This document shows positions 1 to 64,000 of a stretch of 64,000 nucleotides of DNA, one piece after another. Positions within the stretch are counted from its first letter, which is position 1; each line of letters begins with the position of its first letter. The notes under the pieces are model-generated. The model was given only the letters and a program-made list of their open reading frames with translations. It made no database searches and was not told the origin of the DNA. The stretch lies in the IMG/VR virus record IMGVR_UViG_3300049001_000044, positions 62,001 to 126,000 of that record; one strand, 5' to 3'. The translations under genes were made by a program, and so were the position numbers.

Positions 1-73
1 CCGTACCCTGGAGTCGAACCAGGCTCTATACTGATTAACAGTCAGTCGCATACACCACGCTTGCTCGTACGGA
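1..73 (-). tRNA. tRNA-Asn(GTT); 3' end cut by window edge
   Basis: Reverse complement folds as a cloverleaf; anticodon arm ACTGA-CT-GTT-AA-TCAGT; T-loop GGTTCGACTCC. Confidence 0.9.
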
Positions 74-80
74 ATTGATT

Positions 81-155
81 TGGTGGGGGCAGTGAGAATC
101 GAACTCACCTCTCTCCGGTTAAGAGCCGGGACTTCGCCAGCAAAGTTTCACCCCC
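81..155 (-). tRNA. tRNA-Lys(CTT)
   Basis: Anticodon arm CCGG-CT-CTT-AA-CCGG; GAGTTCGATTCTC T-arm; encoded CCA. Confidence 0.9.
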
Positions 156-162
156 AATGTTT

Positions 163-237
163 TGGCATCGCCGAGGAGAGTCGAACTCCCGTCTCCAGAT
201 TGAAAGTCTAGCGTCCTAACCATTAGACGACGGCGAT
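163..237 (-). tRNA. tRNA-Glu(TTC)
   Basis: Anticodon arm CTAGA-CT-TTC-AA-TCTGG; ATCGCCG/CGGCGAT acceptor; CCA. Confidence 0.92.
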
Positions 238-246
238 ATTGAATTT

Positions 247-320
247 TGGTGTGACGTCGGGTTTCGATCCCTATCTCCAAGTTTCACAGACTTGAGTGCT
301 CCCATTACACTATCGTCACC
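247..320 (-). tRNA. tRNA-His(GTG)
   Basis: Anticodon arm CAAGT-CT-GTG-AA-ACTTG; CCA; atypical ATCGA T-loop. Confidence 0.8.
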
Positions 321-335
321 ACTGAATTTTTCCAT

Positions 336-346
336 TTGTAAGAGCA
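336..346 (-). promoter_or_regulatory. boxA-like antitermination element ahead of tRNAs
   Basis: TGCTCTTACAA, one base short of rrn boxA TGCTCTTTAACA, just 5' of tRNA-His. Confidence 0.4.
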
Positions 347-360
347 CTAACGTTTCAACC

Positions 361-566
361 ATTCTTAGAAGACGGGGTATTGCAACCGTTCTCATTAGAA
401 CTCTAACAAATGGAAGCTGCGCGATTTCTCTAGCAGCATACTTCCATTGCCAAATTCATTTTGCCTTTGTCGCACTCGTCTATCTGAAGGCTACTCGATA
501 GGTTCATCGCGGTCCGGGTTTGTTAGCTCGGATACCCTGTCCGAGGATCGCTGTTTCCCAACAGCT
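361..566 (-). ncRNA. structured non-coding RNA/leader of tRNA operon
   Basis: Hairpins GCTGTT-GGGA-AACAGC, CTCGGA/TCCGAG, TGGAAG/CTTCCA and long-range CTAACAAA/TTTGTTAG pairing; no credible ORF. Confidence 0.45.
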
Positions 567-602
567 AAAAACAAAGAAGGGATAATCTTTCGATTATCCC
601 TT
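567..602 (-). terminator. intrinsic terminator (attenuator) upstream of tRNA cluster
   Basis: AAGGGATAATC-GAAA-GATTATCCCTT followed by CTTTGTTTTT on the minus strand. Confidence 0.9.
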
Positions 603-629
603 AGTGTTTGCTTGGATTTAGTCTTCGAC

Positions 630-761
630 TTAACAGTCTGGACGTTTATCCCCTACACTAAGGGTGGTGCTAATATTCTCGACGCGTTCAAAGCGCACGG
701 TATCGCGTTGGCAATCATGCTGCCAATTTTGATTCGTGTGTTTAAACATTGCGTTGATCAT
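630..761 (-). CDS. putative attenuator leader peptide, 43 aa (MINAMFKHTNQNWQHDCQRDTVRFERVENISTTLSVGDKRPDC)
   Basis: GGAG RBS 6 nt before ATG; overlaps antiterminator arm CCCTTAGTGT (655-664); not in the ORF track because it is shorter than 60 aa. Confidence 0.7.
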   Translation of the reverse strand: MINAMFKHTNQNWQHDCQRDTVRFERVENISTTLSVGDKRPDC

Positions 762-806
762 ATCAAGCTCCAGAATTTTCCAATGCAACAATTTGCATTG
801 TGAAGT

Positions 807-814
807 TATTTATA
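807..814 (-). promoter_or_regulatory. T4-type late promoter TATAAATA
   Basis: Exact T4 gp55 consensus about 45 nt upstream of the leader ATG; a second GTAAATA copy at 877-883. Confidence 0.75.
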
Positions 815-897
815 GGGATGCCGAAAAATTCAGCAACCTGAAGAACGAAGATGTTGTTGCATCGTCGTTGTGAAGTTATTTACGTGGGGTTTTAACC

Positions 898-1027
898 TGG
901 TCGGGAATGATGGAATCGAACCATGGTTTCTTCTGTCCAACCGAAGAGTCCTAACACAAGTCGGTGTGTTACTAACTTGCTGAAAGTATCTTCGGCCAGG
1001 AGCGTTCTGCCATTGAACTAATTCCCG
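898..1027 (-). ncRNA. tRNA-Pro(TGG)-like RNA with ~55-nt structured insertion in the anticodon loop
   Basis: CGGGAAT/ATTCCCG-A-CCA acceptor, D and T arms intact; insert 941-995 closed by CCGAAGA/TCTTCGG. Confidence 0.75.
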
Positions 1028-1054
1028 ATAACTCGTAGTAGAGTTGATGGAGTA

Positions 1055-1088
1055 ATTATAGCTTATTTTGTAAGCAACAAAAACTGCA
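1055..1088 (-). promoter_or_regulatory. phage promoter, class CAGTTTTT-N18-TATAAT
   Basis: Same motif and spacing recur more than 10 times in the window. Confidence 0.75.
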
Positions 1089-1158
1089 TTTTGGTTTGTT
1101 GCAACTGCAAGAGCAGCAGCGACAATGAAATTATAGCTTAAGGGCACGCCAACAAAAA

Positions 1159-1437
1159 CTACTTTTGTGCGCCAACGTATTTGTCGTAGAGTAGATCGAA
1201 CCCTTTCAATCTACCTCGTGGCACGTTCAGCGCCAACTCAAACTGGCTAACAGCACGAGAGCCGTTCCCCGCCATCCTCTTCAATGTCCTACTGTAGCGA
1301 AGGAGCAAGTCACCGCTAGAAATCTTCAGCTCGCCAGCAATGCGAACAATCTCCCGCCTCGCTCTCGCTGCTTCTAGTCCAGGCGTCTCTATCTTCTCAA
1401 CCAAATCCATCTCTTTGAGGTACTCTTTCAGTCTCAT
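1159..1437 (-). CDS. hypothetical, putative head-packaged protein (MRLKEYLKE leader)
   Basis: ORF; N-terminal motif resembles T4 capsid-targeting sequences. Confidence 0.6.
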   Translation of the reverse strand: MRLKEYLKEMDLVEKIETPGLEAARARREIVRIAGELKISSGDLLLRYSRTLKRMAGNGSRAVSQFELALNVPRGRLKGFDLLYDKYVGAQK

Positions 1438-2237
1438 GATACCACCGCCGGAATTGTCTTGTACCCTGCTTGATCGAGGAGGAAGATGCGGTGGTGACCG
1501 TCCTGTAGATGGTAGGAGTCGTCGGGTAGCTTGATCACTTTCGCAGGATGCTTCTTCATGAAGGCTAGCAGGTTAGCTTGAGCCGACTTATCTCTCTTGA
1601 ACTCATCGACGAGGGTGCGCATATCCGCTTTAGGATCCACGCCCATCTTGCAGACGTTGATAAGAACGCCGGCGACTTGCGTGCTAGATACTCCCTGTGT
1701 TCCAATGGCGCCATTCTTTCTCTTGACGTTAGCGATTGGGAAGTCAACGATACCGGCGTCCTCATCCAACTTTGGCTTGCGGAATTTGTTCAGTACTTGA
1801 CCCGCCGCAGCGTGAGACTTACTAAAATCGCGTGTAGCCTTCTTCGCCCCTTGATGCGTTACCGTGAAGACTGCTTTGCTGTCAAGCATGACGTTGATTT
1901 GGACTTGTCTGAACTTGCAGTCGATAATGTCTTGGTTGTCGTGGATTAGTCCAACGTACTTACCGTTCTCAGCGCGTGAGAAGGTGACTGCGATATTCCT
2001 ATCGACACTGCGAAGAACCGCAGGCTCACGTTCGTCCTCATCAAATCCATCGCCAAGCAGTGACTCAAAGATGATGTGCGCTGCATCTCCCGCAACAAAG
2101 TATTGGAAGCGAGGACCAAGTGAGACGTACTTTGGCTCGCCCATGTAAGCCATTTCCTTGTTGCTCTCAATCCACCCTAGAATGTATTCCTTAATGTCGT
2201 CGTTGATCGACTCACCTAGATAGTCTTTGAATCTCAT
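1434..2237 (-). CDS. putative head-packaged protein with C-terminal ParB/Srx-like domain
   Basis: MRFKDYLGE leader; YHLQDGHHRIF motif of ParB/sulfiredoxin fold. Confidence 0.65.
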   Translation of the reverse strand: MRFKDYLGESINDDIKEYILGWIESNKEMAYMGEPKYVSLGPRFQYFVAGDAAHIIFESLLGDGFDEDEREPAVLRSVDRNIAVTFSRAENGKYVGLIHDNQDIIDCKFRQVQINVMLDSKAVFTVTHQGAKKATRDFSKSHAAAGQVLNKFRKPKLDEDAGIVDFPIANVKRKNGAIGTQGVSSTQVAGVLINVCKMGVDPKADMRTLVDEFKRDKSAQANLLAFMKKHPAKVIKLPDDSYHLQDGHHRIFLLDQAGYKTIPAVVS

Positions 2238-3346
2238 ACCTTCTTCCTTAGTTTTGCGATGAGTTGTTCCATCTCTTTGGCAGGGTCAACCTTACCAGTT
2301 GCTTTGTTGATTGCTGACTTCGTTGCGTTCTTGGAGTCGACGTAGGTCTTAGCATTTTGGTTCACCTTACCGAGGTAGGAATCTAAGTTGCTCTCCAATC
2401 TTTGCATCATGAAGTAGGCACGAATACCATCTGCTAACTCAGCCTCTTTCTTTAATTCTTCAGGGGACATCTTAGACAACCTCAGCAGATATCTCCACAT
2501 CATCAGCTGCTCACCTTCTGCCTGTGATCTAGTCATGCCGCTATACTTGCGATAACCATCAACGAACAATGCCCATTGATACCCGTCATCGCCCTCGTGG
2601 CTCATAGATCTGATTTTTACTCGGTCTATGATGCTCTTTCCGAACTCCTTGTAGAGGGCTTCCTTGCGCTCCTTCTGCCGTTCGTAATTGAGCTTGTTGC
2701 GTGCCTTCTTTTCTTCGGGGTCATTCTTAATGCGGTCACGTTCTACCCGCATCTCATCGTAATACACATGTTCTTCCTTTGCCTCATCAAGCCATTTCTT
2801 CAGCACTTCAATTGGCGCAACAATTGTTGCCGCATTTGATTTAAAAGTGTAGATGTTCTTGATTAGGTGGCCTAACTGATTGTACGCCTTATACTTCTTG
2901 GCAATGGCGGTGCTCACTACCGAATAGACAAGCTTCAGTGCTGGCCCAGTCTTTGTTGCAACATGAATCTTTACCTTACCATCACCGAGGTCTGTGAGTT
3001 GGACATCATCGTACGTGAGCTCAACAGGCTGTTCCCAACCACTCCAATCTGCCGTTGCTTTCTTCGTCTTGAAATGGTTGCCGTGAATGCGCCAGACATC
3101 CATAGGCCAATCCAAATCCATGTCCTTCATGTATTCAACCGCCTCTTGTGGAGTGGTGAACTTCAACTTGCTAGGGTGCGCAGCTTTCAGCTCATTGAAC
3201 TTCGCCTTAGCCTTCTTTTCGGCGGCCTTGACGGCTTCCTTGCTCGGGGCCTTGTCGATATTGGTCAGGTCGAATGAGTGTCCAAAGAAAATCTGTGCCT
3301 TGAATGTTGGCTTTGCGGCTGCTTCAAAGAGCTGAATTAGTTTCAT
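2234..3346 (-). CDS. hypothetical, putative head-packaged protein (MKLIQLFE)
   Basis: Start re-called at ATG after GGAGA RBS. Confidence 0.65.
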   Translation of the reverse strand: MKLIQLFEAAAKPTFKAQIFFGHSFDLTNIDKAPSKEAVKAAEKKAKAKFNELKAAHPSKLKFTTPQEAVEYMKDMDLDWPMDVWRIHGNHFKTKKATADWSGWEQPVELTYDDVQLTDLGDGKVKIHVATKTGPALKLVYSVVSTAIAKKYKAYNQLGHLIKNIYTFKSNAATIVAPIEVLKKWLDEAKEEHVYYDEMRVERDRIKNDPEEKKARNKLNYERQKERKEALYKEFGKSIIDRVKIRSMSHEGDDGYQWALFVDGYRKYSGMTRSQAEGEQLMMWRYLLRLSKMSPEELKKEAELADGIRAYFMMQRLESNLDSYLGKVNQNAKTYVDSKNATKSAINKATGKVDPAKEMEQLIAKLRKKV

Positions 3347-3347
3347 C

Positions 3348-3860
3348 TTATCTCCAAGGGTTGGACTCTGGCTTGATGTTGCCATCCTTGTCGACGCGAT
3401 AGAACGGGCTGTTGTCATCTACGTGGCCTTGCTTGGCGTCATGGACGTGGTCGCCTGCGGTATCATCCCACATGTCTGCGAGATAATCGTAGAAGCCCTT
3501 AGTGCCCTTGTTGAACTTTCTAATGATGCGGTCGATAGCGTCCATGTCGATCTCATACTTGCGCTGGATACGTTCCAACTTGAAGGATGGATCACTACCG
3601 TCAAGTGCTTGAGCTGCAATCATGGAGAGCTCGGTATCGATCTGATACTCCAGCTGTCTCTTAGCTTCTTGGGCCTTAGCACGCTTGTCTTTGCGCTCTT
3701 CGTCAGACATTTTCTGGCGCTTCTTGACAGGTTCATCGTGCGATGCAGCCCATTCTGCGGCGCCCGGGCTAGACATCGACTTGAACCGCTTATATGAACC
3801 GCTCTTGTTTTTGATTTGCACCGAACTCGGTTTGGCCTCGAACAGCTCTGTAACTTTCAT
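3348..3860 (-). CDS. hypothetical, putative head-packaged protein (MKVTELFE)
   Basis: Late-type TAAATA at 3892-3897 upstream. Confidence 0.65.
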   Translation of the reverse strand: MKVTELFEAKPSSVQIKNKSGSYKRFKSMSSPGAAEWAASHDEPVKKRQKMSDEERKDKRAKAQEAKRQLEYQIDTELSMIAAQALDGSDPSFKLERIQRKYEIDMDAIDRIIRKFNKGTKGFYDYLADMWDDTAGDHVHDAKQGHVDDNSPFYRVDKDGNIKPESNPWR

Positions 3861-3950
3861 GGAGAATCTCCAAGTATGGTTATAAAGAAGGTATTTATGT
3901 CCGGGTCCCGAGCATAAGAAAGCCCGCGAGGGTATCACGGGCCAGGATAC

Positions 3951-4460
3951 TTAGCCGCGAACTGCTTCGAAGATTGTCCAACCATCCTCAACACGAGTAT
4001 TCACGATGCGCAGTGAGGTGCCAATTCCCAAAATCCACTCTGCCTCCGCTTCGTACGTCTCAATGAGAGTGTCTCCATCGGACTCTTCGTATTCTTGTGG
4101 ATTCAACTGCTTCATCTTCTTGTGAAGATCGATGGCCCACTTACACAGCGGAAAACCTCGTACGCACTTGACATGAAGGAGGGCTTTAACTTGTCTGCCA
4201 AACCTCTCCGCCACGCACCTGTACTCGGTCAAACTTGTGTAGTGATCCAAGGTGAATCGCACGTTTGACCCAAACTGCAGCAGTTCAGTGATGGCCTTTA
4301 CCTCTTGCTCGTAAAGGCCACGCCAAAGCTGCGTGCCATCTTCACTAAGAAGCCTCAGTGCTTTTTCAACACTTGGGATTGCTTCCCCATGTTTTCCTAT
4401 GTGACCTTTGCTGTGCACCAAATACAACAGGGTCGACTCATCATCATTTGTTATAGTCAT
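3951..4460 (-). CDS. putative ADP-ribosyltransferase (R-S-E clade)
   Basis: LWRGL...YTSLT...EAEWIL motifs; early-type promoter upstream. Confidence 0.6.
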   Translation of the reverse strand: MTITNDDESTLLYLVHSKGHIGKHGEAIPSVEKALRLLSEDGTQLWRGLYEQEVKAITELLQFGSNVRFTLDHYTSLTEYRCVAERFGRQVKALLHVKCVRGFPLCKWAIDLHKKMKQLNPQEYEESDGDTLIETYEAEAEWILGIGTSLRIVNTRVEDGWTIFEAVRG

Positions 4461-4549
4461 CTCGCTCCCTAATTGTTATAAAAGCGCATCACCTCGATGC
4501 AGTTAAATTATAACACAGGTTGTTAAGAGTGCACAAAAATTTTCAAATT

Positions 4550-5797
4550 TTACAATGTGAAACGCGTGATATCCCCATTGATAATTTCTCCCTTGACCCA
4601 CTCACCAAAGGCATTACAGCCTATCAATCTCGTGGGGCCCTGGCGAGAAGCGAGGAGAGACCAGATTTCTCTGAAGAATCCTTCTCCCACCTCTAGTCTT
4701 CTCTTGTAGTAGTTGAGAGGAGAGGCGTAGATGTCTGCAAAGTTTACCACGACGCTGCTTTCAATATCCAAAATTTCCTTGATGAAGTCTTCCAACTCAT
4801 AGGATAGGAAGTCAACTTGCTTATAGATAACTTCCACATCCTTCAACGGCTGCACCACTGCGTACTCATCGCAGTCAAAGTCGCCAACCATGACTGCTTT
4901 TTCGGCTGATGGAAGATCCTTGAAGGTGCTCACCACATCGCCGTATAGTACGCTACTCTCTGCCGAAAATAGCAGGTGTTGGAAGTCAAGTGCCTCTTGC
5001 GAACGGTCCACGACGTAGATTTTCTTTACCTTGTAGTGCTCAGCCAGGATGAGAGGAGATAGTCCGGCGGCGTGCGTGATAAGTACGTCTGCCACACCAT
5101 CAGGGAGGTCAGGTAGCTCCTCACCACTTTCGTGCATGACGACATGTTGGAGTTTAGCAAGCACTTCCTTTTCAAAAATCGATTCAAAGTGCAGCTCGTG
5201 GTAAGGTGTTTTGAATTCGAACAGGAAGGTACCCTCTTCTAGTGGTAGGTTGTAGAACCTACCGTACTTTTTCAACTGTGCATTGATGAGCAGGCCGCCT
5301 CTCGCGGCATCATCCTTGCTAACCATTGCATTTTCGCCGTTCCTTTCCAAGCCATCGCTGACTTCTTTGAAGCCAACACCGATCATCTGCGTACCATTGA
5401 ACTTGGGCGAGTCGCATGCCTTCCATTCGTCGATGTTGAAGAACAAACATGTCTCTTCTAACCGCGCATATTCAACTGTCTTGCTAGCATAGCCGACTAC
5501 CATGTTGTCGCAGTACCGCTCTAAGCGCGCAACACTTTGCTCGTCATAAATGATGTGGTTGGCACTTTGCACAACGAGGTACTTCGTCTCGCACGTCCCA
5601 AGCGCATGGTCCACGCTGTCACGAAGTAGGATGTGTTTGGCATTCAGTTTGTCACGGAAGAATGGGATGAATGCTTTCGCAAAATCCCAATGCCAGTTTG
5701 GTTCGCCATCCTTAGGATTGAGGATGGCGATAGTTAGGTCGTCTCGAATCATTTCAATGTCCTGTAGTCCGGATGGTGCGCACGACAACGTCCCCAT
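4550..5797 (-). CDS. hypothetical late protein, possibly a Rossmann-fold modification enzyme
   Basis: 415-aa ORF; GATAAATA late promoter inside a hairpin upstream. Confidence 0.5.
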   Translation of the reverse strand: MGTLSCAPSGLQDIEMIRDDLTIAILNPKDGEPNWHWDFAKAFIPFFRDKLNAKHILLRDSVDHALGTCETKYLVVQSANHIIYDEQSVARLERYCDNMVVGYASKTVEYARLEETCLFFNIDEWKACDSPKFNGTQMIGVGFKEVSDGLERNGENAMVSKDDAARGGLLINAQLKKYGRFYNLPLEEGTFLFEFKTPYHELHFESIFEKEVLAKLQHVVMHESGEELPDLPDGVADVLITHAAGLSPLILAEHYKVKKIYVVDRSQEALDFQHLLFSAESSVLYGDVVSTFKDLPSAEKAVMVGDFDCDEYAVVQPLKDVEVIYKQVDFLSYELEDFIKEILDIESSVVVNFADIYASPLNYYKRRLEVGEGFFREIWSLLASRQGPTRLIGCNAFGEWVKGEIINGDITRFTL

Positions 5798-5849
5798 CCT
5801 GAATAAAGAAGTATTTATCCAGTACGGGGACGTTCAGATTTGATGCGAG

Positions 5850-6290
5850 TTAGATGTCTCGACCGTAAGCGTCTACGAGATATGGACCACCGACAGGGCC
5901 AATGAACTTGGCTTCTACCTTGATACCGTTAGGGCTTCTTACTTCATCGATGAGGTAGTAGTTGTCATTCACTCGTTCAACCATCCGCATTGCACAGCGA
6001 CAGAGGGGCTCCACTTTTCGCTCTGGACCCCAAGGCTTATCTTCGTAACCAGGCAGCGTAGCTTGACCCATGCACCCACAAGCATACCCATACGACGGTG
6101 GTTTAGCCAGATATTGGCGAATGGCAGTTTGCTTTTCGATCGTCAGCAACAGCTTAGCTCGCAATTCGCCGACAGTTAAACTGCCACCTTCAACATCCGG
6201 AGAGATGATGGGAGTATCGTCAGTGATAGTGCCTACAACCTTGAACTCTTTAGGGCCGCACGAACAGCTTTCGCATTTTCCGCAAGACAT
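5850..6290 (-). CDS. hypothetical Cys-containing protein
   Basis: ORF with RBS. Confidence 0.6.
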   Translation of the reverse strand: MSCGKCESCSCGPKEFKVVGTITDDTPIISPDVEGGSLTVGELRAKLLLTIEKQTAIRQYLAKPPSYGYACGCMGQATLPGYEDKPWGPERKVEPLCRCAMRMVERVNDNYYLIDEVRSPNGIKVEAKFIGPVGGPYLVDAYGRDI

Positions 6291-6298
6291 AACTTTCC

Positions 6299-6478
6299 TT
6301 AATCGAAGATAGAACCGATGATGTCGCCAGCGGCTTCAGCACCGCCCATGGCGATCATCCAACCCAGGCAGTTGACACCGAAGCCGATCAGTGCACCGAT
6401 ACCAGGTGCGTGTTTGGCCAACTCACCGATGAGGGCGCCCAGACCAGCGCAGACGATGGAGGTAAAGATGAACCACAT
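6299..6478 (-). CDS. small membrane protein
   Basis: Hydrophobic 59-aa ORF (MWFIFTSIVC...). Confidence 0.55.
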   Translation of the reverse strand: MWFIFTSIVCAGLGALIGELAKHAPGIGALIGFGVNCLGWMIAMGGAEAAGDIIGSIFD

Positions 6479-6479
6479 G

Positions 6480-6794
6480 TTAGCCCCTCCGCACCGAACC
6501 ACCGGCAGTGATATTACCGCCGACATCATCACAACTGACCGAGCCACCGGCCATCACGCTACCACCCACGTCATTGCAGCTTACGCTGCCGCCAGCTTGG
6601 ACATTACCCTTGACGTTGTTGCAGGAAATGCTGGCGTCTGACGAGATGTTTTCAACCACGCCTTCCAGGATTCGAACTTCAACAACGCCTTGCGCGTCAT
6701 CACGACGTTCCACGCCGTCGATAATGATCTTGCTGCCGTTAATGACGATGTTGTTGCCTTGGTAGATTTTACCGTTGATATTGATAGTGCCCAT
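6480..6794 (-). CDS. beta-helix repeat protein
   Basis: Tandem GSVSCxDVGGxVxAG repeats. Confidence 0.7.
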   Translation of the reverse strand: MGTININGKIYQGNNIVINGSKIIIDGVERRDDAQGVVEVRILEGVVENISSDASISCNNVKGNVQAGGSVSCNDVGGSVMAGGSVSCDDVGGNITAGGSVRRG

Positions 6795-6797
6795 TGT

Positions 6798-7601
6798 TTA
6801 GTTCCTCGTAAAGTTTTCTTCAAGTGCCATCACCAGCTTTTGCATGTCGCAAGCGTAGAAGCCGCAGGAGTTCAAGGTGTTGATCTCCACTACCTTCAGA
6901 CCTTCGCTCGTGTCTGCAACGTCAATGACGAACGCTTCATGCGGTTGCCATTCAGCGATTCTCTCTTCAGCATACTTCTGGAAGATGCTATCAGCAGGCA
7001 GCGATTGGTAGATTACAGTGTGGCCCAGTTTGTAAGTAGAGCTCGTCACTACCTTGCCCTTGACAACCCAGAAGCGGTGCTCGGAGTAGATCTTCTTTGG
7101 CTTGCAGAGCTGGATGAGGGTGTGCTTGTTTAGCGAATCACCGTAGTCTTCTTCCAACACGCACACCTTACGTTTCCAGGTGTAGAACTCGTCTCGCTCG
7201 AACACCTTACCAGCGAAGGATTTGGAATCGTGGATGGGACGAATGAACATCAGCTCATCGTCAAAATTCGCATCACCGAATTCACAAACTACCGCGTCAT
7301 AGTTCAGCATGTGGTTGCCCCACTTTGCCAACTGAATGGTGAAGTCGAACGGCTCCAGATCGAACACTCCTGGATACCAACCTTCCTTCTTCGCAGTGTG
7401 TCGCATCGAGTAGCTACCCATGCAGATCACATTGTCGTAGCCATCAATAGGGCACTGCGAATGGAACGGTGGGGTGATCTCACCGATGAAGGGGATGATC
7501 TTGTGGATGGAGTGCGGGATGTTGAATTTCTCCAGCGTCTCCAACAGCACGTTGTAGGCGTCCTCGTTGAAGAGATTATTTTGCAATACCCAATGCATCA
7601 C
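6798..7601 (-). CDS. ATP-grasp domain protein (R2K/DUF4343-like)
   Basis: FIRP..KSFAG, EHRFWVV, FVIDVA, VVEINT motifs. Confidence 0.75.
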   Translation of the reverse strand: MMHWVLQNNLFNEDAYNVLLETLEKFNIPHSIHKIIPFIGEITPPFHSQCPIDGYDNVICMGSYSMRHTAKKEGWYPGVFDLEPFDFTIQLAKWGNHMLNYDAVVCEFGDANFDDELMFIRPIHDSKSFAGKVFERDEFYTWKRKVCVLEEDYGDSLNKHTLIQLCKPKKIYSEHRFWVVKGKVVTSSTYKLGHTVIYQSLPADSIFQKYAEERIAEWQPHEAFVIDVADTSEGLKVVEINTLNSCGFYACDMQKLVMALEENFTRN

Positions 7602-7760
7602 TTGTCCTTTCGCTTGTCAACTTCTACTTCCAAACCATCAACATAACCATCGTAGTCAGTGTGGACACGGACGGTCACTGCGCTGTGCGACACATCCAAT
7701 TCCTTCGCAAGCAGTAACTCCAAATCTGCTTTCGTGTACTCATAGGTGATGACGTCAGAT

Positions 7761-8012
7761 TTAATTCTCGGCATTTTTAATCCTTTCTTTCAACATTGCG
7801 TCAGCGCAACGATAGGCCCAGTGAGCAAAGTCACCAGGAGAATTGCAACCAGTGACTGGATTGCCCGTTACTCCTGCAAGAGCCTGGCCAGCGAATTGAT
7901 CGCGAAGCTCAAGCGGATGCAGGGGCGTCTTCATTATCTTCAACGCCTCTGCCATGGTCAACCCGTAGCGGTCTCGTACCAAGGCGATTACATCATGGAT
8001 TGTTGGAGTCAT
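7761..8012 (-). CDS. hypothetical phage protein
   Basis: LRDQFAGQAL...AYRCADAML motif common in phage hypotheticals. Confidence 0.6.
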   Translation of the reverse strand: MTPTIHDVIALVRDRYGLTMAEALKIMKTPLHPLELRDQFAGQALAGVTGNPVTGCNSPGDFAHWAYRCADAMLKERIKNAEN

Positions 8013-9064
8013 TTTGCAAGTTGGTTAGGGGTGAATTGGCGTCCAGCGCGCCAATGTTTGGTGGTTTGAACGTGACCCTTGCGAACGAACTTGGCGACAG
8101 ATTTTCGGAACTCGCCGTACTTGAAACCTTCAGCGAGCCTTACCACGTAGCCTTCGTCCTTCGTGAAGTCCATCTTCAAATCCACATGAAGCGTCTCAAT
8201 GTACTTCGAGATGAAGATACCTTCCCACAGCACAGGCACAGGGGTGATATCCAGCAACTTGAACCACAGCAGTGTTTCATCCCATGGCAGGCATTCGTTG
8301 CGTTCATTCCAGATGCTGAAGCCGAGGAAGTAGCTGCTCAGCCCGTCGTAATGGATGGAATGTTCAGCCCACAGATTTTCACCACATACGCGCCAACCCG
8401 CTGGCAAGTTGAAGCAAACGTTCTCGATGAGGAACTTCTTCACCCATGCTCTGTCTTCGCCACCACGTGAATCAATCGAACGGGCATGGACGTGACCATC
8501 ACTGTAGCAGGTGGTGTTCTCGCCATCCATTTTCCTGGTGATGACAACATACTTGCCTTCAAACTGCGAGCAGTCCTTCAACGCCTTGTCATCATCATGG
8601 ATACCTGGCGACCAAGGAAGGTGGAAAGTGCGTTCGTACTTCACGTAGGGAGTGAAGAGCTCAAGCACATTCGCTAACACCTTCTGCACGGACTCGTCAT
8701 GGAACAACTCGCCCATCCCTCTACGCCCATCTTCAAGAATTGGGTTGCCCCACTTGTCGTAGACGTGGTCAGGGTAGAAGTGCGGAGGCACTATCTTCCT
8801 AGTGATGCCTGCTTTCTCCCTCACCTCTTCGACCGAGTAGATTGTCTTCTCGCACATGAGGTGGTGTTCCTCGCAGACGGTTGCACCATTTTCCAGGTAG
8901 TAGCCACCATCAGGCCAGAGCCTGCGCTCTAGGATGTGATGAGCATCCAATTTCCCTTCGGGCGTTTCTTCTGCCTTCTTCCCGCAGAACACGCATCGAT
9001 GATTGTCACGGGCAAATGTTCCCTCTCGGAAAGCATCCCGTGTTAGTAAGATTGGTTCCTTCAT
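8009..9064 (-). CDS. HNH-fused RNA ligase
   Basis: N-terminal CVFC..DAHHI..VCEEHH; ligase motifs KMDGEN, GEN, EGYVVR, KFVR. Confidence 0.85.
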   Translation of the reverse strand: MKEPILLTRDAFREGTFARDNHRCVFCGKKAEETPEGKLDAHHILERRLWPDGGYYLENGATVCEEHHLMCEKTIYSVEEVREKAGITRKIVPPHFYPDHVYDKWGNPILEDGRRGMGELFHDESVQKVLANVLELFTPYVKYERTFHLPWSPGIHDDDKALKDCSQFEGKYVVITRKMDGENTTCYSDGHVHARSIDSRGGEDRAWVKKFLIENVCFNLPAGWRVCGENLWAEHSIHYDGLSSYFLGFSIWNERNECLPWDETLLWFKLLDITPVPVLWEGIFISKYIETLHVDLKMDFTKDEGYVVRLAEGFKYGEFRKSVAKFVRKGHVQTTKHWRAGRQFTPNQLAK

Positions 9065-9195
9065 TTCTTCTTATTCCTTTTATGGAAGATCACCACAATG
9101 GTGACGATCACAACTACACCACCCAGGATGGCGCCAATTGCTGCAGGAGGAAGTAGGGAAATATCGCCGGTATTGGCGTAAGTGATCGCGTTCAT
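9061..9195 (-). CDS. small single-TM membrane protein (44 aa)
   Basis: MNAITY...AIGAILGGVVVIVTIVVIFHKRNKKK; downstream of promoter. Confidence 0.5.
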   Translation of the reverse strand: MNAITYANTGDISLLPPAAIGAILGGVVVIVTIVVIFHKRNKKK

Positions 9196-9232
9196 AATGG
9201 TATTGTAGCTTGTTGCACTTTGGAAATAAACT

Positions 9233-9307
9233 GAGGTGCTCAGAGACCTCCGTATAGTTTGTAATGATTGTTATTGTGCATTTTGCACTGAGGTCTCTGA
9301 GCACCTC
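9233..9307. repeat. perfect 18-bp inverted repeat GAGGTGCTCAGAGACCTC (dispersed family)
   Basis: Arms 9233-9250 and 9290-9307. Confidence 0.9.
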
Positions 9308-9425
9308 TGGTGACCTCCAGAATACATAGGAAGCACATCAATAGCATTGAGAGTCTTGACAACATTCAATAAGCAAAAAGTTATCAAGAAATAAAATGTA
9401 ATTGTAGCAACGTTACGGAGGTTAA

Positions 9426-9683
9426 ATGAAAAAAGGTTTAGTTACCCCCTTTGATAATCCACCCACTGCGCCTTTCACCAATTTGCAGGCGGTGCGTGAT
9501 TGGCATCAGCAATACGCAGTCAGTTGCGAGCGCAAGGCCGAACGTCATGCAGTAACGGCGCAGACCACAGGTGGCAGTAATAGCGCCTCGCATGCCAACC
9601 ACTTCTCGGAAAGGGCGAAGATGCACCAGTCGGCGGTGAATTTGATCGATGAGATCATCTCGCCCGCCAAGTTGGCCGCATGA
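9426..9683 (+). CDS. hypothetical protein
   Basis: GGAGG RBS, 85 aa. Confidence 0.65.
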   Translation: MKKGLVTPFDNPPTAPFTNLQAVRDWHQQYAVSCERKAERHAVTAQTTGGSNSASHANHFSERAKMHQSAVNLIDEIISPAKLAA

Positions 9684-9748
9684 GGACCCAGCACGGGAAG
9701 TTTGGGCAGCCACTACCACCTGCGTGAATTATTTCCTTGGGAGGTTTA

Positions 9749-9985
9749 ATGACTGATGTTGCAAAACTGAAGCGCGGCTTCGCTGCGATGTCCCCTGAAA
9801 AACAGCGGGAAATTGCAAGTAAAGGCGGCAAGGCCGCGCATGCCATGGGCTTCGCCCATCAATTCACCAGTGAAAACGCTGCAGAAGCAGGAAGGAAAGG
9901 AGGGCTGAAAATCAGTAAGGACCGTGAACACATGTCCAGGATAGGAACCCTAGGGGCGCTGAAGATCGGACGCGGCGGCCACTAG
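9749..9985 (+). CDS. KGG-repeat general stress protein
   Basis: RGFAAMSPEKQREIASKGG...AGRKGG. Confidence 0.85.
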   Translation: MTDVAKLKRGFAAMSPEKQREIASKGGKAAHAMGFAHQFTSENAAEAGRKGGLKISKDREHMSRIGTLGALKIGRGGH

Positions 9986-10029
9986 GGTATTGAAAACCTT
10001 TAGGGGCCGAGGAGGGCCCCTTTTCCGTT

Positions 10030-11259
10030 TTAGAGTTCTATCACGTCCTCAGCTGTGGGGCCGTAGGAGAGGTACTTGACGTTGACTTCAGGGATTCGGT
10101 CAGCGATCACCTTTGACAGTTCATCAGTGAGGATGGTGATGAGCTGCCCTCCCAAGTTCACGTTCAACTTTTCACCAACTTGATCCAGGCAAGTGATCAT
10201 CAGTTGGGGTTTGTTGACATGGATACCAGTGATTTTGCTCAAGCTGTAGGATCGCTGAATATCCCTACTGATCATCAGCGACAAGGTATCCACATCCAAT
10301 GGTGCGTAGCGGAAGTGTCCTTGCCAAGGGCCAGTTACGTTCGTCTTATCTGTGGGGATTTGTGTAGACGTGATAGGGAGATTCTCCATCTTCAGAGGGC
10401 CGGCGCCGTGACGCGTGAGGTAGCACCTAGTGATGTAGACTGGGGTGATCTCGTTGTAGAACGTCTCGTACGCAGTCAAGATGCTTGATGGCAGTCCCGT
10501 GACCGAGCGAGTGACGTGAGGGAAGATTCCCAGCTGTTCATCCAACATCAAACCTTGTGCGCCTTCAATGATGAGGTCAGTGTAGGGGCGGGTGTAGTCA
10601 GCGCGAATGCTCTTCAACGGGGAGAGCATCGTTGCGTCGTGTTCGAAGTCAGGATTTTCGAACATCTGCAGGAACGGCGCAGCCTCTTCCTCGTCGACCC
10701 TGTCCTTCAACAGCTCGTATTCTTTCTTCCAGTACTCATTGAAGATATGTTGCAAGGTGCGGGACATCTGGTAGATGGAGGTCTGCTTCACCATGCCAAG
10801 CGTGATGCTGCGGCCGGCGAGGCTGCGAGTGACCGTCTCGTTGATGCCTAACCCGCAAGAACCGTGGCGCCCTTTACCACGGGACAACTCGCGAAGAGAG
10901 TTCAATGCCATGTCGTAGATGATGGTGACGCGGCATTCGGGGTGAGCAATAATCTTGTCCTCAAGATCCACACCCATCAGATTGAGCTGGTCAATCTCTT
11001 TAGTGAGGGAGTAGGGATTGAGGATGAACTGCCGAGCGAGGTAGGTGTTGGCACCAGCAAAGGTACCTGCACCAATATGACCGAAGACATGGCGTTTACC
11101 ATCCTTCGTTTCGACGGTGTGTCCTGCTTGAGCACCACCGTTTTGGCGTGCTACGAGGGAAGGTTTTCCTGCCTTACGAACGAGATAGTCCGTAGTCAGT
11201 CCCTTACCCTCATCGCCGAAGTTTGCACCAATTACTGCAAAAGCGTGATTCATCGACAT
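10030..11259 (-). CDS. purA: adenylosuccinate synthetase-like protein
   Basis: GANFGDEGKG, GGAQAGHT, EGAQG, YLTRHGAGP motifs. Confidence 0.85.
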   Translation of the reverse strand: MSMNHAFAVIGANFGDEGKGLTTDYLVRKAGKPSLVARQNGGAQAGHTVETKDGKRHVFGHIGAGTFAGANTYLARQFILNPYSLTKEIDQLNLMGVDLEDKIIAHPECRVTIIYDMALNSLRELSRGKGRHGSCGLGINETVTRSLAGRSITLGMVKQTSIYQMSRTLQHIFNEYWKKEYELLKDRVDEEEAAPFLQMFENPDFEHDATMLSPLKSIRADYTRPYTDLIIEGAQGLMLDEQLGIFPHVTRSVTGLPSSILTAYETFYNEITPVYITRCYLTRHGAGPLKMENLPITSTQIPTDKTNVTGPWQGHFRYAPLDVDTLSLMISRDIQRSYSLSKITGIHVNKPQLMITCLDQVGEKLNVNLGGQLITILTDELSKVIADRIPEVNVKYLSYGPTAEDVIEL

Positions 11260-11292
11260 CGTGTTGCCACCTTTCATCGTTTGTTGCTTTTG

Positions 11293-11922
11293 TTAACCCA
11301 AATCAGTTTGCTCTGCGTGGTACTTCTGTGGATTCTTGTCGTCTCGCCATACCTTGACGTGGATAGGATCGTGGAGCTCGACATTGTCTTTGTCATCTTC
11401 TCCTCTCCAATCTTCGTTCTTCAGCGTGATGTTGAAGATTGCCCAGGCAACTTCCCTTCCGCTCTTCTTCCAGCGGCCGCGAAGATCAAGTGCGTCGACT
11501 CCCTTGTCGTCAATCCATGCATCTGCGATCTCACCCATGTGGATGTGATTTTCATCGCAGACTTTCTTCAGGGCTCCATCGCTCAGCCTGATCTCGTCTT
11601 CGAAGGAATCTTCGAAGCGTTGTGCTTTGCTCGCCCGGTCAGCCTTGTCAGTTTCCGCCTTGACCGTTTCAGGGTCGCGCAGCTCCTGTGCCTTCCAACC
11701 TGGCTTGAGATCGTCTTTGCTTGGTTGATGTTCGAAGCGTTGGGAAGTACCGTCAGGGTAGAAGGCGAAATAGACCTTGTGCTTTCCCTTGCCGTTGACG
11801 CCCAGCTTACCCACCAAGTCTCCCTTGATGATCTCGCCATACACCTGGCCACCTACTCGCTCAAGACGAGCAATCAGGTCTTCAATCGTGGTTTTATTTT
11901 CTAGCAGCTCATGGACTTTCAT
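11293..11922 (-). CDS. hypothetical, putative head-packaged protein (MKVHELLE)
   Basis: Leader motif; TAAATA upstream at 11959-11964. Confidence 0.6.
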   Translation of the reverse strand: MKVHELLENKTTIEDLIARLERVGGQVYGEIIKGDLVGKLGVNGKGKHKVYFAFYPDGTSQRFEHQPSKDDLKPGWKAQELRDPETVKAETDKADRASKAQRFEDSFEDEIRLSDGALKKVCDENHIHMGEIADAWIDDKGVDALDLRGRWKKSGREVAWAIFNITLKNEDWRGEDDKDNVELHDPIHVKVWRDDKNPQKYHAEQTDLG

Positions 11923-12048
11923 TTTATGTGATCCTCAAATTGAGTGTAAGTGATCTCATATTTATTTTAACACAATCAAAATCAACATGCACAAAAGGCA
12001 CAGGACTTTTACATCCTGTGCCCCTCTGTCTCCTCTACTTCTAGAGAA

Positions 12049-12441
12049 TTACTTCACGTCGAACTCGACCTCGTGCTTGACACCCTTGGCATCGTAAAAG
12101 AAGAGCTCGATGCCGGAGATAGGTGCGCCATTACCCTCGCAGGTTATGTCACCCTCGTAGAACTCATCGCTGAAACCTTCAGCGATTTGGTTGTCCGGGT
12201 CTTCGATGCCGTTCGCAGCCAGGATTTCTGCTGCCTGATCTTCCAGGTATTCACCATCTTCCAGGCCGTCGATGATCAGCAGATCCTGCTTCAGTCGTTC
12301 TTCCTCATCCATGCCGTAGTGGATGGTCCGCTCAGTATCGCCATCTGCATCGCCATGCATGTAGGTAACATTCAGCTCATACATGTTCTCGTAGGATGGG
12401 AGGGAGACCTGTTTGCCTACTTTCAGTTCAACGTTTTTCAT
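12049..12441 (-). CDS. hypothetical acidic protein
   Basis: ORF followed by terminator hairpin (~11997-12021). Confidence 0.65.
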   Translation of the reverse strand: MKNVELKVGKQVSLPSYENMYELNVTYMHGDADGDTERTIHYGMDEEERLKQDLLIIDGLEDGEYLEDQAAEILAANGIEDPDNQIAEGFSDEFYEGDITCEGNGAPISGIELFFYDAKGVKHEVEFDVK

Positions 12442-12448
12442 TTTTTGA

Positions 12449-13348
12449 TTAGCCTTGGGTCAGTGCGTTCTTGAATGCGTGGCGGAGATCGTCAGGGCAA
12501 TTGCTCGACTCGATCACGTCGTAGATGTCTTCGCCTTGTGCGATCTTCAGGGTCGCGGTGACGACATCAGCCAGCTTCTTGTGGTTGCGCAGGAAGATGA
12601 CATTCGGACCCAACAGCTTGTTCCATGCCGAAGCGACATTGTCAGGGTAGTGGCGGAAGTGGCTGCCTTCTTCCGTGACAATGTGGAAGACCTTGTACTT
12701 CTCTTGCACCACGCTGAGCAGCGATTGGATGCTTTCGACTTCAGGCACGTCATTCGACCCGAATACCCGACGCAGATGCTCTTTGCTCAGTGGAGTCGGC
12801 GGCGGCGGTTCATCGCCGATCGTGAAGAGGAAACCCTTCTGACCGCGACGATCGAAGGAGTCGATCTTGGTTCGGTGGGCAGCGAAGTACCACGGCAGAT
12901 CGTACGACTCGTGATGATTGCCACCGCCACCGCTCTCAAGATACAGAGTGCGCAGCTGTTCGATCAGAGGAATGGCACCGGCTTCGAACTGCGAAACTTG
13001 CAGGGGAGCTTGGTCACTTGCACGAACATCGCCGATGCCCATGAACATGATGTGCGGATCGGTGACAGGCTGGTCTTCGTAGATCGACTCCATCAGCGGC
13101 TGCAGACCTTCACGTGCGATGTTCTCGGCCACGAAGCCCATCGAACCAGTTACGTCCAGGCCGAAGATAACCGGAGTGGAGCTGGGGTTGGCCGCGCTGT
13201 CGCACGATTCACGCAGCATGATCTTGGCCGGGTCCAGGCCAGCAGGCAGGTAGCGGCTTTCGAAGATTTGTTCGCGGCTCTTCGATTCGAGCTTGTGAGT
13301 TGAACGGTAGGAGACGTATTCATTGCTGTCAAAACGGTGGTTACCCAT
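12449..13348 (-). CDS. vWA domain protein
   Basis: MIDAS LDVTGSMG, GGGG..ESY, FTIGDE. Confidence 0.8.
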   Translation of the reverse strand: MGNHRFDSNEYVSYRSTHKLESKSREQIFESRYLPAGLDPAKIMLRESCDSAANPSSTPVIFGLDVTGSMGFVAENIAREGLQPLMESIYEDQPVTDPHIMFMGIGDVRASDQAPLQVSQFEAGAIPLIEQLRTLYLESGGGGNHHESYDLPWYFAAHRTKIDSFDRRGQKGFLFTIGDEPPPPTPLSKEHLRRVFGSNDVPEVESIQSLLSVVQEKYKVFHIVTEEGSHFRHYPDNVASAWNKLLGPNVIFLRNHKKLADVVTATLKIAQGEDIYDVIESSNCPDDLRHAFKNALTQG

Positions 13349-13400
13349 GATCTTTCCTTTCAGAGCGGAGAGAGGAATCCTCTCTCCTTGTTGATGTTGA

Positions 13401-14087
13401 TTAGCCGCGGAACGGAGTCTTGCTGCGACCACCGTAGCTATCGTTGCTATCGCCGCTGAACATCTTCATCATCTGCATTTGCATCATCATCTGCATCATG
13501 TTGGCGCCACCTGCTGCACCTGCTGCCGGGTCCGTACCTGCTGCGCCGGTCTGCATCATCAACATCATTGGCATCATCTTCTCGAGATCGAGATCGTCGC
13601 CGCCCATCATGATCATCGGCAGCAACATGCCTTGCATTGCGCCCAGACCGGTAGCACCACCTGGCAGCATGGTAGTCAGCGAGCGAACAACCATCACGCC
13701 GCTATCGAGGCCGAACATCTGCACTTTCGGCGGGTTCCATGCCTGGATGGTACCGTTAGCACGCATGATTTTGAAGGTGCCTTTCTCGCTCTTCGAGATG
13801 ACCCAGCCAGGAGTATCGCCCGTGGTGTAGATCATATCGCCGACATTCACGGCTTCCTTCGGAGTGGATTGTGCGAAGGCAGGAACCGCGACGGCCATGT
13901 CTTCGAAGAAGTTGATGGTGATCGAAGCGTCTTCGCCTTCACCATCGATCGAAGCGATACCGTCTTTCGTTTGGACGCCGATCTTACCACTCATCAGGTC
14001 CCATACGACGCCATCGACACGGCGGAAGAAGCGGTTCATCAGTGCATCGCCACCAGGCATTTTGAATTTCGACATGTTCATTTTCAT
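13401..14087 (-). CDS. hypothetical protein with Met/Gln-rich low-complexity C-terminus
   Basis: MMQMMMQMQMMKM tail; promoter upstream at 14171-14204. Confidence 0.75.
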   Translation of the reverse strand: MKMNMSKFKMPGGDALMNRFFRRVDGVVWDLMSGKIGVQTKDGIASIDGEGEDASITINFFEDMAVAVPAFAQSTPKEAVNVGDMIYTTGDTPGWVISKSEKGTFKIMRANGTIQAWNPPKVQMFGLDSGVMVVRSLTTMLPGGATGLGAMQGMLLPMIMMGGDDLDLEKMMPMMLMMQTGAAGTDPAAGAAGGANMMQMMMQMQMMKMFSGDSNDSYGGRSKTPFRG

Positions 14088-14216
14088 TTCCTTTTTGCAG
14101 TTGCCCTCTGTCTCGAAACAGCAAGGGCAGATTGGTTTGGTGTACTTCATCTTGTTAGGCTTGCAGTTGAATTGTAGCTTGTTAGCATTCACTTCAAAAC
14201 TGCAAGCCCACTCGCT

Positions 14217-15731
14217 TTAGGCTTCCGTGTTCTGACGCATTTCGTCCAGGGTGATCTCGTTGTAGAGGTCACCGTAGTGGTAGACGATCTGGTGCAGGTC
14301 TTCCAGGGTGTGGTGCAGGTCACCTTGGTCGATACGGACAGTCTTGATCTCGTTAGTCACGGTATCGCGAACCAGAGTCAGCACACCTTCCTTCGACTTC
14401 TTGCCAGCGTCAGTGACGGGGTCCTTCGCGATGCCGACCCATTCACCATCGACCAGGATCGAAGATGCTTTCTGGGCGAACTTGTACTTGTCGCGATTGA
14501 CTTTCTGCAGCAGTGCACCACCAGAACCGAAGATGATGCAGTCAGCCGAGTAGTTCAAGCCGATGACGATGTTGCCCAGCAGGGTACGGATTGCGGAGTG
14601 ATCCACACCATCGCCTTGGATGATGCCGACGTAGCGGATCTTCTTGTGGCCGGTGCTGGTGTAGTCGAAGCCATAAGCATCTTCCTGCATCTTAAGGATT
14701 TTAGGAACGATTTCCATCATGTCGCCGCTGTCCGGGCGGAAGACCACCTTGATGCCTGATGCCTTGATCAGTTCGACGAATGGAGGAGAGCAGAGTCGAG
14801 CTGCGCAGCGGAAGACATCGCGGCCATCGATGACGAGGGAGAGGATCTTGGCACCCAGCTTCTTCGCCGATGCGATCTGGTGCTCGAGGTAGTGGATTTC
14901 GCCGGCATCGTCCAGGCCGAAGGAACATTCCACACTGTGTTCAGTGGCGTAGACGGAGAAAGCAGCCATGTCGCACTTGTAGAAGTGGTTCGCAGCCAGC
15001 ACACCTTCGATGGTATCAGAACCCATGAAGTTGATGAGGTGAGCAAAGCCACCGATTTCAGCCTGCTCCGCGCAGGTAACACCGCGGCCGCCGAAGTCGT
15101 GGTAGGCGAAGCCGATCATCGACATGTCTGCACCCGACAACTTGTAGTAGTGCTTGATTTCCTGCTTAATGTCGTAGTCATCGGTCGCGATGGTGGTGGG
15201 GTACCAGATACCGCGGAGGATGATGGTCTCGAAGTAAGCGGACATCCAGAACAGGTCTTCGTCCAGGCAGGTGACCGTGTACAGAGCGTTGCCGCCCGGA
15301 ACCTTGGTGCCTTCCTTCGCTGCACGAATGATGAGAGGAGCGTAGCCGTTGTACTTCTCCACCACTTTCTCCCAGTCCTTGCGGGAAACCAGGGAGTAGC
15401 CGAAGTGCTTCAGCGAGAACGCTTCAGCTTCGTCGATGTGGAATTTGGTGATGCGCTGGGTAAAGTAGCGCTTCAGCAGCATCTGCATACCGGCAGGAAC
15501 GATGGTCTCGTCCTTGGATACGCGGGCTTCGCCGTAGCTGGACATGCCCTTGATGCCGGGACGGTACGAGAAGGCGTGTGCACCCTTGTACGAGTCCGAA
15601 CGGAGGATGAGGGAGATGATGAGCCGATCCAGGTAGGTGTACTTCTTGTCCGTGCTGGATGGAGTGAGGTACTTGGAAATGAAGTCGAACTTCTGTACCA
15701 AGCCGATTGCGCTGCTTGCAACTTGAGTCAT
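14217..15731 (-). CDS. nadV: nicotinamide phosphoribosyltransferase (NAMPT)
   Basis: DSYK, HDFGGRG, ATEHS, RPDSGD, IQGDG, FGSGGALLQ, KDPVTD..KKSK. Confidence 0.93.
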   Translation of the reverse strand: MTQVASSAIGLVQKFDFISKYLTPSSTDKKYTYLDRLIISLILRSDSYKGAHAFSYRPGIKGMSSYGEARVSKDETIVPAGMQMLLKRYFTQRITKFHIDEAEAFSLKHFGYSLVSRKDWEKVVEKYNGYAPLIIRAAKEGTKVPGGNALYTVTCLDEDLFWMSAYFETIILRGIWYPTTIATDDYDIKQEIKHYYKLSGADMSMIGFAYHDFGGRGVTCAEQAEIGGFAHLINFMGSDTIEGVLAANHFYKCDMAAFSVYATEHSVECSFGLDDAGEIHYLEHQIASAKKLGAKILSLVIDGRDVFRCAARLCSPPFVELIKASGIKVVFRPDSGDMMEIVPKILKMQEDAYGFDYTSTGHKKIRYVGIIQGDGVDHSAIRTLLGNIVIGLNYSADCIIFGSGGALLQKVNRDKYKFAQKASSILVDGEWVGIAKDPVTDAGKKSKEGVLTLVRDTVTNEIKTVRIDQGDLHHTLEDLHQIVYHYGDLYNEITLDEMRQNTEA

Positions 15732-15810
15732 GATAAAGCTCCTTTATCTAAAATTTGGCTTTGCGTCTATCGCTTTGCCGTGGTCATCAAGAGTTGATAT
15801 TGAAATTGTA

Positions 15811-16395
15811 TTACTTCAAGTACGTTTCAAAAACTGCAGTGTTGAAGTTGAATTCGACAGGATCAACGTAGACGATCTCGATGCCAGAGGCCGTGGCCTT
15901 CTCGATCTCGTCCTTAACTCCGGTGGATTGGTCCCAACCTGGAAGCATGACGACGATCACCTTGTCGCAACGCTTAAGCAGGTTGATGGAGTAGTCGCCC
16001 CAGAAGTTGTAATCGCCCTCCATCCCTGGCGTCAGATGGATGGAGTAATGGTTGAAGAGTGGGCTGACGACGTGTTCGCCCGGATTCTTCATCATGTACA
16101 TCCCGCTGATACCCATGATCGCCGTCATGAGCACTTCCTTGTTCTCGTACTGCGAGTACGGGCCGGCCAGATAAACCAGCTTATGCCTGGGTTTATCCAG
16201 GACTTCGAAGCGAGAAGCGATGTAGGAGATGCCTCGCGCTTCCAGCAGCTCAACAAAGCAAGTGTTGGTGTCACTGGCAACTGTGTAAACCCTGCCAACT
16301 TCCAGCTTGAAGAGCCGGTCGTTTGGGAGCAATTCTTCGCTCTCTCCAGCATCAACGCAACGGAGCTGAGTGCCTGCGTGAATCATTTTCGACAT
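15811..16395 (-). CDS. nucleoside 2-deoxyribosyltransferase-like (DUF1937/DUF4406) protein
   Basis: VYLAGPY...CD.V..LPGW..STGV..E. Confidence 0.7.
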   Translation of the reverse strand: MSKMIHAGTQLRCVDAGESEELLPNDRLFKLEVGRVYTVASDTNTCFVELLEARGISYIASRFEVLDKPRHKLVYLAGPYSQYENKEVLMTAIMGISGMYMMKNPGEHVVSPLFNHYSIHLTPGMEGDYNFWGDYSINLLKRCDKVIVVMLPGWDQSTGVKDEIEKATASGIEIVYVDPVEFNFNTAVFETYLK

Positions 16396-16398
16396 GAT

Positions 16399-16971
16399 TT
16401 AATCCTTTTGACGTGGGAGCAACTTGACGTAAGATGCTCCGAATTCTTTAACCACTGCATCGAAATCCTTTGCAGCTTCTGCGAGGTACTTCTTGTCCAA
16501 GCTGGTGATGCTCATGATTGGGAAGCCATACGCTTCTTCCTTCTCTGCAACTAGCGAGGTTTTGTTGTCCTCGTAAGTCAGGTAGAAAGGGCGGCCTTTC
16601 TCGAAGAATACCAGCACCACGATATCCATCTTGGCGATCTTATCTCGCTCACGCTTGGCATCGAAGGCACGATTGTGGAGATAGGTTCCCATCTGCTTCC
16701 ACCACTGCCGAATGAAGGTATAGTCCACACCCTGCTCCAGCAGATTTTCGGCGGTGTGAGCCAGATCATAGATGGTCAGTGTGTCCATCCCACCAGCAAC
16801 CAGCGTCATGTCGATGCGGTGCTTGTAGAGAAGGTAGGAGAGGAATCGATTCCTTACCGTGAACAGCTGGATTTCCCAGAACTCTTCGTCCTTCTCTTCA
16901 GTGATTCCCAGCGCCTTGATGACCTGTTCCTTGGTGGCCATCGTAGCGAGCATTTGTTGCAGGTCGTTCAT
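16399..16971 (-). CDS. hypothetical protein
   Basis: ORF downstream of promoter 17007-17040. Confidence 0.65.
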   Translation of the reverse strand: MNDLQQMLATMATKEQVIKALGITEEKDEEFWEIQLFTVRNRFLSYLLYKHRIDMTLVAGGMDTLTIYDLAHTAENLLEQGVDYTFIRQWWKQMGTYLHNRAFDAKRERDKIAKMDIVVLVFFEKGRPFYLTYEDNKTSLVAEKEEAYGFPIMSITSLDKKYLAEAAKDFDAVVKEFGASYVKLLPRQKD

Positions 16972-17205
16972 CGTAGTTCCTTCATCGAAAAGCATTCAGA
17001 TGATTCATTGTAATGCTTTTCGATCGCATCAAAAACTGCAGTTACAGGTGCTTTTCACCCACCATGGAAAATTCCTTAGGTGCCCAGAGGCGAGTGAACC
17101 TGGACCGCCTTACAACGACGATCATGCCAGGACTGTCTTGGTGCCACACGAGCAAATCTCGGTAGTCTACAACCCAGTCCCAAAAGTCCTTGAGGGCGGT
17201 CATGG

Positions 17206-18339
17206 TCAGTCCTTGATCAGGCCAACCATCGTGTCGATGATGGCGTGGTGATCTTCGAACCAGTTCTGCGGATTTGCACGTGCTTCCGAGATCGGCAGCC
17301 AGAAGGCCTTCGCGGTTTCGACGATGCCTTCAACCCCGCCAGTATCTTCCAGGGGAGCGAACTGGCCAGCCACTTTCGGCAGCGGCTTGGTATCGTCGAG
17401 GCGGTACAGGAATGCGAAGGTGATGGTGCGACCACGCAGCGAACGATTTGGATCGTCGAAGTATTCGTAATCGACGATCGAACCGCGGAGGATGTCCTCG
17501 GTGATTTCCTTCGCTCGCTTGCCTTCGGCTAGTCGCAGGCCGGTTTCTTCCAGCACTTCGGTGATCGCGGCTTCTTTCACTCGCTGCTTCGGCTTGACGA
17601 AGCCACCAGGCAGGGCCCACAGACCTTTGCCAGGCAATGCGCCGCGTTCGACGACGAGGATGTGGCCAGACTGGATGATGACGGAGTCGGCGGTGACGAA
17701 GGTTGGCGCGTAAGGAGCAAATGCCCAGCGTTCCTTGTATGCCTTGATGAAGTTGTATTCATCACGCAAAACGCCGAGAGTTGGCGTGGTGATGAAGTTG
17801 CGAAGGAAGCGATCGGTTGCTTCAGGAATATCCCGCCACGTCATGTAAGCGCCAGTGAACAGGCGATCGCGGAGAGCTGTGGCGTTGAGGTCTTCGCCGA
17901 CAGGGTGTGGGTCCTTGAAGTCCTTGCCCCATTGAGGGAAGCAGCGGAGGTACCAGGTGCTGTCATCGCGCTCGGAACCGGTCACGAAGATTTCCGGGTT
18001 GTCGAAGCCGAAGTCTCGCACAGCAGCTTGGACATTCTCCTGGACCGATTGGATCCATTTCGCGTCGTTGTACGGCTGATCAGGGAGGGGACGAATTTCG
18101 TAGGAGGTTTCTGCCGTTACTTGCAGATTACCGAGCACCCAGTTCGTGATGATCTGGCGGCGTTCGATGTAGGTGAAGGGGTTCTTGATGTCTCGGGATT
18201 TGTTAGCCGAGCCGACCAGAACTACAACGCCATCGTAATTTTGGAAGGCATTGTTGAGGACGTGAACGTGTCCGTTGTGGAGGGGTTGGAATCGACCGAT
18301 GTAGACGGCCACCCGCTTGCGGGGATTAGTGTTTGCCAT
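17206..18339 (-). CDS. nadM: bifunctional NMN adenylyltransferase / Nudix ADP-ribose hydrolase
   Basis: [10 protein letters not shown]; KNPF; Nudix box LPGG..E..EETG; FEDH. Confidence 0.92.
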
Positions 18340-18399
18340 TTTCGAGCTCCTCGTAGTTGGCGTTGGTTTCCTTGGCGTCTATCGCCTCGGTGAAATTAT

Positions 18400-18639
18400 T
18401 TACTGGTTCTGGCGGTAGATTGATTCAGGAACAGTGGTGTAGACCCAGCCTGGATCGCCATCCTTATAGCAGCCGAAGTCAGTGACTCTTCCCATTGGGG
18501 CATTAATGCTGTTCAACGTGGTTACCGACATGTCATGCTGTTTGCAGTAGGTTTCTGCTCTCACACGATCTTCAGCAGTTCGTCCAGCGCAGCCCACCAG
18601 GGAGAGGGTAAGCACCATCATCAGAATTTTCTTCATCAT
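18400..18639 (-). CDS. putative lipoprotein
   Basis: Signal peptide with LVGC lipobox. Confidence 0.7.
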   Translation of the reverse strand: MMKKILMMVLTLSLVGCAGRTAEDRVRAETYCKQHDMSVTTLNSINAPMGRVTDFGCYKDGDPGWVYTTVPESIYRQNQ

Positions 18640-18983
18640 CTTTTCAGCTGCATTTTACTGGAGACGCTTGATGTCTTGCTTCAGGTCAGCGATTTTCTTC
18701 ATCGTGCCTGGAACGTCGTAGGCCTTGCCTTGGCGCTTCTTCTGCAGGGCTTCCTGCATTTCAGCCTCGAGCTGGTTAATGCGATCCTGCAGCACCTTGA
18801 TTTTCTTGTCGTTCTTTGCCATTCAGTTCTCCCATGTGATGATTAGTTTTCGACAGCAGCTCCTGCAGTCGTTGACCTTGCTCTTTAACTTTGTCAAGTA
18901 GAGTATTCATAAGAGCATTTTACACGAGAGTACACACAACAAAAACTGCAGTAGGTCCTTAGAGCATAGTCTGGGACCTCTAA

Positions 18984-19057
18984 ATGAGGCCCAGAGATGA
19001 CACAGGGACCTCGATGACAGCTTTATCATCAAAGGTCCCTGAGGTCTCTGAGCACCT
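18984..19057. repeat. dispersed intergenic repeat cassette
   Basis: ATGAGGCCCAGAGATG (18984-18999), hairpin, GAGGTCTCTGAGCACCT (19041-19057). Confidence 0.85.
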
Positions 19058-19368
19058 TACAGAGTTTTCGCGATCTGAATCGAGGAGGTTTGTTGCAGGT
19101 ACTGTTGTTGGACGTTCTCCGCAGGAGTGAACTTCACGAGGACGCTATTTGCGGGAATCTCCAAGGTCTCAATCTCTGGATTCGAGAGAGTCCATGGCAC
19201 GAACGCCAGTCCTAGTTGACCTGGGCGAACTTGCTGGAATTGGAGAATGTGGGGACGACGAACGACGTAGGAGGTTGGCTTGTCGCTGCCCAAGAGAGTG
19301 AGAGTGCTCTTCAGTTCGGTGACGAGCTCTTCACCGGTGATCATTTTCAGGGAAACGATTTCAGACAT
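19057..19368 (-). CDS. Sm/LSm-like fold protein conserved in T4-like phages
   Basis: IVSLKMITGEELV..P..L....GLAFVPW pattern; late promoter upstream. Confidence 0.55.
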   Translation of the reverse strand: MSEIVSLKMITGEELVTELKSTLTLLGSDKPTSYVVRRPHILQFQQVRPGQLGLAFVPWTLSNPEIETLEIPANSVLVKFTPAENVQQQYLQQTSSIQIAKTL

Positions 19369-19380
19369 GTGGGTGATCCT

Positions 19381-19414
19381 AAAAAGAAAATAGTGGAGCT
19401 ATTTAGCTCCACTA
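19381..19414 (-). terminator. terminator hairpin with TAAATA late promoter at its centre
   Basis: TAGTGGAGCTA-AA-TAGCTCCACTA followed by TTTTCTTTTT. Confidence 0.8.
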
Positions 19415-19435
19415 CCGGATCAGATGTCTGGCTTG

Positions 19436-20071
19436 TTAGGCAGCTTGGGGTGTTGCCTTCTCGAGGGTACGGGTGATGCGGCGCTTTACGATGGGTGTGC
19501 GGATTTTGGCCATCTTCTGCTGGTATTCTTTCAGCTTGTCACCCAGGTTTTCCACACCCAGGAACGTGCTGATCCGATCCAGGTCCTTCCACGTGATGCC
19601 CTCGAGGTAGGATTCGGCGCAGATGTGGAAGGTCTCACGCTCCTCATCCGTGATTTCACGGTAGTACTCGGCCTCGTCCTCGATCACGACGAAGTTGTCA
19701 GTGAGGTGTTCCTTGTGCCGTGCCAGCCACTGGCGGATTTCCGTCAATTTGCTGGTACGCTGGGCGTAGCGGGCTTGGCCATGGACAGTGCACCAGTCAT
19801 CGTGGATTTTCAGGAACAGACCGTTCTCGAAAAAGATGCGCTCCCAGCTTTCCTTGCTGTCCGTCGAGGTGCCGTCGAACGGGCTGGTCATGCCCACACG
19901 ATGGGAGCTGATGACGACGCGAAGATTGGGAACAGCCCAGTCCAGGAAGTTCAGCATGCCCACAGCGCAGGGGTCGAACTGCCAGCCATAGCGGGGAACG
20001 ATGTTCTTGGGCATGAAGAGGGCGCGGCCAGGGACCATCGGTCCGTCAACGTCAAAAAACAGAATTGGCAT
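19436..20071 (-). CDS. HAD-family phosphatase (RNA-repair associated type)
   Basis: FFDVDG, VVISS, FVVIEDE. Confidence 0.7.
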   Translation of the reverse strand: MPILFFDVDGPMVPGRALFMPKNIVPRYGWQFDPCAVGMLNFLDWAVPNLRVVISSHRVGMTSPFDGTSTDSKESWERIFFENGLFLKIHDDWCTVHGQARYAQRTSKLTEIRQWLARHKEHLTDNFVVIEDEAEYYREITDEERETFHICAESYLEGITWKDLDRISTFLGVENLGDKLKEYQQKMAKIRTPIVKRRITRTLEKATPQAA

Positions 20072-20403
20072 AAGTCCTCCCTGGGTTAGAACCCGGTATC
20101 GTCTTTGTTGTAGATGAAGGCCGAGATCAGAAACGCGGTCGCCTGCTCGAGAATCTTCCCTTCCAGAGGGATAGCATTCCCAAAGTCGTCCATGATGAAG
20201 GTCCGCAGATCCTCATCCTTGTAGATGGGGCCGTTAGGCCCATGGAGAACCCGCATCATTTGCGCAGTTCCTCAACAATGCGGGTTACCTCATCGAGGTC
20301 GGCTTCTTCCAGTGCCGCGTCGTAAGTGAGCATGTCCACGGCGATCGCGCGAGCATCCATTCCGGTGAAGTCGTAGCCGTTTTCGGCCGCGTTCTTCAGT
20401 GCT

Positions 20404-20685
20404 TCACGTACCAGTTCTTTGAGCTTGTCCATCTCGCCTCCTGCAAATGTTCACTAGTTCCCTCGAAGTAATGCTCGAGGCTCCAAGCTGGAGAGCCAAA
20501 TCTCGCTGCTCCCCGGAGATGTCGTAGTGCGGGTACTTCGTGTTCTTGTGGAAGAAGTGGGGTTTGATTCCCACCTTCTCCGCAAATTCGTGCATCTCTT
20601 CGTATGTGTCGGCCACGAGGTGAGCGTAGGATTTCCTTCCCTTACTCCCCTTTTTCCAAGTGGCCCCATCCACGTACACTCCCAT
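20404..20685 (-). CDS. DUF4031-like protein
   Basis: VYVD..HLVAD..E.H.FA..G..HYD. Confidence 0.75.
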   Translation of the reverse strand: MGVYVDGATWKKGSKGRKSYAHLVADTYEEMHEFAEKVGIKPHFFHKNTKYPHYDISGEQRDLALQLGASSITSRELVNICRRRDGQAQRTGT

Positions 20686-21437
20686 CACTTGCCTTTCGAC
20701 AGGTGCTTGATGACCTCGACTGCGTGTCCGCACGGGGAGAACACGGAGGCAGACCTGATCGTCGGGAACTTCTTGGAGAGCAGCTCACCAAGTTGCCTGA
20801 ACTCCTTCTCCATCATGAGCTGCTCCACGGTCGGTTCCGCTTCCAAGCTGATGTCGAAGCCCAGGCGCTGCTTCAGGGCCTCCATCTCCTCTTCGTTCAG
20901 GGTCCCGATCTTGGCGATAATCTCGCCCACTTTCCTGCCGCCCGGCTTTCGTGGCCCGTGCTTCTTGCGAACCGGGAGTTGGATCGAGGAAGGGTCGTAG
21001 ACGTGCTTGATGACGTCCTTCCAAGTTTGGCCTGGCTTCGGCCCGCGATCCAGGAACTCCATCACGATCCGCCACTCCTGACCATGGGCCATGACCTTCC
21101 CATTTCCAAGAGAGGGGTTCTCCTTGCGGAGGATTGGGGCAACGTGCTTGGTGGCGATGTGGGCTACCTCGTGTGGAATCGTCTCCAAGATGTAGTCGCT
21201 CTCGTTCTCCACCAGGAACACCGGATGGAAACGCAGGACGTTCAACGAGGGCATTGCCATCCCGCAGGTGAGCGTCTTCAAATCGTACCGGATTTCCGGC
21301 ATGCCCAACTTCAATTTCCACTTCTTGTTGCAAGCGTCGAGGGTTTCTTTAACCCTGGCTTCGCACTTGGCCTTGAGTTCGTCCGTGAGCAATACGGCTT
21401 CACGTTCCATGAACTTGATCTGCTTCTTCTTTTTCAC
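20685..21437 (-). CDS. SprT-like metalloprotease
   Basis: TIPHEVAH...HGQEWR. Confidence 0.85.
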   Translation of the reverse strand: MKKKKQIKFMEREAVLLTDELKAKCEARVKETLDACNKKWKLKLGMPEIRYDLKTLTCGMAMPSLNVLRFHPVFLVENESDYILETIPHEVAHIATKHVAPILRKENPSLGNGKVMAHGQEWRIVMEFLDRGPKPGQTWKDVIKHVYDPSSIQLPVRKKHGPRKPGGRKVGEIIAKIGTLNEEEMEALKQRLGFDISLEAEPTVEQLMMEKEFRQLGELLSKKFPTIRSASVFSPCGHAVEVIKHLSKGK

Positions 21438-21469
21438 CTACAACCTCCGTTGCTGCATTCGATAAGGCT

Positions 21470-21498
21470 ATAATATCACAACCTGATAGAAAGTACAC
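21470..21498 (-). promoter_or_regulatory. early-type promoter GTGTAC-N17-TATTAT
   Basis: Same architecture at 41528-41556 and 47297-47326. Confidence 0.7.
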
Positions 21499-21535
21499 AG
21501 GCAAAATTGTAACAAGCCAGACTTCCTGTTACAAG

Positions 21536-22078
21536 TTACTCAAAGGAAACAAGTCCTCCCATACTCGCATTCATTTGCTCTATTAAAGCAACCCGTTCTT
21601 GGCGGAGTTCTTCGAGCTTAGCGGCATTCGCGGTTGGTAGTTTCAACTCCATTTGGAAAAGGGTGCGAAGTTCCATGAGGAGTTGACCCAAGTGATTTAA
21701 GCCGTTGCCACTGCCCACAGGCGAGACACCCCAGAAGCGGTCGCCCCAAGAGTTGCCCTCAATGAGTATGGCATCTTTCGTGTCGATGAGTAGTTGTTTC
21801 AGGTGGGGATTTTGGTCGAACTTGGCGAAGAGGATTTCCGCCATGACCTCAACTTTGATGTCGTCCCAGTCCGGACGAATGAGGATTTGCCTTCCATATC
21901 TCTTAGCTTGGCCTGGAGACAGATGTAGGAATTTACGTCTTACGAGTGGGTGTTCGGATTTTGCAGCTTGGAAGGCAGCTTCACTGTGGGCCCAAGTGAA
22001 TCCATCCCACGTGAAGCTGCAAAGATAAAAGTTCGATAGGAAACGGTAGTCTCCCTGGAACTCAAGTATTTTTGCCAT
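21536..22078 (-). CDS. NADAR (YbiA/RibX-like) family protein
   Basis: FLSNFY, SEAAFQAAK, KFDQN, IEGNSWGDRFWG, GLNHLG. Confidence 0.9.
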   Translation of the reverse strand: MAKILEFQGDYRFLSNFYLCSFTWDGFTWAHSEAAFQAAKSEHPLVRRKFLHLSPGQAKRYGRQILIRPDWDDIKVEVMAEILFAKFDQNPHLKQLLIDTKDAILIEGNSWGDRFWGVSPVGSGNGLNHLGQLLMELRTLFQMELKLPTANAAKLEELRQERVALIEQMNASMGGLVSFE

Positions 22079-22364
22079 CGGTCTTTTTACGACGCTTCTT
22101 CTTAGGAGGCGTCGTCACTATCTTGTTGAACAGTAAACGAGTGTCGTAAATGACGCCTCTATCCATCAGCACGTCCATGTGGCGTTGATCCAACTGGAAG
22201 TGGTTCTGATGCAGAAGAATGCCGTACTTTGACGCGGCAAAGTTGGCTGCCTGAATTGTGTCTACCCTTCCCCATTGATCGGAGAAGTTGTAGTAAAGCA
22301 GAAGCACGTCTATTTCTAGATCTGAGATATTATTATCGAAGGTGTTATTCTTGCTTAGGTCCAC
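22062..22364 (-). CDS. hypothetical protein
   Basis: ORF. Confidence 0.55.
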   Translation of the reverse strand: MDLSKNNTFDNNISDLEIDVLLLYYNFSDQWGRVDTIQAANFAASKYGILLHQNHFQLDQRHMDVLMDRGVIYDTRLLFNKIVTTPPKKKRRKKTDGKNT

Positions 22365-22403
22365 CTTGGGTGCCTCCGTACGGCGTATTGCGACAGCTCT
22401 ATT

Positions 22404-22604
22404 TTACTTCGGCGGGCGAGTAAAAATTACTTCGACCAGAGTCGAAGTGTCCTCACGATAATAAACCGAGAACCCAGCTGCAAGAGCATCGGCCTCGGGC
22501 GTACCAGTCACTGTAGTTGGATCATACGCTACAGTAACGACTACGGCCCCAGCTTCCGCCAGGGCCTGTAGATTCTTTTTCTGCGTTTCGGTAAAGTTAC
22601 GCAT
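22404..22604 (-). CDS. hypothetical protein
   Basis: ORF with RBS. Confidence 0.55.
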   Translation of the reverse strand: MRNFTETQKKNLQALAEAGAVVVTVAYDPTTVTGTPEADALAAGFSVYYREDTSTLVEVIFTRPPK

Positions 22605-22928
22605 TCAATCCTTTTCTCGGGAGACCGCCTCCTCGAAGATATCCCACATGGAGTTCTTCCATCCAGGCAACGTCGTGATATCGGTCCCCTTGTTAATCAT
22701 GCCAATTACAGTGTGTCCTTCGTCCTTCGTGAGGCGGACTTCTCCGACAGTGACTGCGTTAATCAACTCAACTGAATAACCCAGGTCTTCCTCAGCGTAT
22801 CCTTGACCGTATGGATGACGTTCAATACCATGGTGCTCCACCCTGTAGGTGATAAGCACGTCCATCATATCCACGCCTGCATCGCAAAGCAAATCAAAGT
22901 CGCGGTAAACCAAAGTCTTCATCATCAA
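22605..22928 (-). CDS. hypothetical protein
   Basis: ORF. Confidence 0.6.
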   Translation of the reverse strand: MMMKTLVYRDFDLLCDAGVDMMDVLITYRVEHHGIERHPYGQGYAEEDLGYSVELINAVTVGEVRLTKDEGHTVIGMINKGTDITTLPGWKNSMWDIFEEAVSREKD

Positions 22929-22941
22929 TCCCGTTCAGTAT

Positions 22942-23721
22942 TTATTCAATCATCTCAATGGCAAGTCGCTTGCACGAGTTACCGAATTCGCTCGTATCAA
23001 CGATGATCACATCGTACCCTCTGTCCTCCAGGGTCTTCTTCAGCTGAGGCGTGATCTTCGATACGATAATTGTATCATGTATCGAAATCGCGTTACACAC
23101 CATATTCAATGCATCCTCCTCAGTTATCTCGATCATCTTGCCTTCGTACCACATCTCGATGTTCATCTTCGAGTGCGGATGGAAAGCGTTCGGGTACCAA
23201 AGTAGGTCACCAGTATCTAGCGTGTTCATCACCATGCTCAGGTGATAGAAGCGAGGGTCCTTCAACAGGATGGGACGTACGATGATATCCGCTTCATCGA
23301 GCAGGTCGTCAAGGTGGGCTTTGAACTTGTGGGAGCTGCGATGACCGAAGCCAAACCACAGATGCTTGCGATCGTGACTAATGACTACATCACTGCCTTC
23401 GAACGTGTCAGGACGTTCTTCGCCCCCGTACGATGGGTTGTAGAGGATGTCAAAGCGATGTTCTTGGAACCACTCGGCAATGAAGTGCTCATCGACTTGG
23501 CGTCGTGCGTGCTTAAAGCGGCCCACTATGAAGTCGTTTTTGTACACTGTTCCATAGTCGCCGCAATAGACGCTATCTACTCGCTTCGATGGAGTGTCAG
23601 GCATGACGATCACGTCCGCACCGACGTCGAGCAGCATATTGCGCAGATCGCTCCACTGTTGATACTCCTTGAACGTCGTGTCAGGAGCGGATGGGGTTGT
23701 CATGATGAATTGCTTGGTCAT
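22942..23721 (-). CDS. amidinotransferase / dimethylargininase-family protein
   Basis: DSVY..D, FEGSD, PRFYHL, CNA, C-terminal SC motif of pentein fold. Confidence 0.75.
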   Translation of the reverse strand: MTKQFIMTTPSAPDTTFKEYQQWSDLRNMLLDVGADVIVMPDTPSKRVDSVYCGDYGTVYKNDFIVGRFKHARRQVDEHFIAEWFQEHRFDILYNPSYGGEERPDTFEGSDVVISHDRKHLWFGFGHRSSHKFKAHLDDLLDEADIIVRPILLKDPRFYHLSMVMNTLDTGDLLWYPNAFHPHSKMNIEMWYEGKMIEITEEDALNMVCNAISIHDTIIVSKITPQLKKTLEDRGYDVIIVDTSEFGNSCKRLAIEMIE

Positions 23722-23798
23722 AAGAAGTATGGTTAGTTGGCCTACAAGTGTATCTATCCCAAATAAATATCCTGACCCCTAACAACATGGACGATACC

Positions 23799-24347
23799 AT
23801 GAACATCAAATTCAAGAAATACCTAGAGTTCGTTAACCTTGACGACCCTTCTGATGAGCAAATCAACGAACTGTTCGGCATCTTCAAGAACAATCAGAAG
23901 ATCGACAAGGTGAAAGCTGCTCGTGAAAAGCTGAAAGCGGACACTGCAAAGAAGGTGAATGATTGGCGCGCACAGAAAGCTGCCCAACAGCAAGGTGACG
24001 ACGACGAAGATACAGACATCCCGCAAGCGAAGAATGATCAACGTCGTCCTAACATGACTGCTCAAGCAGCACCGAAGGCAGCCGCTGCTGGTCGCGCAGC
24101 AGAAAGAGACTGGGTGAGCAACCTTGCTGAGGAACACCGCATAAAGACGGTCAAGGGCGAAGAAATGATCGCCATGGCAAAAGATAAGTACCCATTTGGG
24201 CCTGGCTTCAGTGATGAAGATCTGAAAGATGCGGTGACCATGGAAATTTGGGGCTCGTCGTTTGATGACCACGGTGAATGGACCGAATTCAAGCTTAAAG
24301 ATGCCAGTGGCAAACTTATCAAGAGAAAGCGCGTTGACGGGTATTAA
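23799..24347 (+). CDS. putative head-packaged protein (MNIKFKKYLE...INE)
   Basis: TAAATA at 23764-23769; Leu/Ile-X-Glu sites. Confidence 0.6.
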   Translation: MNIKFKKYLEFVNLDDPSDEQINELFGIFKNNQKIDKVKAAREKLKADTAKKVNDWRAQKAAQQQGDDDEDTDIPQAKNDQRRPNMTAQAAPKAAAAGRAAERDWVSNLAEEHRIKTVKGEEMIAMAKDKYPFGPGFSDEDLKDAVTMEIWGSSFDDHGEWTEFKLKDASGKLIKRKRVDGY

Positions 24348-24349
24348 GA

Positions 24350-24778
24350 ATGGCCGCTCATCGCACACCACCAAAGCCAGCATGGTACGACAGCGTTCCT
24401 GAAGGGACCTGTCGTTGGTGCAACAAGGAAGTTGGCTTGACTAGGACTGGCCGTCAAAGCAAGTCACGTTGGCACGCGAAATGTTTTGAGGAATATGAGC
24501 TGCTCTTCTTTGCTGGAGAAACGAGGAAGGCAGTTTGGAAGAGAGATTTTGGCAAGTGCGCAGAGTGCGGACATCAATGCGCTAGGAAGGGTGAAGATGT
24601 GTGGCACATGGACCACATCAAGCCGCTCATCGAAGCCAACGGTGATCTGTCTTATTGGCGTCTTCCTAACTTGCAAACTCTCTGTCAAGAGTGCCACATC
24701 AAGAAGACATCGGCTGAAGCAACTGAACGAGCGACTCGTAGGAGGCTCTTGAAGGAGGCAAAAGAAAAGGGAGCTTAA
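24350..24778 (+). CDS. HNH endonuclease
   Basis: CAEC..DHIKPL..NLQTLCQECH. Confidence 0.9.
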   Translation: MAAHRTPPKPAWYDSVPEGTCRWCNKEVGLTRTGRQSKSRWHAKCFEEYELLFFAGETRKAVWKRDFGKCAECGHQCARKGEDVWHMDHIKPLIEANGDLSYWRLPNLQTLCQECHIKKTSAEATERATRRRLLKEAKEKGA

Positions 24779-24788
24779 GCTCCCTTTT
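24766..24788. terminator. bidirectional terminator
   Basis: AAAAGGGAGCTTAAGCTCCCTTTT. Confidence 0.8.
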
Positions 24789-24790
24789 CT

Positions 24791-24907
24791 GATAATGTTG
24801 GTAGGATTCGAACCTACACTTGCAGTCATTTGATGAACAGTTGGGGTGTTTATTCCCTCTCCCAGTCTTAGTGGGACGCCTTGACCAATTTGGCGTTCAA
24901 CATTATC
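24791..24907 (-). ncRNA. tRNA-Leu(AAG)-like RNA with oversized variable region, no CCA
   Basis: 10-bp closing stem GATAATGTTG/CAACATTATC; D arm; TCCCA-CTAAGAC-TGGGA; GTAGG-TTCGAAT-CCTAC. Confidence 0.65.
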
Positions 24908-24941
24908 GCGAGGCTGCTAGTTATGCAGCATCGTTATCGAA

Positions 24942-25496
24942 TTAAGCTGCTTCCAGCTCTGCTTCAACCATCGTTTCGGTACCTTCGACTTGTGCTTCGA
25001 CTGCGATGCCGCTGCCTTCAGCTTCGGCTTCCGGCGCCGGATCTGCGAAGACTGCAGCGACCTTGCGGGTGGTAGTGGAAGCCTTGACGGTGGTCTTGGC
25101 CTCGGTTGCTTCAGCCTTGCGACCGCGAGGCAGCTTGGTCACGACGCCGCCGACTTCCTTGATGCGACCACCCAGGATCTGGTTCAGTTCCAGCAGGTGC
25201 TTTTTCAGCTGCTTGACGGTGATTTCCGGTTCGACGGTCTTCGCCGCTTCCAGCAGACGCTCTTCAGCTTTCGAGAAGAACTCCGGGTTGACGAAGTTGT
25301 AGTTGCGCGGGATTTCGAAACCTTGCGCGCCCAGGGTGGTGCCGACTTCGATTGCTACGCCCTTCCAGCTGTCGGCGTGATCGGCCGGGCGTGCTTCTTT
25401 CCAGAAGCCGGTTGCGATTTCCTGCAGCAGGACTTGTTGCAGAACAGCCTGTTGAGCGGCGGTCGCAACGAACAGAACTTTGGTGGTGGTCGACAT
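24942..25496 (-). CDS. hypothetical protein with Lys/Ala/Thr- and Glu-rich tail
   Basis: AGGAG RBS, promoter 25561-25594. Confidence 0.75.
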   Translation of the reverse strand: MSTTTKVLFVATAAQQAVLQQVLLQEIATGFWKEARPADHADSWKGVAIEVGTTLGAQGFEIPRNYNFVNPEFFSKAEERLLEAAKTVEPEITVKQLKKHLLELNQILGGRIKEVGGVVTKLPRGRKAEATEAKTTVKASTTTRKVAAVFADPAPEAEAEGSGIAVEAQVEGTETMVEAELEAA

Positions 25497-25595
25497 CTTC
25501 AAATCTCCTAAAAGAAAATACATCAAAATTTAATACGATCGTTTGTTTGATCGATGAGTTATTTTACTTTGCAACGTCATCATCAAAAACTGCAT

Positions 25596-25726
25596 TTGCT
25601 ACTAGTTAGGTGACTCTTTTGGTTGGCCTTCCCTCAACAGGCGAGGAGTCGAACCTCGCTATACCGACCTCTCAGCCGTCGCTGTGCCATTCGCGTTCTG
25701 TTTCAGAGTCACCTAACTAGTAGCAA
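25596..25726 (-). ncRNA. tRNA-like domain enclosed in a 22-bp perfect stem
   Basis: IR 25596-25617/25705-25726; T-arm GCGAGG-TTCGACT-CCTCGC; own promoter at 25741-25772. Confidence 0.65.
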
Positions 25727-25807
25727 CTGCTGATAGTGAAATTATAAGCTACTTGACACTGAATAAAAACTGATTATTTCCCCACTGTATCTTTTCGTTC
25801 TCATCAG

Positions 25808-25896
25808 CAGATGAGGCCCAGAGGTGTTGTGCAAAAGTGACAACAGCAAATACAACGAAGGGTCCCTAACACCACTGGGACCCTTCTGACACCTCT
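25808..25896. repeat. dispersed intergenic repeat cassette
   Basis: CAGATGAGGCCCAGAG plus GAAGGGTCCC/GGGACCCTTC hairpin. Confidence 0.75.
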
Positions 25897-25904
25897 AGCG
25901 ATAC

Positions 25905-26114
25905 TTAGAAGTCAACTTGTCTGACTTCCTTTACAGCTGCAGAAAATTCAACCTGCACTAGCATGCCCGCACGCAGATTATGGGTGTTCAAAGTCAGGTA
26001 AGTGTAGCTCATCCCAAACTCGTTCTCCATGTACACCTCATCATACTGGTCTGCCATGTGAGGTGCTGGCCAAGGTCTTACGGACTTGACCGTCATCTTC
26101 ACCCTGAAGCTCAA
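25905..26114 (-). CDS. hypothetical protein
   Basis: ORF coupled to telA. Confidence 0.5.
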   Translation of the reverse strand: MSFRVKMTVKSVRPWPAPHMADQYDEVYMENEFGMSYTYLTLNTHNLRAGMLVQVEFSAAVKEVRQVDF

Positions 26115-27238
26115 TTGGTGCCCCAGTTCTTCATCTCGAGACGGAGCTGCTCGCGGTTTGCAGAGATTTTCTGCGCATCAGCTTGGCGTTGGGCACGGCC
26201 TTGGGCTTCGATCTGCTTGACTTGGCCCAGGCGGTCGATGAGCTTGGCTTGGGTATACTCGAGCGTATCAGTATCTGCGACCGAGGAACGTTGCGCCAGT
26301 TGGGCGGTTTGAATCGAGCTCTCATGCATGAGGTCAGCACGCTTACGCATCAGATCGTTGTTGCGATCGGCGATGGCATTACCCAGCTTCGCACGATTGA
26401 GGTTCCTTGCTGCCTGCAGAGCCATGGTCAGCTGGCGTTTCCACAGAGGGAGGGTCACGTCGATGATGTCATTGAAGGAAGCAGTGGTGTCGAAGTTGTT
26501 CTTCTGCAGCGAGCGAATGTCTGGTGCATCCATCATGCCGATCTGAATCAGGCGCTCGAGGCGGTCGATCTGTCGCTCGATGCGCTCTTGGATGTTGGCC
26601 TCGTCATTGATGAGCTGGGCATGTTGCATTCGCTGCGTGTCGTCCATGTCCGTCTCCGGCACTTGACGGAGAGAGTTCACGTATGCGATTTGTCGCTGCA
26701 GCAGTTCTTGAAGATTCTCCACGTCATCCTTCATCGTGATGATCTCTTTGATGTTCTCCTGGTAGAGTTGCTCCAACCATTTGTTCTCCACCTGCATCTC
26801 GACCAGCTCTTTCTTCAGATCGTTCGCGATGCGTTCGACTTGCTGGTTGACGTCTTCGTACTGAGCGAGGACCTTCACTCGGGTTTGCTTGAAGAGGTTG
26901 GTGATCTTACCCACCAGACCAGGGTCGCCCTCTTCCAGCTTCGACATGTCCACGGTGGCAGTGAGCGAGAGGATGTCAGTGATGCCCTTACCCAAACCGC
27001 CAGTGTCACCCACCTTCACCTTGTTCAGTACTTGCTCGCTGATCTTATTGATCTTGCTCGTGCTGCCGCGGCCGATCTCTTCAATGTTGGCTGGGAGTTG
27101 GGGCTTCTGCACCAGGCCGTACGTGGGCTGAACTACCGGCAGATTCGCGGTAGGCTGGCTAATCGTCGCATTCAAGTTGATGGACGGGGTCTTTGCGATC
27201 GTCGGCTTTGCGCCAAACATTTTGCTGAAGTCGGTCAT
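26111..27238 (-). CDS. TelA/KlaB toxic-anion resistance family protein
   Basis: Coiled-coil protein with AP.IR..Q.NN and TLPLWK motifs. Confidence 0.8.
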   Translation of the reverse strand: MTDFSKMFGAKPTIAKTPSINLNATISQPTANLPVVQPTYGLVQKPQLPANIEEIGRGSTSKINKISEQVLNKVKVGDTGGLGKGITDILSLTATVDMSKLEEGDPGLVGKITNLFKQTRVKVLAQYEDVNQQVERIANDLKKELVEMQVENKWLEQLYQENIKEIITMKDDVENLQELLQRQIAYVNSLRQVPETDMDDTQRMQHAQLINDEANIQERIERQIDRLERLIQIGMMDAPDIRSLQKNNFDTTASFNDIIDVTLPLWKRQLTMALQAARNLNRAKLGNAIADRNNDLMRKRADLMHESSIQTAQLAQRSSVADTDTLEYTQAKLIDRLGQVKQIEAQGRAQRQADAQKISANREQLRLEMKNWGTN

Positions 27239-27993
27239 AGTGCGTTCCTTAATTCGATAGATTGCTTGGTGCCGTTCAAAACATCCAAGCACAACATTCG
27301 GTACATGGGAACAGTGGCGTTGAGTAGGTCGTCAACTTGATGCGGACGAGTCTTGATATCCATCGCCAGCTTTCTCACCTGTTCCACTCCTAGTGCCACA
27401 AGCTGCTGTTGGGTGTAGAGGGTGTGGCACCGCCTGTTAATTGCGTCCACCTCCAGATCGTCAGTGCAGTTGGGTTTTTTCTTCTCCAGATCTGCACCGG
27501 CTTTCGCCAACTGTTCAGCAAGGTATGAGGCCTGCTGCAGCATCTTCTCCACTTCCGCAATCTTGAAAGGATTGGGACGTTTGAAGCTGCGCAAGGTTGC
27601 TTCCACTTCAGCAATCACCGTGTCGACATAGGCGTCCATGTCGACTTGCGGCTCTTGTTTGAAGAAGCGGAAGATGGATTTTGAAGATGCTTGTTCGTTG
27701 TGGCGCAAGACATCTTCCGCCATCTCATGCAATTTCTGCTGAACCTCTGCAACGATGTCCACATCGTTCTTCACCAGTGCCTCGATCAAGTCCACGTGCT
27801 CCTTGACCTTCTCACTCAGGTCACGGCGCCAGTCCATGATATTGTTGCTGTTGCTGAAAGCATTCGAAGGAGAAGTGCGAACTACAGCAGGTGCTTGTGC
27901 TTTCGGCTTCTCAAACATCTTGCTGTAATCCACTTTCTTCTCCTTCGCTTTCGCAGCAGGTTGGTTTTCAAACATCCTGCTGTAATCTTTCAT
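27235..27993 (-). CDS. helical protein, TelA-like paralog/partner
   Basis: DYSKMF N-terminal motif shared with telA; TVPMY C-terminus resembles TLPLW. Confidence 0.6.
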   Translation of the reverse strand: MKDYSRMFENQPAAKAKEKKVDYSKMFEKPKAQAPAVVRTSPSNAFSNSNNIMDWRRDLSEKVKEHVDLIEALVKNDVDIVAEVQQKLHEMAEDVLRHNEQASSKSIFRFFKQEPQVDMDAYVDTVIAEVEATLRSFKRPNPFKIAEVEKMLQQASYLAEQLAKAGADLEKKKPNCTDDLEVDAINRRCHTLYTQQQLVALGVEQVRKLAMDIKTRPHQVDDLLNATVPMYRMLCLDVLNGTKQSIELRNAL

Positions 27994-28205
27994 CGCTGCC
28001 TAAAACACTGGTAGATGAAGGTGACCATCTTCTCTTCGACCCCCTCATCGCTTAACGAATCGATGAAGGCATCCGAGATGTGGCAGAATCTGCCCTTCGG
28101 CATCTTGAAGTCGGAAGGATGCTGGGAGCCGTGAGCCATGATGGTCTCCACGTTTCGTTCCCTTGCATCCTTCACCAACTTCTTGAAGAGCTCTTTGGCT
28201 TCCAT
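27990..28205 (-). CDS. hypothetical protein
   Basis: Coupled ORF. Confidence 0.55.
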   Translation of the reverse strand: MEAKELFKKLVKDARERNVETIMAHGSQHPSDFKMPKGRFCHISDAFIDSLSDEGVEEKMVTFIYQCFRQR

Positions 28206-28885
28206 TACTCGGTTTCGAAACCGTACAGGTGGAAGAATTCAGCCAGACCGTTCTCGAATCCTTGATTAACGGCTTTGACGGACCAAACACCGTTCTTTTT
28301 ACGGAGCTCAACGAAGAGCAGGCTGGTTGCCGAGTTACCGTCAGCGGTAGTGGCGTCGTCTTCCAGGTCGTAGCTGGCAAGACACTCATCCGTTTCGTTG
28401 TTGAACACCTTGATCCAAGAGTTGTGGACTTGGCCGAAGTTCTGGCGGCGAGCATGCGCTTCGTCGATGGTCACGATGACGTGGACGACGTTGATTTCTT
28501 CCGGCAGGCGATCAGTGAAGACCGTGATGATCTCGTCGGCACCATCACCAGCACCGTCACGGCTGTCGCCGCTGTGGATCATTGCGCAGTTCGGAACAGT
28601 CGGCTTGCCTTTCTTCGGCAGACCACTATCGATGAAGGTGGTCTTGTCGTCGCTAGTGCGCAGCATCGAGTTGTAGAAGAGAACGAATTCTTCGCTGTGA
28701 CCACGGCCGAACGGATACTCGGGTTCATCTTTGTCGACAAGACCGATCGCGCTGACGTCGAGGTCGAACTTCTGACCGGTCTGGAAGACTTGCGGGCTCC
28801 AACCTAGTTCCAGCCGAACTGCGGTGATTGCCGAACCATCGGCTTTCTGCATTTTCAGCTTGCTACCTTTGGTCATTTGCAACAT
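28205..28885 (-). CDS. terD: TerD-family stress protein
   Basis: LGW..FDLD.SA..FYN..HSGD.RDG.GDG.DE.I. Confidence 0.9.
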   Translation of the reverse strand: MLQMTKGSKLKMQKADGSAITAVRLELGWSPQVFQTGQKFDLDVSAIGLVDKDEPEYPFGRGHSEEFVLFYNSMLRTSDDKTTFIDSGLPKKGKPTVPNCAMIHSGDSRDGAGDGADEIITVFTDRLPEEINVVHVIVTIDEAHARRQNFGQVHNSWIKVFNNETDECLASYDLEDDATTADGNSATSLLFVELRKKNGVWSVKAVNQGFENGLAEFFHLYGFETE

Positions 28886-28975
28886 GGTATTTCCTTTCAA
28901 GATTTACGAAGGGGAGTAATTTCCCCTTCGTTTGAAACATGAGATATTCTACTATCGATTGATGCTCTGAAAAAC

Positions 28976-30079
28976 TTAAGTCAGAGTACCTGCTTCGTAT
29001 TTTACAGGTTCACCTTTATTACGTACCTTCAGCGAGTGGATGGCGGCGATCGAGATGATTACCAGGCTGCCACCTGCGGTTACTACTTCGCCGAGTTCGA
29101 TGCCAGCGGCAGAGAGGAACATGACGGCTACGAGGAAGCCAATCGCATAGAATGCGCCGTGTTCGAGGTAAGCCAGTTCATCCAACGCTTCCTTATCGAC
29201 CATGTACAAGGTGAGGGACCGTACGAACATTGCGCCGATACCCAGGCCCAGTGCGATGATGAGGAAGTTGTTCGTGATGGCGAAAGCTGCGATCACACCG
29301 TCGAAGGAGAAGGAAGCATCCACTACTTCCAGGTAGATGAAGGCACCCAGGCCGGTTTTCGCTGCTGCATTGTCATCGCCGAGGAAGGCGCCGATACCAT
29401 CAACCAAGATGTAGGCGACCAGGCCAACCAGGCCAGCAGTGAAGAAGTGAGTGGGCTCATGCATGAAGGGAGAGACGATCAGCAGGGTGACGATGGCAAC
29501 AGCTGCTTGAATCGATTCGATCTTGCCAATGGTGACGAAGTGTTTCTCGATGAAGCCGATCCAGTGATGGTCCTTCTCAGCATCGATGAAGAACTTCAGG
29601 AAGACCATCAGAAGGAAGATGCCACCGAAGGCCATGATCTGCGTGTGAGCACTGGTGATTGCCGCTTGGTACGCTTGAGGATCGAACAACGCCATGTAGA
29701 CGGAGGTACCCTTGAACAGCTCGACCCATGCAGCTCCATTGAAGACCGCGCCGATGTGATCCCAGTTAATCACTGAGTGGGCGCCCGTTGCGATGGAGAC
29801 GATTGCAATGGGGAAGACCAGTCGCATACCGAAGACTGCAATCGCCATACCCCAGGTGAGGAAGCGATGTCGCCATTTGTCGTCCATGTCCTTGAGGACG
29901 GTGGCATTGACGATTGCGTTATCGAAGGAGACGCAGGTTTCCAGAACACCCAGCATGAAAGCTGCGAACATGTACTGCATTGCGGTGGTGATGCCGCCGT
30001 ACATGAAGCCGATACCGCCTGAGAGAGCGATCGCAGCCAGTGCGAAGGCAATGGAGCCACCAAAATATTTCTTGATCAT
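28976..30079 (-). CDS. DUF475/TerC-related integral membrane protein
   Basis: LE..SFDNA..NA, YLEV.DASFSFDGVI, YLEHGA. Confidence 0.88.
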   Translation of the reverse strand: MIKKYFGGSIAFALAAIALSGGIGFMYGGITTAMQYMFAAFMLGVLETCVSFDNAIVNATVLKDMDDKWRHRFLTWGMAIAVFGMRLVFPIAIVSIATGAHSVINWDHIGAVFNGAAWVELFKGTSVYMALFDPQAYQAAITSAHTQIMAFGGIFLLMVFLKFFIDAEKDHHWIGFIEKHFVTIGKIESIQAAVAIVTLLIVSPFMHEPTHFFTAGLVGLVAYILVDGIGAFLGDDNAAAKTGLGAFIYLEVVDASFSFDGVIAAFAITNNFLIIALGLGIGAMFVRSLTLYMVDKEALDELAYLEHGAFYAIGFLVAVMFLSAAGIELGEVVTAGGSLVIISIAAIHSLKVRNKGEPVKYEAGTLT

Positions 30080-30097
30080 CTTGTTCTTTCTTTGAAG

Positions 30098-30805
30098 TTA
30101 AACAGCGGGTTGACGGGCGATCAGCCAGTCGCAGATTTCTTTCTGCAGGATTTGTTCGTACATCTCATCATCGCTGATTTTCAGATCATCGAAGTGGACG
30201 AAGCCAACGTTGTCGTACAGATCAGCAGCTTCTTGCATCAAGCCAAAGTCACGGACATTGCCAACGCCGATCAGCATGAAGTAGTCGTTTGGCGAACTCT
30301 GCACCAGCCGCTTGAACTCTGCGTGGTCACCCATGTCTTGGCCATCGCTGACGAAGAAGTGGACGTTCGGGTAGACTACTTCTTTCTTCGAGAACATCTT
30401 CGTGAAGAAGCCTTTCGCCTTGGCGACCGGGTTGGCTGCGAGTGCAGTGCTGACCGCCTTGGCGTAGTTGGTACCACCGCGCCAGGTGCCGGCTTGGGTT
30501 GCTTCAGGAATGAAGCGTGCCTGAATGTAGGTGTAGATTTCCGGCTCGGTGACATCGCCGTGTTTGTGAGCTTTGTCGCTGAAGGAAGTCACTTCCAGCA
30601 GACCATCTGCGTCGAGGCGGAGAGCCACGGCCATCAGACGTTCAGTCAGCTCTTGCATATCGCTGCGAGGACCATGATAGAAGGGCATTGCCGATCCGCT
30701 GACGTCAAGCAGGAATTTGATCTGTGCCTTCAGATTATCGGGCACGTTGTGCTTCTTCAGTTGCAAAGCAACCTTACCGACTCGTTTACTCATCTCAAGT
30801 GCCAT
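30098..30805 (-). CDS. vWA domain protein (TerF C-terminal type)
   Basis: LLDVSGS, GGTNYA, FVSDG, DNVGF. Confidence 0.8.
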   Translation of the reverse strand: MALEMSKRVGKVALQLKKHNVPDNLKAQIKFLLDVSGSAMPFYHGPRSDMQELTERLMAVALRLDADGLLEVTSFSDKAHKHGDVTEPEIYTYIQARFIPEATQAGTWRGGTNYAKAVSTALAANPVAKAKGFFTKMFSKKEVVYPNVHFFVSDGQDMGDHAEFKRLVQSSPNDYFMLIGVGNVRDFGLMQEAADLYDNVGFVHFDDLKISDDEMYEQILQKEICDWLIARQPAV

Positions 30806-30860
30806 CTAAAAATTCTCCATGAAGGAGTGGTTGTTAAAAAGTTTGTGAGGCTATTGTATG

Positions 30861-31223
30861 CTACTGCTCGATGCTGAAAAACTCATCTTTCTTGCCACCG
30901 CTCAAGATGCTGATGAGGCTATCGATAATACGCAGTCGATAGGCTTGGATTTCCACCTCTGACAGATCGTATGCGACCGCCTCGCCCAGCTTGTCGTAGA
31001 GAAAGGTCATCGCGGTGTTGCTATGACCATTGATATGATCGCCGATCATATCGTGAAGAACTTCTGGGACCAGGCCTTCGTCATTGCTAAGGGGCTGATT
31101 ATTCATGATTGCAACTGTGCGCGCGATTGCAAAGCACACATAGCGAGTCGTTTTACGATCATGCACATCCTCACCATTCCACAGGTGCTCTTTGGATTTC
31201 TCCAGAATTTCAATCAGGTCCAT
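30861..31223 (-). CDS. hypothetical protein
   Basis: ORF. Confidence 0.6.
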   Translation of the reverse strand: MDLIEILEKSKEHLWNGEDVHDRKTTRYVCFAIARTVAIMNNQPLSNDEGLVPEVLHDMIGDHINGHSNTAMTFLYDKLGEAVAYDLSEVEIQAYRLRIIDSLISILSGGKKDEFFSIEQ

Positions 31224-31226
31224 TTC

Positions 31227-31667
31227 TTATCCCTGGTAAACTTGGGTAACAGTCGCACCAGCAGCCACGCCGCCAGTAACAACGTTGGTGTTGGAAGTGG
31301 GAGCTTCTTTCAGTTCGCGGGAGATCAGGTGAGCGAAGCGCTCGAAGAAGACGGCCTTCTGCGAGGAGGCCAGCATCGCGTTCACGTCGACTATGCCGTT
31401 GTGCTTGGGGTCCATCATGTCGTACTCGACGAAGTTGGCGTGTTCCTTGGCAATGTCCACGATCTGTCCCATGCCCAATTGCATGGAGTCGTAGTTGACG
31501 TGGCTGAGTGCTTCGCAGATAGCCAGGGAGAAGAGGATGTATTCGTGCTGTTGCGATTGCACGATGTGGTTGTCGCCGCCAAACGGCATGTCGTTCTTGT
31601 GACCTGCTTTAACAGCCAGGGCGAGCATGCGGATTGCCGGGATAGTGCGGAAGGTAGTGGTAGTCAT
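31227..31667 (-). CDS. hypothetical protein
   Basis: AAGGAG RBS; promoter 31704-31735. Confidence 0.7.
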   Translation of the reverse strand: MTTTTFRTIPAIRMLALAVKAGHKNDMPFGGDNHIVQSQQHEYILFSLAICEALSHVNYDSMQLGMGQIVDIAKEHANFVEYDMMDPKHNGIVDVNAMLASSQKAVFFERFAHLISRELKEAPTSNTNVVTGGVAAGATVTQVYQG

Positions 31668-31806
31668 CGTTTACTCCTTAGAGTTTGTTCATCAAGTAAG
31701 GCTATAGTATACAGGACTTGATGCTACAAAAACTGAAGTAACAAATTTTTCACGCAACAAAAGGGAGCCTTTCGGCTCCCTCCAGAAGAATCTTGAAATT
31801 CTCTGC

Positions 31807-32421
31807 TTACTGGATTTCTTCGACCTCGAAATCGCGGAAGCCGCCGCCATCATCCGCGTACTGACCCCAGATGCAGTTGCCGATCATACTGTCGCAGACG
31901 TAGTGGAGCAGTGCGCTCTTGTCATCTGCGACCGCAGGACCGGTATCACCATGGTCAACAGGGCCGTCAGTGGTAATGATCGCGGTGATTGTGTACGGCA
32001 TGTTCGAGCCATGGCCATGATCCATTGCATCAGCATAGGTCTCGATGCTGATTTCATCTTCCTCATCTTCCTCATCTTCATCGTCACCATATCCACCACC
32101 GCTGATATCTGCTTCGGATTCCACATTGTTCATAAACTCATGGATTCCGAATTCGACGGATTCAATTTCAATGTCCAACACCTTGACGCCCATGCCCTCC
32201 TTTTCGAGGTCCTCGACGTAGTGCGGGTTCTTGAGCAGACTCATTACCTCGTCTTGCAGGTCCTTGCATTGGCTTCCCTTGAATTCGATGTCGTGGTCAG
32301 TACCATCAGGGATATCGAAGTAGTGGGGCGTGTTGTAGGCATTTGCATTCAGCTCAAAAGTAATCTTGTACTTGTGAGGCTTTGCCTGGTTCATGTTATT
32401 CAGTTCTTGCAAGAGTTTCAT
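31807..32421 (-). CDS. acidic protein, putative head-packaged (MKLLQELN)
   Basis: GGAG RBS; DEEDEEDE tract. Confidence 0.65.
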   Translation of the reverse strand: MKLLQELNNMNQAKPHKYKITFELNANAYNTPHYFDIPDGTDHDIEFKGSQCKDLQDEVMSLLKNPHYVEDLEKEGMGVKVLDIEIESVEFGIHEFMNNVESEADISGGGYGDDEDEEDEEDEISIETYADAMDHGHGSNMPYTITAIITTDGPVDHGDTGPAVADDKSALLHYVCDSMIGNCIWGQYADDGGGFRDFEVEEIQ

Positions 32422-32553
32422 ATTTTCTCCAGGAAAATGGTTTATCAAAGTATGTATTATTTTACATCGCAGGAGGTGTCCTGTACACTCGATGTATGCA
32501 TTTGCAACAAAGGGCCCAGATCATCTCTGAGCCCCTCTAGGAGGTCCTGAAGG

Positions 32554-33126
32554 TTATTGGCAGAACACTCCGTACAGGCTGTTAAACTCCATCAGCACTT
32601 TGCCGGGTTGATCGCTCATGGTGTACTTCGAGATCAGGATGTTGTACTCGTCGCCTTTCTTCAAGGCGTAGGCGTTGTTGCAGTGTTTGGAGACGTAGAT
32701 ATTGTTGTACACCTGATGGGTTTGCACGTCCTCCAAGTTCACATAGAAGTGCTTTGGCGGATTCCAACCTACCAACTCATAGCGACGCAGTTCAGTGCCT
32801 ACCTCAATGCGGACAGGTTTGACAGACGCCTTTTCCTCGATGTCAACCTGGTACGTATAGGCGCCCCAACCCTGCATGAACTTGTTGCGAGCGTCCATGG
32901 TGACTGAGCCATTGCACATCCAATCCCAGTAGGGGATGGAGATGAAGAGAGCAACGCATCCCCATATGATGAGACTGTTGCGTTCGGTCCTTTCACTGTC
33001 GTAGTCGGGTATTGCCCAGGACATCAGGCCCAAAATGAAGAAGATGCCGAACATGAAGAACAACACGACACCGGTAAAGACCTTCCATAGCAGGAAGCTA
33101 ACGACGAGAGCAAGTACACTAAACAT
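32554..33126 (-). CDS. membrane protein
   Basis: Three hydrophobic N-terminal segments. Confidence 0.65.
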   Translation of the reverse strand: MFSVLALVVSFLLWKVFTGVVLFFMFGIFFILGLMSWAIPDYDSERTERNSLIIWGCVALFISIPYWDWMCNGSVTMDARNKFMQGWGAYTYQVDIEEKASVKPVRIEVGTELRRYELVGWNPPKHFYVNLEDVQTHQVYNNIYVSKHCNNAYALKKGDEYNILISKYTMSDQPGKVLMEFNSLYGVFCQ

Positions 33127-33184
33127 TTCTATCCTCGAAAAGAAAAAGGGAGTCCGAAGACTCCCAAACATCAGGTGTTGATTA

Positions 33185-33772
33185 TTAACGCAGTTTCAGC
33201 GGGCCATCTTCCTTGCCGGCTTTGTACACGTTCTCGGTGCGGTCGGTGGTGATCGGCTTGAACTTGTTCATGTCGACTTTCGGGTAGCCAGCGATGCGCA
33301 GCCAGAAACCTTGCCACAGGCTACCCTGAGCGGTCTTGTAGCTGCGAGTGACGTCGATCATCTTGGTCTGGTTCACTTCGAACTTGGCACGGAAAGCCTT
33401 GATGGTCGGTTGGATTTCCTTGTACATCTCCACCGCGCCGCCGTCCATCTTGATGTCGTGCTCGTTCATGAAGACGCTCACCGCCTTCAGACCATCCTTG
33501 CCGTAGCGGCCTTGAATGTCGGCCTCGACGATCTTCTTGAAGTCTTCAGCGTACATCGCCGGCACTTGGGCAATTTCCAGAACGGTCTGGGTGCCTTGTG
33601 CGTAAATGTTCTTGTTGTTATCGTAGATGGCTTCCAGCTCGTTGTCCATCTTGTTGCCGTAATCATACGCTGACTTGTACGACATGAATGCAGCGAGAGC
33701 GATACCACCCAGGAGAACCACGATCGCGATCAGCGCTACCATCGCATTGCCAGCTTGGTGTTTCAGTTTCAT
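33185..33772 (-). CDS. LemA-like membrane-anchored protein
   Basis: Single N-terminal TM plus helical domain. Confidence 0.55.
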   Translation of the reverse strand: MKLKHQAGNAMVALIAIVVLLGGIALAAFMSYKSAYDYGNKMDNELEAIYDNNKNIYAQGTQTVLEIAQVPAMYAEDFKKIVEADIQGRYGKDGLKAVSVFMNEHDIKMDGGAVEMYKEIQPTIKAFRAKFEVNQTKMIDVTRSYKTAQGSLWQGFWLRIAGYPKVDMNKFKPITTDRTENVYKAGKEDGPLKLR

Positions 33773-33799
33773 CTTGAACCTTTCAAAGTTTGGGGTTAA

Positions 33800-34945
33800 T
33801 CAACGAAAGCGTCGATTACGATTGGAATTATAACGTGCTGTTTGAGCACCAAAAACTTCAAGTCGCCATGCCCAGAAGCCAAAGTACGCGAGGACAATCA
33901 GCACACCCACAGTCACATTGACCCAGGTCGGAGGATCGATCTCAGCATCAAGGTAGGCGAACTCCTTCATGCGCTTCCGTTGGTGGTACTGCAGCGTGTC
34001 CTTCTCAATCACACTGATGGCAGAGTCAGCTGTCAACTCTTCCATCTCCATCAGGTGATCTTGCAGCTTCACCTTGAACATCTCGTTGTTCGTGAGGGTG
34101 AGGATGTGGACGAAGTCTGGTTTCGATGGGAACTTGGTCGCACCAATTACCACGATCACGTCATTCTTCTTGCCGTTTAACCATGCATCTTGAAGGGCGA
34201 AGCCGTAGGTTGGATCAGCTGTGTTGACCAAGACCACTACCACGTTCGCTTGTTTTGCTGGTCCCAACTTCTTCAGGGATTCGCTCAGCTTGTCGTTCCA
34301 TTCTCGGAGGTTTGGAACTTTCACGCCCACTGCCAGTACTCGATCCACCTTCCAGCGGTTGTAGATGTCAAGTGGATATTCAGGGATCATGTTCTTGAAC
34401 TGCTCCCTCACACTGCCATCAACAGGGTGGAAGAGAGACTCAGGCACCGCCTTGATGTAGTTCGTGTATTGGTTTGTCACCGCACATGGGTCGCCTTTTC
34501 GCACATTCGTGTATTCTCGGGGGTCTGGCGTTCTATACACGTCATCGTCCGTCTCGTCCAAATGCTTCAAGGTGAAGTGACCCACATTCGCATGCGCTTT
34601 CCAAGTTACCGTGAAGTGGTCACGGTAACAGGTCTGACATGAAGTCGTGGTGTTGCCCTTCGAATCCCTTGACGTGGTGCAATTGCATTGGTAGGACTCG
34701 ACGTAGGAACCGTGCAGACGTTCCTTACTGACAATCTCACCATTCCAAATCTCCGTGTCCGACGTCTTGCTTCCTTTGGCAATGAAGAAAGCCGCCGAAA
34801 TGATGAGAGCTGAGATGAGGAACCCGCCAACAGTGAAGAGAGCGATTTCCTTCGCATCTGCTTTCTTCTTCATGAGTACGAAGACCGTAATCACCGACAT
34901 GAAGAGCGGGATAAGCAGCAACCAGAAGAGGGTAGAGTTAACCAT
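33800..34945 (-). CDS. membrane protein with Cys-rich segment and TPM-like periplasmic domain
   Basis: TM helices; CNC..CQTC; W.NGKKNDVIVVIG. Confidence 0.6.
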   Translation of the reverse strand: MVNSTLFWLLLIPLFMSVITVFVLMKKKADAKEIALFTVGGFLISALIISAAFFIAKGSKTSDTEIWNGEIVSKERLHGSYVESYQCNCTTSRDSKGNTTTSCQTCYRDHFTVTWKAHANVGHFTLKHLDETDDDVYRTPDPREYTNVRKGDPCAVTNQYTNYIKAVPESLFHPVDGSVREQFKNMIPEYPLDIYNRWKVDRVLAVGVKVPNLREWNDKLSESLKKLGPAKQANVVVVLVNTADPTYGFALQDAWLNGKKNDVIVVIGATKFPSKPDFVHILTLTNNEMFKVKLQDHLMEMEELTADSAISVIEKDTLQYHQRKRMKEFAYLDAEIDPPTWVNVTVGVLIVLAYFGFWAWRLEVFGAQTARYNSNRNRRFR

Positions 34946-35129
34946 GACAATCCTTGTTATCCATGAAGTAATCGCAAGTCATAACAGCGCCGGAATCCTC
35001 AAGCTGAATCATGTAGCATGGTGGGTGCGCGAAGTAGGCCTGGCGATACTCGTTTGCGGGCGCAGTGTAGCGATAGCATTTCGCCTTCAAGCTGCATTCT
35101 GTCCCGTGACATTTGGAGATGTCGGCCAT
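34938..35129 (-). CDS. small Cys-rich protein
   Basis: MADISKC...C...CYRY. Confidence 0.65.
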   Translation of the reverse strand: MADISKCHGTECSLKAKCYRYTAPANEYRQAYFAHPPCYMIQLEDSGAVMTCDYFMDNKDCHG

Positions 35130-35404
35130 TATTTCGTCATCGCCTCGAGGGCGTGCATGATGTTGTTCTGGGCATCATTGATGCGGCGGTCAGTGCGCTT
35201 GGTCCACGAGCTGTCGTTAGCATCCAAGGCCGACAGCAGATTCTCGTTTGCGTGGCGCAGTTCGCGGCACACGATGGACTTGAGTTGCGTGGTGTCCGTG
35301 CCTCCGATCTTTTGAGCCATCGCCAGGGCCAGCTTCGCCTTCTCGTTGCCTTCAGCTGCCAGTTCCTGCAGGGTTACACGGTAAATGTCTTCAGCGCTTG
35401 CCAT
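35129..35404 (-). CDS. hypothetical protein (paralog of 61538-61801)
   Basis: LQELAAEGNEKAKL motif. Confidence 0.7.
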   Translation of the reverse strand: MASAEDIYRVTLQELAAEGNEKAKLALAMAQKIGGTDTTQLKSIVCRELRHANENLLSALDANDSSWTKRTDRRINDAQNNIMHALEAMTK

Positions 35405-35507
35405 ACTTCTCTCCATAGTAAAAGAGGTCGATAGTCCGAAGAACTATCGACCTCGCGTTCATCGTGATAGAGACATTCTACTTTGAATGTACACTCACAA
35501 AAACTGC

Positions 35508-35774
35508 TTACTTCGCAGTGGCAGTAGTCTTACGACGATGTGGACGGAATGGCTCAGACACATTCACTGGGGACTTTGCCAGATCCACCTGAATTTCCAC
35601 CAGGGTTTCTTCAGGTCGCAGCTTGATGTCGTACTTATTGGTAAACTTTTTCGCTTCCAGTGGATCAACGACGAAGTTTGCTTTCCCTTGTCCAGCATCG
35701 AAGCCAGCGAAGAAGGTGCCATCAGCGGTTTTGACAGCGTACAGGGACACGACGGTATTTTGGTTTTGCATCAT
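35508..35774 (-). CDS. hypothetical protein
   Basis: GGAG RBS. Confidence 0.65.
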   Translation of the reverse strand: MMQNQNTVVSLYAVKTADGTFFAGFDAGQGKANFVVDPLEAKKFTNKYDIKLRPEETLVEIQVDLAKSPVNVSEPFRPHRRKTTATAK

Positions 35775-36009
35775 AACTCCAAATGAGATTTTTATAGGAT
35801 AGCTCGCTTCGTGCGAGTCTTCTAAAGGAAGGTTGGGCAACAAGTTGTGGTGTGTTGCTGTAAGAGAATTATACGTCTTCCAACGTTACAATGTAACTGA
35901 AGTGGTCCTGCAGTTAACAGATACGGAACAATGTAACGTACTACGGACAAAAAGAAGGGTAGCCTAGGCTACCCTTAAAGGACCTTTCGGTCTTTGGAGG
36001 CACAACAAG

Positions 36010-36399
36010 TTACACAGGTTTCAGGCCAGCCGGCCCAAAGAATTCCATTTTGAAGACGACACCATCTTTCGTCATCTTCAGCAACTGCCGAGGATAGACA
36101 AGCTCGATGTTCCTTGCTTCATTCTTCGTCAGCTCGGTGATTTGACAGTAGCCCAGACCTTTCGTCTGTCTCACCCACCGCTTCTGCGTGGTAAGTACTG
36201 CCTTCAACCCACCATAAAGCTCTGCCCACTTAATGTCGGGCTGCCAAATGACTTCATTGTCGCGGAGTAGTTTCCCATCCTTGACTTCGAAGAAGGCTTC
36301 ATGCTTGTGATTGAGAACGTTGCTCACGTGCTCCAGATCGAAGCCCTCATCGAGGAGGAATTTGGCGATGCGCGCGTCTTGCGGCTTAGTACGACTCAT
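36010..36399 (-). CDS. hypothetical protein
   Basis: ORF. Confidence 0.6.
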   Translation of the reverse strand: MSRTKPQDARIAKFLLDEGFDLEHVSNVLNHKHEAFFEVKDGKLLRDNEVIWQPDIKWAELYGGLKAVLTTQKRWVRQTKGLGYCQITELTKNEARNIELVYPRQLLKMTKDGVVFKMEFFGPAGLKPV

Positions 36400-36622
36400 C
36401 TAACGCCTCGACGATTTCTTCGTCAGTGAGAGTTGGGAAATCAACCACTTGCTTGCAATCCAAACAGATCGTCAGATCCAAGTAGTCACCTCGGCCAATG
36501 CCCAAACCACTGGGCACATAGCCATTGTGGTCTATGTCGTCACCTTCTGCAGGGACGAATGTTACGCCACACATATCGCTTACCTTGCCGCCCACCTCGA
36601 GACGACGGTTATGTTCACACAT
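36386..36622 (-). CDS. hypothetical protein (GYVP..G..DY....CLDC family; related to 52871-53356)
   Basis: Motif shared with 52871-53356. Confidence 0.6.
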   Translation of the reverse strand: MCEHNRRLEVGGKVSDMCGVTFVPAEGDDIDHNGYVPSGLGIGRGDYLDLTICLDCKQVVDFPTLTDEEIVEALDESY

Positions 36623-36629
36623 TCAAACC

Positions 36630-36791
36630 TCACTGAAACGGGAAGAAGATGCTGTCCACGATTAGGTAAAAGACGGTGACTAAGATCGCTTGAACCAACA
36701 CCAAGTCCCAGTCCTTCTTCAAATCCACTGTGAAAGAACGAAAACCGACAAAGGTCAAAAAACAAATGATTGCACCGAATAAAGTACCCAT
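36630..36791 (-). CDS. small two-TM membrane protein (53 aa)
   Basis: AGGAG RBS; MGTLFGAIICFLTFVG... Confidence 0.55.
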   Translation of the reverse strand: MGTLFGAIICFLTFVGFRSFTVDLKKDWDLVLVQAILVTVFYLIVDSIFFPFQ

Positions 36792-36819
36792 CTAACAGCT
36801 CCTAGTTGATTAGGCTATT

Positions 36820-37212
36820 TTAGCTTGCGTGCGGCACTTTAAAAACTGCATCATCCTGGCCGGGTATGAAGCACGTTCGGAACCTAAGGGCCTTCTCATA
36901 CAGGACGTATGCGAATACCCCGCTCTCGAGATAGATCCTACCGTGCTTCGCGTCCTCGCTCACATTGGCGTCAAAGAGTAGTTGGCAGTAGTGTTGGTCA
37001 ATCCAGTCCTCGACCTCCTTGAGGAATGGAATCCCGCCAGTGCCAAATCGCTCGATAAATCTTTGAACGAAATGCTCTTCGACGAACATCTTCAGGCGAA
37101 TCTTTTCATCAGGGCACCACACCTTGTTCTTCTCATGGAAGCGGGCCCTGAACGGATTGACGACTTTTAGGTCAAGCACAGTAGTTCTCCAATATGACAT
37201 CGACCTCTTCAT
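36820..37212 (-). CDS. hypothetical protein
   Basis: ORF; HF.QRF.ER motif. Confidence 0.55.
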   Translation of the reverse strand: MKRSMSYWRTTVLDLKVVNPFRARFHEKNKVWCPDEKIRLKMFVEEHFVQRFIERFGTGGIPFLKEVEDWIDQHYCQLLFDANVSEDAKHGRIYLESGVFAYVLYEKALRFRTCFIPGQDDAVFKVPHAS

Positions 37213-37588
37213 CGATCGTCAAACCTCTGCCTATCCGTATGTCGAAGTTTTCAGGAGGAACAAAGAGTTGGTTAGTATCTTCAAATCGTCCTTTTGAAAT
37301 TCGATCCACCCACACAATGAACGCGTCACCGAAAGCCACTCTGCATTCTGGCAGCGGACAGACAAAGTCGGCAACGCAGGGTGTATTAGCACGCAGAACC
37401 GTTTGGCAGAGCCAGCCCATCCTTCTTGCTTGTTCGATGCGATCCTCAACACTGAACTTGAGGTCCTTGTTGAGATTGCCGCGCACCTCATCGGCGTTCC
37501 AATGTACTGCACCAAGTCTCTTAGCCAGCTCTATTGCCAGTGCGGTCTTACCGCTACCGGGCAGTCCCATGATTAAGATTGGCTTCAT
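37172..37588 (-). CDS. adenylyl-sulfate kinase-like P-loop kinase
   Basis: GLPGSGKT, AD.VR..L..DL.FS.EDR. Confidence 0.8.
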   Translation of the reverse strand: MKPILIMGLPGSGKTALAIELAKRLGAVHWNADEVRGNLNKDLKFSVEDRIEQARRMGWLCQTVLRANTPCVADFVCPLPECRVAFGDAFIVWVDRISKGRFEDTNQLFVPPENFDIRIGRGLTIDEEVDVILENYCA

Positions 37589-38273
37589 CGAAAATCTCCT
37601 TCAGTTGGGTAAAGTTCATCACGAACTTGGCCTTGTCGCCGAACTCGATAGTGTTCTTTTGTAGATTGAAAGGCTTGACGGGTAAGCCCACCAATTGACA
37701 GAACTTTTGGGCGTTCGCCGCGAATAGATCCTCGACAAAAACGTGATGAGGATTGCCTAAGTCGATATTTCTATTTTGTTGATACTCTTCAATGCGATGC
37801 CTCCAATGGGCGACATCAATCAGGATTGGGTTCGCAGCGAGTGCCACCTTGTGCTCTTCCATCCTCTGCCCTGGGATGTACCAGTTGAGATGGATGCTGA
37901 TGGCTTGGCTCAGTAGTTGGTTAAAGAGGTCTCTTCGTTCAACCAAAATCACGTGATCGAACGACGCGATGGTTTCCTTCAAGAGGTCTGGGTATTTTAC
38001 CAGGCGTTCTTGGTGGATCTTCGCTACTAAGGGAGCCTCAGCTTTGCGAACTACGTCGATTCGATTTTGGAAAAATTCCCTTGACGAATGTTCAATGAAA
38101 TCGCCGTGTGTGGTGACGATCCTACCCTCATCAACAAACAGCCGAACATGCTTAACCATCCCATTGTACATGTCGGTGGGATGGTTCGACGGACCCAAGT
38201 AGTTGATGATGTTTCGACTTACGAACTTAGATCCAGTTCTGGGTAACCCGAAGATCAGAACTTTGATGTTCAT
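37554..38273 (-). CDS. sulfotransferase-like protein
   Basis: PAPS-binding GLPRTGS; RRD...LS motif. Confidence 0.7.
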   Translation of the reverse strand: MNIKVLIFGLPRTGSKFVSRNIINYLGPSNHPTDMYNGMVKHVRLFVDEGRIVTTHGDFIEHSSREFFQNRIDVVRKAEAPLVAKIHQERLVKYPDLLKETIASFDHVILVERRDLFNQLLSQAISIHLNWYIPGQRMEEHKVALAANPILIDVAHWRHRIEEYQQNRNIDLGNPHHVFVEDLFAANAQKFCQLVGLPVKPFNLQKNTIEFGDKAKFVMNFTQLKEIFDEANLNHGTAR

Positions 38274-38578
38274 GCGTAAGTCGCTGGCTTGAAAGTCCAG
38301 AAGGCGTTGTAGGATTCGTTGTATCCTGGCTTATCATAGACGACGTGCCAGCCAGCTTCGCGGAAAACATCCTCAATGTCTAGCAGCTTGTTGTCAAAGA
38401 CTTGATTGCTGGTGAGGGACAAAGCTTCCATCACCTTCGACAGAGCCTCGTCTTGCTTGATGTGGGCAGTCCGACCATTGTAGTGCTTGGCGATCAGATC
38501 GTTGAAGACCTTGATCACCTCAGGAGGGATGGACTTGATTTGCTTTTCTTTAACTTCGTGGGGACGGATTGGTTGCAT
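38270..38578 (-). CDS. hypothetical phage protein
   Basis: ORF with RBS. Confidence 0.65.
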   Translation of the reverse strand: MQPIRPHEVKEKQIKSIPPEVIKVFNDLIAKHYNGRTAHIKQDEALSKVMEALSLTSNQVFDNKLLDIEDVFREAGWHVVYDKPGYNESYNAFWTFKPATYA

Positions 38579-38639
38579 GTTAGCTCCTTTCTGTAACAGA
38601 GCTATTGTACTTCTGTATTATTCAGAAGAAATCTTCTAC

Positions 38640-38729
38640 CTGAGGTGCTCAGAGACCTCCAGAGACCTCCTATGCGGTCGATGTATGCAACAACACCCAG
38701 ACAGACCCTTCATCTCTGGGCCTCATCTG
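38640..38729. repeat. dispersed intergenic repeat cassette
   Basis: CTGAGGTGCTCAGAGACCTCC (identical to 9231-9251) and CATCTCTGGGCCTCATCTG (reverse complement of 45457-45475). Confidence 0.9.
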
Positions 38730-38753
38730 GGTGTTCGTAGAGGTATCGGAAAC

Positions 38754-39041
38754 CTAGAAGAAGGCAGCACCGTAGTCGTTAAGACGGATCAGTGCAGTAT
38801 CCTGCTCCCCACGGCTTTCCAATTTCAGGGTATCGGACTTGCCATGGCACTCATCGAGGAACCCGGTCGAGGACAGGAAGCCTGCACTTATGGGAGTCGC
38901 AGTGGAACCTTCCCAATGTTTCTCTAGTGTTGGTTGAACCGCTTCCGCGATGAGGGAGTGCACGCACAGCTCAGGAAAGACGATGGGAACTTCAAGCCCA
39001 CCGCCATCCTTGAAGTCGACCCTGAAGATCACGTACTTCAT
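38754..39041 (-). CDS. hypothetical protein
   Basis: ORF. Confidence 0.65.
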   Translation of the reverse strand: MKYVIFRVDFKDGGGLEVPIVFPELCVHSLIAEAVQPTLEKHWEGSTATPISAGFLSSTGFLDECHGKSDTLKLESRGEQDTALIRLNDYGAAFF

Positions 39042-39493
39042 GCGGTCATTCCGTAAATGAGGGATGCATTCTCACGGATCGCTGCGAAGTTCAGTATTTC
39101 CAGGATCGCGGTGAGATGCTTCCGGTCGGCCACACGTTCAGGGTAGGCCTTCATGATGAACTCGTACGCGCTGCTCGGGCCAGTGCAGGAGTTCTGGCAT
39201 TCGCCGGCCACGATGTGGATGATGTCGGCGATTGTGAGCGGGGTGTTCCAGCTTTCGATCAGCTTCAGGAGCTTGTCCTTGTCCTCGGGGAAGAAGTAGC
39301 CGATGTCAGGTTCGTGGGCTTCCATGTCGTCTTCCATGTCGCTAACCGCCTGGCATTCCTGGGCAGTGGCAGCATAGAGTTGAATGCCCTTCTTGCCCAG
39401 CGCTTCGATCATGGCCGTGACGTCTTCCTCCTCGAGGCGAATCACTGCATTGCGGCGGGTATCAGTGGGATGAACCAAAGTAAATTGCCTCAT
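39038..39493 (-). CDS. hypothetical protein
   Basis: Start re-called at MRQFTL. Confidence 0.6.
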   Translation of the reverse strand: MRQFTLVHPTDTRRNAVIRLEEEDVTAMIEALGKKGIQLYAATAQECQAVSDMEDDMEAHEPDIGYFFPEDKDKLLKLIESWNTPLTIADIIHIVAGECQNSCTGPSSAYEFIMKAYPERVADRKHLTAILEILNFAAIRENASLIYGMTA

Positions 39494-39762
39494 GGCATGT
39501 CCTTTGCGAGGGTTACACGGAAGTGGCCAGGATTGACCAGGTAGCTCATCTTGAACGTCCCATTCTTGTTGCCCAGGGGCTTGCGAATGTGGCGATACGA
39601 GTACTTCGCGATTGCCGCACGAACGGCCTGAAACTCGGCGGAGTCCTTGTAGGGGATATCCACGAAGGAACCCGCTGTCTTTTTCGCGGCCAGCTCCTTG
39701 AGGTGGTTCTCGACCATGGTCTCGAGCTCTGACTTGGTCTCCATCAATTCTTGAACTTTCAA
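39490..39762 (-). CDS. hypothetical, putative head-packaged protein (MKVQELME)
   Basis: TTG start after AAGGAG. Confidence 0.6.
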   Translation of the reverse strand: MKVQELMETKSELETMVENHLKELAAKKTAGSFVDIPYKDSAEFQAVRAAIAKYSYRHIRKPLGNKNGTFKMSYLVNPGHFRVTLAKDMP

Positions 39763-39773
39763 TGTCGCGCTCC

Positions 39774-40052
39774 TTACGGCAGTTTGGAGAAGTCCAACCC
39801 TGCTTCGTCGAGGGTGTGGTTCTTGAAGTCGCGGATGTAGTTCGAGAAGTCCATCTCGTAGCGGAAGGACACCTCGTCGCCCACACTCAGCAGGCGTAGC
39901 TTCGCGAGCTCTACCTTGCTCTGTCCCAGCGTTTGACCTTCGTACACAGTCTTCTGCCCTTCGACAACCATCGTCAGGGTAATCATGCCGCCGCGTTCTT
40001 CCATCATGCGTACGCGCTGCACCTTACCACGATTCACCAAATGTGCCATCAT
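39774..40052 (-). CDS. hypothetical protein
   Basis: GAGGAG RBS. Confidence 0.6.
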   Translation of the reverse strand: MMAHLVNRGKVQRVRMMEERGGMITLTMVVEGQKTVYEGQTLGQSKVELAKLRLLSVGDEVSFRYEMDFSNYIRDFKNHTLDEAGLDFSKLP

Positions 40053-40096
40053 CGTTCTCCTCAAAAAGTGGGAGGGTTGGTTCCCTCCCGTTCATC

Positions 40097-41491
40097 TTAT
40101 ACAGCGATCATGTTGCGGCCCTTGAACTCCAGGACTGCGTCATCAGCCATTTCCACGACCTTGTCGAAGCGGATACCGCCACTTGCATCCTTGCGGTTGA
40201 GGGTGGGGAAGCGGAGGGATGCGTGCTTCTTCGCCTTCGTCTTCGACACTTCCTGGAACTTGATCACGGCCGTGGCACCCAGGTATTTCTTGGGGTTAGC
40301 CAGCATGTCTGCCCGCATGTCATCGTTCAGACCCGAGCCGACACAGGTTTCGAAGTAGATGCCATCGTCAGTCCAGCCCGCCACCACGATGCCGCCGACG
40401 GTATTCGCGAGGCGGGATTTGGGGCGACCGTAGTAGAAGCCAATGATGCGAGCGTCCGCCGGGTAGAAGCGCTTGACCTTGATCCAGGTGAAGGTGCGAT
40501 CCCACTCATAAGTGCTGTTCAGGTTCTTCAGGATCAGGCCCTCGATCTTCCTCGCCTTGTTCTCCGGCATGTCGATGGCTTCGTCGCAGTACTCCAGCAT
40601 GTCCGCCTCGTCTTGAACGATGCGTCCTTCCGTGAGGATGATCTTCTTCAGGCCCAGGGCTGGCAGGAGTTCAGCCAGGTACGCACGATTCTGTTCCATC
40701 GTGATGCCGCATTTCTGTGCCATCCAGTCCGTGAGCGGCATGAGGAAGAATGCGCGGAGCCGGAGGGATGCCTTGGCCTCGGTGTTGCCCGCTTTCTTCG
40801 CGTTCACTGTGGCCTCAAAGCCCAGGTCAGAGATGCGTTCGCAGTCCAACACGTAGTCGAATCCCAAGTGGTTGCGAATCTTGTAGAGCTCTTCGTCGAA
40901 GAGGCCGAGGATGTGGGAGGATTGTTTGCCCGACCGGGAGAAGGGGAGGATTTCGTCCTTCTTGACCATGATGATCGTGCGCTCGCCGTCGTACTTGAAG
41001 TCGGCTTGGCAGGGGAAGGTGATGTAGTCCCCGAATTCCATGTCCTCACCCATCTTCTCGGCCAGCATGACCTCGAAGGAAGGGATCACCCCGTACTTGT
41101 CCTTCAGCACCTTGTTCACAGTGTCGGCGGAGAAGCCCGCTTTCAGGTCCTTGTCCAGGATTCGTGCGAGGTAGCGTTGGGTTTCGTGGTCGAAGTAGGA
41201 GAGGGAGTCTGACACCGCCTCTCGTGCGTCATTGCCCGTGAGCTCCTTTGCATCCAGCTTGTCGAGGAGCTGGAAGAACCGGTCGTAATCCTTCTGGGAT
41301 GCGGGGACCTTCGCATCGTCTCCCGGCATATCGAATTTGCGAACGCCGAAAACGCGGAAGGGATTCTGAGCTTCCCAGATCAGCCGCCAGGTATTCTTGT
41401 CGGCTTGTTGCAGGGCAGCCACAATGGCTTTCTTAGTCCCAGCACCGCCAGCAGATTCCGCGGCTTTGATGACTTGTACGAAGTTACTCAT
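40097..41491 (-). CDS. ATP-dependent DNA ligase (T4 gp30-like)
   Basis: KYDGER, EGLILK, WIKVK, VGSG, SLRFP. Confidence 0.92.
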   Translation of the reverse strand: MSNFVQVIKAAESAGGAGTKKAIVAALQQADKNTWRLIWEAQNPFRVFGVRKFDMPGDDAKVPASQKDYDRFFQLLDKLDAKELTGNDAREAVSDSLSYFDHETQRYLARILDKDLKAGFSADTVNKVLKDKYGVIPSFEVMLAEKMGEDMEFGDYITFPCQADFKYDGERTIIMVKKDEILPFSRSGKQSSHILGLFDEELYKIRNHLGFDYVLDCERISDLGFEATVNAKKAGNTEAKASLRLRAFFLMPLTDWMAQKCGITMEQNRAYLAELLPALGLKKIILTEGRIVQDEADMLEYCDEAIDMPENKARKIEGLILKNLNSTYEWDRTFTWIKVKRFYPADARIIGFYYGRPKSRLANTVGGIVVAGWTDDGIYFETCVGSGLNDDMRADMLANPKKYLGATAVIKFQEVSKTKAKKHASLRFPTLNRKDASGGIRFDKVVEMADDAVLEFKGRNMIAV

Positions 41492-41612
41492 TCTTGGTTA
41501 ACCTCAGTTTGTTGTTTTGATAATGTTATTATACCAAGGTTCCTGCAAAAGTACACAACTTTTTTCACTCGTGCCACATAAATATCTGGACGAACCCTAG
41601 ATCTAGGAACCC

Positions 41613-42260
41613 ATGACCATGATCAATCTCGAAAACTTTAAACCTATAAAGCCTTGGCCGACTACAGGCTTCATGCACAACGACAAAATGTTCAGTGATG
41701 AAGATTTTGCGAAGCTCAAGAACTTCAATTTTCGTAAGTGCCAACTCACTGCGGCTGAAGGCAATCGTAAGAGCAAACAGTACTGGAGAACCCAGGACAT
41801 TGACCCAAATGATCCAGCAGAAGTTCTGATCAAACAGACTCTAGAGCAGCTTGATGATTGGGAAGTTCTCAAAGCACTTACCCTCAAAGCATTAGCAAAT
41901 GAAGGACTAACTCCGTCAGATGTGTGGACTGGTGATATCGATGATCTGAAGGATCACTACCTCGGCGTGTTCTGTGCCGTTCATGAAGATGACGCAGAAT
42001 ACTATTTGACGACCCACCTAGATTCAAGACCACTTCTTCAAGTGTACATTGAACCAGATGGGGCGCCAGTTGGAACATACTTCTATGAGATGGATGATTA
42101 CTCGAAGTTTGTGCAGTTGCCATTCAAAGAAAACACTGGATATTTCCAGCTTCATGTTAGACGTGGCTGGCACAGCGTGAGGAACATTCCTGGCGTAACG
42201 AGGCGTTCGATAATTTTCGGGTGGAACATGATGTTCAGTGACAGATTTAGAATGAAATAA
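41613..42260 (+). CDS. 2OG-Fe(II) oxygenase-like protein
   Basis: HLD...GT.F...WHSV...RRS; late promoter CATAAATA at 41577-41584. Confidence 0.7.
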   Translation: MTMINLENFKPIKPWPTTGFMHNDKMFSDEDFAKLKNFNFRKCQLTAAEGNRKSKQYWRTQDIDPNDPAEVLIKQTLEQLDDWEVLKALTLKALANEGLTPSDVWTGDIDDLKDHYLGVFCAVHEDDAEYYLTTHLDSRPLLQVYIEPDGAPVGTYFYEMDDYSKFVQLPFKENTGYFQLHVRRGWHSVRNIPGVTRRSIIFGWNMMFSDRFRMK

Positions 42261-42269
42261 AAAGGGAGC

Positions 42270-42860
42270 CTAGGCTCCCTTTACTTGATCGATTGCCCAC
42301 TTTCGTTCTGTGCAGTGGAAGCAAACTCCGCATGGTGGAATGCTATCATGCTTGGGACATGAACGAGTTAAATCGAGCAAATCATTTACACCAAGCAATG
42401 AGTACAGATAGATCGTCGCGCGCTTATCGAATGTCACGAACGGTGTTGCGTACCCTCTGTACTTGTTATCCATTGCAGTCAATGGACGCATTGGCTTAGG
42501 TCCAGTGTAATCCCAGTTGATTGGATTTTGAGTCACGCCAGTGTAGAGCCAATCGACTTGCTCCATGGTTTCGTAGATGTCTCTACGAAGCAATCCATTC
42601 TCAAGAACGAACTCATGCACCCTAGATCGCAAATCCACGTTGAATTTGTTTTCAAGATAGATGAGTGTGTTATCAATCGAGGCATTCTTCAAGTCTTTTC
42701 GGTACACGACAAAAATTTTGTCAGGCACGACCCCATTTACAAGTAGGCAGTACAGAAGAATTACACTGTCTGCCCCGCCCGAATACGAGATGCCGGTCAT
42801 CCCATCATGCAGCGGGATGATCACGTTTCGATAGGGGGTCTTGTAAATGATTTCCTTCAT
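42270..42860 (-). CDS. QueC-like PP-loop ATPase
   Basis: SYSGGADS; TRSC..CGVCFHCTERKWA. Confidence 0.75.
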   Translation of the reverse strand: MKEIIYKTPYRNVIIPLHDGMTGISYSGGADSVILLYCLLVNGVVPDKIFVVYRKDLKNASIDNTLIYLENKFNVDLRSRVHEFVLENGLLRRDIYETMEQVDWLYTGVTQNPINWDYTGPKPMRPLTAMDNKYRGYATPFVTFDKRATIYLYSLLGVNDLLDLTRSCPKHDSIPPCGVCFHCTERKWAIDQVKGA

Positions 42861-44434
42861 TACGACTTGATACCTTTACCTTGGACTGATTCTTGATCAA
42901 CCTCTTCTAGGAAGGTGAACGAGCTTGATGCGCTCAACTCATCTAGCATTGGTTTGATATCAGACGATACAGCATCTGGTGTCACCAAGAAGAAATAAAT
43001 CTTGGGTGAGACGAATGTAATGCCTGGACAGTGTAGAGTCACGGTGAACCACATCTGCTTAACATTCTCGCCTGGGGCTAGTTGTGTCCCTGGAGTGATT
43101 CGGATACCAACCACGCCGTCATCAGACACTACCGAGTTTTGCAAGATAGTAGCCATCTCAGCATCACCAAATTGCAGCGAGAAGACCAGGTCTTCTTTTT
43201 CAATCTGGGATAGCACGTTAACTGGCATCAGCATTTTCACGTCGACCTTCATATCAGCAGTGCCGCCGAGGGTGTTCGTACCCAGATACTGGATGTTGTT
43301 ATCTGGAAGCGAGTTAGTGTCTGGGCGATGCAGAAGACGATTTTCTGTTTGACTCACCTTATCATTCAAAATCAGCGCATTGTAGGTCGAATCGGCGATC
43401 ATGACGTCCTTCACCTCTTGCGCCATTGGGGCGATCTTGTTGATGCCGAACAGTGCCGATGCAACGCCACTTGCCAACGCGGCCGAGAAAGAAGAACCGG
43501 TGTTAAGCGTGTACTCATCTACCGCATTGAAGCCCGCAACGTCAACGTCTTTAGCTGGCGCATACAGATCAATTTTCTTGTTCACACCATAAACCTCAGC
43601 GAATTCATGATCGTCACTAGTGCTACCTGCAACGGTGAAAACACCCGCCAGACCAGCAGGAGTAACCTCGTCGATGTTTGTGAGAGTGTTACCAGCAGCC
43701 GCAACAACCATCATGCCTGCATCGATGAGTTTGGTAATTTTCGCGTTGATGTACTCGCTCGCTGGGATACGCCACGACATATTCACGACCATTGGCACAT
43801 CGAGTTTCGTCTGACGGTATTCGTAGACTTGGTCGATCAAATCACCCAGTTCACTGATGGATGGTTTGCGAGTAGCATCGCTGACCTTTACGATCTTGAG
43901 TGTTGCGTTCTTGTTGACACCGAGCGTTTTACCAGCTACGAGAGATGCAATTGCAGTGCCGTGACCCAACGTATCTTCGGTGTCAGTGAAATCGGGGAGG
44001 GTGAAGAGGTCTTCGATTTGCACGCCCTCGAACTCGACGTGGTCCTTTCTGATTCCGCTATCCATCACAATAACTTCTACCGATCGCTGCGCTTCAACAG
44101 TCGCAAGATATGGGTTGGCGACAAATGGGGCGTAGCGATTTGCGATTCGATTCTGCGCCCACCCCAGCATTTTGATTGGTGCTTCAGCAGGTTCTAGGAT
44201 TTCGCCTGCTTGAATACGACTGACGGGATCGGCAACTATTTCAGTGGTCCAGCCATCGTCGGTCTTTACATGAAACAGAATAGGCTCGCCAACAGCCACG
44301 CAGGACACAAGTCCTTCGGCTTTCAGAGCCATGTTAATCAAGCCGATCGGAATGTTTGACAGATCGGTCTCGTCAGTCTTGAGCAAGAACAGGTTAGCTT
44401 GCTCAGTAGTTGCGAAGGTTAGTTGAAGTTTCAT
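42860..44434 (-). CDS. S8 subtilisin-like serine protease
   Basis: DSGI, HGT, AAAGN, GSSFSA catalytic triad motifs. Confidence 0.9.
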   Translation of the reverse strand: MKLQLTFATTEQANLFLLKTDETDLSNIPIGLINMALKAEGLVSCVAVGEPILFHVKTDDGWTTEIVADPVSRIQAGEILEPAEAPIKMLGWAQNRIANRYAPFVANPYLATVEAQRSVEVIVMDSGIRKDHVEFEGVQIEDLFTLPDFTDTEDTLGHGTAIASLVAGKTLGVNKNATLKIVKVSDATRKPSISELGDLIDQVYEYRQTKLDVPMVVNMSWRIPASEYINAKITKLIDAGMMVVAAAGNTLTNIDEVTPAGLAGVFTVAGSTSDDHEFAEVYGVNKKIDLYAPAKDVDVAGFNAVDEYTLNTGSSFSAALASGVASALFGINKIAPMAQEVKDVMIADSTYNALILNDKVSQTENRLLHRPDTNSLPDNNIQYLGTNTLGGTADMKVDVKMLMPVNVLSQIEKEDLVFSLQFGDAEMATILQNSVVSDDGVVGIRITPGTQLAPGENVKQMWFTVTLHCPGITFVSPKIYFFLVTPDAVSSDIKPMLDELSASSSFTFLEEVDQESVQGKGIKS

Positions 44435-44462
44435 ACGTTCATCCTTGAGGTTGTCTTCTCTA

Positions 44463-45413
44463 TTACTTATTGAGTAGGGAGAATTGGTTGTTGAGTTTTG
44501 TCAGTCTTCTTTCAACTGACGGTGACAGGCGCAATTCACTGCCATACTCGGGGTATTTTCCATGATTTGGATGTCGATACAGCTTCTCGAACATCCAAGC
44601 ATCGTGCGTCTGACTCTCAATCTGCTTCTTAACTAATTCGAAGCCGTTGAACTTTTGCTCCTGTGGGATTACGTCCAAGCCGTTGAGCCACATTCCTTTA
44701 AGCTTGCACCCATACCAGTCGATCTTCTCCTTGTTGATCGTCCGCATGTTAGGTTGCTGAAGCATGAAAGGGATTGCAATGTCCCTGCTGTAGGACAGGA
44801 AGTTTCCAAATATAGGAAACTTGTTCAACTTTGCGAACGTCATCCACGCAGATTGTGATCGTGTTGAAATGAACTCCCACTTTTCGTCTCGAAGACAGGG
44901 TGGGTTGCCACCACAGATGATCGAGGTGGCGTTGTTTTCCATGATGAGCATCTCGTAGAAGTAGAAATGCGTTGCGAACTGCGGTGATGGACATTCATAT
45001 CGCTCCACGAATTCCATTCTATCCCTTGACAGGAACCGCATGATGTCGACCTCATGCACGATGAAGGGTACCGCATTTAGCGCGCAAAAGTTCAACGCAC
45101 TCGTGACATCATGTTGGTTCAAATCGTCCTTGAACCTGAGGATGGCGGCGGTGAAAGGAACACCATTCCGTTTCAAAGCCAAACATGCTGCTTGGCTATC
45201 CACCCCGCCACTCAGTGCCACGAGCGGATTGTCTCCTAATTGGTTACCCAACCGTTTCACTGCATTGTCGAACCTCACACGCATTTCGTCGCAGGTGAAG
45301 CTCGCCACGTTGATGAAAGTGGTCGTGCTTTTCGATAGGCGCCACACGATTGTTCTATCCTCAAGGGTAGGATAGATCCAATCTTTTTCGAAGGGTTCGT
45401 AAGTGTGGTCCAT
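44463..45413 (-). CDS. PP-loop (asparagine synthetase/adenine-nucleotide alpha-hydrolase-like) protein
   Basis: VALSGGVDSQ. Confidence 0.65.
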   Translation of the reverse strand: MDHTYEPFEKDWIYPTLEDRTIVWRLSKSTTTFINVASFTCDEMRVRFDNAVKRLGNQLGDNPLVALSGGVDSQAACLALKRNGVPFTAAILRFKDDLNQHDVTSALNFCALNAVPFIVHEVDIMRFLSRDRMEFVERYECPSPQFATHFYFYEMLIMENNATSIICGGNPPCLRDEKWEFISTRSQSAWMTFAKLNKFPIFGNFLSYSRDIAIPFMLQQPNMRTINKEKIDWYGCKLKGMWLNGLDVIPQEQKFNGFELVKKQIESQTHDAWMFEKLYRHPNHGKYPEYGSELRLSPSVERRLTKLNNQFSLLNK

Positions 45414-45456
45414 GGACGTATTTATCCATGAACCATCAAGGCACCTCCTGGTGCCT

Positions 45457-45475
45457 CAGATGAGGCCCAGAGATG
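45457..45475. repeat. dispersed repeat CAGATGAGGCCCAGAGATG
   Basis: Matches 18984, 25808 and 38711 copies. Confidence 0.85.
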
Positions 45476-45484
45476 CGAGGGATT

Positions 45485-45892
45485 TTAAGATGATGACTTA
45501 TTAGTCCGAAGGAACCGTTCCATCTCGTATAAACCTGGGGCGTGGTGCTTTTCGTTCACGTACGCGGAAACTTCCCGGAAGGTGAACTCGGCCACGCTGA
45601 TATACTCGCAGCGCTGCATGTACTTCTCAGCAAGGGTAACGTCCACGTACGTGTCGCCGTGCTTTACCCACGCGTGCTCGATTGGAGCCCCACCTTCAAG
45701 GATGAGGAATCCCAGCACGTACTTCGTGCTGTCATCGGAGACTTCGTGGAGGACAACCCTAAATGCATTGTTGAAGCACTGGCTCTGTTCGCTGCGGGCA
45801 TGGACTTTGGAGGTCACGTGAACCTCCTTGACGTCTACTGGCAAATACCGGTAATTCGACGCCATCATTTTGACGAGCTCGAGGGCGTTCAT
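45485..45892 (-). CDS. hypothetical protein (Cys-His-Asp, transglutaminase/papain-like)
   Basis: CFNNA...HAWV...DVT. Confidence 0.55.
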   Translation of the reverse strand: MNALELVKMMASNYRYLPVDVKEVHVTSKVHARSEQSQCFNNAFRVVLHEVSDDSTKYVLGFLILEGGAPIEHAWVKHGDTYVDVTLAEKYMQRCEYISVAEFTFREVSAYVNEKHHAPGLYEMERFLRTNKSSS

Positions 45893-46174
45893 TGGGGACT
45901 CCTTAAAGGAGGTATTTATGCTGGCCGGTTCTCACTCAGCCATTTTGCCTTCTGGGCCATTCCCTCAGGATCCTTTTCCACCTGCTCACGGGCAAACTGA
46001 TCCACAAAGTCCACCTCCCAGGGTTCCAACTTTCTTTCAAAATCCTGCTCGTGGATGAAGATGAGTTCTTGAAGGAGCTCGGCTGCGATCGTTTCTTTCC
46101 GCCGCCATCCTGCCCGTGCCACACTGTTGATATGCAACACGATGAGGACGGACAGGATGATTGCCTGACCACGA

Positions 46175-46390
46175 TCAGTGAACACGGCTTTTCCCCAGTG
46201 CTTTGTCGGCCATAATGATGGAGTCGATCGAGGACTGCAAGTTTTCGTACACCGACTGCAGGTGACTGCGCTGGACATCATCGCCCGTCTCCGAGATCAT
46301 CTGCTCCACCCGCTGTTTCTGCACGTGCAGATCGATCGCCAAGATGCTGTAGGCATTACTTTTCCAATTACGATTCGTGAGACTCATCAC
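46175..46390 (-). CDS. hypothetical protein
   Basis: ORF with RBS. Confidence 0.55.
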   Translation of the reverse strand: MMSLTNRNWKSNAYSILAIDLHVQKQRVEQMISETGDDVQRSHLQSVYENLQSSIDSIIMADKALGKSRVH

Positions 46391-46443
46391 TTCCTCCCAG
46401 GAAAAGGGGGCCCGAAATCCTTTCCATTCCGGGCCACTTGACT

Positions 46444-46791
46444 TTAGACGCGCAGCTTATCCATGTTGTTGCCAGCCGCGATGTATGCCTTCACCCATTT
46501 CGGGCGGGCACCCTTGCCTCCCCAGGTTTCTTGGGGGTTGTCGGGATTGCGGTACATCACCGCTGCACCCGGTGCGCGGTAGGTGAGGATTTCCGAGAGG
46601 GGCATGCCGATGTTGGCCGCGATCTGCATGATCTGCTCCACGGCCTGCTGGCGTTCGCGCTGCTCCACTTCCTTCGTCTTTGCGGCTACTCGCTCGGCCA
46701 GCTTTTTCAGATCCGCCGCACTGAGGTTGTCCAGCTGCGGGGTGATCTGCTCGAGGGCCACAGCCGAGAATTTGTTGTCTGCTTCTGCCAT
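46444..46791 (-). CDS. hns: H-NS family nucleoid protein
   Basis: YRNPDNPQETWGGKGARPKW DNA-binding motif; N-terminal coiled coil. Confidence 0.85.
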   Translation of the reverse strand: MAEADNKFSAVALEQITPQLDNLSAADLKKLAERVAAKTKEVEQRERQQAVEQIMQIAANIGMPLSEILTYRAPGAAVMYRNPDNPQETWGGKGARPKWVKAYIAAGNNMDKLRV

Positions 46792-46874
46792 TTTTGTTTC
46801 TCCTATTTCTACTTCTTCATCATCAAACCCAGAGTTTCCTCCGGGCACTCATCATCCGCGATTTGCGGGATTCC

Positions 46875-47264
46875 TTAGGCCTTGAACGGCTTGCCGTTGC
46901 GGAAGACCACTTCCAGGGTCGGTTGGGTCAGGCCCACGGTCCACTTGGTGGTGGGGAACTGCGGGGTGCCGTCCGAGTTGCACGAGGGGCCCTGCATGCA
47001 ATCACCGTTCCGGTTCATGTGGTCGAACTTGAAGTAGTTGTAGCCCGCATTTTTGCCGCGGCCCGACTTGTAGAAGCGAATGACATCGCCCACCTGGAAT
47101 TTCCCCTCCACCACTGCAGCCGTGGCGACAGTTTGGCGGCTAATCCGATTCTTGGCCTTGTAAATCACACTCAGTTGTTTGTTCAACTGGAGGAGTTCCT
47201 CCGCGGTCAGGTTATGCAGGCCAGCCATCATTTCAGCGAGAGTAAGTTTTTTAGTTTCCATCAT
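46875..47264 (-). CDS. hypothetical early protein
   Basis: Follows early-type promoter 47297-47326. Confidence 0.7.
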   Translation of the reverse strand: MMETKKLTLAEMMAGLHNLTAEELLQLNKQLSVIYKAKNRISRQTVATAAVVEGKFQVGDVIRFYKSGRGKNAGYNYFKFDHMNRNGDCMQGPSCNSDGTPQFPTTKWTVGLTQPTLEVVFRNGKPFKA

Positions 47265-47418
47265 CGTTTCCTTCAGTTTGTTTCGTCGATAAGGCTATAA
47301 TACCATGGTGCGTCAGGATGTAAAACAAAAGATTGTAACAAATTGTAACGATGAATCCTAAACCTGGCGCTATATATAGCAGACCTTGGTAAATACGCGA
47401 TCTAATATGGAGGCCACC

Positions 47419-47886
47419 TTGGCGAAGAAAAGAATCCCAGAACTTAAGATCGAGACTATTAACGGTCGAGACAACTACATCTACCTTTCCCTAGTAGAGT
47501 ACAAGCGAGAGAATTACCTATGCATCATCGACAACATTAAGTCCGCAGAAATTGGTGCGTACGTCTTGGACTATGCTGGCCAGAGCGGTATTGACGTTGT
47601 GGAATTTTTGGAGTTGGCTACCCTATGGTTCTACTCCAAGTCCGACGAGTACCCACTGTCCGTGGCCTTGGCACAACAAGGCAAGACCGAATGGGCATCA
47701 GGTATGTACCGAACTTTTGACACCACCTACGTCTCACGAATCGTTGGGCAGGGGTTCTCGTACGACAGAATGGAAAAATCGAAGGTGCGTAGACGTAGAG
47801 TGGTTGCTCTACCGGCGGGCATCGAAGTACGATTGAAGAAGGATGGACGGAAACTAGAGCCAGGACAACTTATCCCGGAGGAATGA
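47419..47886 (+). CDS. hypothetical late protein
   Basis: GTAAATA at 47389-47395; GGAGG RBS then TTG. Confidence 0.65.
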   Translation: MAKKRIPELKIETINGRDNYIYLSLVEYKRENYLCIIDNIKSAEIGAYVLDYAGQSGIDVVEFLELATLWFYSKSDEYPLSVALAQQGKTEWASGMYRTFDTTYVSRIVGQGFSYDRMEKSKVRRRRVVALPAGIEVRLKKDGRKLEPGQLIPEE

Positions 47887-48383
47887 TGAAGCTAAGTCAG
47901 CTGTTTGAAGCAAAGGCGGTGCCAGAGATTTGCAGAGGAATCAACGCAACTGTTACGGTGAACTTAGAACAGGCAGATAGGATTCTTAATGGCGAAATGG
48001 ATGGGAAGGAAATCGTATCATTCCTAGAGGACGCAGGAATTTGGTGGTACGACATGGAGAAGGATGGTGCCTCTATGATAGAGGAGGCGAAGGAATTCGC
48101 CATGAAGGAAGATGACCTCACCCAAGGATTTGGCAAGTACTGCTATGACTTGCTGAAGAAGGGCGAATCCAAGACAGAGGAAGTAGAACTGCCCATCGTC
48201 CTCGTGGCAAAGAAGCCAAAGGGATGGGACTATGAGAAAAACCCGCTACAGCAGGGCGGGCTGAATGGTAATTCCTACATCGAAACCAGTCGTTGGAAGT
48301 CCGTGCAGCTCTTACGGGTTCTCTACTTCAGCAACAAGGGCTGGGTAGAGAAACCAGTAAGCGCCAAAATCAAACTTGAGTGA
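47883..48383 (+). CDS. putative head-packaged protein (MKLSQLFE)
   Basis: Leader motif; late operon. Confidence 0.6.
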   Translation: MMKLSQLFEAKAVPEICRGINATVTVNLEQADRILNGEMDGKEIVSFLEDAGIWWYDMEKDGASMIEEAKEFAMKEDDLTQGFGKYCYDLLKKGESKTEEVELPIVLVAKKPKGWDYEKNPLQQGGLNGNSYIETSRWKSVQLLRVLYFSNKGWVEKPVSAKIKLE

Positions 48384-48849
48384 GAGCCTTCTCAACGTGG
48401 AGTCGTTCGATGTAGTAACCAAGGAACTCGTTCGCAAGAGTGTAGGATCCTTGGAACAATCCCTCATCGAAGATGTAGGAGGCGTCTAGCGAACCAATGA
48501 AGGTGGTGGTTCTTACTTCAAGGTCGTTGACGTAGAAGAGGACTTTGTACTGCCCACCGTTGATGAAGACCTGCCCACGCATGAACTTGTATTCCTCAGC
48601 AGAGAACGTGAAGTATAAACCACTCGTGCTCTTCACTTCCAAATACAAGTCACCCATCTGCAAATCATAATGCGCGAACTTTGGTGGAATAGTACACGAA
48701 AGTTCGCGCATTGCTTTGTGCTTGAACATGTCATCAACGGCCAACCCAAACGCCTGACCCATTGCAAACTTGGTCTTCCTCAGCGTTTGGGCAGCCCACT
48801 CCAGAGTTTCCTCAGGGACTGGGATCGGCTCGTTGGGCTGATGAATCAC
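48370..48849 (-). CDS. PD-(D/E)xK nuclease-like protein
   Basis: YDL......EVKS. Confidence 0.55.
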   Translation of the reverse strand: MIHQPNEPIPVPEETLEWAAQTLRKTKFAMGQAFGLAVDDMFKHKAMRELSCTIPPKFAHYDLQMGDLYLEVKSTSGLYFTFSAEEYKFMRGQVFINGGQYKVLFYVNDLEVRTTTFIGSLDASYIFDEGLFQGSYTLANEFLGYYIERLHVEKALTQV

Positions 48850-49214
48850 GGCTTGTTGAAGTACTGCGTGACCACGACTTCACGAGGATAGACGCGCTCC
48901 AGGGAGGAGTCATCCCACTCGGTACCCGCGTATGAGTTGTAGAAGCCAGTGAAGCGAACGTGAGCCAGTACTTCATCGCCGTAGGAAATACCAACGACTA
49001 CTTCAGCATGATCACCACCGCCTTCGTAGCCGCCTTCCGAATACACCTGCTTCAGCTCAAAACCGTTGATGGCTTCCGGTTCTCCACTGTAGTCGAAGAT
49101 GCACAGGCTTTCGCCAGTTTCTTCCATGAATTGGTTGAAGTAACGGACTGGATCCTGGAGGATCAGTGCTTTGGTTTCGTCGATCGACAGGTCTTGCAGA
49201 TTAAGTTCTTCCAT
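48846..49214 (-). CDS. acidic protein, tandem paralog 1
   Basis: GGYEGGG...G.Y.SY.GTEWDD. Confidence 0.75.
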   Translation of the reverse strand: MEELNLQDLSIDETKALILQDPVRYFNQFMEETGESLCIFDYSGEPEAINGFELKQVYSEGGYEGGGDHAEVVVGISYGDEVLAHVRFTGFYNSYAGTEWDDSSLERVYPREVVVTQYFNKP

Positions 49215-49224
49215 TTTCTTCTCC

Positions 49225-49602
49225 TTAGATTGCGTGGTATTGGGTGACCATCACTTGCACCGGCGTCACGAGGTAGATGTCATCCCACTCGGTGCCTTCG
49301 TAGCTGTCATAGCTACCAGCCATTTCAAAATAGAACACATCAGTGTCGCCTATCACATTGCGAACAGCAAAGGTTCGTTCGGCATACTCGCCACCACCTT
49401 CGGTGCCACCAACGCTGTTGACCAGCTTGATGTACATGCCGTGATGGGTCTTCATACCACGATAGCTGTACGAGTAGTCAGATGCGCAATCATAGCCGTC
49501 AGTCCGCATTGCGGTCTTCACCCATTCGATCGGGTCGTTCTTGGCCAGCTCATGCGCTTCCGCTTCGGTCATTTCGTCAAACGTACGTTCAGTCATATCC
49601 AT
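49225..49602 (-). CDS. acidic protein, tandem paralog 2
   Basis: GGTEGGGE...GSYDSYEGTEWDD. Confidence 0.75.
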   Translation of the reverse strand: MDMTERTFDEMTEAEAHELAKNDPIEWVKTAMRTDGYDCASDYSYSYRGMKTHHGMYIKLVNSVGGTEGGGEYAERTFAVRNVIGDTDVFYFEMAGSYDSYEGTEWDDIYLVTPVQVMVTQYHAI

Positions 49603-50045
49603 TACTTTCCTTTTGGCAGCCACTTCATTACTTTGACTTCGCGCTTTTCCACTTCATAGGCGTGATCGTTGTAGTTGCTGTACTCATAAGAGCTGTAAGT
49701 ACCATCGACGGCGAAGTAGGTTACCAGCTCGCCATCCTTGTAGATGCCGAAGACTTCAGTGATGTCGCTGCAGTCGTACTCCCCACCTTCAGTTTCCTTG
49801 TGCTTGATGTGGAAGCCCAGAACCTTGTGCTCATGGTTGAAGTACTGATACTCTTCGATTTCTTCAATGAAGATTTTCTTTTCCTCGGCTTCGTAGCCTT
49901 CACCGCGCTCGTCCTGGAACGGGAAGTTCGACAAGAATGCCGTCAACCATTCGCTGACATCCTTCTTCAGCAACGCTTCGAATTGTTCCTGGGTCATGCC
50001 TTCAGTGAGAGAAGTTCCAGTGCTTTGGTTATCTGCGTCTGCCAT
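49602..50045 (-). CDS. acidic protein, tandem paralog 3
   Basis: EGGEY...GTYSSY. Confidence 0.7.
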   Translation of the reverse strand: MADADNQSTGTSLTEGMTQEQFEALLKKDVSEWLTAFLSNFPFQDERGEGYEAEEKKIFIEEIEEYQYFNHEHKVLGFHIKHKETEGGEYDCSDITEVFGIYKDGELVTYFAVDGTYSSYEYSNYNDHAYEVEKREVKVMKWLPKGK

Positions 50046-50779
50046 TCTTTCTTCCTTACGTAGAGTAGATTGTAGTGGTTGATGATGAGGTACCTTGCGA
50101 ACCAACCCTTAGTCATCGAGGTGCACAGTTGGCGATGTGCGTACTTTACAGCTCGAAGGCGCTCAACCTTCGTACTTTCTTTCGTCAGTTGCGCTCGTTC
50201 GATCGCAGTGACGAGGATTTCTTCCAATGCGTCTTGCGCTTGCTGATCAGGAGTGAGTGCATTGAACATCTCCTCACTACACCAAACCTTCGTCAAGTCA
50301 GGTCGGATAAGTTCATGCATTGGGCGATCGTTGAACTTCACACAGTCATGAACATGATCGTGAGGATAGATACGCTTGACCTTCTCGGTGAAGAAGGTAT
50401 CTACATCACCTCCAACGTAGGCAGGCTTCTTACCATGAATCCGTTCCCACATTGCATAGAGCTTGTAGTAGAGATCCAAATCGAAAGGAACCTGCTTCTG
50501 TTGAAGGAAGTGGATATCGAAGAGCGTCTTGTCGAAGTGGATGTCCCAATGAGCATGACTGATCTTCAAGGTGAGTAAAATCCAGGGATCAGCAAAGACC
50601 TTGTCCTCGCTCCTCTCCATGATCTCTTCAGCCAGCTCATGCCACTGACTATCGACAACACAAACCTTCGCTTGATTGCCTGCTATCTTTGCAGGGGTGA
50701 GAAGGTCAAGATCCGTTGGCTTGCGCGAGTCCTCAAACCAATGATACTGTGCGGTGCTGCCGATAATCATCCAAGTCAT
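49994..50779 (-). CDS. phage nucleotidyltransferase-like protein
   Basis: IIGS...DLDL; K.SH..W; HDHVH. Confidence 0.6.
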   Translation of the reverse strand: MTWMIIGSTAQYHWFEDSRKPTDLDLLTPAKIAGNQAKVCVVDSQWHELAEEIMERSEDKVFADPWILLTLKISHAHWDIHFDKTLFDIHFLQQKQVPFDLDLYYKLYAMWERIHGKKPAYVGGDVDTFFTEKVKRIYPHDHVHDCVKFNDRPMHELIRPDLTKVWCSEEMFNALTPDQQAQDALEEILVTAIERAQLTKESTKVERLRAVKYAHRQLCTSMTKGWFARYLIINHYNLLYVRKKEWQTQITKALELLSLKA

Positions 50780-51012
50780 TTCATCTTCCGTTTCTTACGC
50801 TCTTTTTCCAATCGTCGTTGAAGTCTTCTATCTGCTTCAAGATCACGAATGCGCTGCCATTCACGAGCCTCTTGTGCCGGTGTTAATGGATCTGGCATTG
50901 GCGTAGAGCTCCAACAAACTAAGACCCATTCACCATCCCGATATTCGAAAATAGAGTTGCCTCTCGGCCACAACATACCTTCAACCGGTTGGGATGGAGG
51001 GAAGTCACTCAT
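50776..51012 (-). CDS. hypothetical protein
   Basis: Coupled ORF. Confidence 0.5.
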   Translation of the reverse strand: MSDFPPSQPVEGMLWPRGNSIFEYRDGEWVLVCWSSTPMPDPLTPAQEAREWQRIRDLEADRRLQRRLEKERKKRKMK

Positions 51013-51340
51013 TCTTCTTCAACCCATTCGGTATGGTTCACTTCTCCGCAGCAAGCACTTGCGAGGCCATGCTCTTCTGGTACTTTATCCCCGCAGTAGA
51101 CGCATGCCCAATAACCATCCTTCTCAGGCTTCTCATCTATGACATGACCACAGCCAGCGCTACAGCACCACTTGCCGTTGTTCTCACCGTAGTGTAGTTG
51201 CAACTTCCACCAACCCATGTTGTGTTTGCAGCACAGGTTGCAGATGGTGCCGTGGTTGTGATCGTACATGTAAGTGCCGGTGCCCTTACAGCGGGGACAA
51301 TCTGGGCGAGCATTGTCCTTCGCGTTCTGCCATGTGTCAG
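51009..51340 (-). CDS. Cys-rich zinc-finger protein (start uncertain)
   Basis: CPRCKGTG and several CxxC motifs. Confidence 0.55.
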
Positions 51341-52416
51341 TCAAGGTAGTACTTTCGCAGAAGATTGGTTTTGAACTCGACGTACTGCTCATCCAGTTCA
51401 GGGGTGCGTTCCTGAAGATGAGAGTTCGCCACTGCATCGTCGATCACATTGAAGAGAGTAGTGAGGTAGTTGGTTGCGTCCTCGAGAGTGCGCTTACCCT
51501 CCTTCACCTCTTTCAAGTAATCAGCGTTGGCGCAAGGGAAGACCAGCTTACCCGTGGTCGTCAGCTCCAGCACCTGCTCAGTGATTCGGATGGCGTGAGA
51601 GAGAGCTTTCCAATCTACGCCTTCGCCATCGTACTTCTTAACGCGATCGCCATATTGCGCGAGCGATGCTTTAAGCGACTTAAGCATTGTACTAAATGCG
51701 GCCGTCAGAGGAAACTGCTTTCCGCATACTTCGATCGCTGGCGCCATCTGAGTTCCACCGGCACCATTCAGGATTTCGCACTCTTTCACATGCGGCATCT
51801 TGACCAGCTCTGCGATGAGGGCAGGCGAATCCTTTAGGATCAGCTTGTTGATTGCCTGCTCGTTCGTCTTCATGATTGCAAGACTTTGGATGTAGCCCTC
51901 GACAGTCTCAACCACGTTCTTCATCGAGGTGTAGCGCTCAGTCTTCAGACCATAGTTGCGCGATTGGCTCACTGCGTAGCCCACCATCTTCTGGACGTTG
52001 CGAGTCAGGAAGCGGCCGACCAGTTCGTCCATCCACTCGAAGACGAAGATGTGATCGTCGGTGATTAGCTTGTCTGCCGCCAATTGCTGCACAGGCATGC
52101 CCTCGAACCACACTTTCTCTTGCAGCACAGCAAAGGCGATTTCCAGCGCGTAGGTTTGGCCAGCGATGAAGTCATTGAGGAAGACTTGCAGAGGGATGTA
52201 CTCGTACTCTGCTTCTCCTACCGACATTTTCTCACCATCCTTCTTACCCTCAGGCAGAACCTTACGATTGGTGACTTGCTTGTTCAGCAGAAGGTCGGCC
52301 AGCGAAGGCAGGCAAACCAGCTTGAAGTCAAGATCCGAATTTGGACCGTTGGTGCCGTACAGGTGCGAACCAAAAGGCACCATGAACAGCGCAGTTTCTA
52401 CTTTTACTTTCATCAC
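51337..52416 (-). CDS. Pol-beta-superfamily nucleotidyltransferase (RlaP-like)
   Basis: FGSHLYGT....SDLD; DWKALSHAIR. Confidence 0.75.
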   Translation of the reverse strand: MMKVKVETALFMVPFGSHLYGTNGPNSDLDFKLVCLPSLADLLLNKQVTNRKVLPEGKKDGEKMSVGEAEYEYIPLQVFLNDFIAGQTYALEIAFAVLQEKVWFEGMPVQQLAADKLITDDHIFVFEWMDELVGRFLTRNVQKMVGYAVSQSRNYGLKTERYTSMKNVVETVEGYIQSLAIMKTNEQAINKLILKDSPALIAELVKMPHVKECEILNGAGGTQMAPAIEVCGKQFPLTAAFSTMLKSLKASLAQYGDRVKKYDGEGVDWKALSHAIRITEQVLELTTTGKLVFPCANADYLKEVKEGKRTLEDATNYLTTLFNVIDDAVANSHLQERTPELDEQYVEFKTNLLRKYYLD

Positions 52417-52871
52417 ATCTCCAGATTAAACTTGTGGCTCATATCGATCGAGTCGCACTTGATGAAGGTGACCTCCATCTTCTCCACCACTCGAATGAAC
52501 AAGTCGTAGTCTTCGTAGTCGACGGTGTCGCCCAACACTTCACGAAGCTCGTCATAGATTTCCTTCGCACGAGTAGTCTCTTCATCCGTGTCTTCGTCTG
52601 CTTCGCCGAACTCGTGGTAGTACTTTGAACGAACATCCGCGCTGATACCTGGATGTTCGTCGAGAGATTCCTTCACGATCGAAAGCAGGGTGCTAGTACA
52701 GATTTCGTCGTTGCCTTCGCCACCACCGTTGTACTTGCTCTTGAAGTGACGAAGGATGTGAACGTAGAACTCCACGTCTTCCTTCGACAGCCCGCCAATA
52801 CTGTTGGTTTGGTAGTGGTCAGCATCGTTCTCCCAAGTGGTGACGTGGAGTTGATAGCCAGCTTGGATCAT
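52413..52871 (-). CDS. hypothetical protein
   Basis: TWENDADHY motif. Confidence 0.65.
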   Translation of the reverse strand: MIQAGYQLHVTTWENDADHYQTNSIGGLSKEDVEFYVHILRHFKSKYNGGGEGNDEICTSTLLSIVKESLDEHPGISADVRSKYYHEFGEADEDTDEETTRAKEIYDELREVLGDTVDYEDYDLFIRVVEKMEVTFIKCDSIDMSHKFNLEM

Positions 52872-53356
52872 TACTCTTCTCCTAAGATCATTTTGATTGC
52901 CTTGAGCGTGGTGCCAGTAGCGGTGGAGAGCTCATCCCGCAGCATCTGAATTGCGTCAGGATTTTTCTCCCACTCGCTGCCGAATGCGTCCTTTAGCACT
53001 GCGATGATATGGTTTTTCTCTAGCACTGTGGCATTGATGACGGGTTCAGGCAGGGCGGCTTTGACTTCCGCGTTCTTCACCTTCTTCGCATCCAGTTTTT
53101 CCAGGTGCTCTTCGTATCCTTCAAGAGCTTCCACCTCTTCGTCAGAGATGGGTTCCCAATCTCTGATCTTTCCGCAGTCCATACAGATGTAGACGTGAGT
53201 CTCATCTCCACCCAGAATTCCAACATAGGGGAGGTAACCCTGAGTCTCAAAATTTTTGAGGTGAGAGAACCGCACATTGGTTACGTCGTTGTGCTTGACG
53301 TAAATCTCCATCAGTCGCGTGCATTCACACATCATCGGCCTTTCAAAATACTGCAA
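52871..53356 (-). CDS. hypothetical protein
   Basis: GYLP..GGD....CMDCG. Confidence 0.6.
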   Translation of the reverse strand: MQYFERPMMCECTRLMEIYVKHNDVTNVRFSHLKNFETQGYLPYVGILGGDETHVYICMDCGKIRDWEPISDEEVEALEGYEEHLEKLDAKKVKNAEVKAALPEPVINATVLEKNHIIAVLKDAFGSEWEKNPDAIQMLRDELSTATGTTLKAIKMILGEE

Positions 53357-54449
53357 TCAATCGTTTGATACGAGCCTTACGCTCTTTGTTCATGGCCACG
53401 CCGATGGCCGGGCCTTCCAGGTGCGTGTAGGGTTCGCTCGTTACTCGACGAACCTCTTGCAGCATTTCCTTCAATTCGTCAGGCCATACCGCAGTCACGT
53501 GGCCGGAATTGTTCAGCACTTCGACAGCTAAGATCACGTCCTTGATGAGCGTGTCATCTTGCCATGCTTTCGTCGTCTTGAACAGTTCGAAGATGGCTTC
53601 GACTTCCAGATCACCCATCCTGTCGATGCGCTGAACAGCTTGATGGATTTGGGTGACGTGGGTGGGCAGAGCATGCACACGACCAGGCAGATCATTCTTC
53701 GCAGTCAACGCGACGAAGTAAGCGAACTGAATCTCGTCCCTGACATAGCGAAGAGTCCTTGCCAGCTTGTCCATCTTGGAGATGACTCGCACGGCTTCAT
53801 GCTGATTGCCCCACACCTCTTTGAAGAACTTGACCCTATTGAAGACGCCAAAGCTGTGCAAGACGTGGAACATCAAGTTAGCCCTGCCGTCTTCAACTGC
53901 TTTGCTGATCTCCAGCCAGTAGCGTTCGTAGGGGATGTGGTCAAGTTCACCCGACTCAACCACGCTGATCGCCAGCTTTTGGGTCTCCTCTGCAATGGAG
54001 AAGTCCTCATAGCGCGCAGCAAATCGTGCGAGGCGAACAACACGCAGAGGGTCTTCAGCAAAAGCTGGGGACACATGCCTCAGCACCTTGTTCTTCAGAT
54101 CATCCAAACCACCGAAGTAGTCGATGATGTTGCCATGAACGCTATCCTTTGCGAGGGCGTTGATGGTGAGGTCACGGCGAGAGAGGTCTTCTTCCAACGT
54201 CACGTCGGTACCGAAGTCGCAGGAGAAACCGTGATAGCCAACACCCGTCTTTCGTTCACGGCGCGCCATTGCAATCTGACTACCATCTGCAGGGTCGATG
54301 AAGACGGGGAAGTCAGCACCGACCGGATCACCGAAGCTTGCTTGCAGTTGTTCGAACGTGCAGCCAACAGCTACGTAATCCAAATCATTTGTTGGTCGGC
54401 CCAACAGCTCATCACGAACTGCACCTCCAACCAAATAGACTTTCTTCAT
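53343..54449 (-). CDS. cca: tRNA nucleotidyltransferase (CCA-adding enzyme, class II)
   Basis: YLVGGAVRD.LLG..DLD; DLSRRDLTINA; EDPLRV.R.ARF. Confidence 0.92.
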   Translation of the reverse strand: MKKVYLVGGAVRDELLGRPTNDLDYVAVGCTFEQLQASFGDPVGADFPVFIDPADGSQIAMARRERKTGVGYHGFSCDFGTDVTLEEDLSRRDLTINALAKDSVHGNIIDYFGGLDDLKNKVLRHVSPAFAEDPLRVVRLARFAARYEDFSIAEETQKLAISVVESGELDHIPYERYWLEISKAVEDGRANLMFHVLHSFGVFNRVKFFKEVWGNQHEAVRVISKMDKLARTLRYVRDEIQFAYFVALTAKNDLPGRVHALPTHVTQIHQAVQRIDRMGDLEVEAIFELFKTTKAWQDDTLIKDVILAVEVLNNSGHVTAVWPDELKEMLQEVRRVTSEPYTHLEGPAIGVAMNKERKARIKRLIAVF

Positions 54450-54694
54450 CAATCCTCCTCGATGGTTGTTCCAAAGAAATGGCAAACGCTGCCCTTTACC
54501 TTCTTGCCCTTTGGGTTAACTGCTTTGAATGACGTGCCAAGAGCCCAAAATTGTGGAGGTCCACAACGAATGTCCATAGCACCGTCATTCACTTCAACGT
54601 GGGTGTAGCCATTCTTCTCAAGGAGGTCTTGATCAGCTTGACTTTGACACCCAACGAGAAGCAAGGCCACCGTTACGATGGCCAGGTATTTCAC
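54449..54694 (-). CDS. putative lipoprotein
   Basis: LLVGC lipobox. Confidence 0.7.
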   Translation of the reverse strand: MKYLAIVTVALLLVGCQSQADQDLLEKNGYTHVEVNDGAMDIRCGPPQFWALGTSFKAVNPKGKKVKGSVCHFFGTTIEED

Positions 54695-55278
54695 GACCAG
54701 ACCACTCCACCCGAAACCACCGAGCCGGCGATCTTGAATGCAACGAAGTGGACGCCCGGATTCAGACCAGCCAGTCGAGTCATCTCGCTCTTCAGCGAGG
54801 CCTCAGTGGTATGGATGACCGGGTTGGTACCGAAGACGAACTTGCCGTCAACGATCGACGCGATCATCGTGCCTTTCGAAGACAGTGCTTCGTCGACAGT
54901 GCGAGCGTGGTTACGCTCAGCGGTGATGGCGGCGCCAGTTGCCTTCAGCTTCGTTAGTACTGCGCCAGGCTGCACTTTTGAAGGCAGAGTACTGGTGCGA
55001 ATGCCGGTAACGGTCGGGACGGAGGTCTCGATACCGAAGTCACGGTGCGACTTGCAGTTGGTGGTCAGGTACGACTGTTGAAAGGTGGCGCCGTCCAGCG
55101 TGAAGTAGCGGGTTTGGTAACCGTACTGTTGGGAGCCCATCAGCTGCTTCAGCTTACCAGTGCCACGAGTCGAGAAGATGTTGCCATCCTTGTCCATGAA
55201 GTAACCGCGGAAGCGGCTCTGGAACTTCTCCATCGGAAACAGGTGCTGCTCTTTACCTTGAGTGTTGTATACTTTCAT
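54691..55278 (-). CDS. hypothetical protein
   Basis: GGAG RBS; promoter upstream. Confidence 0.7.
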   Translation of the reverse strand: MKVYNTQGKEQHLFPMEKFQSRFRGYFMDKDGNIFSTRGTGKLKQLMGSQQYGYQTRYFTLDGATFQQSYLTTNCKSHRDFGIETSVPTVTGIRTSTLPSKVQPGAVLTKLKATGAAITAERNHARTVDEALSSKGTMIASIVDGKFVFGTNPVIHTTEASLKSEMTRLAGLNPGVHFVAFKIAGSVVSGGVVWS

Positions 55279-55340
55279 CTAAGCTCCGTAATTTGTTGAT
55301 GTGTTATTGTAGCATTTTGCCACTTGTGAAAAATCTGCAA

Positions 55341-55637
55341 TCAGATAGGGGTGCGCAGGTAGCGCAATACCTTCGTCTTCTTGTAGGCAACCCGCCGCTC
55401 AATCAGCTCTTCGCTGAGAGGGCTATCCTCTGTCTCCTTCAGCATCTCAACCAACGCCAGTGCATCGGCGGTTTCCAGATTCAGGAGCTCGAAGTTAGTG
55501 CCTGCGTCAGGGTCGCCAGGGTTGAAGCTGTTGATGCCAAACCTTCGAATCTTGCTGATGATTTGGATGATCTCGGCACACTCCTCTTGCAGAATGCCCA
55601 GCAATTCCATTTGGTATGGGGTGGGTTCTTTTATCAT
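55341..55637 (-). CDS. MazG-like NTP pyrophosphohydrolase
   Basis: LQEECAEIIQ.ISK..R...ETAD. Confidence 0.75.
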   Translation of the reverse strand: MIKEPTPYQMELLGILQEECAEIIQIISKIRRFGINSFNPGDPDAGTNFELLNLETADALALVEMLKETEDSPLSEELIERRVAYKKTKVLRYLRTPI

Positions 55638-55856
55638 TTAGTCGGTCTCAAATTCTGCGTCTGCGCGGCAGACAGTTTGGATTATGCTGTTTACCTGACG
55701 ACCCATTGCGTAGCCATCAGTGAACGCCTCTGCATCGTCAGTGTTGCTGCCCATGTACATGACGAGTACTTCGCCATCTACTTCGACAGTGGTGTAGAAG
55801 TCCCCATAGAACTCCTCATCTTCCGGTTGGAAGTGCTTTACGATTTCAATCTTCAT
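55638..55856 (-). CDS. hypothetical protein
   Basis: ORF. Confidence 0.55.
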   Translation of the reverse strand: MKIEIVKHFQPEDEEFYGDFYTTVEVDGEVLVMYMGSNTDDAEAFTDGYAMGRQVNSIIQTVCRADAEFETD

Positions 55857-56143
55857 AGTCCTACTTTATCAAGTGCGCCCCAGTATTCTTCAAGAGGAAT
55901 CCACAGATCGTCGTCATCGGCTTCCCAGCCGTCGAAGAGAATCTTCAATGTGCATCCTTCTACTTCTTTCTCACCGTTGTAGCCGCATGTGGTACCTTCT
56001 TCGTCGTCCCACACGTACTCAACTTGGATCTGTCGTGGGTCAAAGCCTTCATGAAAGCCTTGAACCTTTTTCAACCAGATGATGTCTTCACCGTGAGCAG
56101 GCTTGCTCTCTGCGACGGTGTGGAATGTGAATGTGACGCTCAT
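55853..56143 (-). CDS. hypothetical protein
   Basis: ORF. Confidence 0.6.
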   Translation of the reverse strand: MSVTFTFHTVAESKPAHGEDIIWLKKVQGFHEGFDPRQIQVEYVWDDEEGTTCGYNGEKEVEGCTLKILFDGWEADDDDLWIPLEEYWGALDKVGL

Positions 56144-56334
56144 ATGTATCCTCTTGGGTTACGAACCATCTCCATGATCTGGAGTTGAAGTTCAGTCGGT
56201 GTAGGTGGAGGTGGGGTTGTGGTGTCTATGTAGAAGACCCTTCGCTCACCTCTCACTATCTTGAATATGGGAACGTATGGGCAGTAGAAGTTAGCGACAT
56301 CCATTTCTGTCTGTCCCTTGTAACCAGTAATCAT
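56140..56334 (-). CDS. 64-aa protein combining capsid (gp23)-like and portal (gp20)-like motifs
   Basis: GYKG..EMD...YCPYVP then ERRVFYIDT; translationally coupled on both sides. Confidence 0.6.
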   Translation of the reverse strand: MITGYKGQTEMDVANFYCPYVPIFKIVRGERRVFYIDTTTPPPPTPTELQLQIMEMVRNPRGYI

Positions 56335-56783
56335 TCTAGTCGTCCAATAGTTAGGTGGAAGAAGCGCTTGTTGGTGGGGAGGCCATACGATGAGCGGATA
56401 TCCGCCAACTCATCGCATCGAACGTTCAACCACCAATGGTCCGCGTTGGAGTAGATTTGGTGGGTGTAATCAATCTTGACTTTCCTACCATCATCCCATC
56501 CCCATCGTTCAGGGTTAGGGAGTGTCTCGCCTCGTATAACGGAGACGTGAGCACCCCACTTACTCCGCCAATGGAGAGGGATGTCGAAGCGCTTTTGGAT
56601 CTGCGCTGCGTAGTAACGAGCGATCTCGTCATCTACCTGGAGTAGGAGCCAGTCACCTACGTAGCGAAGGGTGCCAACAACACTGTGCACGTAATCGTCA
56701 CCCTCGCGATCGCGATACGTCGTGACGAGTCTTCCAAAGCTACTTCCTAAGATGAGGGTCCCGTCAGACGTATCTACAATCAT
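56331..56783 (-). CDS. 2H phosphoesterase
   Basis: HVSV and HLTI motifs. Confidence 0.75.
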   Translation of the reverse strand: MIVDTSDGTLILGSSFGRLVTTYRDREGDDYVHSVVGTLRYVGDWLLLQVDDEIARYYAAQIQKRFDIPLHWRSKWGAHVSVIRGETLPNPERWGWDDGRKVKIDYTHQIYSNADHWWLNVRCDELADIRSSYGLPTNKRFFHLTIGRLE

Positions 56784-57316
56784 GTCGAGATGACCTCCGA
56801 ATCGGTGCCTACGGAAGGCGAGAAGGTTCCTGCTGCGATGATCGCGTTCTTGACGATCGTTTCGGCAGCCTCGTAGGTGCGAGGAGTACCATTCAGCAGA
56901 TTAGTGAAGACGCTACCCATTGCGTACTCAGCACCGCTACCAACTGCAGCGAAGCCACGAGTCGAGCGAAGGACGGAGAAGTCCGCTTGTAGTTCCCACA
57001 GTTGACCCTTCACACCGATCAGTGCATTGCCGCCCTTGTCGTGGTCGAAGCTCTTCAGCGCGTCCTTGATGTCAGGGATCAGCACAGTGATTAGCCAACG
57101 ATAGATCTGTTTTGGATCTTCAGGAACGACTGGATCCGGTAGCCCATGCTCCAGCACTTGGCCAAAGCGATAGCTTGAGGTAAAGCCGAAGATGACGCCG
57201 TTCTTGTCAAACACCTTGGGTTGAGTGTGAACGACTTTGTTGTTCCAGCCAGTTCCTTGGATGTCGCCACCCATCAGAACCTTGCCATTGTGTTCGATGC
57301 CTACGATGCAGGTCAT
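56780..57316 (-). CDS. proteasome/HslV-like Ntn hydrolase
   Basis: N-terminal Thr (MTCIVG), K33-like PKVF, AVGSGAEYAMG. Confidence 0.8.
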   Translation of the reverse strand: MTCIVGIEHNGKVLMGGDIQGTGWNNKVVHTQPKVFDKNGVIFGFTSSYRFGQVLEHGLPDPVVPEDPKQIYRWLITVLIPDIKDALKSFDHDKGGNALIGVKGQLWELQADFSVLRSTRGFAAVGSGAEYAMGSVFTNLLNGTPRTYEAAETIVKNAIIAAGTFSPSVGTDSEVIST

Positions 57317-57609
57317 GTAGTCTCCTTAGGAGGTTGAATGAATCCACCGACGATCAGTTCGTCTTCGAGCTGGTTAGCCCATCGAGCGACTTGTGCCGTG
57401 GATGTATGAGGGTCATTGAAGGCCGCCAACATCTGAGTAGCGGTGTTAATGACTGGGAGTTTTGTCTTGGTGAAGAGGTGCGCCATGTGGAGAACTCGGA
57501 CCATGATGTCGTCCTCGAGCTCGTTACCTTCCTCGTAGTATTGAATCCACTGGAGCAGTTCTTCTTGAGATAGAGGTGATGGTGCTGGCATTATTTGTTT
57601 GGATACCAA
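57313..57609 (-). CDS. hypothetical protein
   Basis: ORF. Confidence 0.55.
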   Translation of the reverse strand: MVSKQIMPAPSPLSQEELLQWIQYYEEGNELEDDIMVRVLHMAHLFTKTKLPVINTATQMLAAFNDPHTSTAQVARWANQLEDELIVGGFIQPPKETT

Positions 57610-57769
57610 ACAGCGGTACCTTCCTTAAGTTCGTTTACCCAAGTGTCAATTCTCCATCCCTTCTCAGTGTCAAATTCCCAAAACACTGGAAGAAAGGTTC
57701 TGACGCCGTCGATAGAGACGTTGTATTTTCCCGACTCTGTTGGTGGGTCCATAAAGCAATCAAATCCGT

Positions 57770-58345
57770 TCATAGGACTCCTGTTGAGATGAGATGCAGT
57801 TGTAAGACGATCACCAATGCGTAGGCAATCGCGTGGCTCTTTTTGAAGCTGTACCCTTGCTCGTCCTTCGCATACAGAGTGCGACGGCATACGTCACGTT
57901 GGGCGTTGTAGAGCTTGAGGAATTGCTTCTTACCCGGTCGAATCAGTGCGAGGACGTCTGCAAGTTCTTCCACACTTCGTGGCTTCACAAAGTTGAGGAC
58001 GTCACCATGATTCGACAACTGAAACAGTTTCTTCTGTTCAGTTGGAACCAGAAGTAGCCCCCAGTCGGGTTCGATCTTCAACAGCTCTTCAATCTCTTCA
58101 CGAGAAGAGAAGTGATCGTACACACCCAAGTGCAGCATGTCCACTTTGAAGTAGCCCAGCTTTTCAGCTGCCTCGTAAGGGATGGCTGCGAGCTGTGTGA
58201 CAGGGTCGACAGGGATTTTCTGAGGATAGACACCGCATGGGTGAGGAGCTAGGTAACCGTTCTTCACTAAGCTGGCACGAGGCCAAGGAAAGACAGAGTT
58301 GGGTTTGAAGCTCGTCGGGAAGTCGATGTCAATATCCGCGTTCAT
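57770..58345 (-). CDS. miniature DNA polymerase III alpha (DnaE) catalytic-core protein
   Basis: DIDIDF, HPCGVY, KVDML, ALIRPG, YSFKKSHAIAYA. Confidence 0.8.
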   Translation of the reverse strand: MNADIDIDFPTSFKPNSVFPWPRASLVKNGYLAPHPCGVYPQKIPVDPVTQLAAIPYEAAEKLGYFKVDMLHLGVYDHFSSREEIEELLKIEPDWGLLLVPTEQKKLFQLSNHGDVLNFVKPRSVEELADVLALIRPGKKQFLKLYNAQRDVCRRTLYAKDEQGYSFKKSHAIAYALVIVLQLHLISTGVL

Positions 58346-58527
58346 TGGAGTACAGAATCTTTCTTGATGCAGTAGAAGCGGTCTTCAGCGTTGATGAATA
58401 CTCCGCCTTTGGCTTTGCACTGTTCACGGTAGTCAACCTTCTCGTTGACGTACAAGACGCCGACCACCACGATAATTGGCAGGGCGATGAAGGGAAGAGA
58501 CAGCATGATGCGGTCTAGTATGCTCAT
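58342..58527 (-). CDS. small membrane protein
   Basis: Single TM. Confidence 0.6.
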   Translation of the reverse strand: MSILDRIMLSLPFIALPIIVVVGVLYVNEKVDYREQCKAKGGVFINAEDRFYCIKKDSVLQ

Positions 58528-58556
58528 ATTGTATCCTTTATGAATGATGGGAAAAA

Positions 58557-58958
58557 CTAGGGACCTCGATCTAAGTCTTCATCATCGAAGTACTCGACCT
58601 CATCCCTACTGCAACTGACGCTGCCATTTTGGAAGGTCTTCAGCCACACGTCGTCGCCCATTCCATCTCCTTCACCTACTCCTTCTAGGATGAACTTGAT
58701 GGTAGGGAATGCTTCGCTGATTCTGCGCATGTGACCCTCATGATGGTACCATTTGCAGTTACCGCCAACGCAAGCACTCTCAACGTAGTCGAAATCGTAG
58801 TAGTTCTCTAGTCCGTCAGGCTTGTACTCTGCGATGATTCGTTCGATCACCTCACGGTTGTTGAGGAAGAACCGCTGCACTTCCATCCTTGGGCTGCAGC
58901 GAACTTCTGTCCCACCGGTCTGATCAACGTGCAGCTTGTAGTCAGTGTAGTATCCCAT
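58557..58958 (-). CDS. hypothetical protein
   Basis: MGYYTDY...KWY..M..IS..FP..F.LEG.GE. Confidence 0.65.
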   Translation of the reverse strand: MGYYTDYKLHVDQTGGTEVRCSPRMEVQRFFLNNREVIERIIAEYKPDGLENYYDFDYVESACVGGNCKWYHHEGHMRRISEAFPTIKFILEGVGEGDGMGDDVWLKTFQNGSVSCSRDEVEYFDDEDLDRGP

Positions 58959-59701
58959 TACAAACCCAGCTCCTTCACAATGCTGATAATCTCTTCACGA
59001 ATTTTTGCGTTCTTCTGCAGACGCTCTGCCCAAGTAGAGAACTTGATGATCTTGTCGTACGCCTTCTTCTCCTCATCATCCAACTTTCTAATCAACTCTT
59101 GCGAGGTGACCGAGTGGAAGAGGAACCACGGCGAAATCTTCCGCTGCGTAATAAGGGAGAGCATGCGTTGAGGGCCAAGGTGGTTGACGATCTTGTTGTA
59201 CTCCACCCCTTCCTTGTCTGCCATATCCATCAGGGTCTGGATCGACATCACCACTTGATCGAGTGGCTTCTCACGGGTGTCCATGTAGTCCAAGTACATG
59301 GTGTAGCACTGATCCCTTGTCCATAGATCAGGTGTGATCCCACTGTCGACCATGATTTCGATGTAGCGGTCTGGCTTGCTAATTCCAGCAGTGGCGACCA
59401 TTGTTGCGAACTTCAGAAATTGCTTGTAGTAACGGGATGCGGCGAATGCATCGATCGCTTGGGTCTTGAACTTCCTCACCCGCATCCAGGTGAGGTAGTG
59501 TTGGTATGCAGCTTGACCCATAGGAGAGGCCAGCTCTTGAGCACGAGTCTTCTCCTTGCATGCATGCCGTTCGAACACCACTTCATTGGTGAAACGCTTT
59601 GAGCAGTAGTGGCAGAGCCAGTGCCCTGCCTTTTGCGATTGCGTGATATTCGCATCTTCCAACGAGACACGACGATCCGCGATTGCATCCATGTTAAGCA
59701 T
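58958..59701 (-). CDS. C2H2-type zinc-finger protein of the replication block
   Basis: CHYCSKRF.....H.C. Confidence 0.65.
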   Translation of the reverse strand: MLNMDAIADRRVSLEDANITQSQKAGHWLCHYCSKRFTNEVVFERHACKEKTRAQELASPMGQAAYQHYLTWMRVRKFKTQAIDAFAASRYYKQFLKFATMVATAGISKPDRYIEIMVDSGITPDLWTRDQCYTMYLDYMDTREKPLDQVVMSIQTLMDMADKEGVEYNKIVNHLGPQRMLSLITQRKISPWFLFHSVTSQELIRKLDDEEKKAYDKIIKFSTWAERLQKNAKIREEIISIVKELGL

Positions 59702-60311
59702 TTGAGTATCTTTCTGGGACAATTTCAACCTCCTTACCTGTCCATGCTCGGCCAGGTGTGATTGGTTCCCCTAAGGATTGGTAGAACTTGATGAAGTCGA
59801 CAATGACTTCAGGTGTGATCTTCGGTACATCTAAGGTGACCCAGAGACCTACAGCAACTTTGCCATAGTCCTTTACATCTACTTTAGGCGACACCTTCTG
59901 GGCCTCTCTAGTGACCTCAGGCAATAACTGTTGCTTCAACAGCTCTCTTGCATTGTAAGCTGCAGTGTGTTCGTCCGTAAACTCAAGTCGACCAAAGCCA
60001 GTCTTCTTGTCGATAGGATGGAAGATCAGACCACTTCCTGCTGGATATGGATGCAACTCGTTCAGCTTCGCATCGATGATTTCTTCTACCATCTCCTCCA
60101 CAGCGTATTGCGCGGTGTTGGCTGCGACAGCGAAGTACTTCTTCAGCTTGGTGTGGAAGAACCGAAAGTCAACCCACTGCCAACCACGATCTGGATCGTA
60201 CATGTGGTTGCAGTAGAATTGCCCATCATACGCGCAGTCAGGGTACTGACGCATCAGGTTCTTGGCGTTAATCCACTGCTCTTTGCGTTGCTTTCGGTTC
60301 TTTGCTTTCAT
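59694..60311 (-). CDS. hypothetical protein
   Basis: ORF. Confidence 0.6.
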   Translation of the reverse strand: MKAKNRKQRKEQWINAKNLMRQYPDCAYDGQFYCNHMYDPDRGWQWVDFRFFHTKLKKYFAVAANTAQYAVEEMVEEIIDAKLNELHPYPAGSGLIFHPIDKKTGFGRLEFTDEHTAAYNARELLKQQLLPEVTREAQKVSPKVDVKDYGKVAVGLWVTLDVPKITPEVIVDFIKFYQSLGEPITPGRAWTGKEVEIVPERYSNA

Positions 60312-60426
60312 TTTGAAAATGCCTTATCTGCAGTAAAGTCGTGGAACTTGATCGACCACTTACTATTACAGGTGATGCCCATCAAGGGATGCGCCACCAC
60401 GTTATGGATAAATTCCCACAGCTTCA

Positions 60427-60603
60427 TCATTTGGGAAACTTGGTGACGTAGACGGTTGGGATGCCGAGCGGGCCTGCTTCGCTAGTGAAGGTGTACTCCA
60501 CTCCATCAGTGCCGATCAGTTTGATTTCGTTCAGTGTCTGTGCGTCAACACGGGCGATGGTTACGCCAATCAACTCTTTGGAACCGCGATTAGGGTCGAT
60601 CAT
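60427..60603 (-). CDS. hypothetical protein
   Basis: AAAGGA RBS. Confidence 0.5.
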   Translation of the reverse strand: MIDPNRGSKELIGVTIARVDAQTLNEIKLIGTDGVEYTFTSEAGPLGIPTVYVTKFPK

Positions 60604-60807
60604 TTCATTTCCTTTCAATAAAACCCACGCCAGTCCATCCAACGACGCAATCATCAGAGATGTGCAACGGATATTTCTCATCCTTCAGGAATGGCTCCTG
60701 TTCGATAAGTTTAGCGAGCAGTTCTTCTTCAGTGTCGACTGTGAAAGGAGCAGGAATCTTACCCTCCTCATCTTGCCACAGACTGATATTACGATACGAG
60801 AACGTGA

Positions 60808-61263
60808 TCATTCTTTCAATTCCTTTTTCAGTTTCGCCATCTCGTCCTTCTGCCATCCCAGCGCCTCTGCCATTTCGACGATCTCTTCTGCGGGTGGGAG
60901 CACGGTCATCTTGCGCATCTCCAAAGAGGAGTAGTCGAAGTAGTCTTGCACCACTTGACGCGACAAACTCTTCTTCTTGCTGCTCTTGATACCCAACCAT
61001 TGATAGCGGCGGGATACCTTGCTACTACACGATGCGAGTAGCATGGACAGAAGTTCAGGGTGCTTGCCTAAGGGAAAGATCACCTTGTTGGCAAAGGTGT
61101 TGATGGCCATGATTTGGCGTTCATCACTTGTGCCGGTCATCCATCGCATGATGACGAGTGGAGCAAAGCCCTTCTTCTCGTCATCGCTAAGACGGCGATA
61201 CACCATGTGATCACCGGAGCTGAGCTCGCCCAGCACTTTGAAGATGTCTAGTTTGAATGTCAT
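60808..61263 (-). CDS. putative clamp-loader small subunit (gp62-like)
   Basis: F.P.VIMRW...N...H..L...Y.W; near gp44. Confidence 0.65.
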   Translation of the reverse strand: MTFKLDIFKVLGELSSGDHMVYRRLSDDEKKGFAPLVIMRWMTGTSDERQIMAINTFANKVIFPLGKHPELLSMLLASCSSKVSRRYQWLGIKSSKKKSLSRQVVQDYFDYSSLEMRKMTVLPPAEEIVEMAEALGWQKDEMAKLKKELKE

Positions 61264-61541
61264 GGGCAATATGGCGCAGGTACGCCGAACTCGTGGTCAA
61301 GCCAGTCCTTACCACACTTGGGGCAATTTTCTGTGATTTCTTTGCACTGATTATTTGGACGTTCCTTCAGAATCTTCATCTCATAATTTGGCTCAACAGT
61401 GCGTGGCAAATCATGCAGCATCAGGTCAACGTACGGCTGATACGGATGGACTGGCAGCTTGGAAGGAAGAACGACAGGAGGCATGTCCTTGATCATCTCC
61501 TTCAGCTGCGCCATCAACTCCTCTTGCGTGATCGTGCTCAT
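61260..61541 (-). CDS. hypothetical protein
   Basis: Coupled ORF. Confidence 0.55.
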   Translation of the reverse strand: MSTITQEELMAQLKEMIKDMPPVVLPSKLPVHPYQPYVDLMLHDLPRTVEPNYEMKILKERPNNQCKEITENCPKCGKDWLDHEFGVPAPYCP

Positions 61542-61801
61542 ACGTGCGAGAGGGCAGCGGTGGCCGCCAGAATGTTCATGCGGACTTTGTCGAGCTCGGC
61601 AACTGCGGAGGCGTCGTACCCACTATCGATGTGGCCCGCGGCCTTGTTGATGGCGGCCATTGCAGATGTCAGCTCGGCGATGATCTTACTCGGGGTGGGG
61701 GAGTCGTCGCGCTCACACAGACGCAGGCCCAGCTTTGCTTTCTCGTTGCCTTCATTGGCAAGTTCTTGCAGGACTTGATACAGGATTTCTTCGCGTTTCA
61801 T
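61538..61801 (-). CDS. hypothetical protein (paralog of 35129-35404)
   Basis: LQELANEGNEKAKL. Confidence 0.7.
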   Translation of the reverse strand: MKREEILYQVLQELANEGNEKAKLGLRLCERDDSPTPSKIIAELTSAMAAINKAAGHIDSGYDASAVAELDKVRMNILAATAALSHV

Positions 61802-62709
61802 TGGTTACCCAGTTCGATGAACATTGCAGCCAGATTGATTTCGGTATCGGCCATGAGAGGATGGCGCGACAGGTATTCGGCGATGGTGACGATTGCTTGG
61901 TCTTTGTCCTTCACCTTCATCTTGTCGATGTTTTGGTACAGGAACTTGAACACGTCTTCATGCTCTTCACGAGTGGCAGACTCGCAGACCAACTTCCTGG
62001 CTTTCTTGAAGTCACCCTTCTGAATGCATTCCAGCAGACCAAACTTCCAGTCAGCGGCATCAGCACTCACATCCTTCGCACTTTGCAGTTTCTTGTTCTG
62101 CACATTTTGGGACAGGAGCTGGATAGTCTTGCGAATGTCAGGGTAGCCAACAGCCACGTAATCGCACAGGATCAGAGGATCATATTCCACCTTTTCCGTG
62201 TCCAGCATTTCTGCCATTCGCAGCGCAACCTTCTCTTGGTCAGGGGCTTTGAACGACACCTCTTGGAATCGGCTACGCAGCGGAGGGATGACCTTGTTGA
62301 CGTAGTTGCAGGTGGCGATGTAGCGGCAGTTCTCCGAGCTGTCTTCGATCAGCGAACGAAGCAGAGCTTGTGCATCGAGCGAGAGGTAGTCGAACTCTTC
62401 CAACTGAATCACTTTGAACTTACCCAGTGGGAAGGTCATTGCGAAGCCAACCGCCTTGTCACGAAGGGCTTCGATCTTTTCGTCCGAACATTTCAGCCTT
62501 AACACATCAGACGGATCAATTTGCAGATCGTTGATGAGGGCTTTGGAGATGGTGGTCTTTCCGGTGCCTTGCACGCCGAACAACAGGAGATTGGGAAGAT
62601 CACCGCTTGCTACGATGTTCTTGAAGAAGTTCTCTTGCTTATCGTCCTGAAAGATTACTTCAGCGATAGTCTTCGGGCGATAGCGTTCAACCCACAGCGA
62701 TGTTTTCAT
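61798..62709 (-). CDS. clamp-loader AAA+ subunit (T4 gp44 / RFC-like)
   Basis: LWVERYRP, G.QGTGKTT, LEEFD, AQ.LLR, LRSR. Confidence 0.92.
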   Translation of the reverse strand: MKTSLWVERYRPKTIAEVIFQDDKQENFFKNIVASGDLPNLLLFGVQGTGKTTISKALINDLQIDPSDVLRLKCSDEKIEALRDKAVGFAMTFPLGKFKVIQLEEFDYLSLDAQALLRSLIEDSSENCRYIATCNYVNKVIPPLRSRFQEVSFKAPDQEKVALRMAEMLDTEKVEYDPLILCDYVAVGYPDIRKTIQLLSQNVQNKKLQSAKDVSADAADWKFGLLECIQKGDFKKARKLVCESATREEHEDVFKFLYQNIDKMKVKDKDQAIVTIAEYLSRHPLMADTEINLAAMFIELGNQ

Positions 62710-62780
62710 TTTGATCCTTTAAGTGACAGCGATACCTACCGTACTATTGTAGTACGGAGGCAATCAACTTTAAACTTCAG

Positions 62781-63188
62781 TCAGTCTTTGCAGTCTTCGC
62801 TGATGCGAGTAGGAGGGGTAGTGCCGAAGAACTCAGGATGCTTCGCGTAGTGCGCAGCTCGTTCTTGGTGGTCTTGCTCGAGGTAGGCCTGCAGCGCATT
62901 CACAACGTGCTGCGTCTCGTGAGGGGACATGTGGTAGAAGAGAGTGTCGAGAAGCTTCTTCGCCATCTCCTTTGCATCCTCGCATGTCGCACTGATGCCT
63001 TGTTCAGCAAGTTGTTCAGTGCGCCATAGCCCGGCAAAGGAGTGGGTGATTGACTCATGCGAAGCATGCTCCACGATAAGATGAAAGCGCTCATTCTCTG
63101 TCCGATAGATGAGGTACTCTTCCTTGCCACGCCATGTGGGATTACCGTTCTCTTCGGCAAACTTTTCTAACGGTTGAAGGTCTGTCAT
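62781..63188 (-). CDS. hypothetical protein
   Basis: ORF. Confidence 0.55.
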   Translation of the reverse strand: MTDLQPLEKFAEENGNPTWRGKEEYLIYRTENERFHLIVEHASHESITHSFAGLWRTEQLAEQGISATCEDAKEMAKKLLDTLFYHMSPHETQHVVNALQAYLEQDHQERAAHYAKHPEFFGTTPPTRISEDCKD

Positions 63189-63261
63189 TTCTTCTTCGGT
63201 GGTTTTGGGAACAACGTGCAGAGGATCATCGCCAGCACCATGATCACCATGGGATGGGAGT

Positions 63262-63600
63262 TCATTGATAGGTCTTCAGCCAGCGATTCAGGATTTTCTT
63301 GCACTCTCTAGCTTCTTCGCCCTTCCACGCCTGCATGTTGTTGAGCATGTACATGACTTGAGATTGAACACCTCTGATGCCGAACAGCTCACCATCCTCT
63401 CCTCGACTTTGGAAGGATTTCGTCATTGCATGGGCGTAGGTCAGAGCATAGGTGTTAACGCTTGCATTCAGCATGGCGATTCGAAGGGCGTCGATGACTT
63501 CCTTGGGCACCTTCGCCTTCGCAAGTTGCACGGCAAGTTCGTCGCTCATCATTGGGCCAGGGCCTTTGTTCTTGCCCTCTAGTAGTTCATTCACTTTCAT
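63262..63600 (-). CDS. putative head-packaged protein (MKVNELLE)
   Basis: GGAG RBS then MKVNELLE. Confidence 0.6.
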   Translation of the reverse strand: MKVNELLEGKNKGPGPMMSDELAVQLAKAKVPKEVIDALRIAMLNASVNTYALTYAHAMTKSFQSRGEDGELFGIRGVQSQVMYMLNNMQAWKGEEARECKKILNRWLKTYQ

Positions 63601-63601
63601 G

Positions 63602-63811
63602 TTAGCTCCAGCATAGTCTGAGTTTGCGCTTGACGATCTCCACTCCGGCGATTTCACGTGGATCGATCCAAGCAATGTTCTGTTGGTCTTTCTTTGGCCA
63701 CTTGATGTTGTAGCCCTCTTCACCGAACTTCCAGTCGCGGACGTTCTTAGTGACGATGGTGCCACCACCTTTCAGGATAATTCGTAGGTCGTGCAGCTCT
63801 TCAAACTTCAT
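63602..63811 (-). CDS. hypothetical protein
   Basis: GAGGA RBS. Confidence 0.6.
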   Translation of the reverse strand: MKFEELHDLRIILKGGGTIVTKNVRDWKFGEEGYNIKWPKKDQQNIAWIDPREIAGVEIVKRKLRLCWS

Positions 63812-64000
63812 CTTGTCCTCTTATTTTGGATTGCCTACAACGACGGGATCAGCTTGAGCTGGCTCTTCGATGTAGTGGTTACGCAGTCTAACGGAATGGT
63901 TGGAAAGCGTGGTGTTGTCGGTAACGATGTCAGCATTGTAGGTGCTTACATCTTCAAGCGCACTACGTGGAGTGGACAGAGCGATGACATCGCGGCCGTC

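What the first reader, a model, noticed from the sequence alone, without database searches (positions are those of the whole stretch)
15732..18390. Shared structured 5'-UTR motif on both NAD-salvage genes
Seen on the minus strand: upstream of NAMPT, GGC-AAA-GCG-ATAGA-CGC-AAA-GCC (15779-15757) then the RBS hairpin GATAAAG-GAG-CTTTATC directly before ATG. Upstream of NadM, CC-GA-GGCG-ATAGA-CGCC-AA-GG (18390-18370) then CGAG-GAG-CTCG. Both have the identical 11-mer GCGATAGACGC, a purine-rich internal loop, and the Shine-Dalgarno presented in a GAG-triloop hairpin with different stem sequences (covariation-like). Inference: a translational operator or metabolite-responsive RNA coupling NAD-salvage expression to NAD/ADP-ribose status.
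Basis: partly seen in the sequence, partly recalled or inferred. Interest (0 to 1): 0.7.

Follow-up and report, generated by a model that had tools for sequence, protein, structure and literature searches.

The report
Conserved RNA leader on NAD-salvage genes
Both NAD-salvage genes of this 343-kb soil phage carry the same small two-hairpin RNA leader, which also precedes the same two genes in hundreds of other phages and many bacteria and is not in Rfam or the searched literature, so it looks like an undescribed control element for rebuilding NAD.

Summary
On the minus strand, 32-38 nt upstream of the NAMPT start (15731) and the NadM-Nudix start (18339), there are two hairpins. P1 has the loop AUAGA closed by G-C. 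P2 holds the Shine-Dalgarno sequence in its loop and ends at the AUG.

A covariance model finds only these two sites in the whole 343-kb phage (E 7.6e-7 and 3.6e-4). The same motif precedes nadM and/or nadV in these sets:
- 51 of 80 viral NadM loci and 65 of 80 viral NAMPT loci
- cultured phages RcXuper, LucasX and B23
- bacteria including Thiothrix, Burkholderia, Achromobacter, Cellvibrio and Caulobacter

All 237 hits in the three locus sets lie on the gene strand. Genomes of 2-5 Mb or 290-455 kb hold only 1-3 copies, all at NAD-salvage genes. The stems covary heavily; only the loop A-N-A-G-A and its closing G-C pair are fixed. The 11-mer and the purine-rich internal loop are features of this lineage only.

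Rfam 15 has no such family and no paper was found. The motif is not an NrtR operator.

The most likely function is a translational operator: P2 occludes the ribosome-binding site and the P1 loop docks a trans-acting factor. Whether that factor is a protein or a metabolite is unresolved.

The parts
15805..15838 (-). Phage promoter-like element TGCAGTTTTTGA-N-TACAAT upstream of the NAMPT leader. The inferred transcription start is about 15798-15800, roughly 20 nt before P1.
   Evidence: Sequence. Eight copies of TGCAGTTTTT..TA[ACT]AAT lie on the minus strand of the genome between 48 and 99 kb. The function is inferred.
15757..15779 (-). NAMPT leader hairpin P1: GGC/GCC outer stem, AAA/AAA internal loop, GCG/CGC inner stem, loop AUAGA at 15770-15766.
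   Evidence: Part of the covariance-model hit at window 15729-15784, 44.9 bits, E 7.6e-7.
15749..15756 (-). G-free linker AAAUUUUA between P1 and P2.
   Evidence: The linker is G-poor across the family, with 2-8% G per column.
15732..15748 (-). NAMPT leader hairpin P2: GAUAAAG-GAG-CUUUAUC. The Shine-Dalgarno sequence AAGGAG lies half in the stem and half in the triloop, and the stem abuts the AUG at 15731-15729.
   Evidence: A P2 hairpin is present in all 113 aligned leaders and covaries.
14217..15731 (-). Nicotinamide phosphoribosyltransferase gene (NAMPT/NadV), 504 aa.
   Evidence: Pfam NAPRTase 4.3e-34 and NAMPT_N 1.3e-15.
18370..18390 (-). NadM leader hairpin P1: CC/GG outer stem, GA/AA internal loop, GGCG/CGCC inner stem, loop AUAGA at 18382-18378. 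It begins 9 nt after the stop codon of the upstream 79-aa ORF. A TAAATAAT -10-like sequence lies just before it.
   Evidence: Part of the covariance-model hit at window 18338-18396, 32.9 bits, E 3.6e-4.
18354..18369 (-). A/C-rich linker AAACCAACGCCAACUA.
18343..18353 (-). NadM leader hairpin P2: CGAG-GAG-CUCG, with the Shine-Dalgarno sequence in it. RNAfold extends it by GCCA/UGGC pairing that also covers the AUG at 18339-18337.
17206..18339 (-). Bifunctional NMN adenylyltransferase / Nudix (ADP-ribose pyrophosphatase type) gene, NadM-Nudix, 377 aa.
   Evidence: Pfam CTP_transf_like 1.5e-11 and NUDIX 2.3e-12. tblastn matches phage proteins annotated as bifunctional NMNAT/Nudix.

Best explanation
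This is an undescribed cis-regulatory RNA leader dedicated to the nadM/nadV NAD-salvage pair. In phages this pair is the NARP2 NAD-reconstitution pathway.

Anatomy, 5' to 3':
- P1 is a hairpin with a freely covarying stem of 4-11 bp and an invariant pentaloop A-N-A-G-A on a G-C closing pair.
- The linker is G-poor and unstructured, usually 5-20 nt.
- P2 is a hairpin that holds the Shine-Dalgarno sequence in or around its loop. Its 3' arm is the SD-AUG spacer, and it ends at the start codon.

P1 often starts at or within a few nucleotides of the inferred transcription start. Each regulated cistron carries its own copy.

Proposed mechanism (inferred): P2 keeps the ribosome-binding site closed and must melt for the 30S subunit to bind. 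The P1 loop sits about 32 nt upstream of the AUG, at the edge of the 30S footprint. It is the specific docking site for a trans-acting factor that sets how often the site opens, which ties synthesis of both enzymes to one signal.

Only a 5-nt loop is conserved, and the two hairpins show no alternative pairing. I therefore think the factor is more likely a protein than a small molecule. The simplest candidate is a product of the regulon itself, NadM-Nudix, whose NMNAT and Nudix domains bind NAD, NMN, ATP and ADP-ribose. This would be autogenous translational control in the manner of thrS or the MS2 operator.

Shown: the motif, its structure, its strand, its specificity for these genes and its spread. 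Inferred: the level of control, the direction of control and the identity of the factor.
For: Existence and specificity:
- The model finds only two hits in the own 343-kb genome.
- Five complete jumbo-phage contigs of 290-455 kb hold 1-3 significant hits each, all inside the NAD-salvage locus.
- In the order of Thiothrix, 33 of 61 genomes have hits, 1-3 per genome. In each of the 30 loci inspected the motif precedes nadM and/or nadV, and both in 26 of them.
- In Cellvibrio, nadM and nadV are 6.8 kb apart or on different contigs, and both still carry the motif.

Prevalence:
- 51 of 80 viral NadM loci, 65 of 80 viral NAMPT loci and many bacterial NAMPT loci carry it.
- All 83 + 98 + 56 hits lie on the gene strand.

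RNA structure:
- P1 and P2 pair in about 80% of cells, against 30-42% for slid registers. The covariation score is 0.67 against 0.20 for shuffles, with 0 of 500 shuffles reaching it.
- Outer P1 pairs, which were not used to select sequences, show 4-6 pair types each.
- G-U pairs exceed A-C pairs on the sense strand: 27 against 5 at the third P1 pair in a set chosen without any pairing rule, and 117 against 36 in P2.

Translation-level anatomy:
- All 113 leaders have a P2 of at least 4 bp around the Shine-Dalgarno sequence. In 108 of them it ends within -3 to +3 nt of the AUG.
- The distance from the loop to the AUG is 29-40 nt in 111 of the 113, with a mode of 32-33.
- The linker is G-poor.
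- A -10-like hexamer ends 17 nt before the loop in 19 of 52 phage NAMPT leaders, which puts P1 at the 5' end of the transcript.

Only the loop is conserved: A 100%, U 91%, A 100%, G 100%, A 100%, closing G-C 96%. True P1-P2 pairs show no more complementarity than mismatched pairs.
Against: - No experiment and no RNA data exist for any member. The window comes from a soil DNA metagenome.
- NadM as the factor rests only on co-occurrence, and that is confounded because nadM is itself a target gene.
- A relative of this phage (L006) carries an intact nadM that has lost the leader through a homing-endonuclease insertion. The leader is therefore dispensable for nadM there.
- About a fifth to a third of phage nadV and nadM loci, and many bacterial ones such as Variovorax and Luteibacter, lack the motif.
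- Small riboswitches with only loop nucleotides conserved do exist (guanidine-II, from my own knowledge), so a metabolite sensor is not excluded.
- P2 is weak (about -3 kcal/mol) in AT-rich phages.
Confidence: 0.55

Rival explanations
1. The motif is a direct metabolite sensor, a third riboswitch class for the NAD family. The P1 loop, perhaps together with the linker or the P2 loop, would bind NAD+, NMN, nicotinamide, ADP-ribose or PRPP. Binding would change how accessible the Shine-Dalgarno sequence in P2 is.
For: - The gene association is exclusive to NAD salvage in very distant bacteria and phages, which favours a universal ligand over a host-specific protein.
- The SD-sequestering hairpin resembles a translational expression platform.
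- Both known NAD+ riboswitch classes control NAD genes in this way (PMC8632094).
- From my own knowledge, guanidine-II shows that hairpins with only their loops conserved can be riboswitches.
Against: - Only 5 loop nucleotides plus one base pair are conserved, which is very little to build a pocket for a dinucleotide.
- The internal loop of P1 is not conserved.
- P1 and P2 show no mutually exclusive pairing and no loop-to-downstream complementarity above background.
- The linker length varies from 5 to 20 nt.
- Single copies occur, so loop-loop dimerisation of two copies cannot be required.
Confidence: 0.2
2. The motif is a constitutive structural element with no sensing role. P1 would be a 5'-terminal stabiliser hairpin that protects against 5'-end-dependent decay. 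P2 would simply tune translation, or set the ratio of the two enzymes, by a fixed amount.
For: - P1 often starts at the inferred transcription start.
- P2 energies are modest, averaging -3.6 kcal/mol against -2.5 for control ribosome-binding sites.
- No alternative structures were found.
Against: - A pure stabiliser has no need for an invariant asymmetric loop kept from cyanophages to Burkholderia.
- It would not be restricted to one regulon, with 1-3 copies per genome.
- Many copies are intercistronic. In some the nadM stop codon lies inside P1, for example L032, L045 and L078.
Confidence: 0.15
3. The motif is a DNA operator. The inverted repeat around ATAGA would be bound by a transcription factor such as NrtR, at or just after the promoter.
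For: - P1 lies at about +1 to +25 of the inferred promoters, a classic operator position.
- An nrtR gene is divergent from nadM in Cellvibrio.
Against: - The arms covary without any sequence conservation, and the conserved centre is asymmetric. This is the reverse of a palindromic operator.
- NrtR sites are 21-bp palindromes with a GT-N7-AC core (PMC2330246), which P1 lacks.
- G-U pairs are tolerated and A-C pairs are not.
- All 237 hits in the locus sets lie on the gene strand.
- The motif is coupled to an SD hairpin at a fixed distance from the AUG, and it occurs between cistrons.
Confidence: 0.03

Closest known systems
NAD+-I (nadA motif) and NAD+-II (pnuC motif) riboswitches
   Same: They are cis-acting leaders of NAD-metabolism genes and control translation by hiding the ribosome-binding site (PMC8632094).
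   Different: - There is no sequence or structure match. Rfam 15 gives no hit, even at E up to 10, on four representative leaders.
- Those aptamers keep their conserved nucleotides in internal bulges, and NAD+-II also uses a pseudoknot with the ribosome-binding site. Here only a pentaloop is conserved and no pseudoknot potential was found.
- The genes differ (nadA and pnuC against nadM and nadV), and so do the taxa (Acidobacteria and Streptococcus against Proteobacteria and phages).
NrtR operators (Nudix-related transcriptional regulator of NAD genes)
   Same: They control the same genes, nadV, nadM and prs, in Proteobacteria and cyanobacteria and respond to ADP-ribose (PMC2330246). In Cellvibrio, nrtR sits next to a nadM that carries the motif.
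   Different: NrtR sites are 21-bp DNA palindromes with conserved arms (GT-N7-AC). This motif has variable, covarying arms and an asymmetric conserved centre, is strand-specific and is linked to the Shine-Dalgarno sequence and the AUG. It is a second, separate layer of control.
Guanidine-II (mini-ykkC) riboswitch
   Same: The architecture is similar (from my own knowledge): small hairpins whose stems covary freely, with only the loop and the closing pair conserved, and a ribosome-binding site in or next to the second hairpin.
   Different: Guanidine-II has two like hairpins with ACGR tetraloops that kiss. Here the two loops differ (AUAGA and GGAG), are not complementary, and the ligand class would be far larger.
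Protein-bound translational operators (thrS operator, MS2/R17 coat-protein hairpin, T4 gene 32 and 43 operators)
   Same: From my own knowledge, these are short hairpins at or just upstream of the ribosome-binding site. They are recognised through a few loop bases by the gene's own product or a partner, which competes with the 30S subunit.
   Different: No binding protein is known here. The two-hairpin layout, with an upstream recognition loop and a separate SD hairpin, and the loop sequence are new.

Membership tests
NAD+-I riboswitch (nadA motif, Rfam) | Match to the covariance model: tandem stem / internal bulge / stem domains with conserved bulge nucleotides. | tested here: not met
   Rfam 15 at gathering threshold on the whole window found only tRNAs. 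Permissive scans at E up to 10 of the NAMPT leader, a Thiothrix leader and an AT-rich phage leader gave no NAD riboswitch hit.
NAD+-II riboswitch (pnuC motif, Rfam) | Conserved internal bulge between two stems, plus a pseudoknot with the ribosome-binding site. | tested here: not met
   No Rfam hit. The internal loop is not conserved. The P1 loop and arms show no complementarity to the P2/RBS region above mismatched controls.
NrtR operator | 21-bp DNA palindrome with conserved arms and core GT-N7-AC (PMC2330246). | tested here: not met
   The arms vary and covary, the conserved part is the asymmetric centre ATAGA, and there is no GT-N7-AC. In the three locus sets every hit lies on the gene strand.
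Guanidine-II (mini-ykkC) type hairpin-pair riboswitch | Two hairpins with identical ACGR tetraloops capable of loop-loop pairing. | tested here: not met
   The loops are AUAGA and GGAG/GGAU, are not complementary, and single copies occur.
CsrA/RsmA binding site | GGA in the loop of a short hairpin that overlaps the Shine-Dalgarno sequence, usually with a second GGA site upstream. | tested here: inconclusive
   P2 fits this description, with GGA in the loop over the Shine-Dalgarno sequence. P1 has AGA, not GGA, and the motif also occurs in Alpha- and Betaproteobacteria and in phages. Whether csrA is present in those genomes was not checked.
Generic cis-regulatory structured mRNA leader (translational operator) | Conserved structure with covariation, fixed orientation and position relative to the start codon, and restriction to a functionally coherent gene set. 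| tested here: met
   Covariation. Position and orientation. Restriction to the regulon.
Generic cis-regulatory structured mRNA leader (translational operator) | A demonstrated effect on expression and an identified effector. | not testable with these tools
   No RNA-seq run holds the sequence. The protein-RNA co-fold was not run by the tool.

The most novel reading that the evidence does not exclude
The leader is a new, minimal riboswitch class, a third one for the NAD family. It would sense NAD+ or a breakdown or precursor product such as ADP-ribose, nicotinamide or NMN. Phages would have captured it together with nadM and nadV, so that their NAD-reconstitution counter-defence is translated when a host defence system depletes NAD+.
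Probability: 0.2. Interest if true: 0.9.

Novelty: new variant of a known kind. Interest (0 to 1): 0.78.

Why it matters
NAMPT plus NadM-Nudix is the NARP2 pathway, by which phages rebuild NAD+ after defence systems destroy it (bioRxiv 10.1101/2024.02.11.579819, listed). In bacteria the same pair is the type II nicotinamide salvage route. Until now its known control was transcriptional, through NrtR.

A dedicated RNA leader conserved from cyanophages and jumbo phages to Burkholderia and Thiothrix has four consequences:
- It adds a post-transcriptional layer to NAD homeostasis.
- It suggests that phage NAD reconstitution is regulated rather than constitutive.
- It gives RNA biologists a new orphan motif with a very clear gene association and tractable hosts: Xanthomonas phage LucasX, Rhodobacter phage RcXuper, Synechococcus phage B23 and Burkholderia.
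- It marks a regulon. Unknown small phage genes and an SPFH/flotillin gene carry the same leader, so they are candidates for new NAD-linked functions.

Tried and rejected
- Pattern scan of viral contigs with GCGATAGACGCNAAG. Most of the 120 stretches were chance matches inside ORFs. About 14 were real and opened the family.
- Close DNA relatives among cultured phages. None was found. The nearest cultured relatives, RsoM2USA and XacN1 (under 40% amino-acid identity), lack the AUAGA hairpin. Both still have an SD-containing hairpin before NAMPT.
- A pseudoknot between the AUAGA loop and the 3' arm of P2 or the start region. By eye this is possible in some leaders, including the window's NAMPT leader, but it is not above mismatched controls. 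Rejected.
- Mutually exclusive pairing between P1 arms and P2. Not detected.
- G-U against A-C counts in the outer P1 pairs. The result was 25 against 34, inconclusive because A-rich internal loops fall there. The test was informative only at the inner pairs and in P2.
- Complex prediction with two copies of NadM plus the leader RNA. The tool did not fold it, so it gives no evidence.
- Sequencing runs. Only soil DNA metagenomes hold the sequence, so transcription starts could not be read.
- An even sample of 151 genomes of the class. Only 4 had hits, under strict filters, so the motif is patchy and follows nadM-nadV. A third hit in G037 is a terminator-like hairpin with an ATAGA loop, and the G216 hits are an unrelated inverted repeat.
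- The idea that P1/P2 is a general phage promoter or ribosome-binding-site feature. Rejected from whole-genome scans.
- The sigma-70 consensus scan did not see the phage's own promoter-like motif.
- Literature searches for nadV or nadM with riboswitch, motif or leader, for NARP2 with stem-loop, and for an AUAGA loop. Nothing relevant was found.
Full report
**Context.** The window is bases 62001-126000 of a 343,229-bp IMG/VR phage genome with direct terminal repeats. It was assembled from a soil metagenome. The nearest cultured phages, Ralstonia RsoM2USA and Xanthomonas XacN1, share under 40% protein identity. The minus strand carries these genes:
- NAMPT, 14217-15731
- a nucleoside 2-deoxyribosyltransferase-like DUF1937 gene, 15811-16395
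- two unknown ORFs
- NadM-Nudix, 17206-18339
- a 79-aa lipoprotein-like ORF, 18400-18639

**Checking the observation.**
- The NAMPT leader has P1 at 15779-15757 with loop AUAGA, then 8 nt of linker, then P2 GAUAAAG-GAG-CUUUAUC at 15748-15732, then the AUG.
- The NadM leader has P1 at 18390-18370, then 16 nt of linker, then P2 CGAG-GAG-CUCG at 18353-18343, then AAA and the AUG.

The 11-mer GCGATAGACGC occurs only at these two places in the 343-kb genome. A scan for hairpins with an ATAGA loop across the genome found no other site followed by an SD hairpin and a gene. RNAfold returns both hairpins as the minimum-free-energy structure.

**Finding the family.** A scan of viral contigs with GCGATAGACGCNAAG gave mostly chance matches. 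About 14 hits, however, sat 25-45 nt upstream of ORFs beginning like NadM (..IGRFQP..) or NAMPT (..TDSYK..) in unrelated contigs. Each was followed by an SD hairpin with a different stem.

To remove the bias of that pattern, I fetched loci by protein similarity only:
- 80 viral NadM loci
- 80 viral NAMPT loci
- 80 NAMPT loci from bacterial genomes

Relaxed searches showed that the stem next to the loop changes freely. Observed forms include GCG/CGC, GAG/CUC, GGG/CCC, ACG/CGU, GUG/CAC, UCG/CGA and GCA/UGC. The loop ATAGA stays fixed.

I aligned 113 non-identical leaders (A3). On this alignment P1 and P2 pair in about 80% of cells, against 30-42% for slid registers. The covariation score is 0.67 against 0.20 for shuffles, and none of 500 shuffles reached it. 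All 13 pairs show changes on both sides.

There is a caveat. The three pairs nearest the loop were part of my selection rule. The outer P1 pairs and P2 were not. In a set taken without any pairing rule, 76 of 118 ATAGA sites near the starts have all three inner pairs. At the third pair, G-U outnumbers A-C by 27 to 5. In P2, G-U outnumbers A-C by 117 to 36. This is what an RNA helix on the sense strand predicts.

**Anatomy of the family.**
- Loop: A 100%, U 91%, A 100%, G 100%, A 100%. The closing G-C pair is present in 96%. Burkholderia and a few others use AAAGA or ACAGA.
- P1 stem: 4-11 bp. It is interrupted by an A-rich internal loop in some lineages, including this phage, and continuous in most others.
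- Linker: G-poor, 2-8% G per column.
- P2: at least 4 bp in all 113 leaders, with a loop of 3 or 5 nt around GGAG or GGA. Its 3' end lies -3 to +3 nt from the A of the AUG in 108 of the 113.
- Spacing: 29-40 nt from the loop to the AUG in 111 of the 113, with a mode of 32-33.
- Position in the transcript: in phage NAMPT leaders a TTGAnA...TGnTATAcT promoter consensus ends 17 nt before the loop, so P1 starts at about +1. In this window a phage-specific promoter-like motif at 15838-15805 puts the start about 20 nt before P1.

**Specificity.**
- Model R1 finds only the two leaders in the own genome.
- In five complete jumbo-phage contigs, every significant hit (1-3 per contig) falls in the nadM-nadV locus.
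- Model R2, which includes bacterial members, hits 51 of 80 viral NadM loci with 83 hits and 65 of 80 viral NAMPT loci with 98 hits.
- The bacterial loci gave 56 hits with R1.
- All 237 of these hits are on the gene strand.
- In the order that holds Thiothrix, 33 of 61 genomes have 1-3 hits per 2-5 Mb. These are typically two hits about 1.1 kb apart, one before nadM and one before nadV.
- In Cellvibrio the two genes are unlinked and both keep the motif.
- An even sample of the class gave few hits, so the distribution is patchy.
- Among bacterial loci, the motif goes with the nadM-nadV arrangement. NAMPT genes with no nadM in the flanks mostly lack it.
- Cultured carriers are Rhodobacter phage RcXuper, Xanthomonas phage LucasX and Synechococcus phage B23, each with the motif on both genes. 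Ralstonia RSP15 has a weak hit. Eleven other cultured phages lack it.

**Other genes with the leader.**
- Small unknown phage genes next to nadM or nadV carry it: phrog_33851, 12218, 37251 and 7661.
- An SPFH/Band-7 gene after nadV in Dasania carries it, and a remnant of that gene is present in Halioxenophilus.

**What it is not.**
- Rfam 15 has no matching family.
- NrtR operators are 21-bp palindromes with a GT-N7-AC core (PMC2330246). Here the arms vary and the centre is conserved and asymmetric. In Cellvibrio an nrtR gene is divergent from a motif-bearing nadM, so the two controls coexist.
- No paper in the library describes the motif.

**How it most likely works.** P2 uses the SD-AUG spacer as its 3' arm, so it must open before the 30S subunit can bind. 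In GC-rich bacteria P2 is long, for example CAGUAAG-GAG-CUUACUG and GACGNGAAG-GAG-CUUCNGUC. Each cistron has its own copy. Together these features point to control of translation initiation.

The only sequence-specific element is a 5-nt loop about 32 nt upstream of the AUG. P1 and P2 show no alternative pairing. This is the signature of an operator read by a trans-acting factor rather than of a conformational switch. I favour a protein, with NadM-Nudix as the first candidate. It is always present with the motif, and it binds NAD, NMN, ATP and ADP-ribose. It also combines the two domain types that NadR and NrtR use as NAD sensors (NadR from my own knowledge, NrtR from PMC2330246).

This is inference, and nothing here tests binding. 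A minimal riboswitch remains possible at about 0.2, and a non-sensing structural element at about 0.15.

One natural variant argues that the leader is not essential. In the relative L006 a GIY-YIG-like homing endonuclease has split nadM, and the intact downstream copy has a new start without the leader.

**Verdict.** The feature is a real, widespread and apparently undescribed regulatory RNA motif for NAD salvage and NARP2 genes, and its effector is unknown.

Noticed in passing
window minus strand; TGCAG starts at 1088, 14204, 15838, 17040, 18950, 25594 and 36850: A phage-specific promoter-like motif, TGCAGTTTTTG-N14-16-TA[ACT]AAT, occurs 8 times on the minus strand of the genome between 48 and 99 kb. 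The nonamer TGCAGTTTT occurs 14 times in all, against about 2.6 expected by chance. The motif probably marks one temporal class of promoters, and the sigma-70 consensus scan missed it.
   Followed up: partly
L006:2884-4916 (IMGVR_UViG_3300012212_000040, 90% NAMPT identity to the window): nadM is split by a 285-aa GIY-YIG/NUMOD-like homing-endonuclease ORF (2984-3841), inserted right after the conserved YIGRFQPL motif. The leader now precedes a 46-aa N-terminal remnant. The intact nadM (3792-4916) has a duplicated N-terminus, a new start and no leader.
   Followed up: partly
L178:2072-2443, L187:2072-2446, L191:2649-2972, L204:2461-2814, L152:2567-3022, L154:2273-2977, L241:581-1045: Small phage genes of unknown function (phrog_33851, 12218, 37251 and 7661, and one with no family) next to nadM or nadV carry the same leader. 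They are candidates for new NAD-linked or counter-defence functions.
   Followed up: partly
L365:4546-5649 (Dasania), L345:4425-4560 (Halioxenophilus), L444:1604-2992 (Brevundimonas phage Kabachok): An SPFH/Band-7 (flotillin-like) gene is linked to nadM-nadV in both bacteria and a phage. In Dasania it has its own copy of the leader. In Halioxenophilus only a 27-aa remnant follows the leader.
   Followed up: partly
window 901-1027 and 24793-24904 (minus strand): Two Rfam tRNA matches span 127 and 112 nt, much longer than a tRNA. They may be intron-containing or otherwise interrupted tRNA genes. Three normal tRNAs lie at 84-319.
   Followed up: no
window 15811-16395 (minus strand): A DUF1937 / nucleoside 2-deoxyribosyltransferase-like gene sits between nadM and NAMPT and is conserved in L006. 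It has no leader of its own, and a link to nicotinamide or nucleoside exchange is conceivable.
   Followed up: no
L127:2170-2230 (RsoM2USA) and L128:2230-2260 (XacN1), minus strand: The distant cultured relatives lack the AUAGA hairpin but still have an SD-containing hairpin directly before the NAMPT start, for example UUGAAA-GGAGU-UUUCAA in RsoM2USA. P2 may therefore be older or more widespread than P1.
   Followed up: partly

What the first reader, a model, noticed from the sequence alone, without database searches (positions are those of the whole stretch)
24791..24907. Isolated tRNA-Leu(AAG)-like RNA with extended acceptor, ~42-nt variable region and no CCA
Seen: perfect 10-bp closing stem, Leu-like D loop, 5-bp/7-nt anticodon arm reading AAG (A34 is rare in bacteria outside Arg), oversized variable region and canonical T arm, then a terminator. 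It lies far from the tRNA cluster, in the 3' region of gene 24942. Inference: a tRNA mimic or decoy, or an mRNA 3'-end processing element.
Basis: partly seen in the sequence, partly recalled or inferred. Interest (0 to 1): 0.6.

Follow-up and report, generated by a model that had tools for sequence, protein, structure and literature searches.

The report
Orphan tRNA-like RNA in jumbo phage
A 343-kb soil phage carries, far from its 50-odd normal tRNA genes, a lone leucine-tRNA look-alike with an oversized extra domain and no CCA tail. Its fold is conserved in a sister phage but its anticodon loop is not, so it is probably a tRNA mimic and not a working tRNA.

Summary
On the minus strand, window 24904-24793 matches the Rfam tRNA model at 46 bits (cut-off 29). 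It has an anticodon arm reading AAG, a 42-nt variable region of two small hairpins and a canonical T arm. Three extra pairs make a 10-bp closing stem (24907-24791). There is no CCA, and a terminator follows.

The window is part of a complete 343-kb phage genome with about 52 tRNA genes in two clusters. About 50 of them encode CCA. The element lies 24 kb from the nearest cluster, 37 nt behind a conserved gene of unknown function, with no promoter match between.

It occurs only in very close kin. One sister contig (L016) has it. Relatives at 75% protein identity or less have only a terminator or a small ORF there.

Against L016, 88 nt in four blocks are identical, while neighbouring third codon positions are 81% identical. 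Every difference lies in a loop or bulge or is compensated. The anticodon loop is 7 nt here and 5 nt in L016, and the discriminator base differs.

Best reading: a tRNA-Leu-derived, non-decoding tRNA mimic cut out of a 3' UTR. Its function and expression are untested. Moderately interesting.

The parts
24791..24907 (-). Whole tRNA-like element including the 10-bp closing stem. The 7-bp acceptor is extended by three pairs, -3..-1 with 73..75.
   Evidence: Sequence. MFE fold. Own covariance model R1 scores 142 bits here and 134 bits on L016.
24793..24904 (-). Match to the Rfam tRNA model over all model positions (1-71).
   Evidence: 46.0 bits, gathering score 29.
24877..24895 (-). D arm: 4-bp stem CGCC/GGCG (or 3 bp plus an A.A mismatch as aligned by cmscan) with an 11-nt loop containing GG. 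It is preceded by A8 and A9. Either there is one extra connector base or position 26 is missing.
   Evidence: cmscan alignment. Fold. Identical in L016.
24860..24876 (-). Anticodon-like arm: stem UCCCA/UGGGA, loop CUAAGAC, anticodon AAG at 24869-24867. In L016 the loop is CUAAA (5 nt).
24818..24859 (-). 42-nt variable region. Hairpin V1 (24857-24844) has 3 bp and an 8-nt loop. Hairpin V2 (24841-24818) has 9 bp with an internal loop.
   Evidence: Folds of both copies give the same two hairpins. In V2 a U-A pair here is C-G in L016.
24801..24817 (-). T arm GUAGG / UUCGAAU / CCUAC.
   Evidence: Identical in L016.
24913..24929 (-). Small hairpin (5-bp stem, 7-nt loop) between the stop codon of the upstream gene and the element. 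It is 100% conserved in L016 and absent from relatives that lack the element.
   Evidence: Sequence. Alignment. L014 and L015.
24760..24788 (.). Bidirectional intrinsic-terminator-like hairpin: GGGAGC / UUAA / GCUCCC, flanked by an A-tract and a U-tract. It is shared with the convergent HNH gene and conserved in L014, L015, L016 and L019.
   Evidence: Sequence. The simple consensus scanner did not list it.
24942..25526 (-). Upstream gene ('gene X', 184-194 aa depending on the start). It is conserved in more than 120 metagenomic jumbo-phage proteins, with no Pfam, PHROG or PDB match. The element lies in its 3' untranslated region.
24350..24778 (+). Convergent HNH endonuclease gene. Its stop codon lies in the terminator loop. 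It is present at this locus also in relatives that lack the element.
   Evidence: Pfam HNH and phrog_11604. L015 and L019.
53343..54485 (-). Phage-encoded CCA-adding tRNA nucleotidyltransferase. It could add CCA to a CCA-less tRNA-like RNA (inference).
   Evidence: PF01743 at 79 bits. NCBIfam CCA addition/repair protein, E = 5e-89 over the head domain, below the equivalog cut-off.

Best explanation
The element is a gene for a tRNA-like RNA derived from a class II (leucine-type) tRNA. It was acquired recently by one narrow lineage of uncultivated, roughly 340-kb soil jumbo phages.

Most likely sequence of events, all inferred from position and anatomy:
1. It is transcribed as the tail of the upstream gene's mRNA and ends at the terminator directly behind it.
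2. Because it keeps the acceptor/T-arm stack and the D/T-loop elbow, host tRNA-processing enzymes can recognise it (RNase P at the 5' side, 3' trimming).
3. It may then receive CCA from the phage's own CCA-adding enzyme.
4. Cutting would leave the conserved upstream hairpin as the new 3' end of the mRNA and release a stable RNA of about 110 nt.

What selection preserves is the L-shaped body, the extended closing stem and the two-hairpin variable domain. It does not preserve the anticodon loop or the discriminator base. The conserved role is therefore that of a tRNA mimic (a ligand, decoy or processing/stability module) and not decoding of CUU.

Shown: the fold, its conservation pattern, its distribution and its genomic context. 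Inferred: transcription, processing, CCA addition and the cellular partner.
For: Real tRNA-like fold:
- 46 bits against RF00005.

Not like the phage's working tRNAs:
- About 50 of 52 ARAGORN tRNA genes encode CCA. The element does not, here or in L016.
- It has A8, an irregular acceptor-D connector and a 42-nt two-hairpin variable region.
- tRNA-Leu(GAG), which reads CUU and CUC, is already encoded.

Selection on the body but not on the anticodon (window against L016):
- Four blocks totalling 88 nt are identical.
- Third codon positions of the adjacent gene are 80.6% identical, and the intergenic DNA upstream of gene X is 64% identical. This gives P of about 6e-9 at the neutral rate.
- All differences lie in loops or bulges or are compensated. 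The closing stem loses one pair on both strands. One V2 pair changes from U-A to C-G.
- The anticodon loop is 7 nt here and 5 nt in L016. Base 73 changes from A to U and stays paired with base -1.
- L016's copy does not reach the Rfam tRNA threshold.

The 5-nt-loop version is probably not a one-off error:
- Contigs of a second run (X2) cover 24745-24927 with 11 gap letters. L016 shows the same number of gap letters against the window.

Co-transcription:
- There is no sigma-70-like site between gene and element, and a terminator follows directly.

The phage encodes a CCA-adding enzyme.
Against: - Only two full sequences are available, about 90% identical overall, so the covariation rests on two compensated events.
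- A recent transfer of the module between the two phages would also give long identical blocks without selection.
- This phage's own copy has a fully canonical anticodon arm (U33, A37), A73 and a possible A15-U48 pair. It could still be charged and decode.
- With a 4-bp stem, L016's loop can be read as 7 nt with anticodon UAA (also Leu), although it would then have C33.
- No RNA data exist for this phage, so expression, ends and CCA are unknown.
- Pairing of bases -1 to -3 with 73-75 is expected to hinder canonical RNase P cleavage (general knowledge).
- The element is absent from all more distant relatives, so it is dispensable for this phage group.
Confidence: 0.5

Rival explanations
1. It is a working tRNA-Leu(AAG). 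After RNase P and 3' processing and CCA addition it is charged by the host LeuRS. It then reads CUU, or CUU, CUC and CUA if A34 is deaminated to inosine. The long variable region would simply be tolerated.
For: - The 5-bp/7-nt anticodon arm is canonical, with U33 and A37. A73, G18G19 and the T loop are present.
- CUU is about 23% of Leu codons in long ORFs (noisy ORF set).
- The phage encodes a CCA-adding enzyme.
- E. coli-type LeuRS does not need the anticodon (general knowledge).
Against: - The sister copy has a 5-nt loop and U73 while everything else is kept.
- There is no encoded CCA, unlike about 50 of 52 tRNAs here.
- A8 replaces the near-universal U8, and the connector is irregular.
- The 42-46-nt two-hairpin variable region is beyond any decoding tRNA I know of.
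- It is redundant with the phage's tRNA-Leu(GAG).
- The discriminator is paired in both copies.
- No phage LeuRS-type synthetase was found.
Confidence: 0.15
2. It is a functionless relic. A tRNA-Leu gene copy, with an insertion in its variable region, was dragged to this spot by recombination near the HNH homing-endonuclease gene and is now decaying.
For: - The distribution is very narrow. The element is absent from relatives with 70-79% (gene X) or 84% (HNH) protein identity and from 17 IMG/VR loci, which have a small ORF or nothing in the same slot.
- An HNH gene lies next to it.
- The anticodon loop is damaged in L016.
- There is no CCA.
Against: - There are no uncompensated changes in any helix except the outermost pair of the stem extension.
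- 88 nt are identical where about 17 differences are expected at the neighbouring synonymous rate.
- Two compensated stem events were found.
- The HNH gene sits at this locus in relatives without the element, so the two did not arrive together.
Confidence: 0.2
3. It is a Y-RNA-like partner of the phage's Ro60 (TROVE) protein, or another trans-acting decoy for host tRNA-targeting defences.
For: - The phage encodes a TROVE/Ro60 homologue.
- Bacterial and phage Y RNAs contain tRNA-like modules. One of them is cut by RNase P and receives CCA (PMC4201824).
- Jumbo phages with TROVE proteins are expected to have tRNA-like partners (PMC7824862).
- No canonical YrlA was found in the 3.5-kb stretch around the phage's rsr gene that was scanned.
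Against: - The element lies about 39 kb from rsr, whereas reported YrlA genes lie within 4 kb.
- It has no GGUCCGA-like Ro60 motif in a terminal helix. Its closing stem is A/U-rich.
- No Rfam Y RNA or YrlA family reached E <= 1.
- Another RNA in the window (898-1027) is a much better Ro60-partner candidate.
- Decoy activity cannot be tested here.
Confidence: 0.1

Closest known systems
Class II elongator tRNA-Leu (Rfam RF00005), including phage-encoded tRNA-Leu genes
   Same: - Full cloverleaf with a 7-bp acceptor core.
- Leu-type D arm with a GG-containing long loop.
- 5-bp/7-nt anticodon arm, T arm with UUCGAAU, and A73.
- 46 bits against the tRNA model.
   Different: - The variable region is 42 nt with two hairpins, where the phage's own Leu, Ser and Tyr tRNAs have a single short arm.
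- A8, an irregular connector, no encoded CCA, and a discriminator paired in a 10-bp stem.
- The anticodon loop is not conserved in the sister copy.
- It lies alone in a 3' UTR.
Bacterial and phage Y RNAs of the YrlA type (tRNA-mimicking partners of Ro60/Rsr; PMC4201824)
   Same: - A non-decoding RNA of about 100 nt with tRNA-like D and T arms.
- It occurs in a genome that encodes Ro60 and a CCA-adding enzyme.
- M. smegmatis YrlA is cut by RNase P and gets CCA.
- D. radiodurans Yrn1 has an 'anticodon arm' with a non-7-nt loop.
   Different: - No Ro60-binding motif.
- Not near rsr.
- The 5' and 3' ends are at the acceptor stem, not at the anticodon-stem position.
- No Rfam Y RNA or YrlA family reached E <= 1.
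tRNA-like 3'-end modules cut by RNase P (mammalian MALAT1 mascRNA; dicistronic tRNA-mRNA transcripts) - from general knowledge
   Same: A tRNA-like fold sits directly behind a coding or long transcript, preceded by a small stable structure that would become the new 3' end.
   Different: - Those are eukaryotic.
- Here a normal intrinsic terminator already follows.
- Cleavage is not shown.
Non-translating pseudo-tRNAs such as Bacillus cereus tRNA-Other (PMC3399842, abstract seen)
   Same: A predicted tRNA-like gene outside the normal set that does not serve translation.
   Different: No sequence relation. That one is chromosomal and flanks a genomic island. The comparison is by analogy only.
Unannotated tRNA-like element of Ralstonia jumbo phage RsoM2USA (MG752970.1 75346-75426; L012 2451-2531)
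   Same: - The T arm and the first five bases of the 3' acceptor strand are identical, 25 of 26 nt over the aligned stretch.
- The 5' acceptor bases UGUUGAA are the same.
- The closing stem is extended (9 bp) and there is no CCA.
   Different: - 81 nt, no D arm and a different interior.
- It lies inside a tRNA cluster.
- The phages are otherwise unrelated at this locus.
- Homology is uncertain (28.5 bits to R1).

Membership tests
Canonical tRNA (RF00005), class II tRNA-Leu | Cloverleaf scoring above the family threshold | tested here: met
   46.0 bits against a threshold of 29. The sister copy L016 does not reach the threshold.
Canonical tRNA (RF00005), class II tRNA-Leu | Conserved core bases: G18G19, T loop UUCRANY, G53-C61, and U8 with a 2-nt acceptor-D connector | tested here: inconclusive
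   The T loop, G53-C61 and GG are present. Position 8 is A, and the connector has an extra base or position 26 is missing.
Canonical tRNA (RF00005), class II tRNA-Leu | Variable arm is a single hairpin within the known size range (up to roughly 20-25 nt, from general knowledge) | tested here: not met
   42 nt here and 46 nt in L016, forming two hairpins. The phage's own Leu, Ser and Tyr tRNAs have single short arms.
Canonical tRNA (RF00005), class II tRNA-Leu | 7-nt anticodon loop and anticodon conserved among orthologues | tested here: not met
   CUAAGAC here and CUAAA in L016.
Canonical tRNA (RF00005), class II tRNA-Leu | 3' CCA encoded, as in this genome's tRNA set, with a free discriminator base | tested here: not met
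   About 50 of 52 tRNA genes encode CCA. The element has A-UCAG, and base 73 is paired with base -1 in both copies.
Canonical tRNA (RF00005), class II tRNA-Leu | Aminoacylation and decoding | not testable with these tools
   No RNA run holds this phage.
Y RNA / YrlA (Ro60 partner) | GGUCCGA-like Ro60-binding strand in a terminal helix | tested here: not met
   The closing stem is GAUAAUGUUG/CAACAUUAUC. The motif definition is from PMC4201824.
Y RNA / YrlA (Ro60 partner) | Encoded within about 4 kb of rsr on the same strand | tested here: not met
   rsr lies at genome 46.0-47.6 kb and the element at 86.8 kb. The strand is the same, but they are about 39 kb apart.
Y RNA / YrlA (Ro60 partner) | Match to Rfam Y RNA or YrlA models | tested here: not met
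   Only the tRNA family matched at E <= 1 in 24600-25100.
tmRNA (a permuted tmRNA lies 0.5-2.6 kb downstream of the gene X homologue in many relatives) | G3:U70 Ala-type acceptor, CCA, tag reading frame, match to tmRNA models | tested here: not met
   Pair 3:70 is U-A and there is no CCA. There are no tmRNA hits in the window or genome.
RNase P-processed 3'-end tRNA-like module | tRNA-like fold in a 3' UTR with no promoter of its own | tested here: met
   It starts 37 nt after the stop codon, there is no sigma-70-like site between, and a terminator follows. Phage-specific promoters are not covered by the scan.
RNase P-processed 3'-end tRNA-like module | Cleavage at the 5' side of the tRNA-like fold | not testable with these tools
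   This needs RNA ends or an in vitro assay.
tRNA pseudogene (neutral relic) | Substitutions spread without regard to structure | tested here: not met
   All differences lie in loops or bulges or are compensated. 88 identical nt compare with 80.6% identity at neighbouring third codon positions. This rests on two sequences only.

The most novel reading that the evidence does not exclude
The element is the founding member of an undescribed class of phage tRNA mimics. They would be CCA-less, have a closed and extended acceptor stem, and carry a two-hairpin domain in place of the variable arm. After processing and CCA addition by the phage's own enzyme, such an RNA would act in trans. It might be a partner of the phage Ro60/RNA-repair machinery, or a decoy that soaks up host tRNA-targeting defence nucleases or sensors. 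The RsoM2USA element with the same T arm and extended stem would be a distant relative.
Probability: 0.15. Interest if true: 0.7.

Novelty: new variant of a known kind. Interest (0 to 1): 0.45.

Why it matters
Jumbo phages carry large tRNA sets, and those genes are usually counted by automatic callers and read as codon-usage or anti-defence adaptations. This case shows a tRNA-shaped gene that the standard caller misses. Comparative evidence places it outside decoding: its body is conserved and its anticodon is free to change.

If it is expressed and processed, it would add a phage example to the small list of tRNA mimics (Y RNAs, mascRNA, pseudo-tRNAs). The same genome also encodes Ro60, a CCA-adding enzyme and other odd tRNA-like RNAs. 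That makes it a compact system for asking what tRNA mimicry does during infection.

If it is only a short-lived passenger, it still documents how tRNA-derived modules move into a variable slot beside a homing-endonuclease gene.

Tried and rejected
Searches for more copies:
- Exact and gapped DNA patterns from the conserved blocks found nothing in IMG/VR or in GTDB genomes.
- The JGI metagenome scan gave one hit (L017). Its acceptor and interior are unrelated, so I dropped it.
- blastn against isolate phages returned only T-arm-sized matches.
- The 2-kb neighbourhood and gene X have no match in isolate phages.

Origin of the variable-region insert:
- It has no second copy in the genome.
- It does not resemble the roughly 55-nt inserts of the phage's interrupted tRNA genes. 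A shared mobile insert is rejected.

Structure counting on the MAFFT or model-fitted alignments:
- I abandoned this because hairpin V2 is misaligned by two columns.
- I compared the independent folds of the two copies instead.

Other readings considered and rejected:
- tmRNA relic: rejected.
- Relaxed ARAGORN proposed other parses, such as Met with an intron. They are inconsistent and were discarded.
- Hairpin V2 as the true anticodon arm: rejected, because its loop is 3 nt here and 5 nt in L016.

Gene X:
- No Pfam, PHROG, PDB-sequence or Atlas lead.

Not used:
- Complex prediction and structure prediction, because no claim in this report rests on a protein-protein contact or a protein fold.

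Full report
WHAT IS THERE

Read on the minus strand, window 24907-24791 is a complete tRNA cloverleaf with additions. The Rfam tRNA model aligns end to end to 24904-24793 at 46.0 bits. The gathering score is 29. E is 1.3e-6 in the window and 1.6e-9 in the genome search.

The alignment gives these parts:
- Acceptor AAUGUUG/CAACAUU.
- A class-II-type D arm with a GG-containing loop.
- Anticodon stem UCCCA/UGGGA with loop CUAAGAC, which has U33, anticodon AAG and A37.
- A 42-nt variable region.
- T arm GUAGG/UUCGAAU/CCUAC.
- A at position 73.

The next bases are UCAG, not CCA. A strong hairpin with a U-tract follows at 24788-24760. RNAfold alone recovers the same six helices (-32.6 kcal/mol, z = -2.8). 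ARAGORN misses the element.

CONTEXT

The window is bases 62001-126000 of a 343,229-bp virus record with direct terminal repeats, rated complete.
- ARAGORN finds 52 tRNA genes and the Rfam model 55 matches. All are on the minus strand, in two clusters at 52-63 kb and 195-214 kb.
- The element, at genome 86.8 kb, is 23.8 kb from the nearest cluster.
- It starts 37 nt after the stop codon of a 184-194-aa ORF (24942-25526). This ORF has no Pfam, PHROG, PDB or Atlas lead, but it has more than 120 metagenomic homologues.
- No sigma-70-like site lies between the gene and the element.
- The terminator is shared with a convergent HNH endonuclease gene, 24350-24778.
- The closest isolate phages for a neighbouring TelA-like gene are Rak2/CBB-type jumbo phages at about 30% identity. 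This is an uncultivated lineage. The DNA comes from a soil metagenome.

HOW IT DIFFERS FROM THE PHAGE'S WORKING tRNAs

- About 50 of the 52 called tRNA genes encode their CCA end. So do the four interrupted tRNA-like genes mentioned below. The element does not.
- Position 8 is A. The acceptor-D connector has an extra base, or position 26 is missing.
- The phage's own Leu, Ser and Tyr tRNAs have single short variable arms. The element has two hairpins in 42 nt.
- tRNA-Leu(GAG), which reads CUU and CUC, is already present.
- The phage has no LeuRS-type synthetase.

DISTRIBUTION

The slot between gene X and the terminator is variable.
- Five IMG/VR relatives (47-59% identity) have a terminator or a small ORF there and no tRNA.
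- A contig with 75% identity (L014) has the terminator 25 nt after the stop codon.
- Contigs L015 (gene X 70% identical) and L019 (HNH 84% identical) have the same HNH gene and terminator, but a hairpin plus a small ORF in place of the element.
- I built a covariance model from the two known copies (R1). It finds nothing comparable in 17 further IMG/VR loci, or in the complete 358-kb and 368-kb genomes of relatives.
- Rfam finds no tRNA at that position either.
- Pattern scans of IMG/VR, JGI metagenomes and GTDB genomes found no further copy.

The element does occur in L016. This is a 1404-nt Logan contig whose gene X protein falls in the same 90% cluster as the window's.

Laying contigs of run X2 on the window shows a relative covering 24745-24927 with 10 substitutions and 11 gap letters. 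A more diverged contig covers 24840-25212. L016 differs from the window by the same number of gap letters. X2 therefore probably holds the L016-type version. This is an inference, because the X2 letters were not shown.

WHAT SELECTION KEEPS

Between the window and L016:
- Gene X is 91% identical, with 80.6% identity at third codon positions.
- The intergenic DNA upstream of gene X is 64% identical.
- Inside the element, four blocks totalling 88 nt are identical. They cover the acceptor core, the D arm, the anticodon stem, the stem of V1, the T arm and the 3' acceptor strand. At the neighbouring synonymous rate the chance of this is about 6e-9. Even if only one lineage were constrained, it is about 1e-4.

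The differences are these:
1. One A is lost in the 5' strand of the closing stem, and the 3' strand is rearranged to match. The stem goes from 10 to 8 pairs and stays continuous. Base 73 changes from A to U and still pairs with base -1.
2. The outermost G-C pair is lost.
3. The anticodon loop changes from CUAAGAC to CUAAA.
4. Two bases change in the V1 loop.
5. A bulged C and an internal-loop C are inserted in V2.
6. The V2 loop changes from CAA to ACUAA.
7. The V2 closing pair changes from U-A to C-G.

Independent folds of the two copies give the same architecture. No helix is damaged except the dispensable outer pair. Two stem events are compensated. The three hairpin loops outside the D and T loops are free to vary, and one of them is the anticodon loop.

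INTERPRETATION

The conserved object is the L-shaped body plus the closed stem and the variable-region domain. It is not an anticodon or a leucine discriminator. I therefore read it as a tRNA-Leu-derived mimic and not a decoder (confidence about 0.5).

The most economical mechanism is the following.
1. It is co-transcribed with gene X.
2. The host tRNA-processing machinery recognises it.
3. A stable tRNA-like RNA is released.
4. The conserved hairpin at 24929-24913 is left as the mRNA's new 3' end.

CCA could be supplied by the phage's own CCA-adding enzyme, 53343-54485. None of these steps is shown, because no RNA run holds this phage.

RIVALS

- A true tRNA-Leu(AAG) cannot be excluded for this copy. 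Its loop is canonical.
- A neutral relic is disfavoured by the substitution pattern. It is favoured by the narrow distribution and by the small sample.
- A Ro60 partner or a defence decoy is possible. The phage encodes a TROVE/Ro60 homologue, and Y RNAs of bacteria and phages mimic tRNAs (PMC4201824; PMC7824862). However, the element has no Ro60-binding motif and lies about 39 kb from rsr.

NOVELTY

tRNA mimics and pseudo-tRNAs are known. This anatomy is not one I could find described in the papers searched. It combines an intact cloverleaf, a two-hairpin variable domain, a closed extended acceptor and no CCA, in the 3' UTR of a phage gene.

The only outside resemblance is an unannotated 81-nt CCA-less element in Ralstonia phage RsoM2USA. 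It has the same T arm and acceptor and a 9-bp closing stem. Homology with it is uncertain. I class the finding as a new variant of a known kind, of moderate interest.

Noticed in passing
window 898-1027 (-) = genome 62898-63027: A 130-nt tRNA-like gene with acceptor, D arm, T arm and encoded CCA (RF00005, 36 bits). A 69-nt bulged helix stands in place of the anticodon arm. The 5' strand of that helix (CUGGCCGAAGA) resembles the GGUCCGA Ro60-binding strand of Y RNAs. It is a candidate Y RNA in a tRNA frame, permuted relative to YrlA. No Rfam Y RNA or YrlA family reached E <= 1.
   Followed up: partly
genome G000:C1 about 46.0-47.6 kb (-), locus L040 (outside the window): A 540-aa ORF with a TROVE (Ro60/Rsr) domain (55 bits). 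No Rfam family, YrlA included, matched credibly in the 3.5-kb stretch around it that was scanned.
   Followed up: partly
genome 58599-58728 (L006), 211618-211744 (L007), about 211793-211905; relative G003 357151-357277 (L047) and 309621-309743 (L048): Several tRNA genes, all with encoded CCA, are interrupted in the anticodon region by a conserved insert of about 55 nt. The shared motif is roughly AAACAUCG ... UUUGUUG-loop-GCAACCG ... AUGGUUAUC. It is found in two different jumbo phages. It is far too short for a group I intron, and no RtcB gene is present. Its nature is unexplained.
   Followed up: partly
window 53343-54485 (-): A phage-encoded CCA-adding tRNA nucleotidyltransferase. It has the head domain only and no HD domain.
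   Followed up: yes
L023-L039 (e.g. L033 3462-3848, L039 3705-4041); L001, L004, L005: At least 8 of the 17 related IMG/VR loci carry a permuted (two-piece) tmRNA gene 0.5-2.6 kb downstream of the gene X homologue. This phage has no tmRNA anywhere.
   Followed up: partly
genome 195112-195264 (-): Two adjacent tRNA genes have anticodon CUA (amber suppressors). TAG still ends 46 of 276 long ORFs, and a crude check shows no sign of TAG recoding.
   Followed up: partly
MG752970.1 75346-75426 (L012 2451-2531): Ralstonia phage RsoM2USA has an unannotated 81-nt tRNA-like element with a 9-bp closing stem, no D arm and no CCA. Its T arm and acceptor are nearly identical to the element studied here. It lies in a tRNA cluster with further unannotated tRNA-like pieces.
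   Followed up: partly
L015 3535-3690; L019 about 1790-1990: In relatives without the element, the same slot holds a long hairpin and a small ORF of about 28 codons. The slot beside the HNH gene therefore exchanges cargo.
   Followed up: no
window 20685-23721 and 26111-28900: Neighbouring genes are SprT-like, NADAR, a DDAH/arginine-deiminase-fold protein, TelA-like and TerD-like (a tellurite-resistance-type module). All are conserved with gene X in relatives.
   Followed up: no
L017 about 3690-3810 (JGI contig Ga0210016_1024105): An unrelated odd tRNA-like sequence with the same D-loop and T-arm words and a long interior. It turned up in the pattern scan.
   Followed up: no

What the first reader, a model, noticed from the sequence alone, without database searches (positions are those of the whole stretch)
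25596..25772. Promoter-driven small RNA: tRNA-like core locked in a 22-bp perfect duplex
Seen: its own CAGTTTTT-class promoter, a 22-bp inverted repeat, and inside it AACAG/CTGTT, a D-like segment, CGAC-GGCTGAGAG-GTCG and a perfect T arm. Together with the 24791 element it brackets gene 24942-25496 on both sides. Inference: an RNase III-processed or dsRNA/tRNA decoy RNA, and possibly a ribonucleoprotein with the enclosed gene product.
Basis: partly seen in the sequence, partly recalled or inferred. Interest (0 to 1): 0.65.

Follow-up and report, generated by a model that had tools for sequence, protein, structure and literature searches.

The report
Hairpin-locked tRNA-like small RNA gene
A 343-kb soil jumbo phage carries a compact, self-contained gene for a roughly 150-nt RNA whose ends pair into a perfect 22-bp helix around a tRNA-style T arm; it is not a working tRNA and most resembles the Y RNAs that partner Ro60, a protein this phage also encodes, but no relative or expression data confirm this.

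Summary
A 22-bp perfect inverted repeat (25596-25617 / 25705-25726) is the longest in the 343-kb phage genome. It encloses an 87-nt core with a canonical T arm. On the minus strand a genome-wide promoter type sits 3-7 nt before the helix, and a U5 tract sits 2 nt after it. The unit is therefore a tight promoter-hairpin-terminator of about 150 nt.

It is not a tRNA: the Rfam tRNA model and ARAGORN both miss it, and apart from the T arm and a 5-bp closing helix the core resembles tRNAs no better than shuffled sequence.

None of 12 homologous loci has a flanking tRNA-like element.

New context:
- The phage encodes a bona fide Ro60.
- The same genome holds three other long-stem T-arm RNAs.
- The T arm plus two bases (22 nt) is identical to a Y-RNA-array unit beside rsr in Mesorhizobium.
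- A CGCGAAUG motif lies where Y RNAs carry their Ro60 motif.

Against the Y-RNA reading: formal Y-RNA models match only the T arm, the element lies 40 kb from Ro60, and it is absent from 23 related records. Best reading: a Y-RNA-like tRNA mimic, confidence about 0.3.

The parts
25741..25772 (-). Promoter P1 of the small RNA: -35-like CAGTTTTTATTCA (25772-25760) and -10 TATAAT (25746-25741). Predicted start near 25737-25734.
   Evidence: Promoter class is 39 hits, all on the minus strand, against 2.8 in shuffles. The start position is inferred from the usual 7-nt spacing.
25705..25730 (-). 5' strand of the terminal helix: GCA (25730-25728), a mismatched G, then the 22-nt arm UUGCUACUAGUUAGGUGACUCU (25726-25705).
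25698..25702 (-). AACAG, the 5' strand of the 5-bp acceptor-like helix.
   Evidence: Read directly. It pairs with 25636-25640 and would stack on the T stem.
25688..25695 (-). CGCGAAUG. It matches the Y-RNA Ro60 motif GNCGAAN0-1G at 5 of 6 specified positions. GCGAAUG is identical to the Rhizobiales Y-RNA-like units.
   Evidence: Sequence. Motif from PMC4201824. Units.
25665..25681 (-). Hairpin CGAC-GGCUGAGAG-GUCG (4 bp, 9-nt loop). It sits where a tRNA anticodon arm or a YrlA 'V' stem-loop would sit.
   Evidence: The minimum-energy fold prefers an overlapping CAGC/GCUG hairpin, so this stem is not secure.
25641..25659 (-). T arm GCGAGG-UUCGACU-CCUCGC (6-bp stem, canonical T loop).
   Evidence: 16.7 bits to the T-arm part of model R2. 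The 20-mer is identical in Y-RNA-array units beside rsr.
25636..25640 (-). CUGUU, the 3' strand of the acceptor-like helix.
25618..25635 (-). 18-nt unpaired 3' segment GAGGGAAGGCCAACCAAA between the core and the helix. Its GCCA could pair with UGGC of the D-like region.
   Evidence: The pairing is inference only.
25592..25617 (-). 3' strand of the terminal helix: the 22-nt arm AGAGUCACCUAACUAGUAGCAA (25617-25596), a mismatched A, then UGC (25594-25592).
25585..25589 (-). U5 tract 2 nt after the helix, giving the geometry of an intrinsic terminator. It overlaps the -35 element of the next promoter.
   Evidence: The consensus terminator scan did not list it because its loop limit is 3-8 nt. Termination is inferred.
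25561..25592 (-). Promoter P2 of gene 24942-25496 (CAGTTTTTG 25592-25584, TAAAAT 25566-25561). This is context and not part of the RNA.
   Evidence: Homologous genes in relatives have one promoter of the same type.

Best explanation
This is an autonomous small-RNA gene on the minus strand. Transcription starts near 25737-25734 from a phage promoter. It most likely ends at the U5 tract 25589-25585, giving an RNA of about 150 nt.

The RNA's two ends zip into a 25-bp helix, of which 22 bp are perfect. The helix clamps an 87-nt module. That module holds a 5-bp helix stacked on a canonical T arm, a small hairpin, a CGCGAAUG motif on the 5' side, and an 18-nt single strand on the 3' side.

The RNA does not decode. 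I think it most likely works as a Y-RNA-type tRNA mimic. In that reading the terminal helix gives stability and a handle. The CGAAUG-bearing 5' side and the T arm are protein-binding surfaces, and the likeliest partner is the phage's own Ro60. Its D-like, hairpin, T order matches Deinococcus Yrn1 as PMC4201824 describes it, not YrlA.

Unless a protein covers the helix, host RNase III should trim it.

Shown here: the sequence features, the promoter class, the fold stability, Ro60 in the genome, and identity of the T arm to Y-RNA-array units. Inferred: transcription, termination, Ro60 binding and RNase III cleavage.
For: - Gene-like packaging. The promoter class gives 39 hits against 2.8 expected, all on one strand. 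The helix begins 3-7 nt after the predicted start, and U5 lies 2 nt after it. The fold has z = -6.9.
- It is the longest perfect inverted repeat in the genome.
- The phage encodes Ro60 with vWA_Ro60 186 bits and TROVE 121 bits.
- Y RNAs are defined by a long 5'/3' stem, a large internal loop, a GNCGAA-type motif and, in bacteria, a T arm. In Yrn1 the long stem takes the acceptor position (PMC4201824). A Thermus phage Ro60 binds phage RNAs with a 5'-3' stem and a CGAA motif (PMC12135203).
- The element has CGCGAAUG 9 nt inside the helix on the 5' side.
- Of 43 exact genome matches to the 20-nt T arm, the three in Alphaproteobacteria all share the same unit type. In the two loci examined that unit lies inside a tandem array of YrlA hits: 47-51 bits for the best two or three hits, plus weaker ones of 27-29 bits, all under Rfam's cut-off of 69.
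- A Ro60 gene lies directly upstream of that array in two of the three loci. Those units also begin GCGGCGAAUGCC.
- Three other RNAs with a 20-24-bp stem around a T arm lie in the same genome. One is conserved in a second Ro60-encoding phage with a fully covarying stem.
Against: - Rfam YrlA gives no hit at E <= 10.
- A model of the 5' halves of 11 Rhizobiales Y-RNA-like units aligns only to the T arm (16.7 bits). That is no better than ordinary tRNAs, which reach 21 bits.
- The motif fails the first G of GNCGAAN0-1G. A CGAAUG in 40 nt has a chance of about 0.01-0.05.
- The element lies 40 kb from Ro60, whereas nearly all known bacterial and phage Y RNAs lie within 4 kb (PMC4201824).
- The helix is perfect, without the bulged helix that Ro60 binds in animal Y RNAs.
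- A model of the element finds nothing in 23 related records. These include two near-complete Ro60-encoding genomes.
- Those phages have a better-placed candidate partner: a conserved structured leader of about 400 nt directly upstream of Ro60, with GNCGAA-loop hairpins in relatives.
- There are no RNA data. Only the source soil metagenome holds the DNA.
Confidence: 0.3

Rival explanations
1. An RNase III-gated tRNA mimic or decoy unrelated to Ro60. The RNA is transcribed as above and host RNase III cuts the perfect helix. The released stub-ended T-arm module then binds or titrates some tRNA-recognising factor. Candidates are RNase P, TruB, the phage's own CCA-adding enzyme, or a host tRNA-targeting defence nuclease. 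Alternatively the caged form is a stable store.
For: - A perfect helix of 22-25 bp is the length RNase III needs (established knowledge).
- The only comparable repeat in the genome is a 21-bp perfect helix at G000:210539-210641. It directly extends the acceptor stem of a good tRNA-Pro(UGG) cloverleaf that lacks CCA. 'Caging' of tRNA-shaped RNAs therefore recurs here.
- A third Ro60-encoding phage (G010) has three elements with 17-23-bp stems and inserts of about 100 nt in its tRNA cluster.
- The phage encodes a CCA-adding/PolyA_pol family enzyme and more than 52 tRNAs.
Against: - The phage has no RNase III and the host is unknown.
- The core lacks a credible anticodon arm to bait an anticodon nuclease. 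It has a 4-bp stem, a 9-nt loop and no U33.
- There is no conservation and no RNA data.
- Zero G-U pairs in 46 pairs across the two perfect helices is unexpected for purely RNA-level selection. The conserved sister family tolerates about 10% G-U.
Confidence: 0.25
2. A junction relic with at most a structural role. A decayed tRNA-type gene and a palindrome were left at the boundary between a strain-specific Ter island and a conserved gene. They now act mainly as a terminator or insulator between the island and gene 24942.
For: - The element lies exactly between the Ter island's terminator (25857-25886) and the promoter of the conserved gene. The island carries TelA, TerD, TerC/DUF475 and vWA-TerF at 26111-30805 and is absent from relatives.
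- The other flank of gene 24942 also carries a strain-specific insertion: the tRNA-like element plus an HNH endonuclease.
- The element is an orphan.
- The core matches the phage tRNAs no better than shuffled sequence (score 12 against 9.3 +/- 1.7).
Against: - A relic would not be expected to keep a full consensus promoter placed 3-7 nt from the helix, an unbroken 22/22 helix and an intact 6-bp T arm at the same time.
- The Ter operon already has its own terminator, and gene 24942 has its own promoter.
Confidence: 0.2
3. A DNA-level element. The perfect repeat would be the pair of terminal inverted repeats of a miniature mobile element, a recombinase or endonuclease site, or a cruciform or origin structure.
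For: - The repeat is perfectly Watson-Crick with no G-U pairs, so it is equally stable on both strands.
- An HNH endonuclease gene lies 820 bp away.
- The location is at an insertion boundary.
Against: - There is a single copy in the genome.
- No target-site duplication flanks it. The flanks are CTGCAT and CTGCTG.
- The sister 21-bp repeat has an unrelated sequence and simply continues a tRNA acceptor stem, which is an RNA-level logic.
- Promoter, T-arm orientation and U tract all point to the minus-strand RNA.
- An 87-bp spacer does not fit known recombinase or protelomerase sites (general knowledge).
Confidence: 0.05
4. A precursor of a functional decoding tRNA, released from a leader-trailer duplex by RNase III and RNase P and then given CCA by the phage enzyme.
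For: - The inner 71 nt are in tRNA register: a 7-nt acceptor strand, a 17-nt anticodon-arm equivalent, a 5-nt variable loop and a 17-nt T arm.
- The phage has a CCA-adding family enzyme.
- The sister element at 210573 is a real tRNA-Pro in the same kind of cage.
Against: - There is no hit to Rfam tRNA at E <= 10 in the region or at E <= 1 genome-wide.
- ARAGORN finds nothing, with or without introns.
- Acceptor pairs 1-72 and 7-66 are mismatched, there is no credible D stem, the loop is 9 nt without U33, and there is no CCA.
Confidence: 0.03
5. This RNA and the 24793-24904 tRNA-like RNA assemble with the protein of gene 24942-25496.
For: - The three are adjacent.
- The protein has a conserved domain of about 115 aa followed by a disordered basic tail.
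Against: - Twelve homologous loci lack both RNAs.
- The gene is conserved, whereas both RNAs sit in strain-specific insertions.
- The protein has no RNA-binding family or fold match.
Confidence: 0.03

Closest known systems
Deinococcus radiodurans Yrn1 (Ro60/Rsr-bound Y RNA)
   Same: Both have a long stem formed by the 5' and 3' ends and a large internal module with a T-arm-like stem-loop. In both, a small hairpin sits in the anticodon-arm position, so the long stem takes the place of the acceptor stem (as described in PMC4201824). A Ro60 gene is present in the same genome.
   Different: Yrn1's stem carries the conserved Ro60-binding helix, whereas this helix is perfect and unrelated in sequence. 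Yrn1 lies beside rsr, whereas this element is 40 kb away. Binding was not tested.
YrlA / YrlB (Rfam RF02553) and the Y-RNA arrays beside rsr in Rhizobiales
   Same: The T arm plus two following bases (22 nt) is identical to the Mesorhizobium unit, and 21 nt to the two Microvirga units. GCGAAUG is identical to their Ro60-motif region, and the order is the same: motif, hairpin, T arm. Like YrlB, the element has the motif and a T arm without a full tRNA-like domain.
   Different: There is no RF02553 hit. My model of the unit 5' halves aligns to the T arm only. The element lacks the second stem, the ACUACAG junction (it has CACAG), the acceptor-like stem-loop and the D arm. It adds a 25-bp outer helix and the AACAG/CUGUU helix.
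Thermus phage phiLo Yrl1/Yrl2, bound by phage Ro60 (PMC12135203)
   Same: Both are phage-encoded RNAs with a 5'-3' stem and an internal loop carrying a CGAA motif, in a phage that encodes Ro60.
   Different: The phiLo RNAs lie directly upstream of the Ro60 gene and their binding was shown by EMSA and cryo-EM. Here the position directly upstream of Ro60 is taken by a different conserved leader of about 400 nt, and nothing has been tested.
tRNA precursors and rRNA operons with leader-trailer duplexes cut by RNase III; T4 'species 1' stable RNA
   Same: A long terminal duplex encloses a structured RNA. The sister element at G000:210539-210641 is literally a tRNA-Pro with a 21-bp acceptor-plus-leader/trailer helix.
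   Different: The T4 comparison rests on my memory of 1970s papers and was not checked; the one literature search I aimed at it was rejected by the tool for a too-short term. The core here is not a tRNA. No processing data exist.

Membership tests
tRNA (Rfam RF00005) | Cloverleaf scoring at or above 29 bits, or called by a tRNA finder. | tested here: not met
   No hit at E <= 10 in 24700-25950. No hit at E <= 1 genome-wide. ARAGORN finds nothing with or without introns.
tRNA (Rfam RF00005) | T arm with a 5-bp stem and a UUCRANY loop. | tested here: met
   GCGAGG-UUCGACU-CCUCGC at 25659-25641.
tRNA (Rfam RF00005) | 7-bp acceptor stem, discriminator base, CCA or a free 3' end; 7-nt anticodon loop with U33; D stem. 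| tested here: not met
   Five of 7 acceptor pairs form. The 3' side runs on into an 18-nt strand and the 22-bp helix. The hairpin has a 4-bp stem and a 9-nt loop. No stable D stem exists. Similarity to 109 phage tRNAs is at shuffle level.
YrlA (Rfam RF02553) | Match to the covariance model, with T arm, acceptor-like stem-loop and D arm in that order. | tested here: not met
   No hit at E <= 10. The order here is D-like, hairpin, T arm.
Bacterial/phage Y RNA (general) | Long stem formed by the 5' and 3' ends plus a large internal loop, 80-130 nt. | tested here: met
   A 25-bp terminal helix and an 87-nt internal module. At about 150 nt it is somewhat long.
Bacterial/phage Y RNA (general) | GNCGAAN0-1G / CGAA motif on the 5' side. 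| tested here: inconclusive
   CGCGAAUG at 25695-25688 matches 5 of 6 specified positions. GCGAAUG is identical to the Rhizobiales units. The chance of CGAAUG in 40 nt is about 0.01-0.05.
Bacterial/phage Y RNA (general) | A Ro60 orthologue in the genome. | tested here: met
   G000:46070-47680(-), with vWA_Ro60 186 bits and TROVE 121 bits.
Bacterial/phage Y RNA (general) | Encoded within about 4 kb of Ro60 on the same strand. | tested here: not met
   The strand is the same, but the element lies about 40 kb away (G000:87592-87730 against 46070-47680). Criterion from PMC4201824.
Bacterial/phage Y RNA (general) | Sequence and structure homology to known Y-RNA 5' halves. | tested here: not met
   Model R2, built from 11 Rhizobiales units, aligns positions 43-60 (the T arm) only at 16.7 bits. 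tRNAs reach 21 bits.
Bacterial/phage Y RNA (general) | Binds Ro60. | not testable with these tools
   No RNA-protein prediction or assay is available.
RNase III substrate | About two turns (20 bp or more) of uninterrupted dsRNA. | tested here: met
   22 perfect bp, or 25 with one mismatch. Cleavage itself cannot be tested. The phage has no RNase III.
Miniature inverted-repeat mobile element | Multiple copies sharing terminal repeats, and target-site duplication. | tested here: not met
   The genome holds only the element itself, plus the match of its own arms to each other. None in 23 relatives. The flanks CTGCAT and CTGCTG are not a duplication.

The most novel reading that the evidence does not exclude
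Ro60-encoding jumbo phages may carry a previously undescribed class of 'caged' tRNA mimics. These would be tRNA-shaped or T-arm-bearing RNAs whose acceptor end is clamped in a helix of about 21-24 bp. This genome has four of them, including a bona fide tRNA-Pro. This element would be an acceptor-locked Y RNA that tethers phage Ro60, or that is released on demand by RNase III. It may have been built from a captured host Y-RNA unit.
Probability: 0.12. Interest if true: 0.8.

Novelty: new variant of a known kind. Interest (0 to 1): 0.5.

Why it matters
Phage-encoded Ro60 has only just begun to be studied, and what it does during infection is open. One Thermus phage has had its Ro60 and RNA partners characterised biochemically. 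If this RNA binds Ro60, three things would follow:
- Phage Y RNAs need not lie beside Ro60.
- They can take a Yrn1-like, acceptor-locked form.
- Jumbo phages may field several tRNA mimics at once.

If it is instead an RNase III-gated decoy, it would add a new way for phages to manipulate tRNA-recognising enzymes or tRNA-targeting defences.

Either way the element gives a compact construct of about 150 nt that can be tested in vitro against a defined protein. If it is a relic, the value lies only in the surrounding RNA repertoire of this phage group.

Tried and rejected
- Sequence relatives. Megablast and blastn against 50,697 phage records gave only chance hits of 30 nt or less. An exact 24-mer scan of IMG/VR gave none. 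BLAST in five related records gave chance hits only. A covariance model of the element (R1) searched in 24 records found only the element itself.
- Synteny through gene 24942. Seven IMG/VR loci and five metagenome loci were found, and none has the element. Synteny through TelA found no relatives.
- Expression. Only the source soil metagenome holds the DNA, and there are no RNA runs. Laying contigs confirmed the sequence only.
- Function of gene 24942. Pfam, PHROGs, Atlas features, an AlphaFold model (pLDDT 66.5; residues 1-110 confident) and Foldseek against PDB and Atlas all came back empty.
- Y RNA beside the phage Ro60. No Rfam family was found in the G000 Ro60 locus (about 1.4 kb upstream and 0.5 kb downstream, E <= 10) or within about 3 kb of Ro60 in 20 related loci (gathering cut-offs). 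No T arm or long repeat lies there.
- Homology to Y-RNA 5' halves. The model matched only the T arm.
- Considered and dropped. Retron ncRNA: no Pfam family other than an HNH endonuclease in the flanking genes, so no reverse transcriptase. tmRNA: no G3-U70 pair and no tag frame; the 18-codon frame from 25690 has no ribosome-binding site and is expected by chance. 6S-like RNA: no apical helix. CRISPR-repeat mimic: no repeat similarity seen. Protelomerase or recombinase site: the 87-bp spacer does not fit.
- One literature search was rejected for a too-short term, and two reviews were not held in the library.

Full report
WHERE IT IS. The window is G000:62001-126000 of a 343,229-bp IMG/VR phage record with direct terminal repeats, estimated 100% complete. 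Only the source soil metagenome holds this DNA. A second assembler's 324,809-nt contig from that sample is identical over 24500-26500. Nearly all genes and all 52 ARAGORN tRNAs are on the minus strand.

The arms 25596-25617 and 25705-25726 form a 22/22 Watson-Crick repeat around an 87-nt spacer. The pairing extends by 3 bp across one mismatch. The minus-strand RNA folds at -65.6 kcal/mol with z = -6.9. Genome-wide this is the longest perfect inverted repeat with a 20-300 nt spacer, and a shuffled genome gave none of 13 bp or more.

[CT]AGTTT-N18-24-TAnAAT occurs 39 times, all on the minus strand, against 2.8 in shuffles. The element's copy puts the predicted start 3-7 nt before the helix. A U5 tract follows the helix after 2 nt and doubles as the -35 element of the next promoter, which drives gene 24942. 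The unit is therefore promoter, about 140 nt of structure, then a terminator-like end. That is the packaging of a dedicated small-RNA gene. Transcription and termination are inferred, not shown.

WHAT THE CORE IS AND IS NOT. The core holds four features:
- a canonical T arm at 25659-25641;
- a 5-bp helix AACAG/CUGUU that would stack on the T arm;
- a hairpin with a 4-bp stem and a 9-nt loop;
- an 18-nt unpaired 3' strand.

The 71 inner nucleotides keep tRNA register. Even so, Rfam tRNA gives no hit at E <= 10 or at E <= 1 genome-wide. ARAGORN finds nothing. Global alignment to 109 tRNAs of this phage and a relative scores 12, against 9.3 +/- 1.7 for shuffled cores. It is not a decoding tRNA. 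Only the T arm and the closing helix are tRNA-like.

THE NEIGHBOURHOOD.
- Upstream on the minus strand lies a Ter island: vWA-TerF, TerC/DUF475, TerD and TelA at 30805-26111, with its own terminator at 25886-25857.
- Downstream lies gene 24942-25496 (184 aa, no known family).
- Next comes a tRNA-like gene at 24904-24793. It scores 46 bits to Rfam tRNA and has a 39-nt variable-region insert, a 10-bp acceptor stem and no CCA. A terminator follows it.
- After that come a convergent HNH endonuclease (24350-24778, plus strand), a further 186-aa ORF (23823-24383, minus strand, no known family) and then a conserved DDAH-like gene.

Gene 24942 is conserved in 12 other loci at 48-65% identity. Each has one promoter of the same type and no T arm or long repeat on either side. 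In one relative (L007) the DDAH-like gene follows directly. The Ter island and the tRNA-like/HNH block are insertions specific to this genome. The protein's model (residues 1-110 confident, basic disordered tail) matches nothing.

SISTER ELEMENTS. The second-longest perfect repeat in the genome is G000:210539-210641 (21 bp, 61-nt spacer). It encloses a good tRNA-Pro(UGG) cloverleaf whose acceptor stem simply runs on for 14 more pairs, and it has no CCA.

Two further minus-strand elements enclose T arms.
- G000:210184-210284 has a 20-bp stem with a 2x2 internal loop.
- G000:211403-211551 has a 24-bp stem with G-U pairs and one mismatch, plus its own promoter.

The second of these is conserved in a related complete phage at G002:353870-354016. 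There almost every pair of the stem has changed while pairing is kept, and the mismatch stays at the same place. This is clear RNA-level covariation for that family. A third Ro60-encoding phage (G010) has three non-homologous elements with 17-23-bp stems and inserts of about 100 nt in its tRNA cluster.

Long helices clamping structured RNAs, several of them with a T arm, are therefore a recurring theme in this phage group. My element is the only one that lies outside a tRNA cluster. Its sequence is an orphan: model R1 found nothing in 23 related records.

THE Ro60 LINK. Long stem plus T arm is the bacterial Y-RNA architecture, so I searched the genome for TROVE. It encodes a bona fide Ro60 at G000:46070-47680, with vWA_Ro60 at 186 bits and TROVE at 121 bits. 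It has no RtcB and no RNase III. It does have a CCA-adding-family enzyme.

The literature gives the comparison points.
- Y RNAs have a long 5'/3' stem, a large internal loop, a GNCGAAN0-1G motif and a T arm.
- In Deinococcus Yrn1 the long stem takes the acceptor position.
- Nearly all known examples lie within 4 kb of Ro60 (PMC4201824).
- A Thermus phage Ro60 binds two phage RNAs with a 5'-3' stem and a CGAA motif (PMC12135203).

The element has CGCGAAUG at 25695-25688.

An exact scan of 185,579 species genomes for the 20-nt T arm gave 43 hits. Most were in Actinomycetes, in an RNA I did not identify. The three hits in Alphaproteobacteria share one unit type. In the two loci examined that unit sits inside a tandem array of YrlA hits: 47-51 bits for the best two or three, plus weaker ones of 27-29 bits, all under Rfam's cut-off of 69. 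A Ro60 gene lies directly upstream of that array in Mesorhizobium retamae and Microvirga solisilvae. Those units begin GCGGCGAAUGCC and, in Mesorhizobium, share 22 consecutive nucleotides with the element. Relatives of this phage carry permuted tmRNAs of the alphaproteobacterial kind, so such bacteria are plausible hosts.

WHY CONFIDENCE STAYS LOW.
- A model of the 5' halves of 11 such units aligns to the T arm only. It scores 16.7 bits, below several ordinary tRNAs.
- Rfam YrlA does not match.
- The motif misses its first G.
- The helix has no bulge.
- The gene is 40 kb from Ro60.
- Two near-complete Ro60-encoding relatives lack the element.
- At least 13 of the 15 Ro60 loci examined share a conserved, structured leader of about 400 nt directly upstream of the gene. 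Its hairpins carry GNCGAA loops in relatives, which makes it a better-placed candidate partner.
- Neither perfect helix has a G-U pair (0 of 46 pairs), unlike the conserved sister family. This points to youth, a DNA-level constraint or an unusually strict dsRNA requirement. I cannot tell which.

VERDICT. The element is a real, compact small-RNA gene candidate, with probability of about 0.7 that it is transcribed as a unit. It is a T-arm-bearing module locked in a perfect helix.
- Most likely it is a Y-RNA-like tRNA mimic whose partner is the phage Ro60 (0.3).
- Nearly as likely it is an RNase III-gated mimic or decoy for another tRNA-recognising factor (0.25).
- It may instead be a junction relic that serves mainly as an insulator (0.2).

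It is a new variant of a known kind, not a new category. Without relatives or RNA data the mechanism remains inference.

Noticed in passing
G000:46070-47680 (-), outside the window; leader G000:47681-48090: The phage encodes a full Ro60 (TROVE + vWA_Ro60). At least 13 of the 15 Ro60 loci examined in related phage contigs share a conserved, structured leader of about 400 nt directly upstream. Its motifs include GUGUAGG, CUGAAAUCUCCGAC and UUGCUGC..GCAGCCG, with GNCGAA-loop hairpins in relatives. No Rfam family matches it.
   Followed up: partly
G000:58604-58727, 211621-211744, 211806-211944, 211403-211551; G002:353870-354016; Ro60 leaders in L045-L066: An RNA module, CUUUGUUG..AACCG-N9-10-UGGUUAYC, occurs 8-11 times per genome on the transcribed strand in three phages, against 0-2 on the other strand. 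It sits inside the anticodon region of several CCA-ended tRNA-like genes, in the covarying 24-bp-stem RNA, and in the Ro60 leaders. The GUUG/CAAC and AACC/GGUU pairings overlap, which suggests alternative folds. Its function is unknown.
   Followed up: partly
window 901-1027 (-), promoter near 1086: A tRNA-like gene (Rfam 36.3 bits) has acceptor, D and T arms and a CCA end. Its anticodon arm is replaced by an extended helix of about 70 nt.
   Followed up: partly
G000:210539-210641 (-): A good tRNA-Pro(UGG) cloverleaf has its acceptor stem continuing as a 21-bp perfect helix, with no CCA. It is the second-longest perfect inverted repeat in the genome.
   Followed up: partly
window 24793-24904 (-): A tRNA (46 bits) has the anticodon loop CUAAGAC (AAG), a 39-nt insertion in the variable region, a 10-bp acceptor stem and no CCA. 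It is co-transcribed after gene 24942 and is followed by a terminator. A convergent HNH endonuclease gene ends inside that terminator.
   Followed up: partly
G000:195112-195264; G002:333454-333621; G010:67560-67635: tRNA(CUA) amber-suppressor genes are present in all three large genomes: two in G000, two in G002 and one in G010. This raises the possibility of TAG recoding, which I did not examine, and I applied no alternative code.
   Followed up: no
L004:5011-5487, L006:5352-5759, L010:4221-4562, G002:14953-15296, G010:70496-70867: Relatives carry a permuted tmRNA with tags such as ANDSVYEDLRLAA and ANDDNYMELRLAA. In the three fragment loci examined it lies between homologues of window genes 22416-22598 and 22119-22295. 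This genome has none there or elsewhere.
   Followed up: partly
G000:210695-210753 (-): A sub-threshold hammerhead type III match (32.5 bits, cut-off 48.5, E = 0.001) lies inside the tRNA cluster.
   Followed up: no
window 9233-9307; G000:131877-131951, 330555-330637: Three copies of an inverted-repeat family, GAGGTGCTCAGAG(A)CCTC, have 39-49-nt spacers. One overlaps a promoter hit.
   Followed up: no
window 26111-30805 (-): A Ter-type island carries TelA, TerD, TerC/DUF475 and vWA-TerF. It is absent from the related contigs at this position.
   Followed up: partly
window 54078-54440 (-): A gene of the CCA-adding enzyme / poly(A) polymerase family (PolyA_pol head domain 79 bits, 390-aa frame).
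   Followed up: no
L086, L087, L090-L093, L096-L102, L104-L105 and L110-L127 (Micromonosporaceae, Jiangellaceae and other Actinomycetes): About 33 actinomycete genomes share a conserved RNA-like sequence ending in the same T arm...GGGGCGGACCGAGGG..CCCCGCGCC..GCGAGGUUCGACUCCUCGCCCGGCC, in many of them followed by a CCA end. In the two loci tested Rfam did not call it as tRNA, tmRNA or YrlA at E <= 0.1.
   Followed up: no
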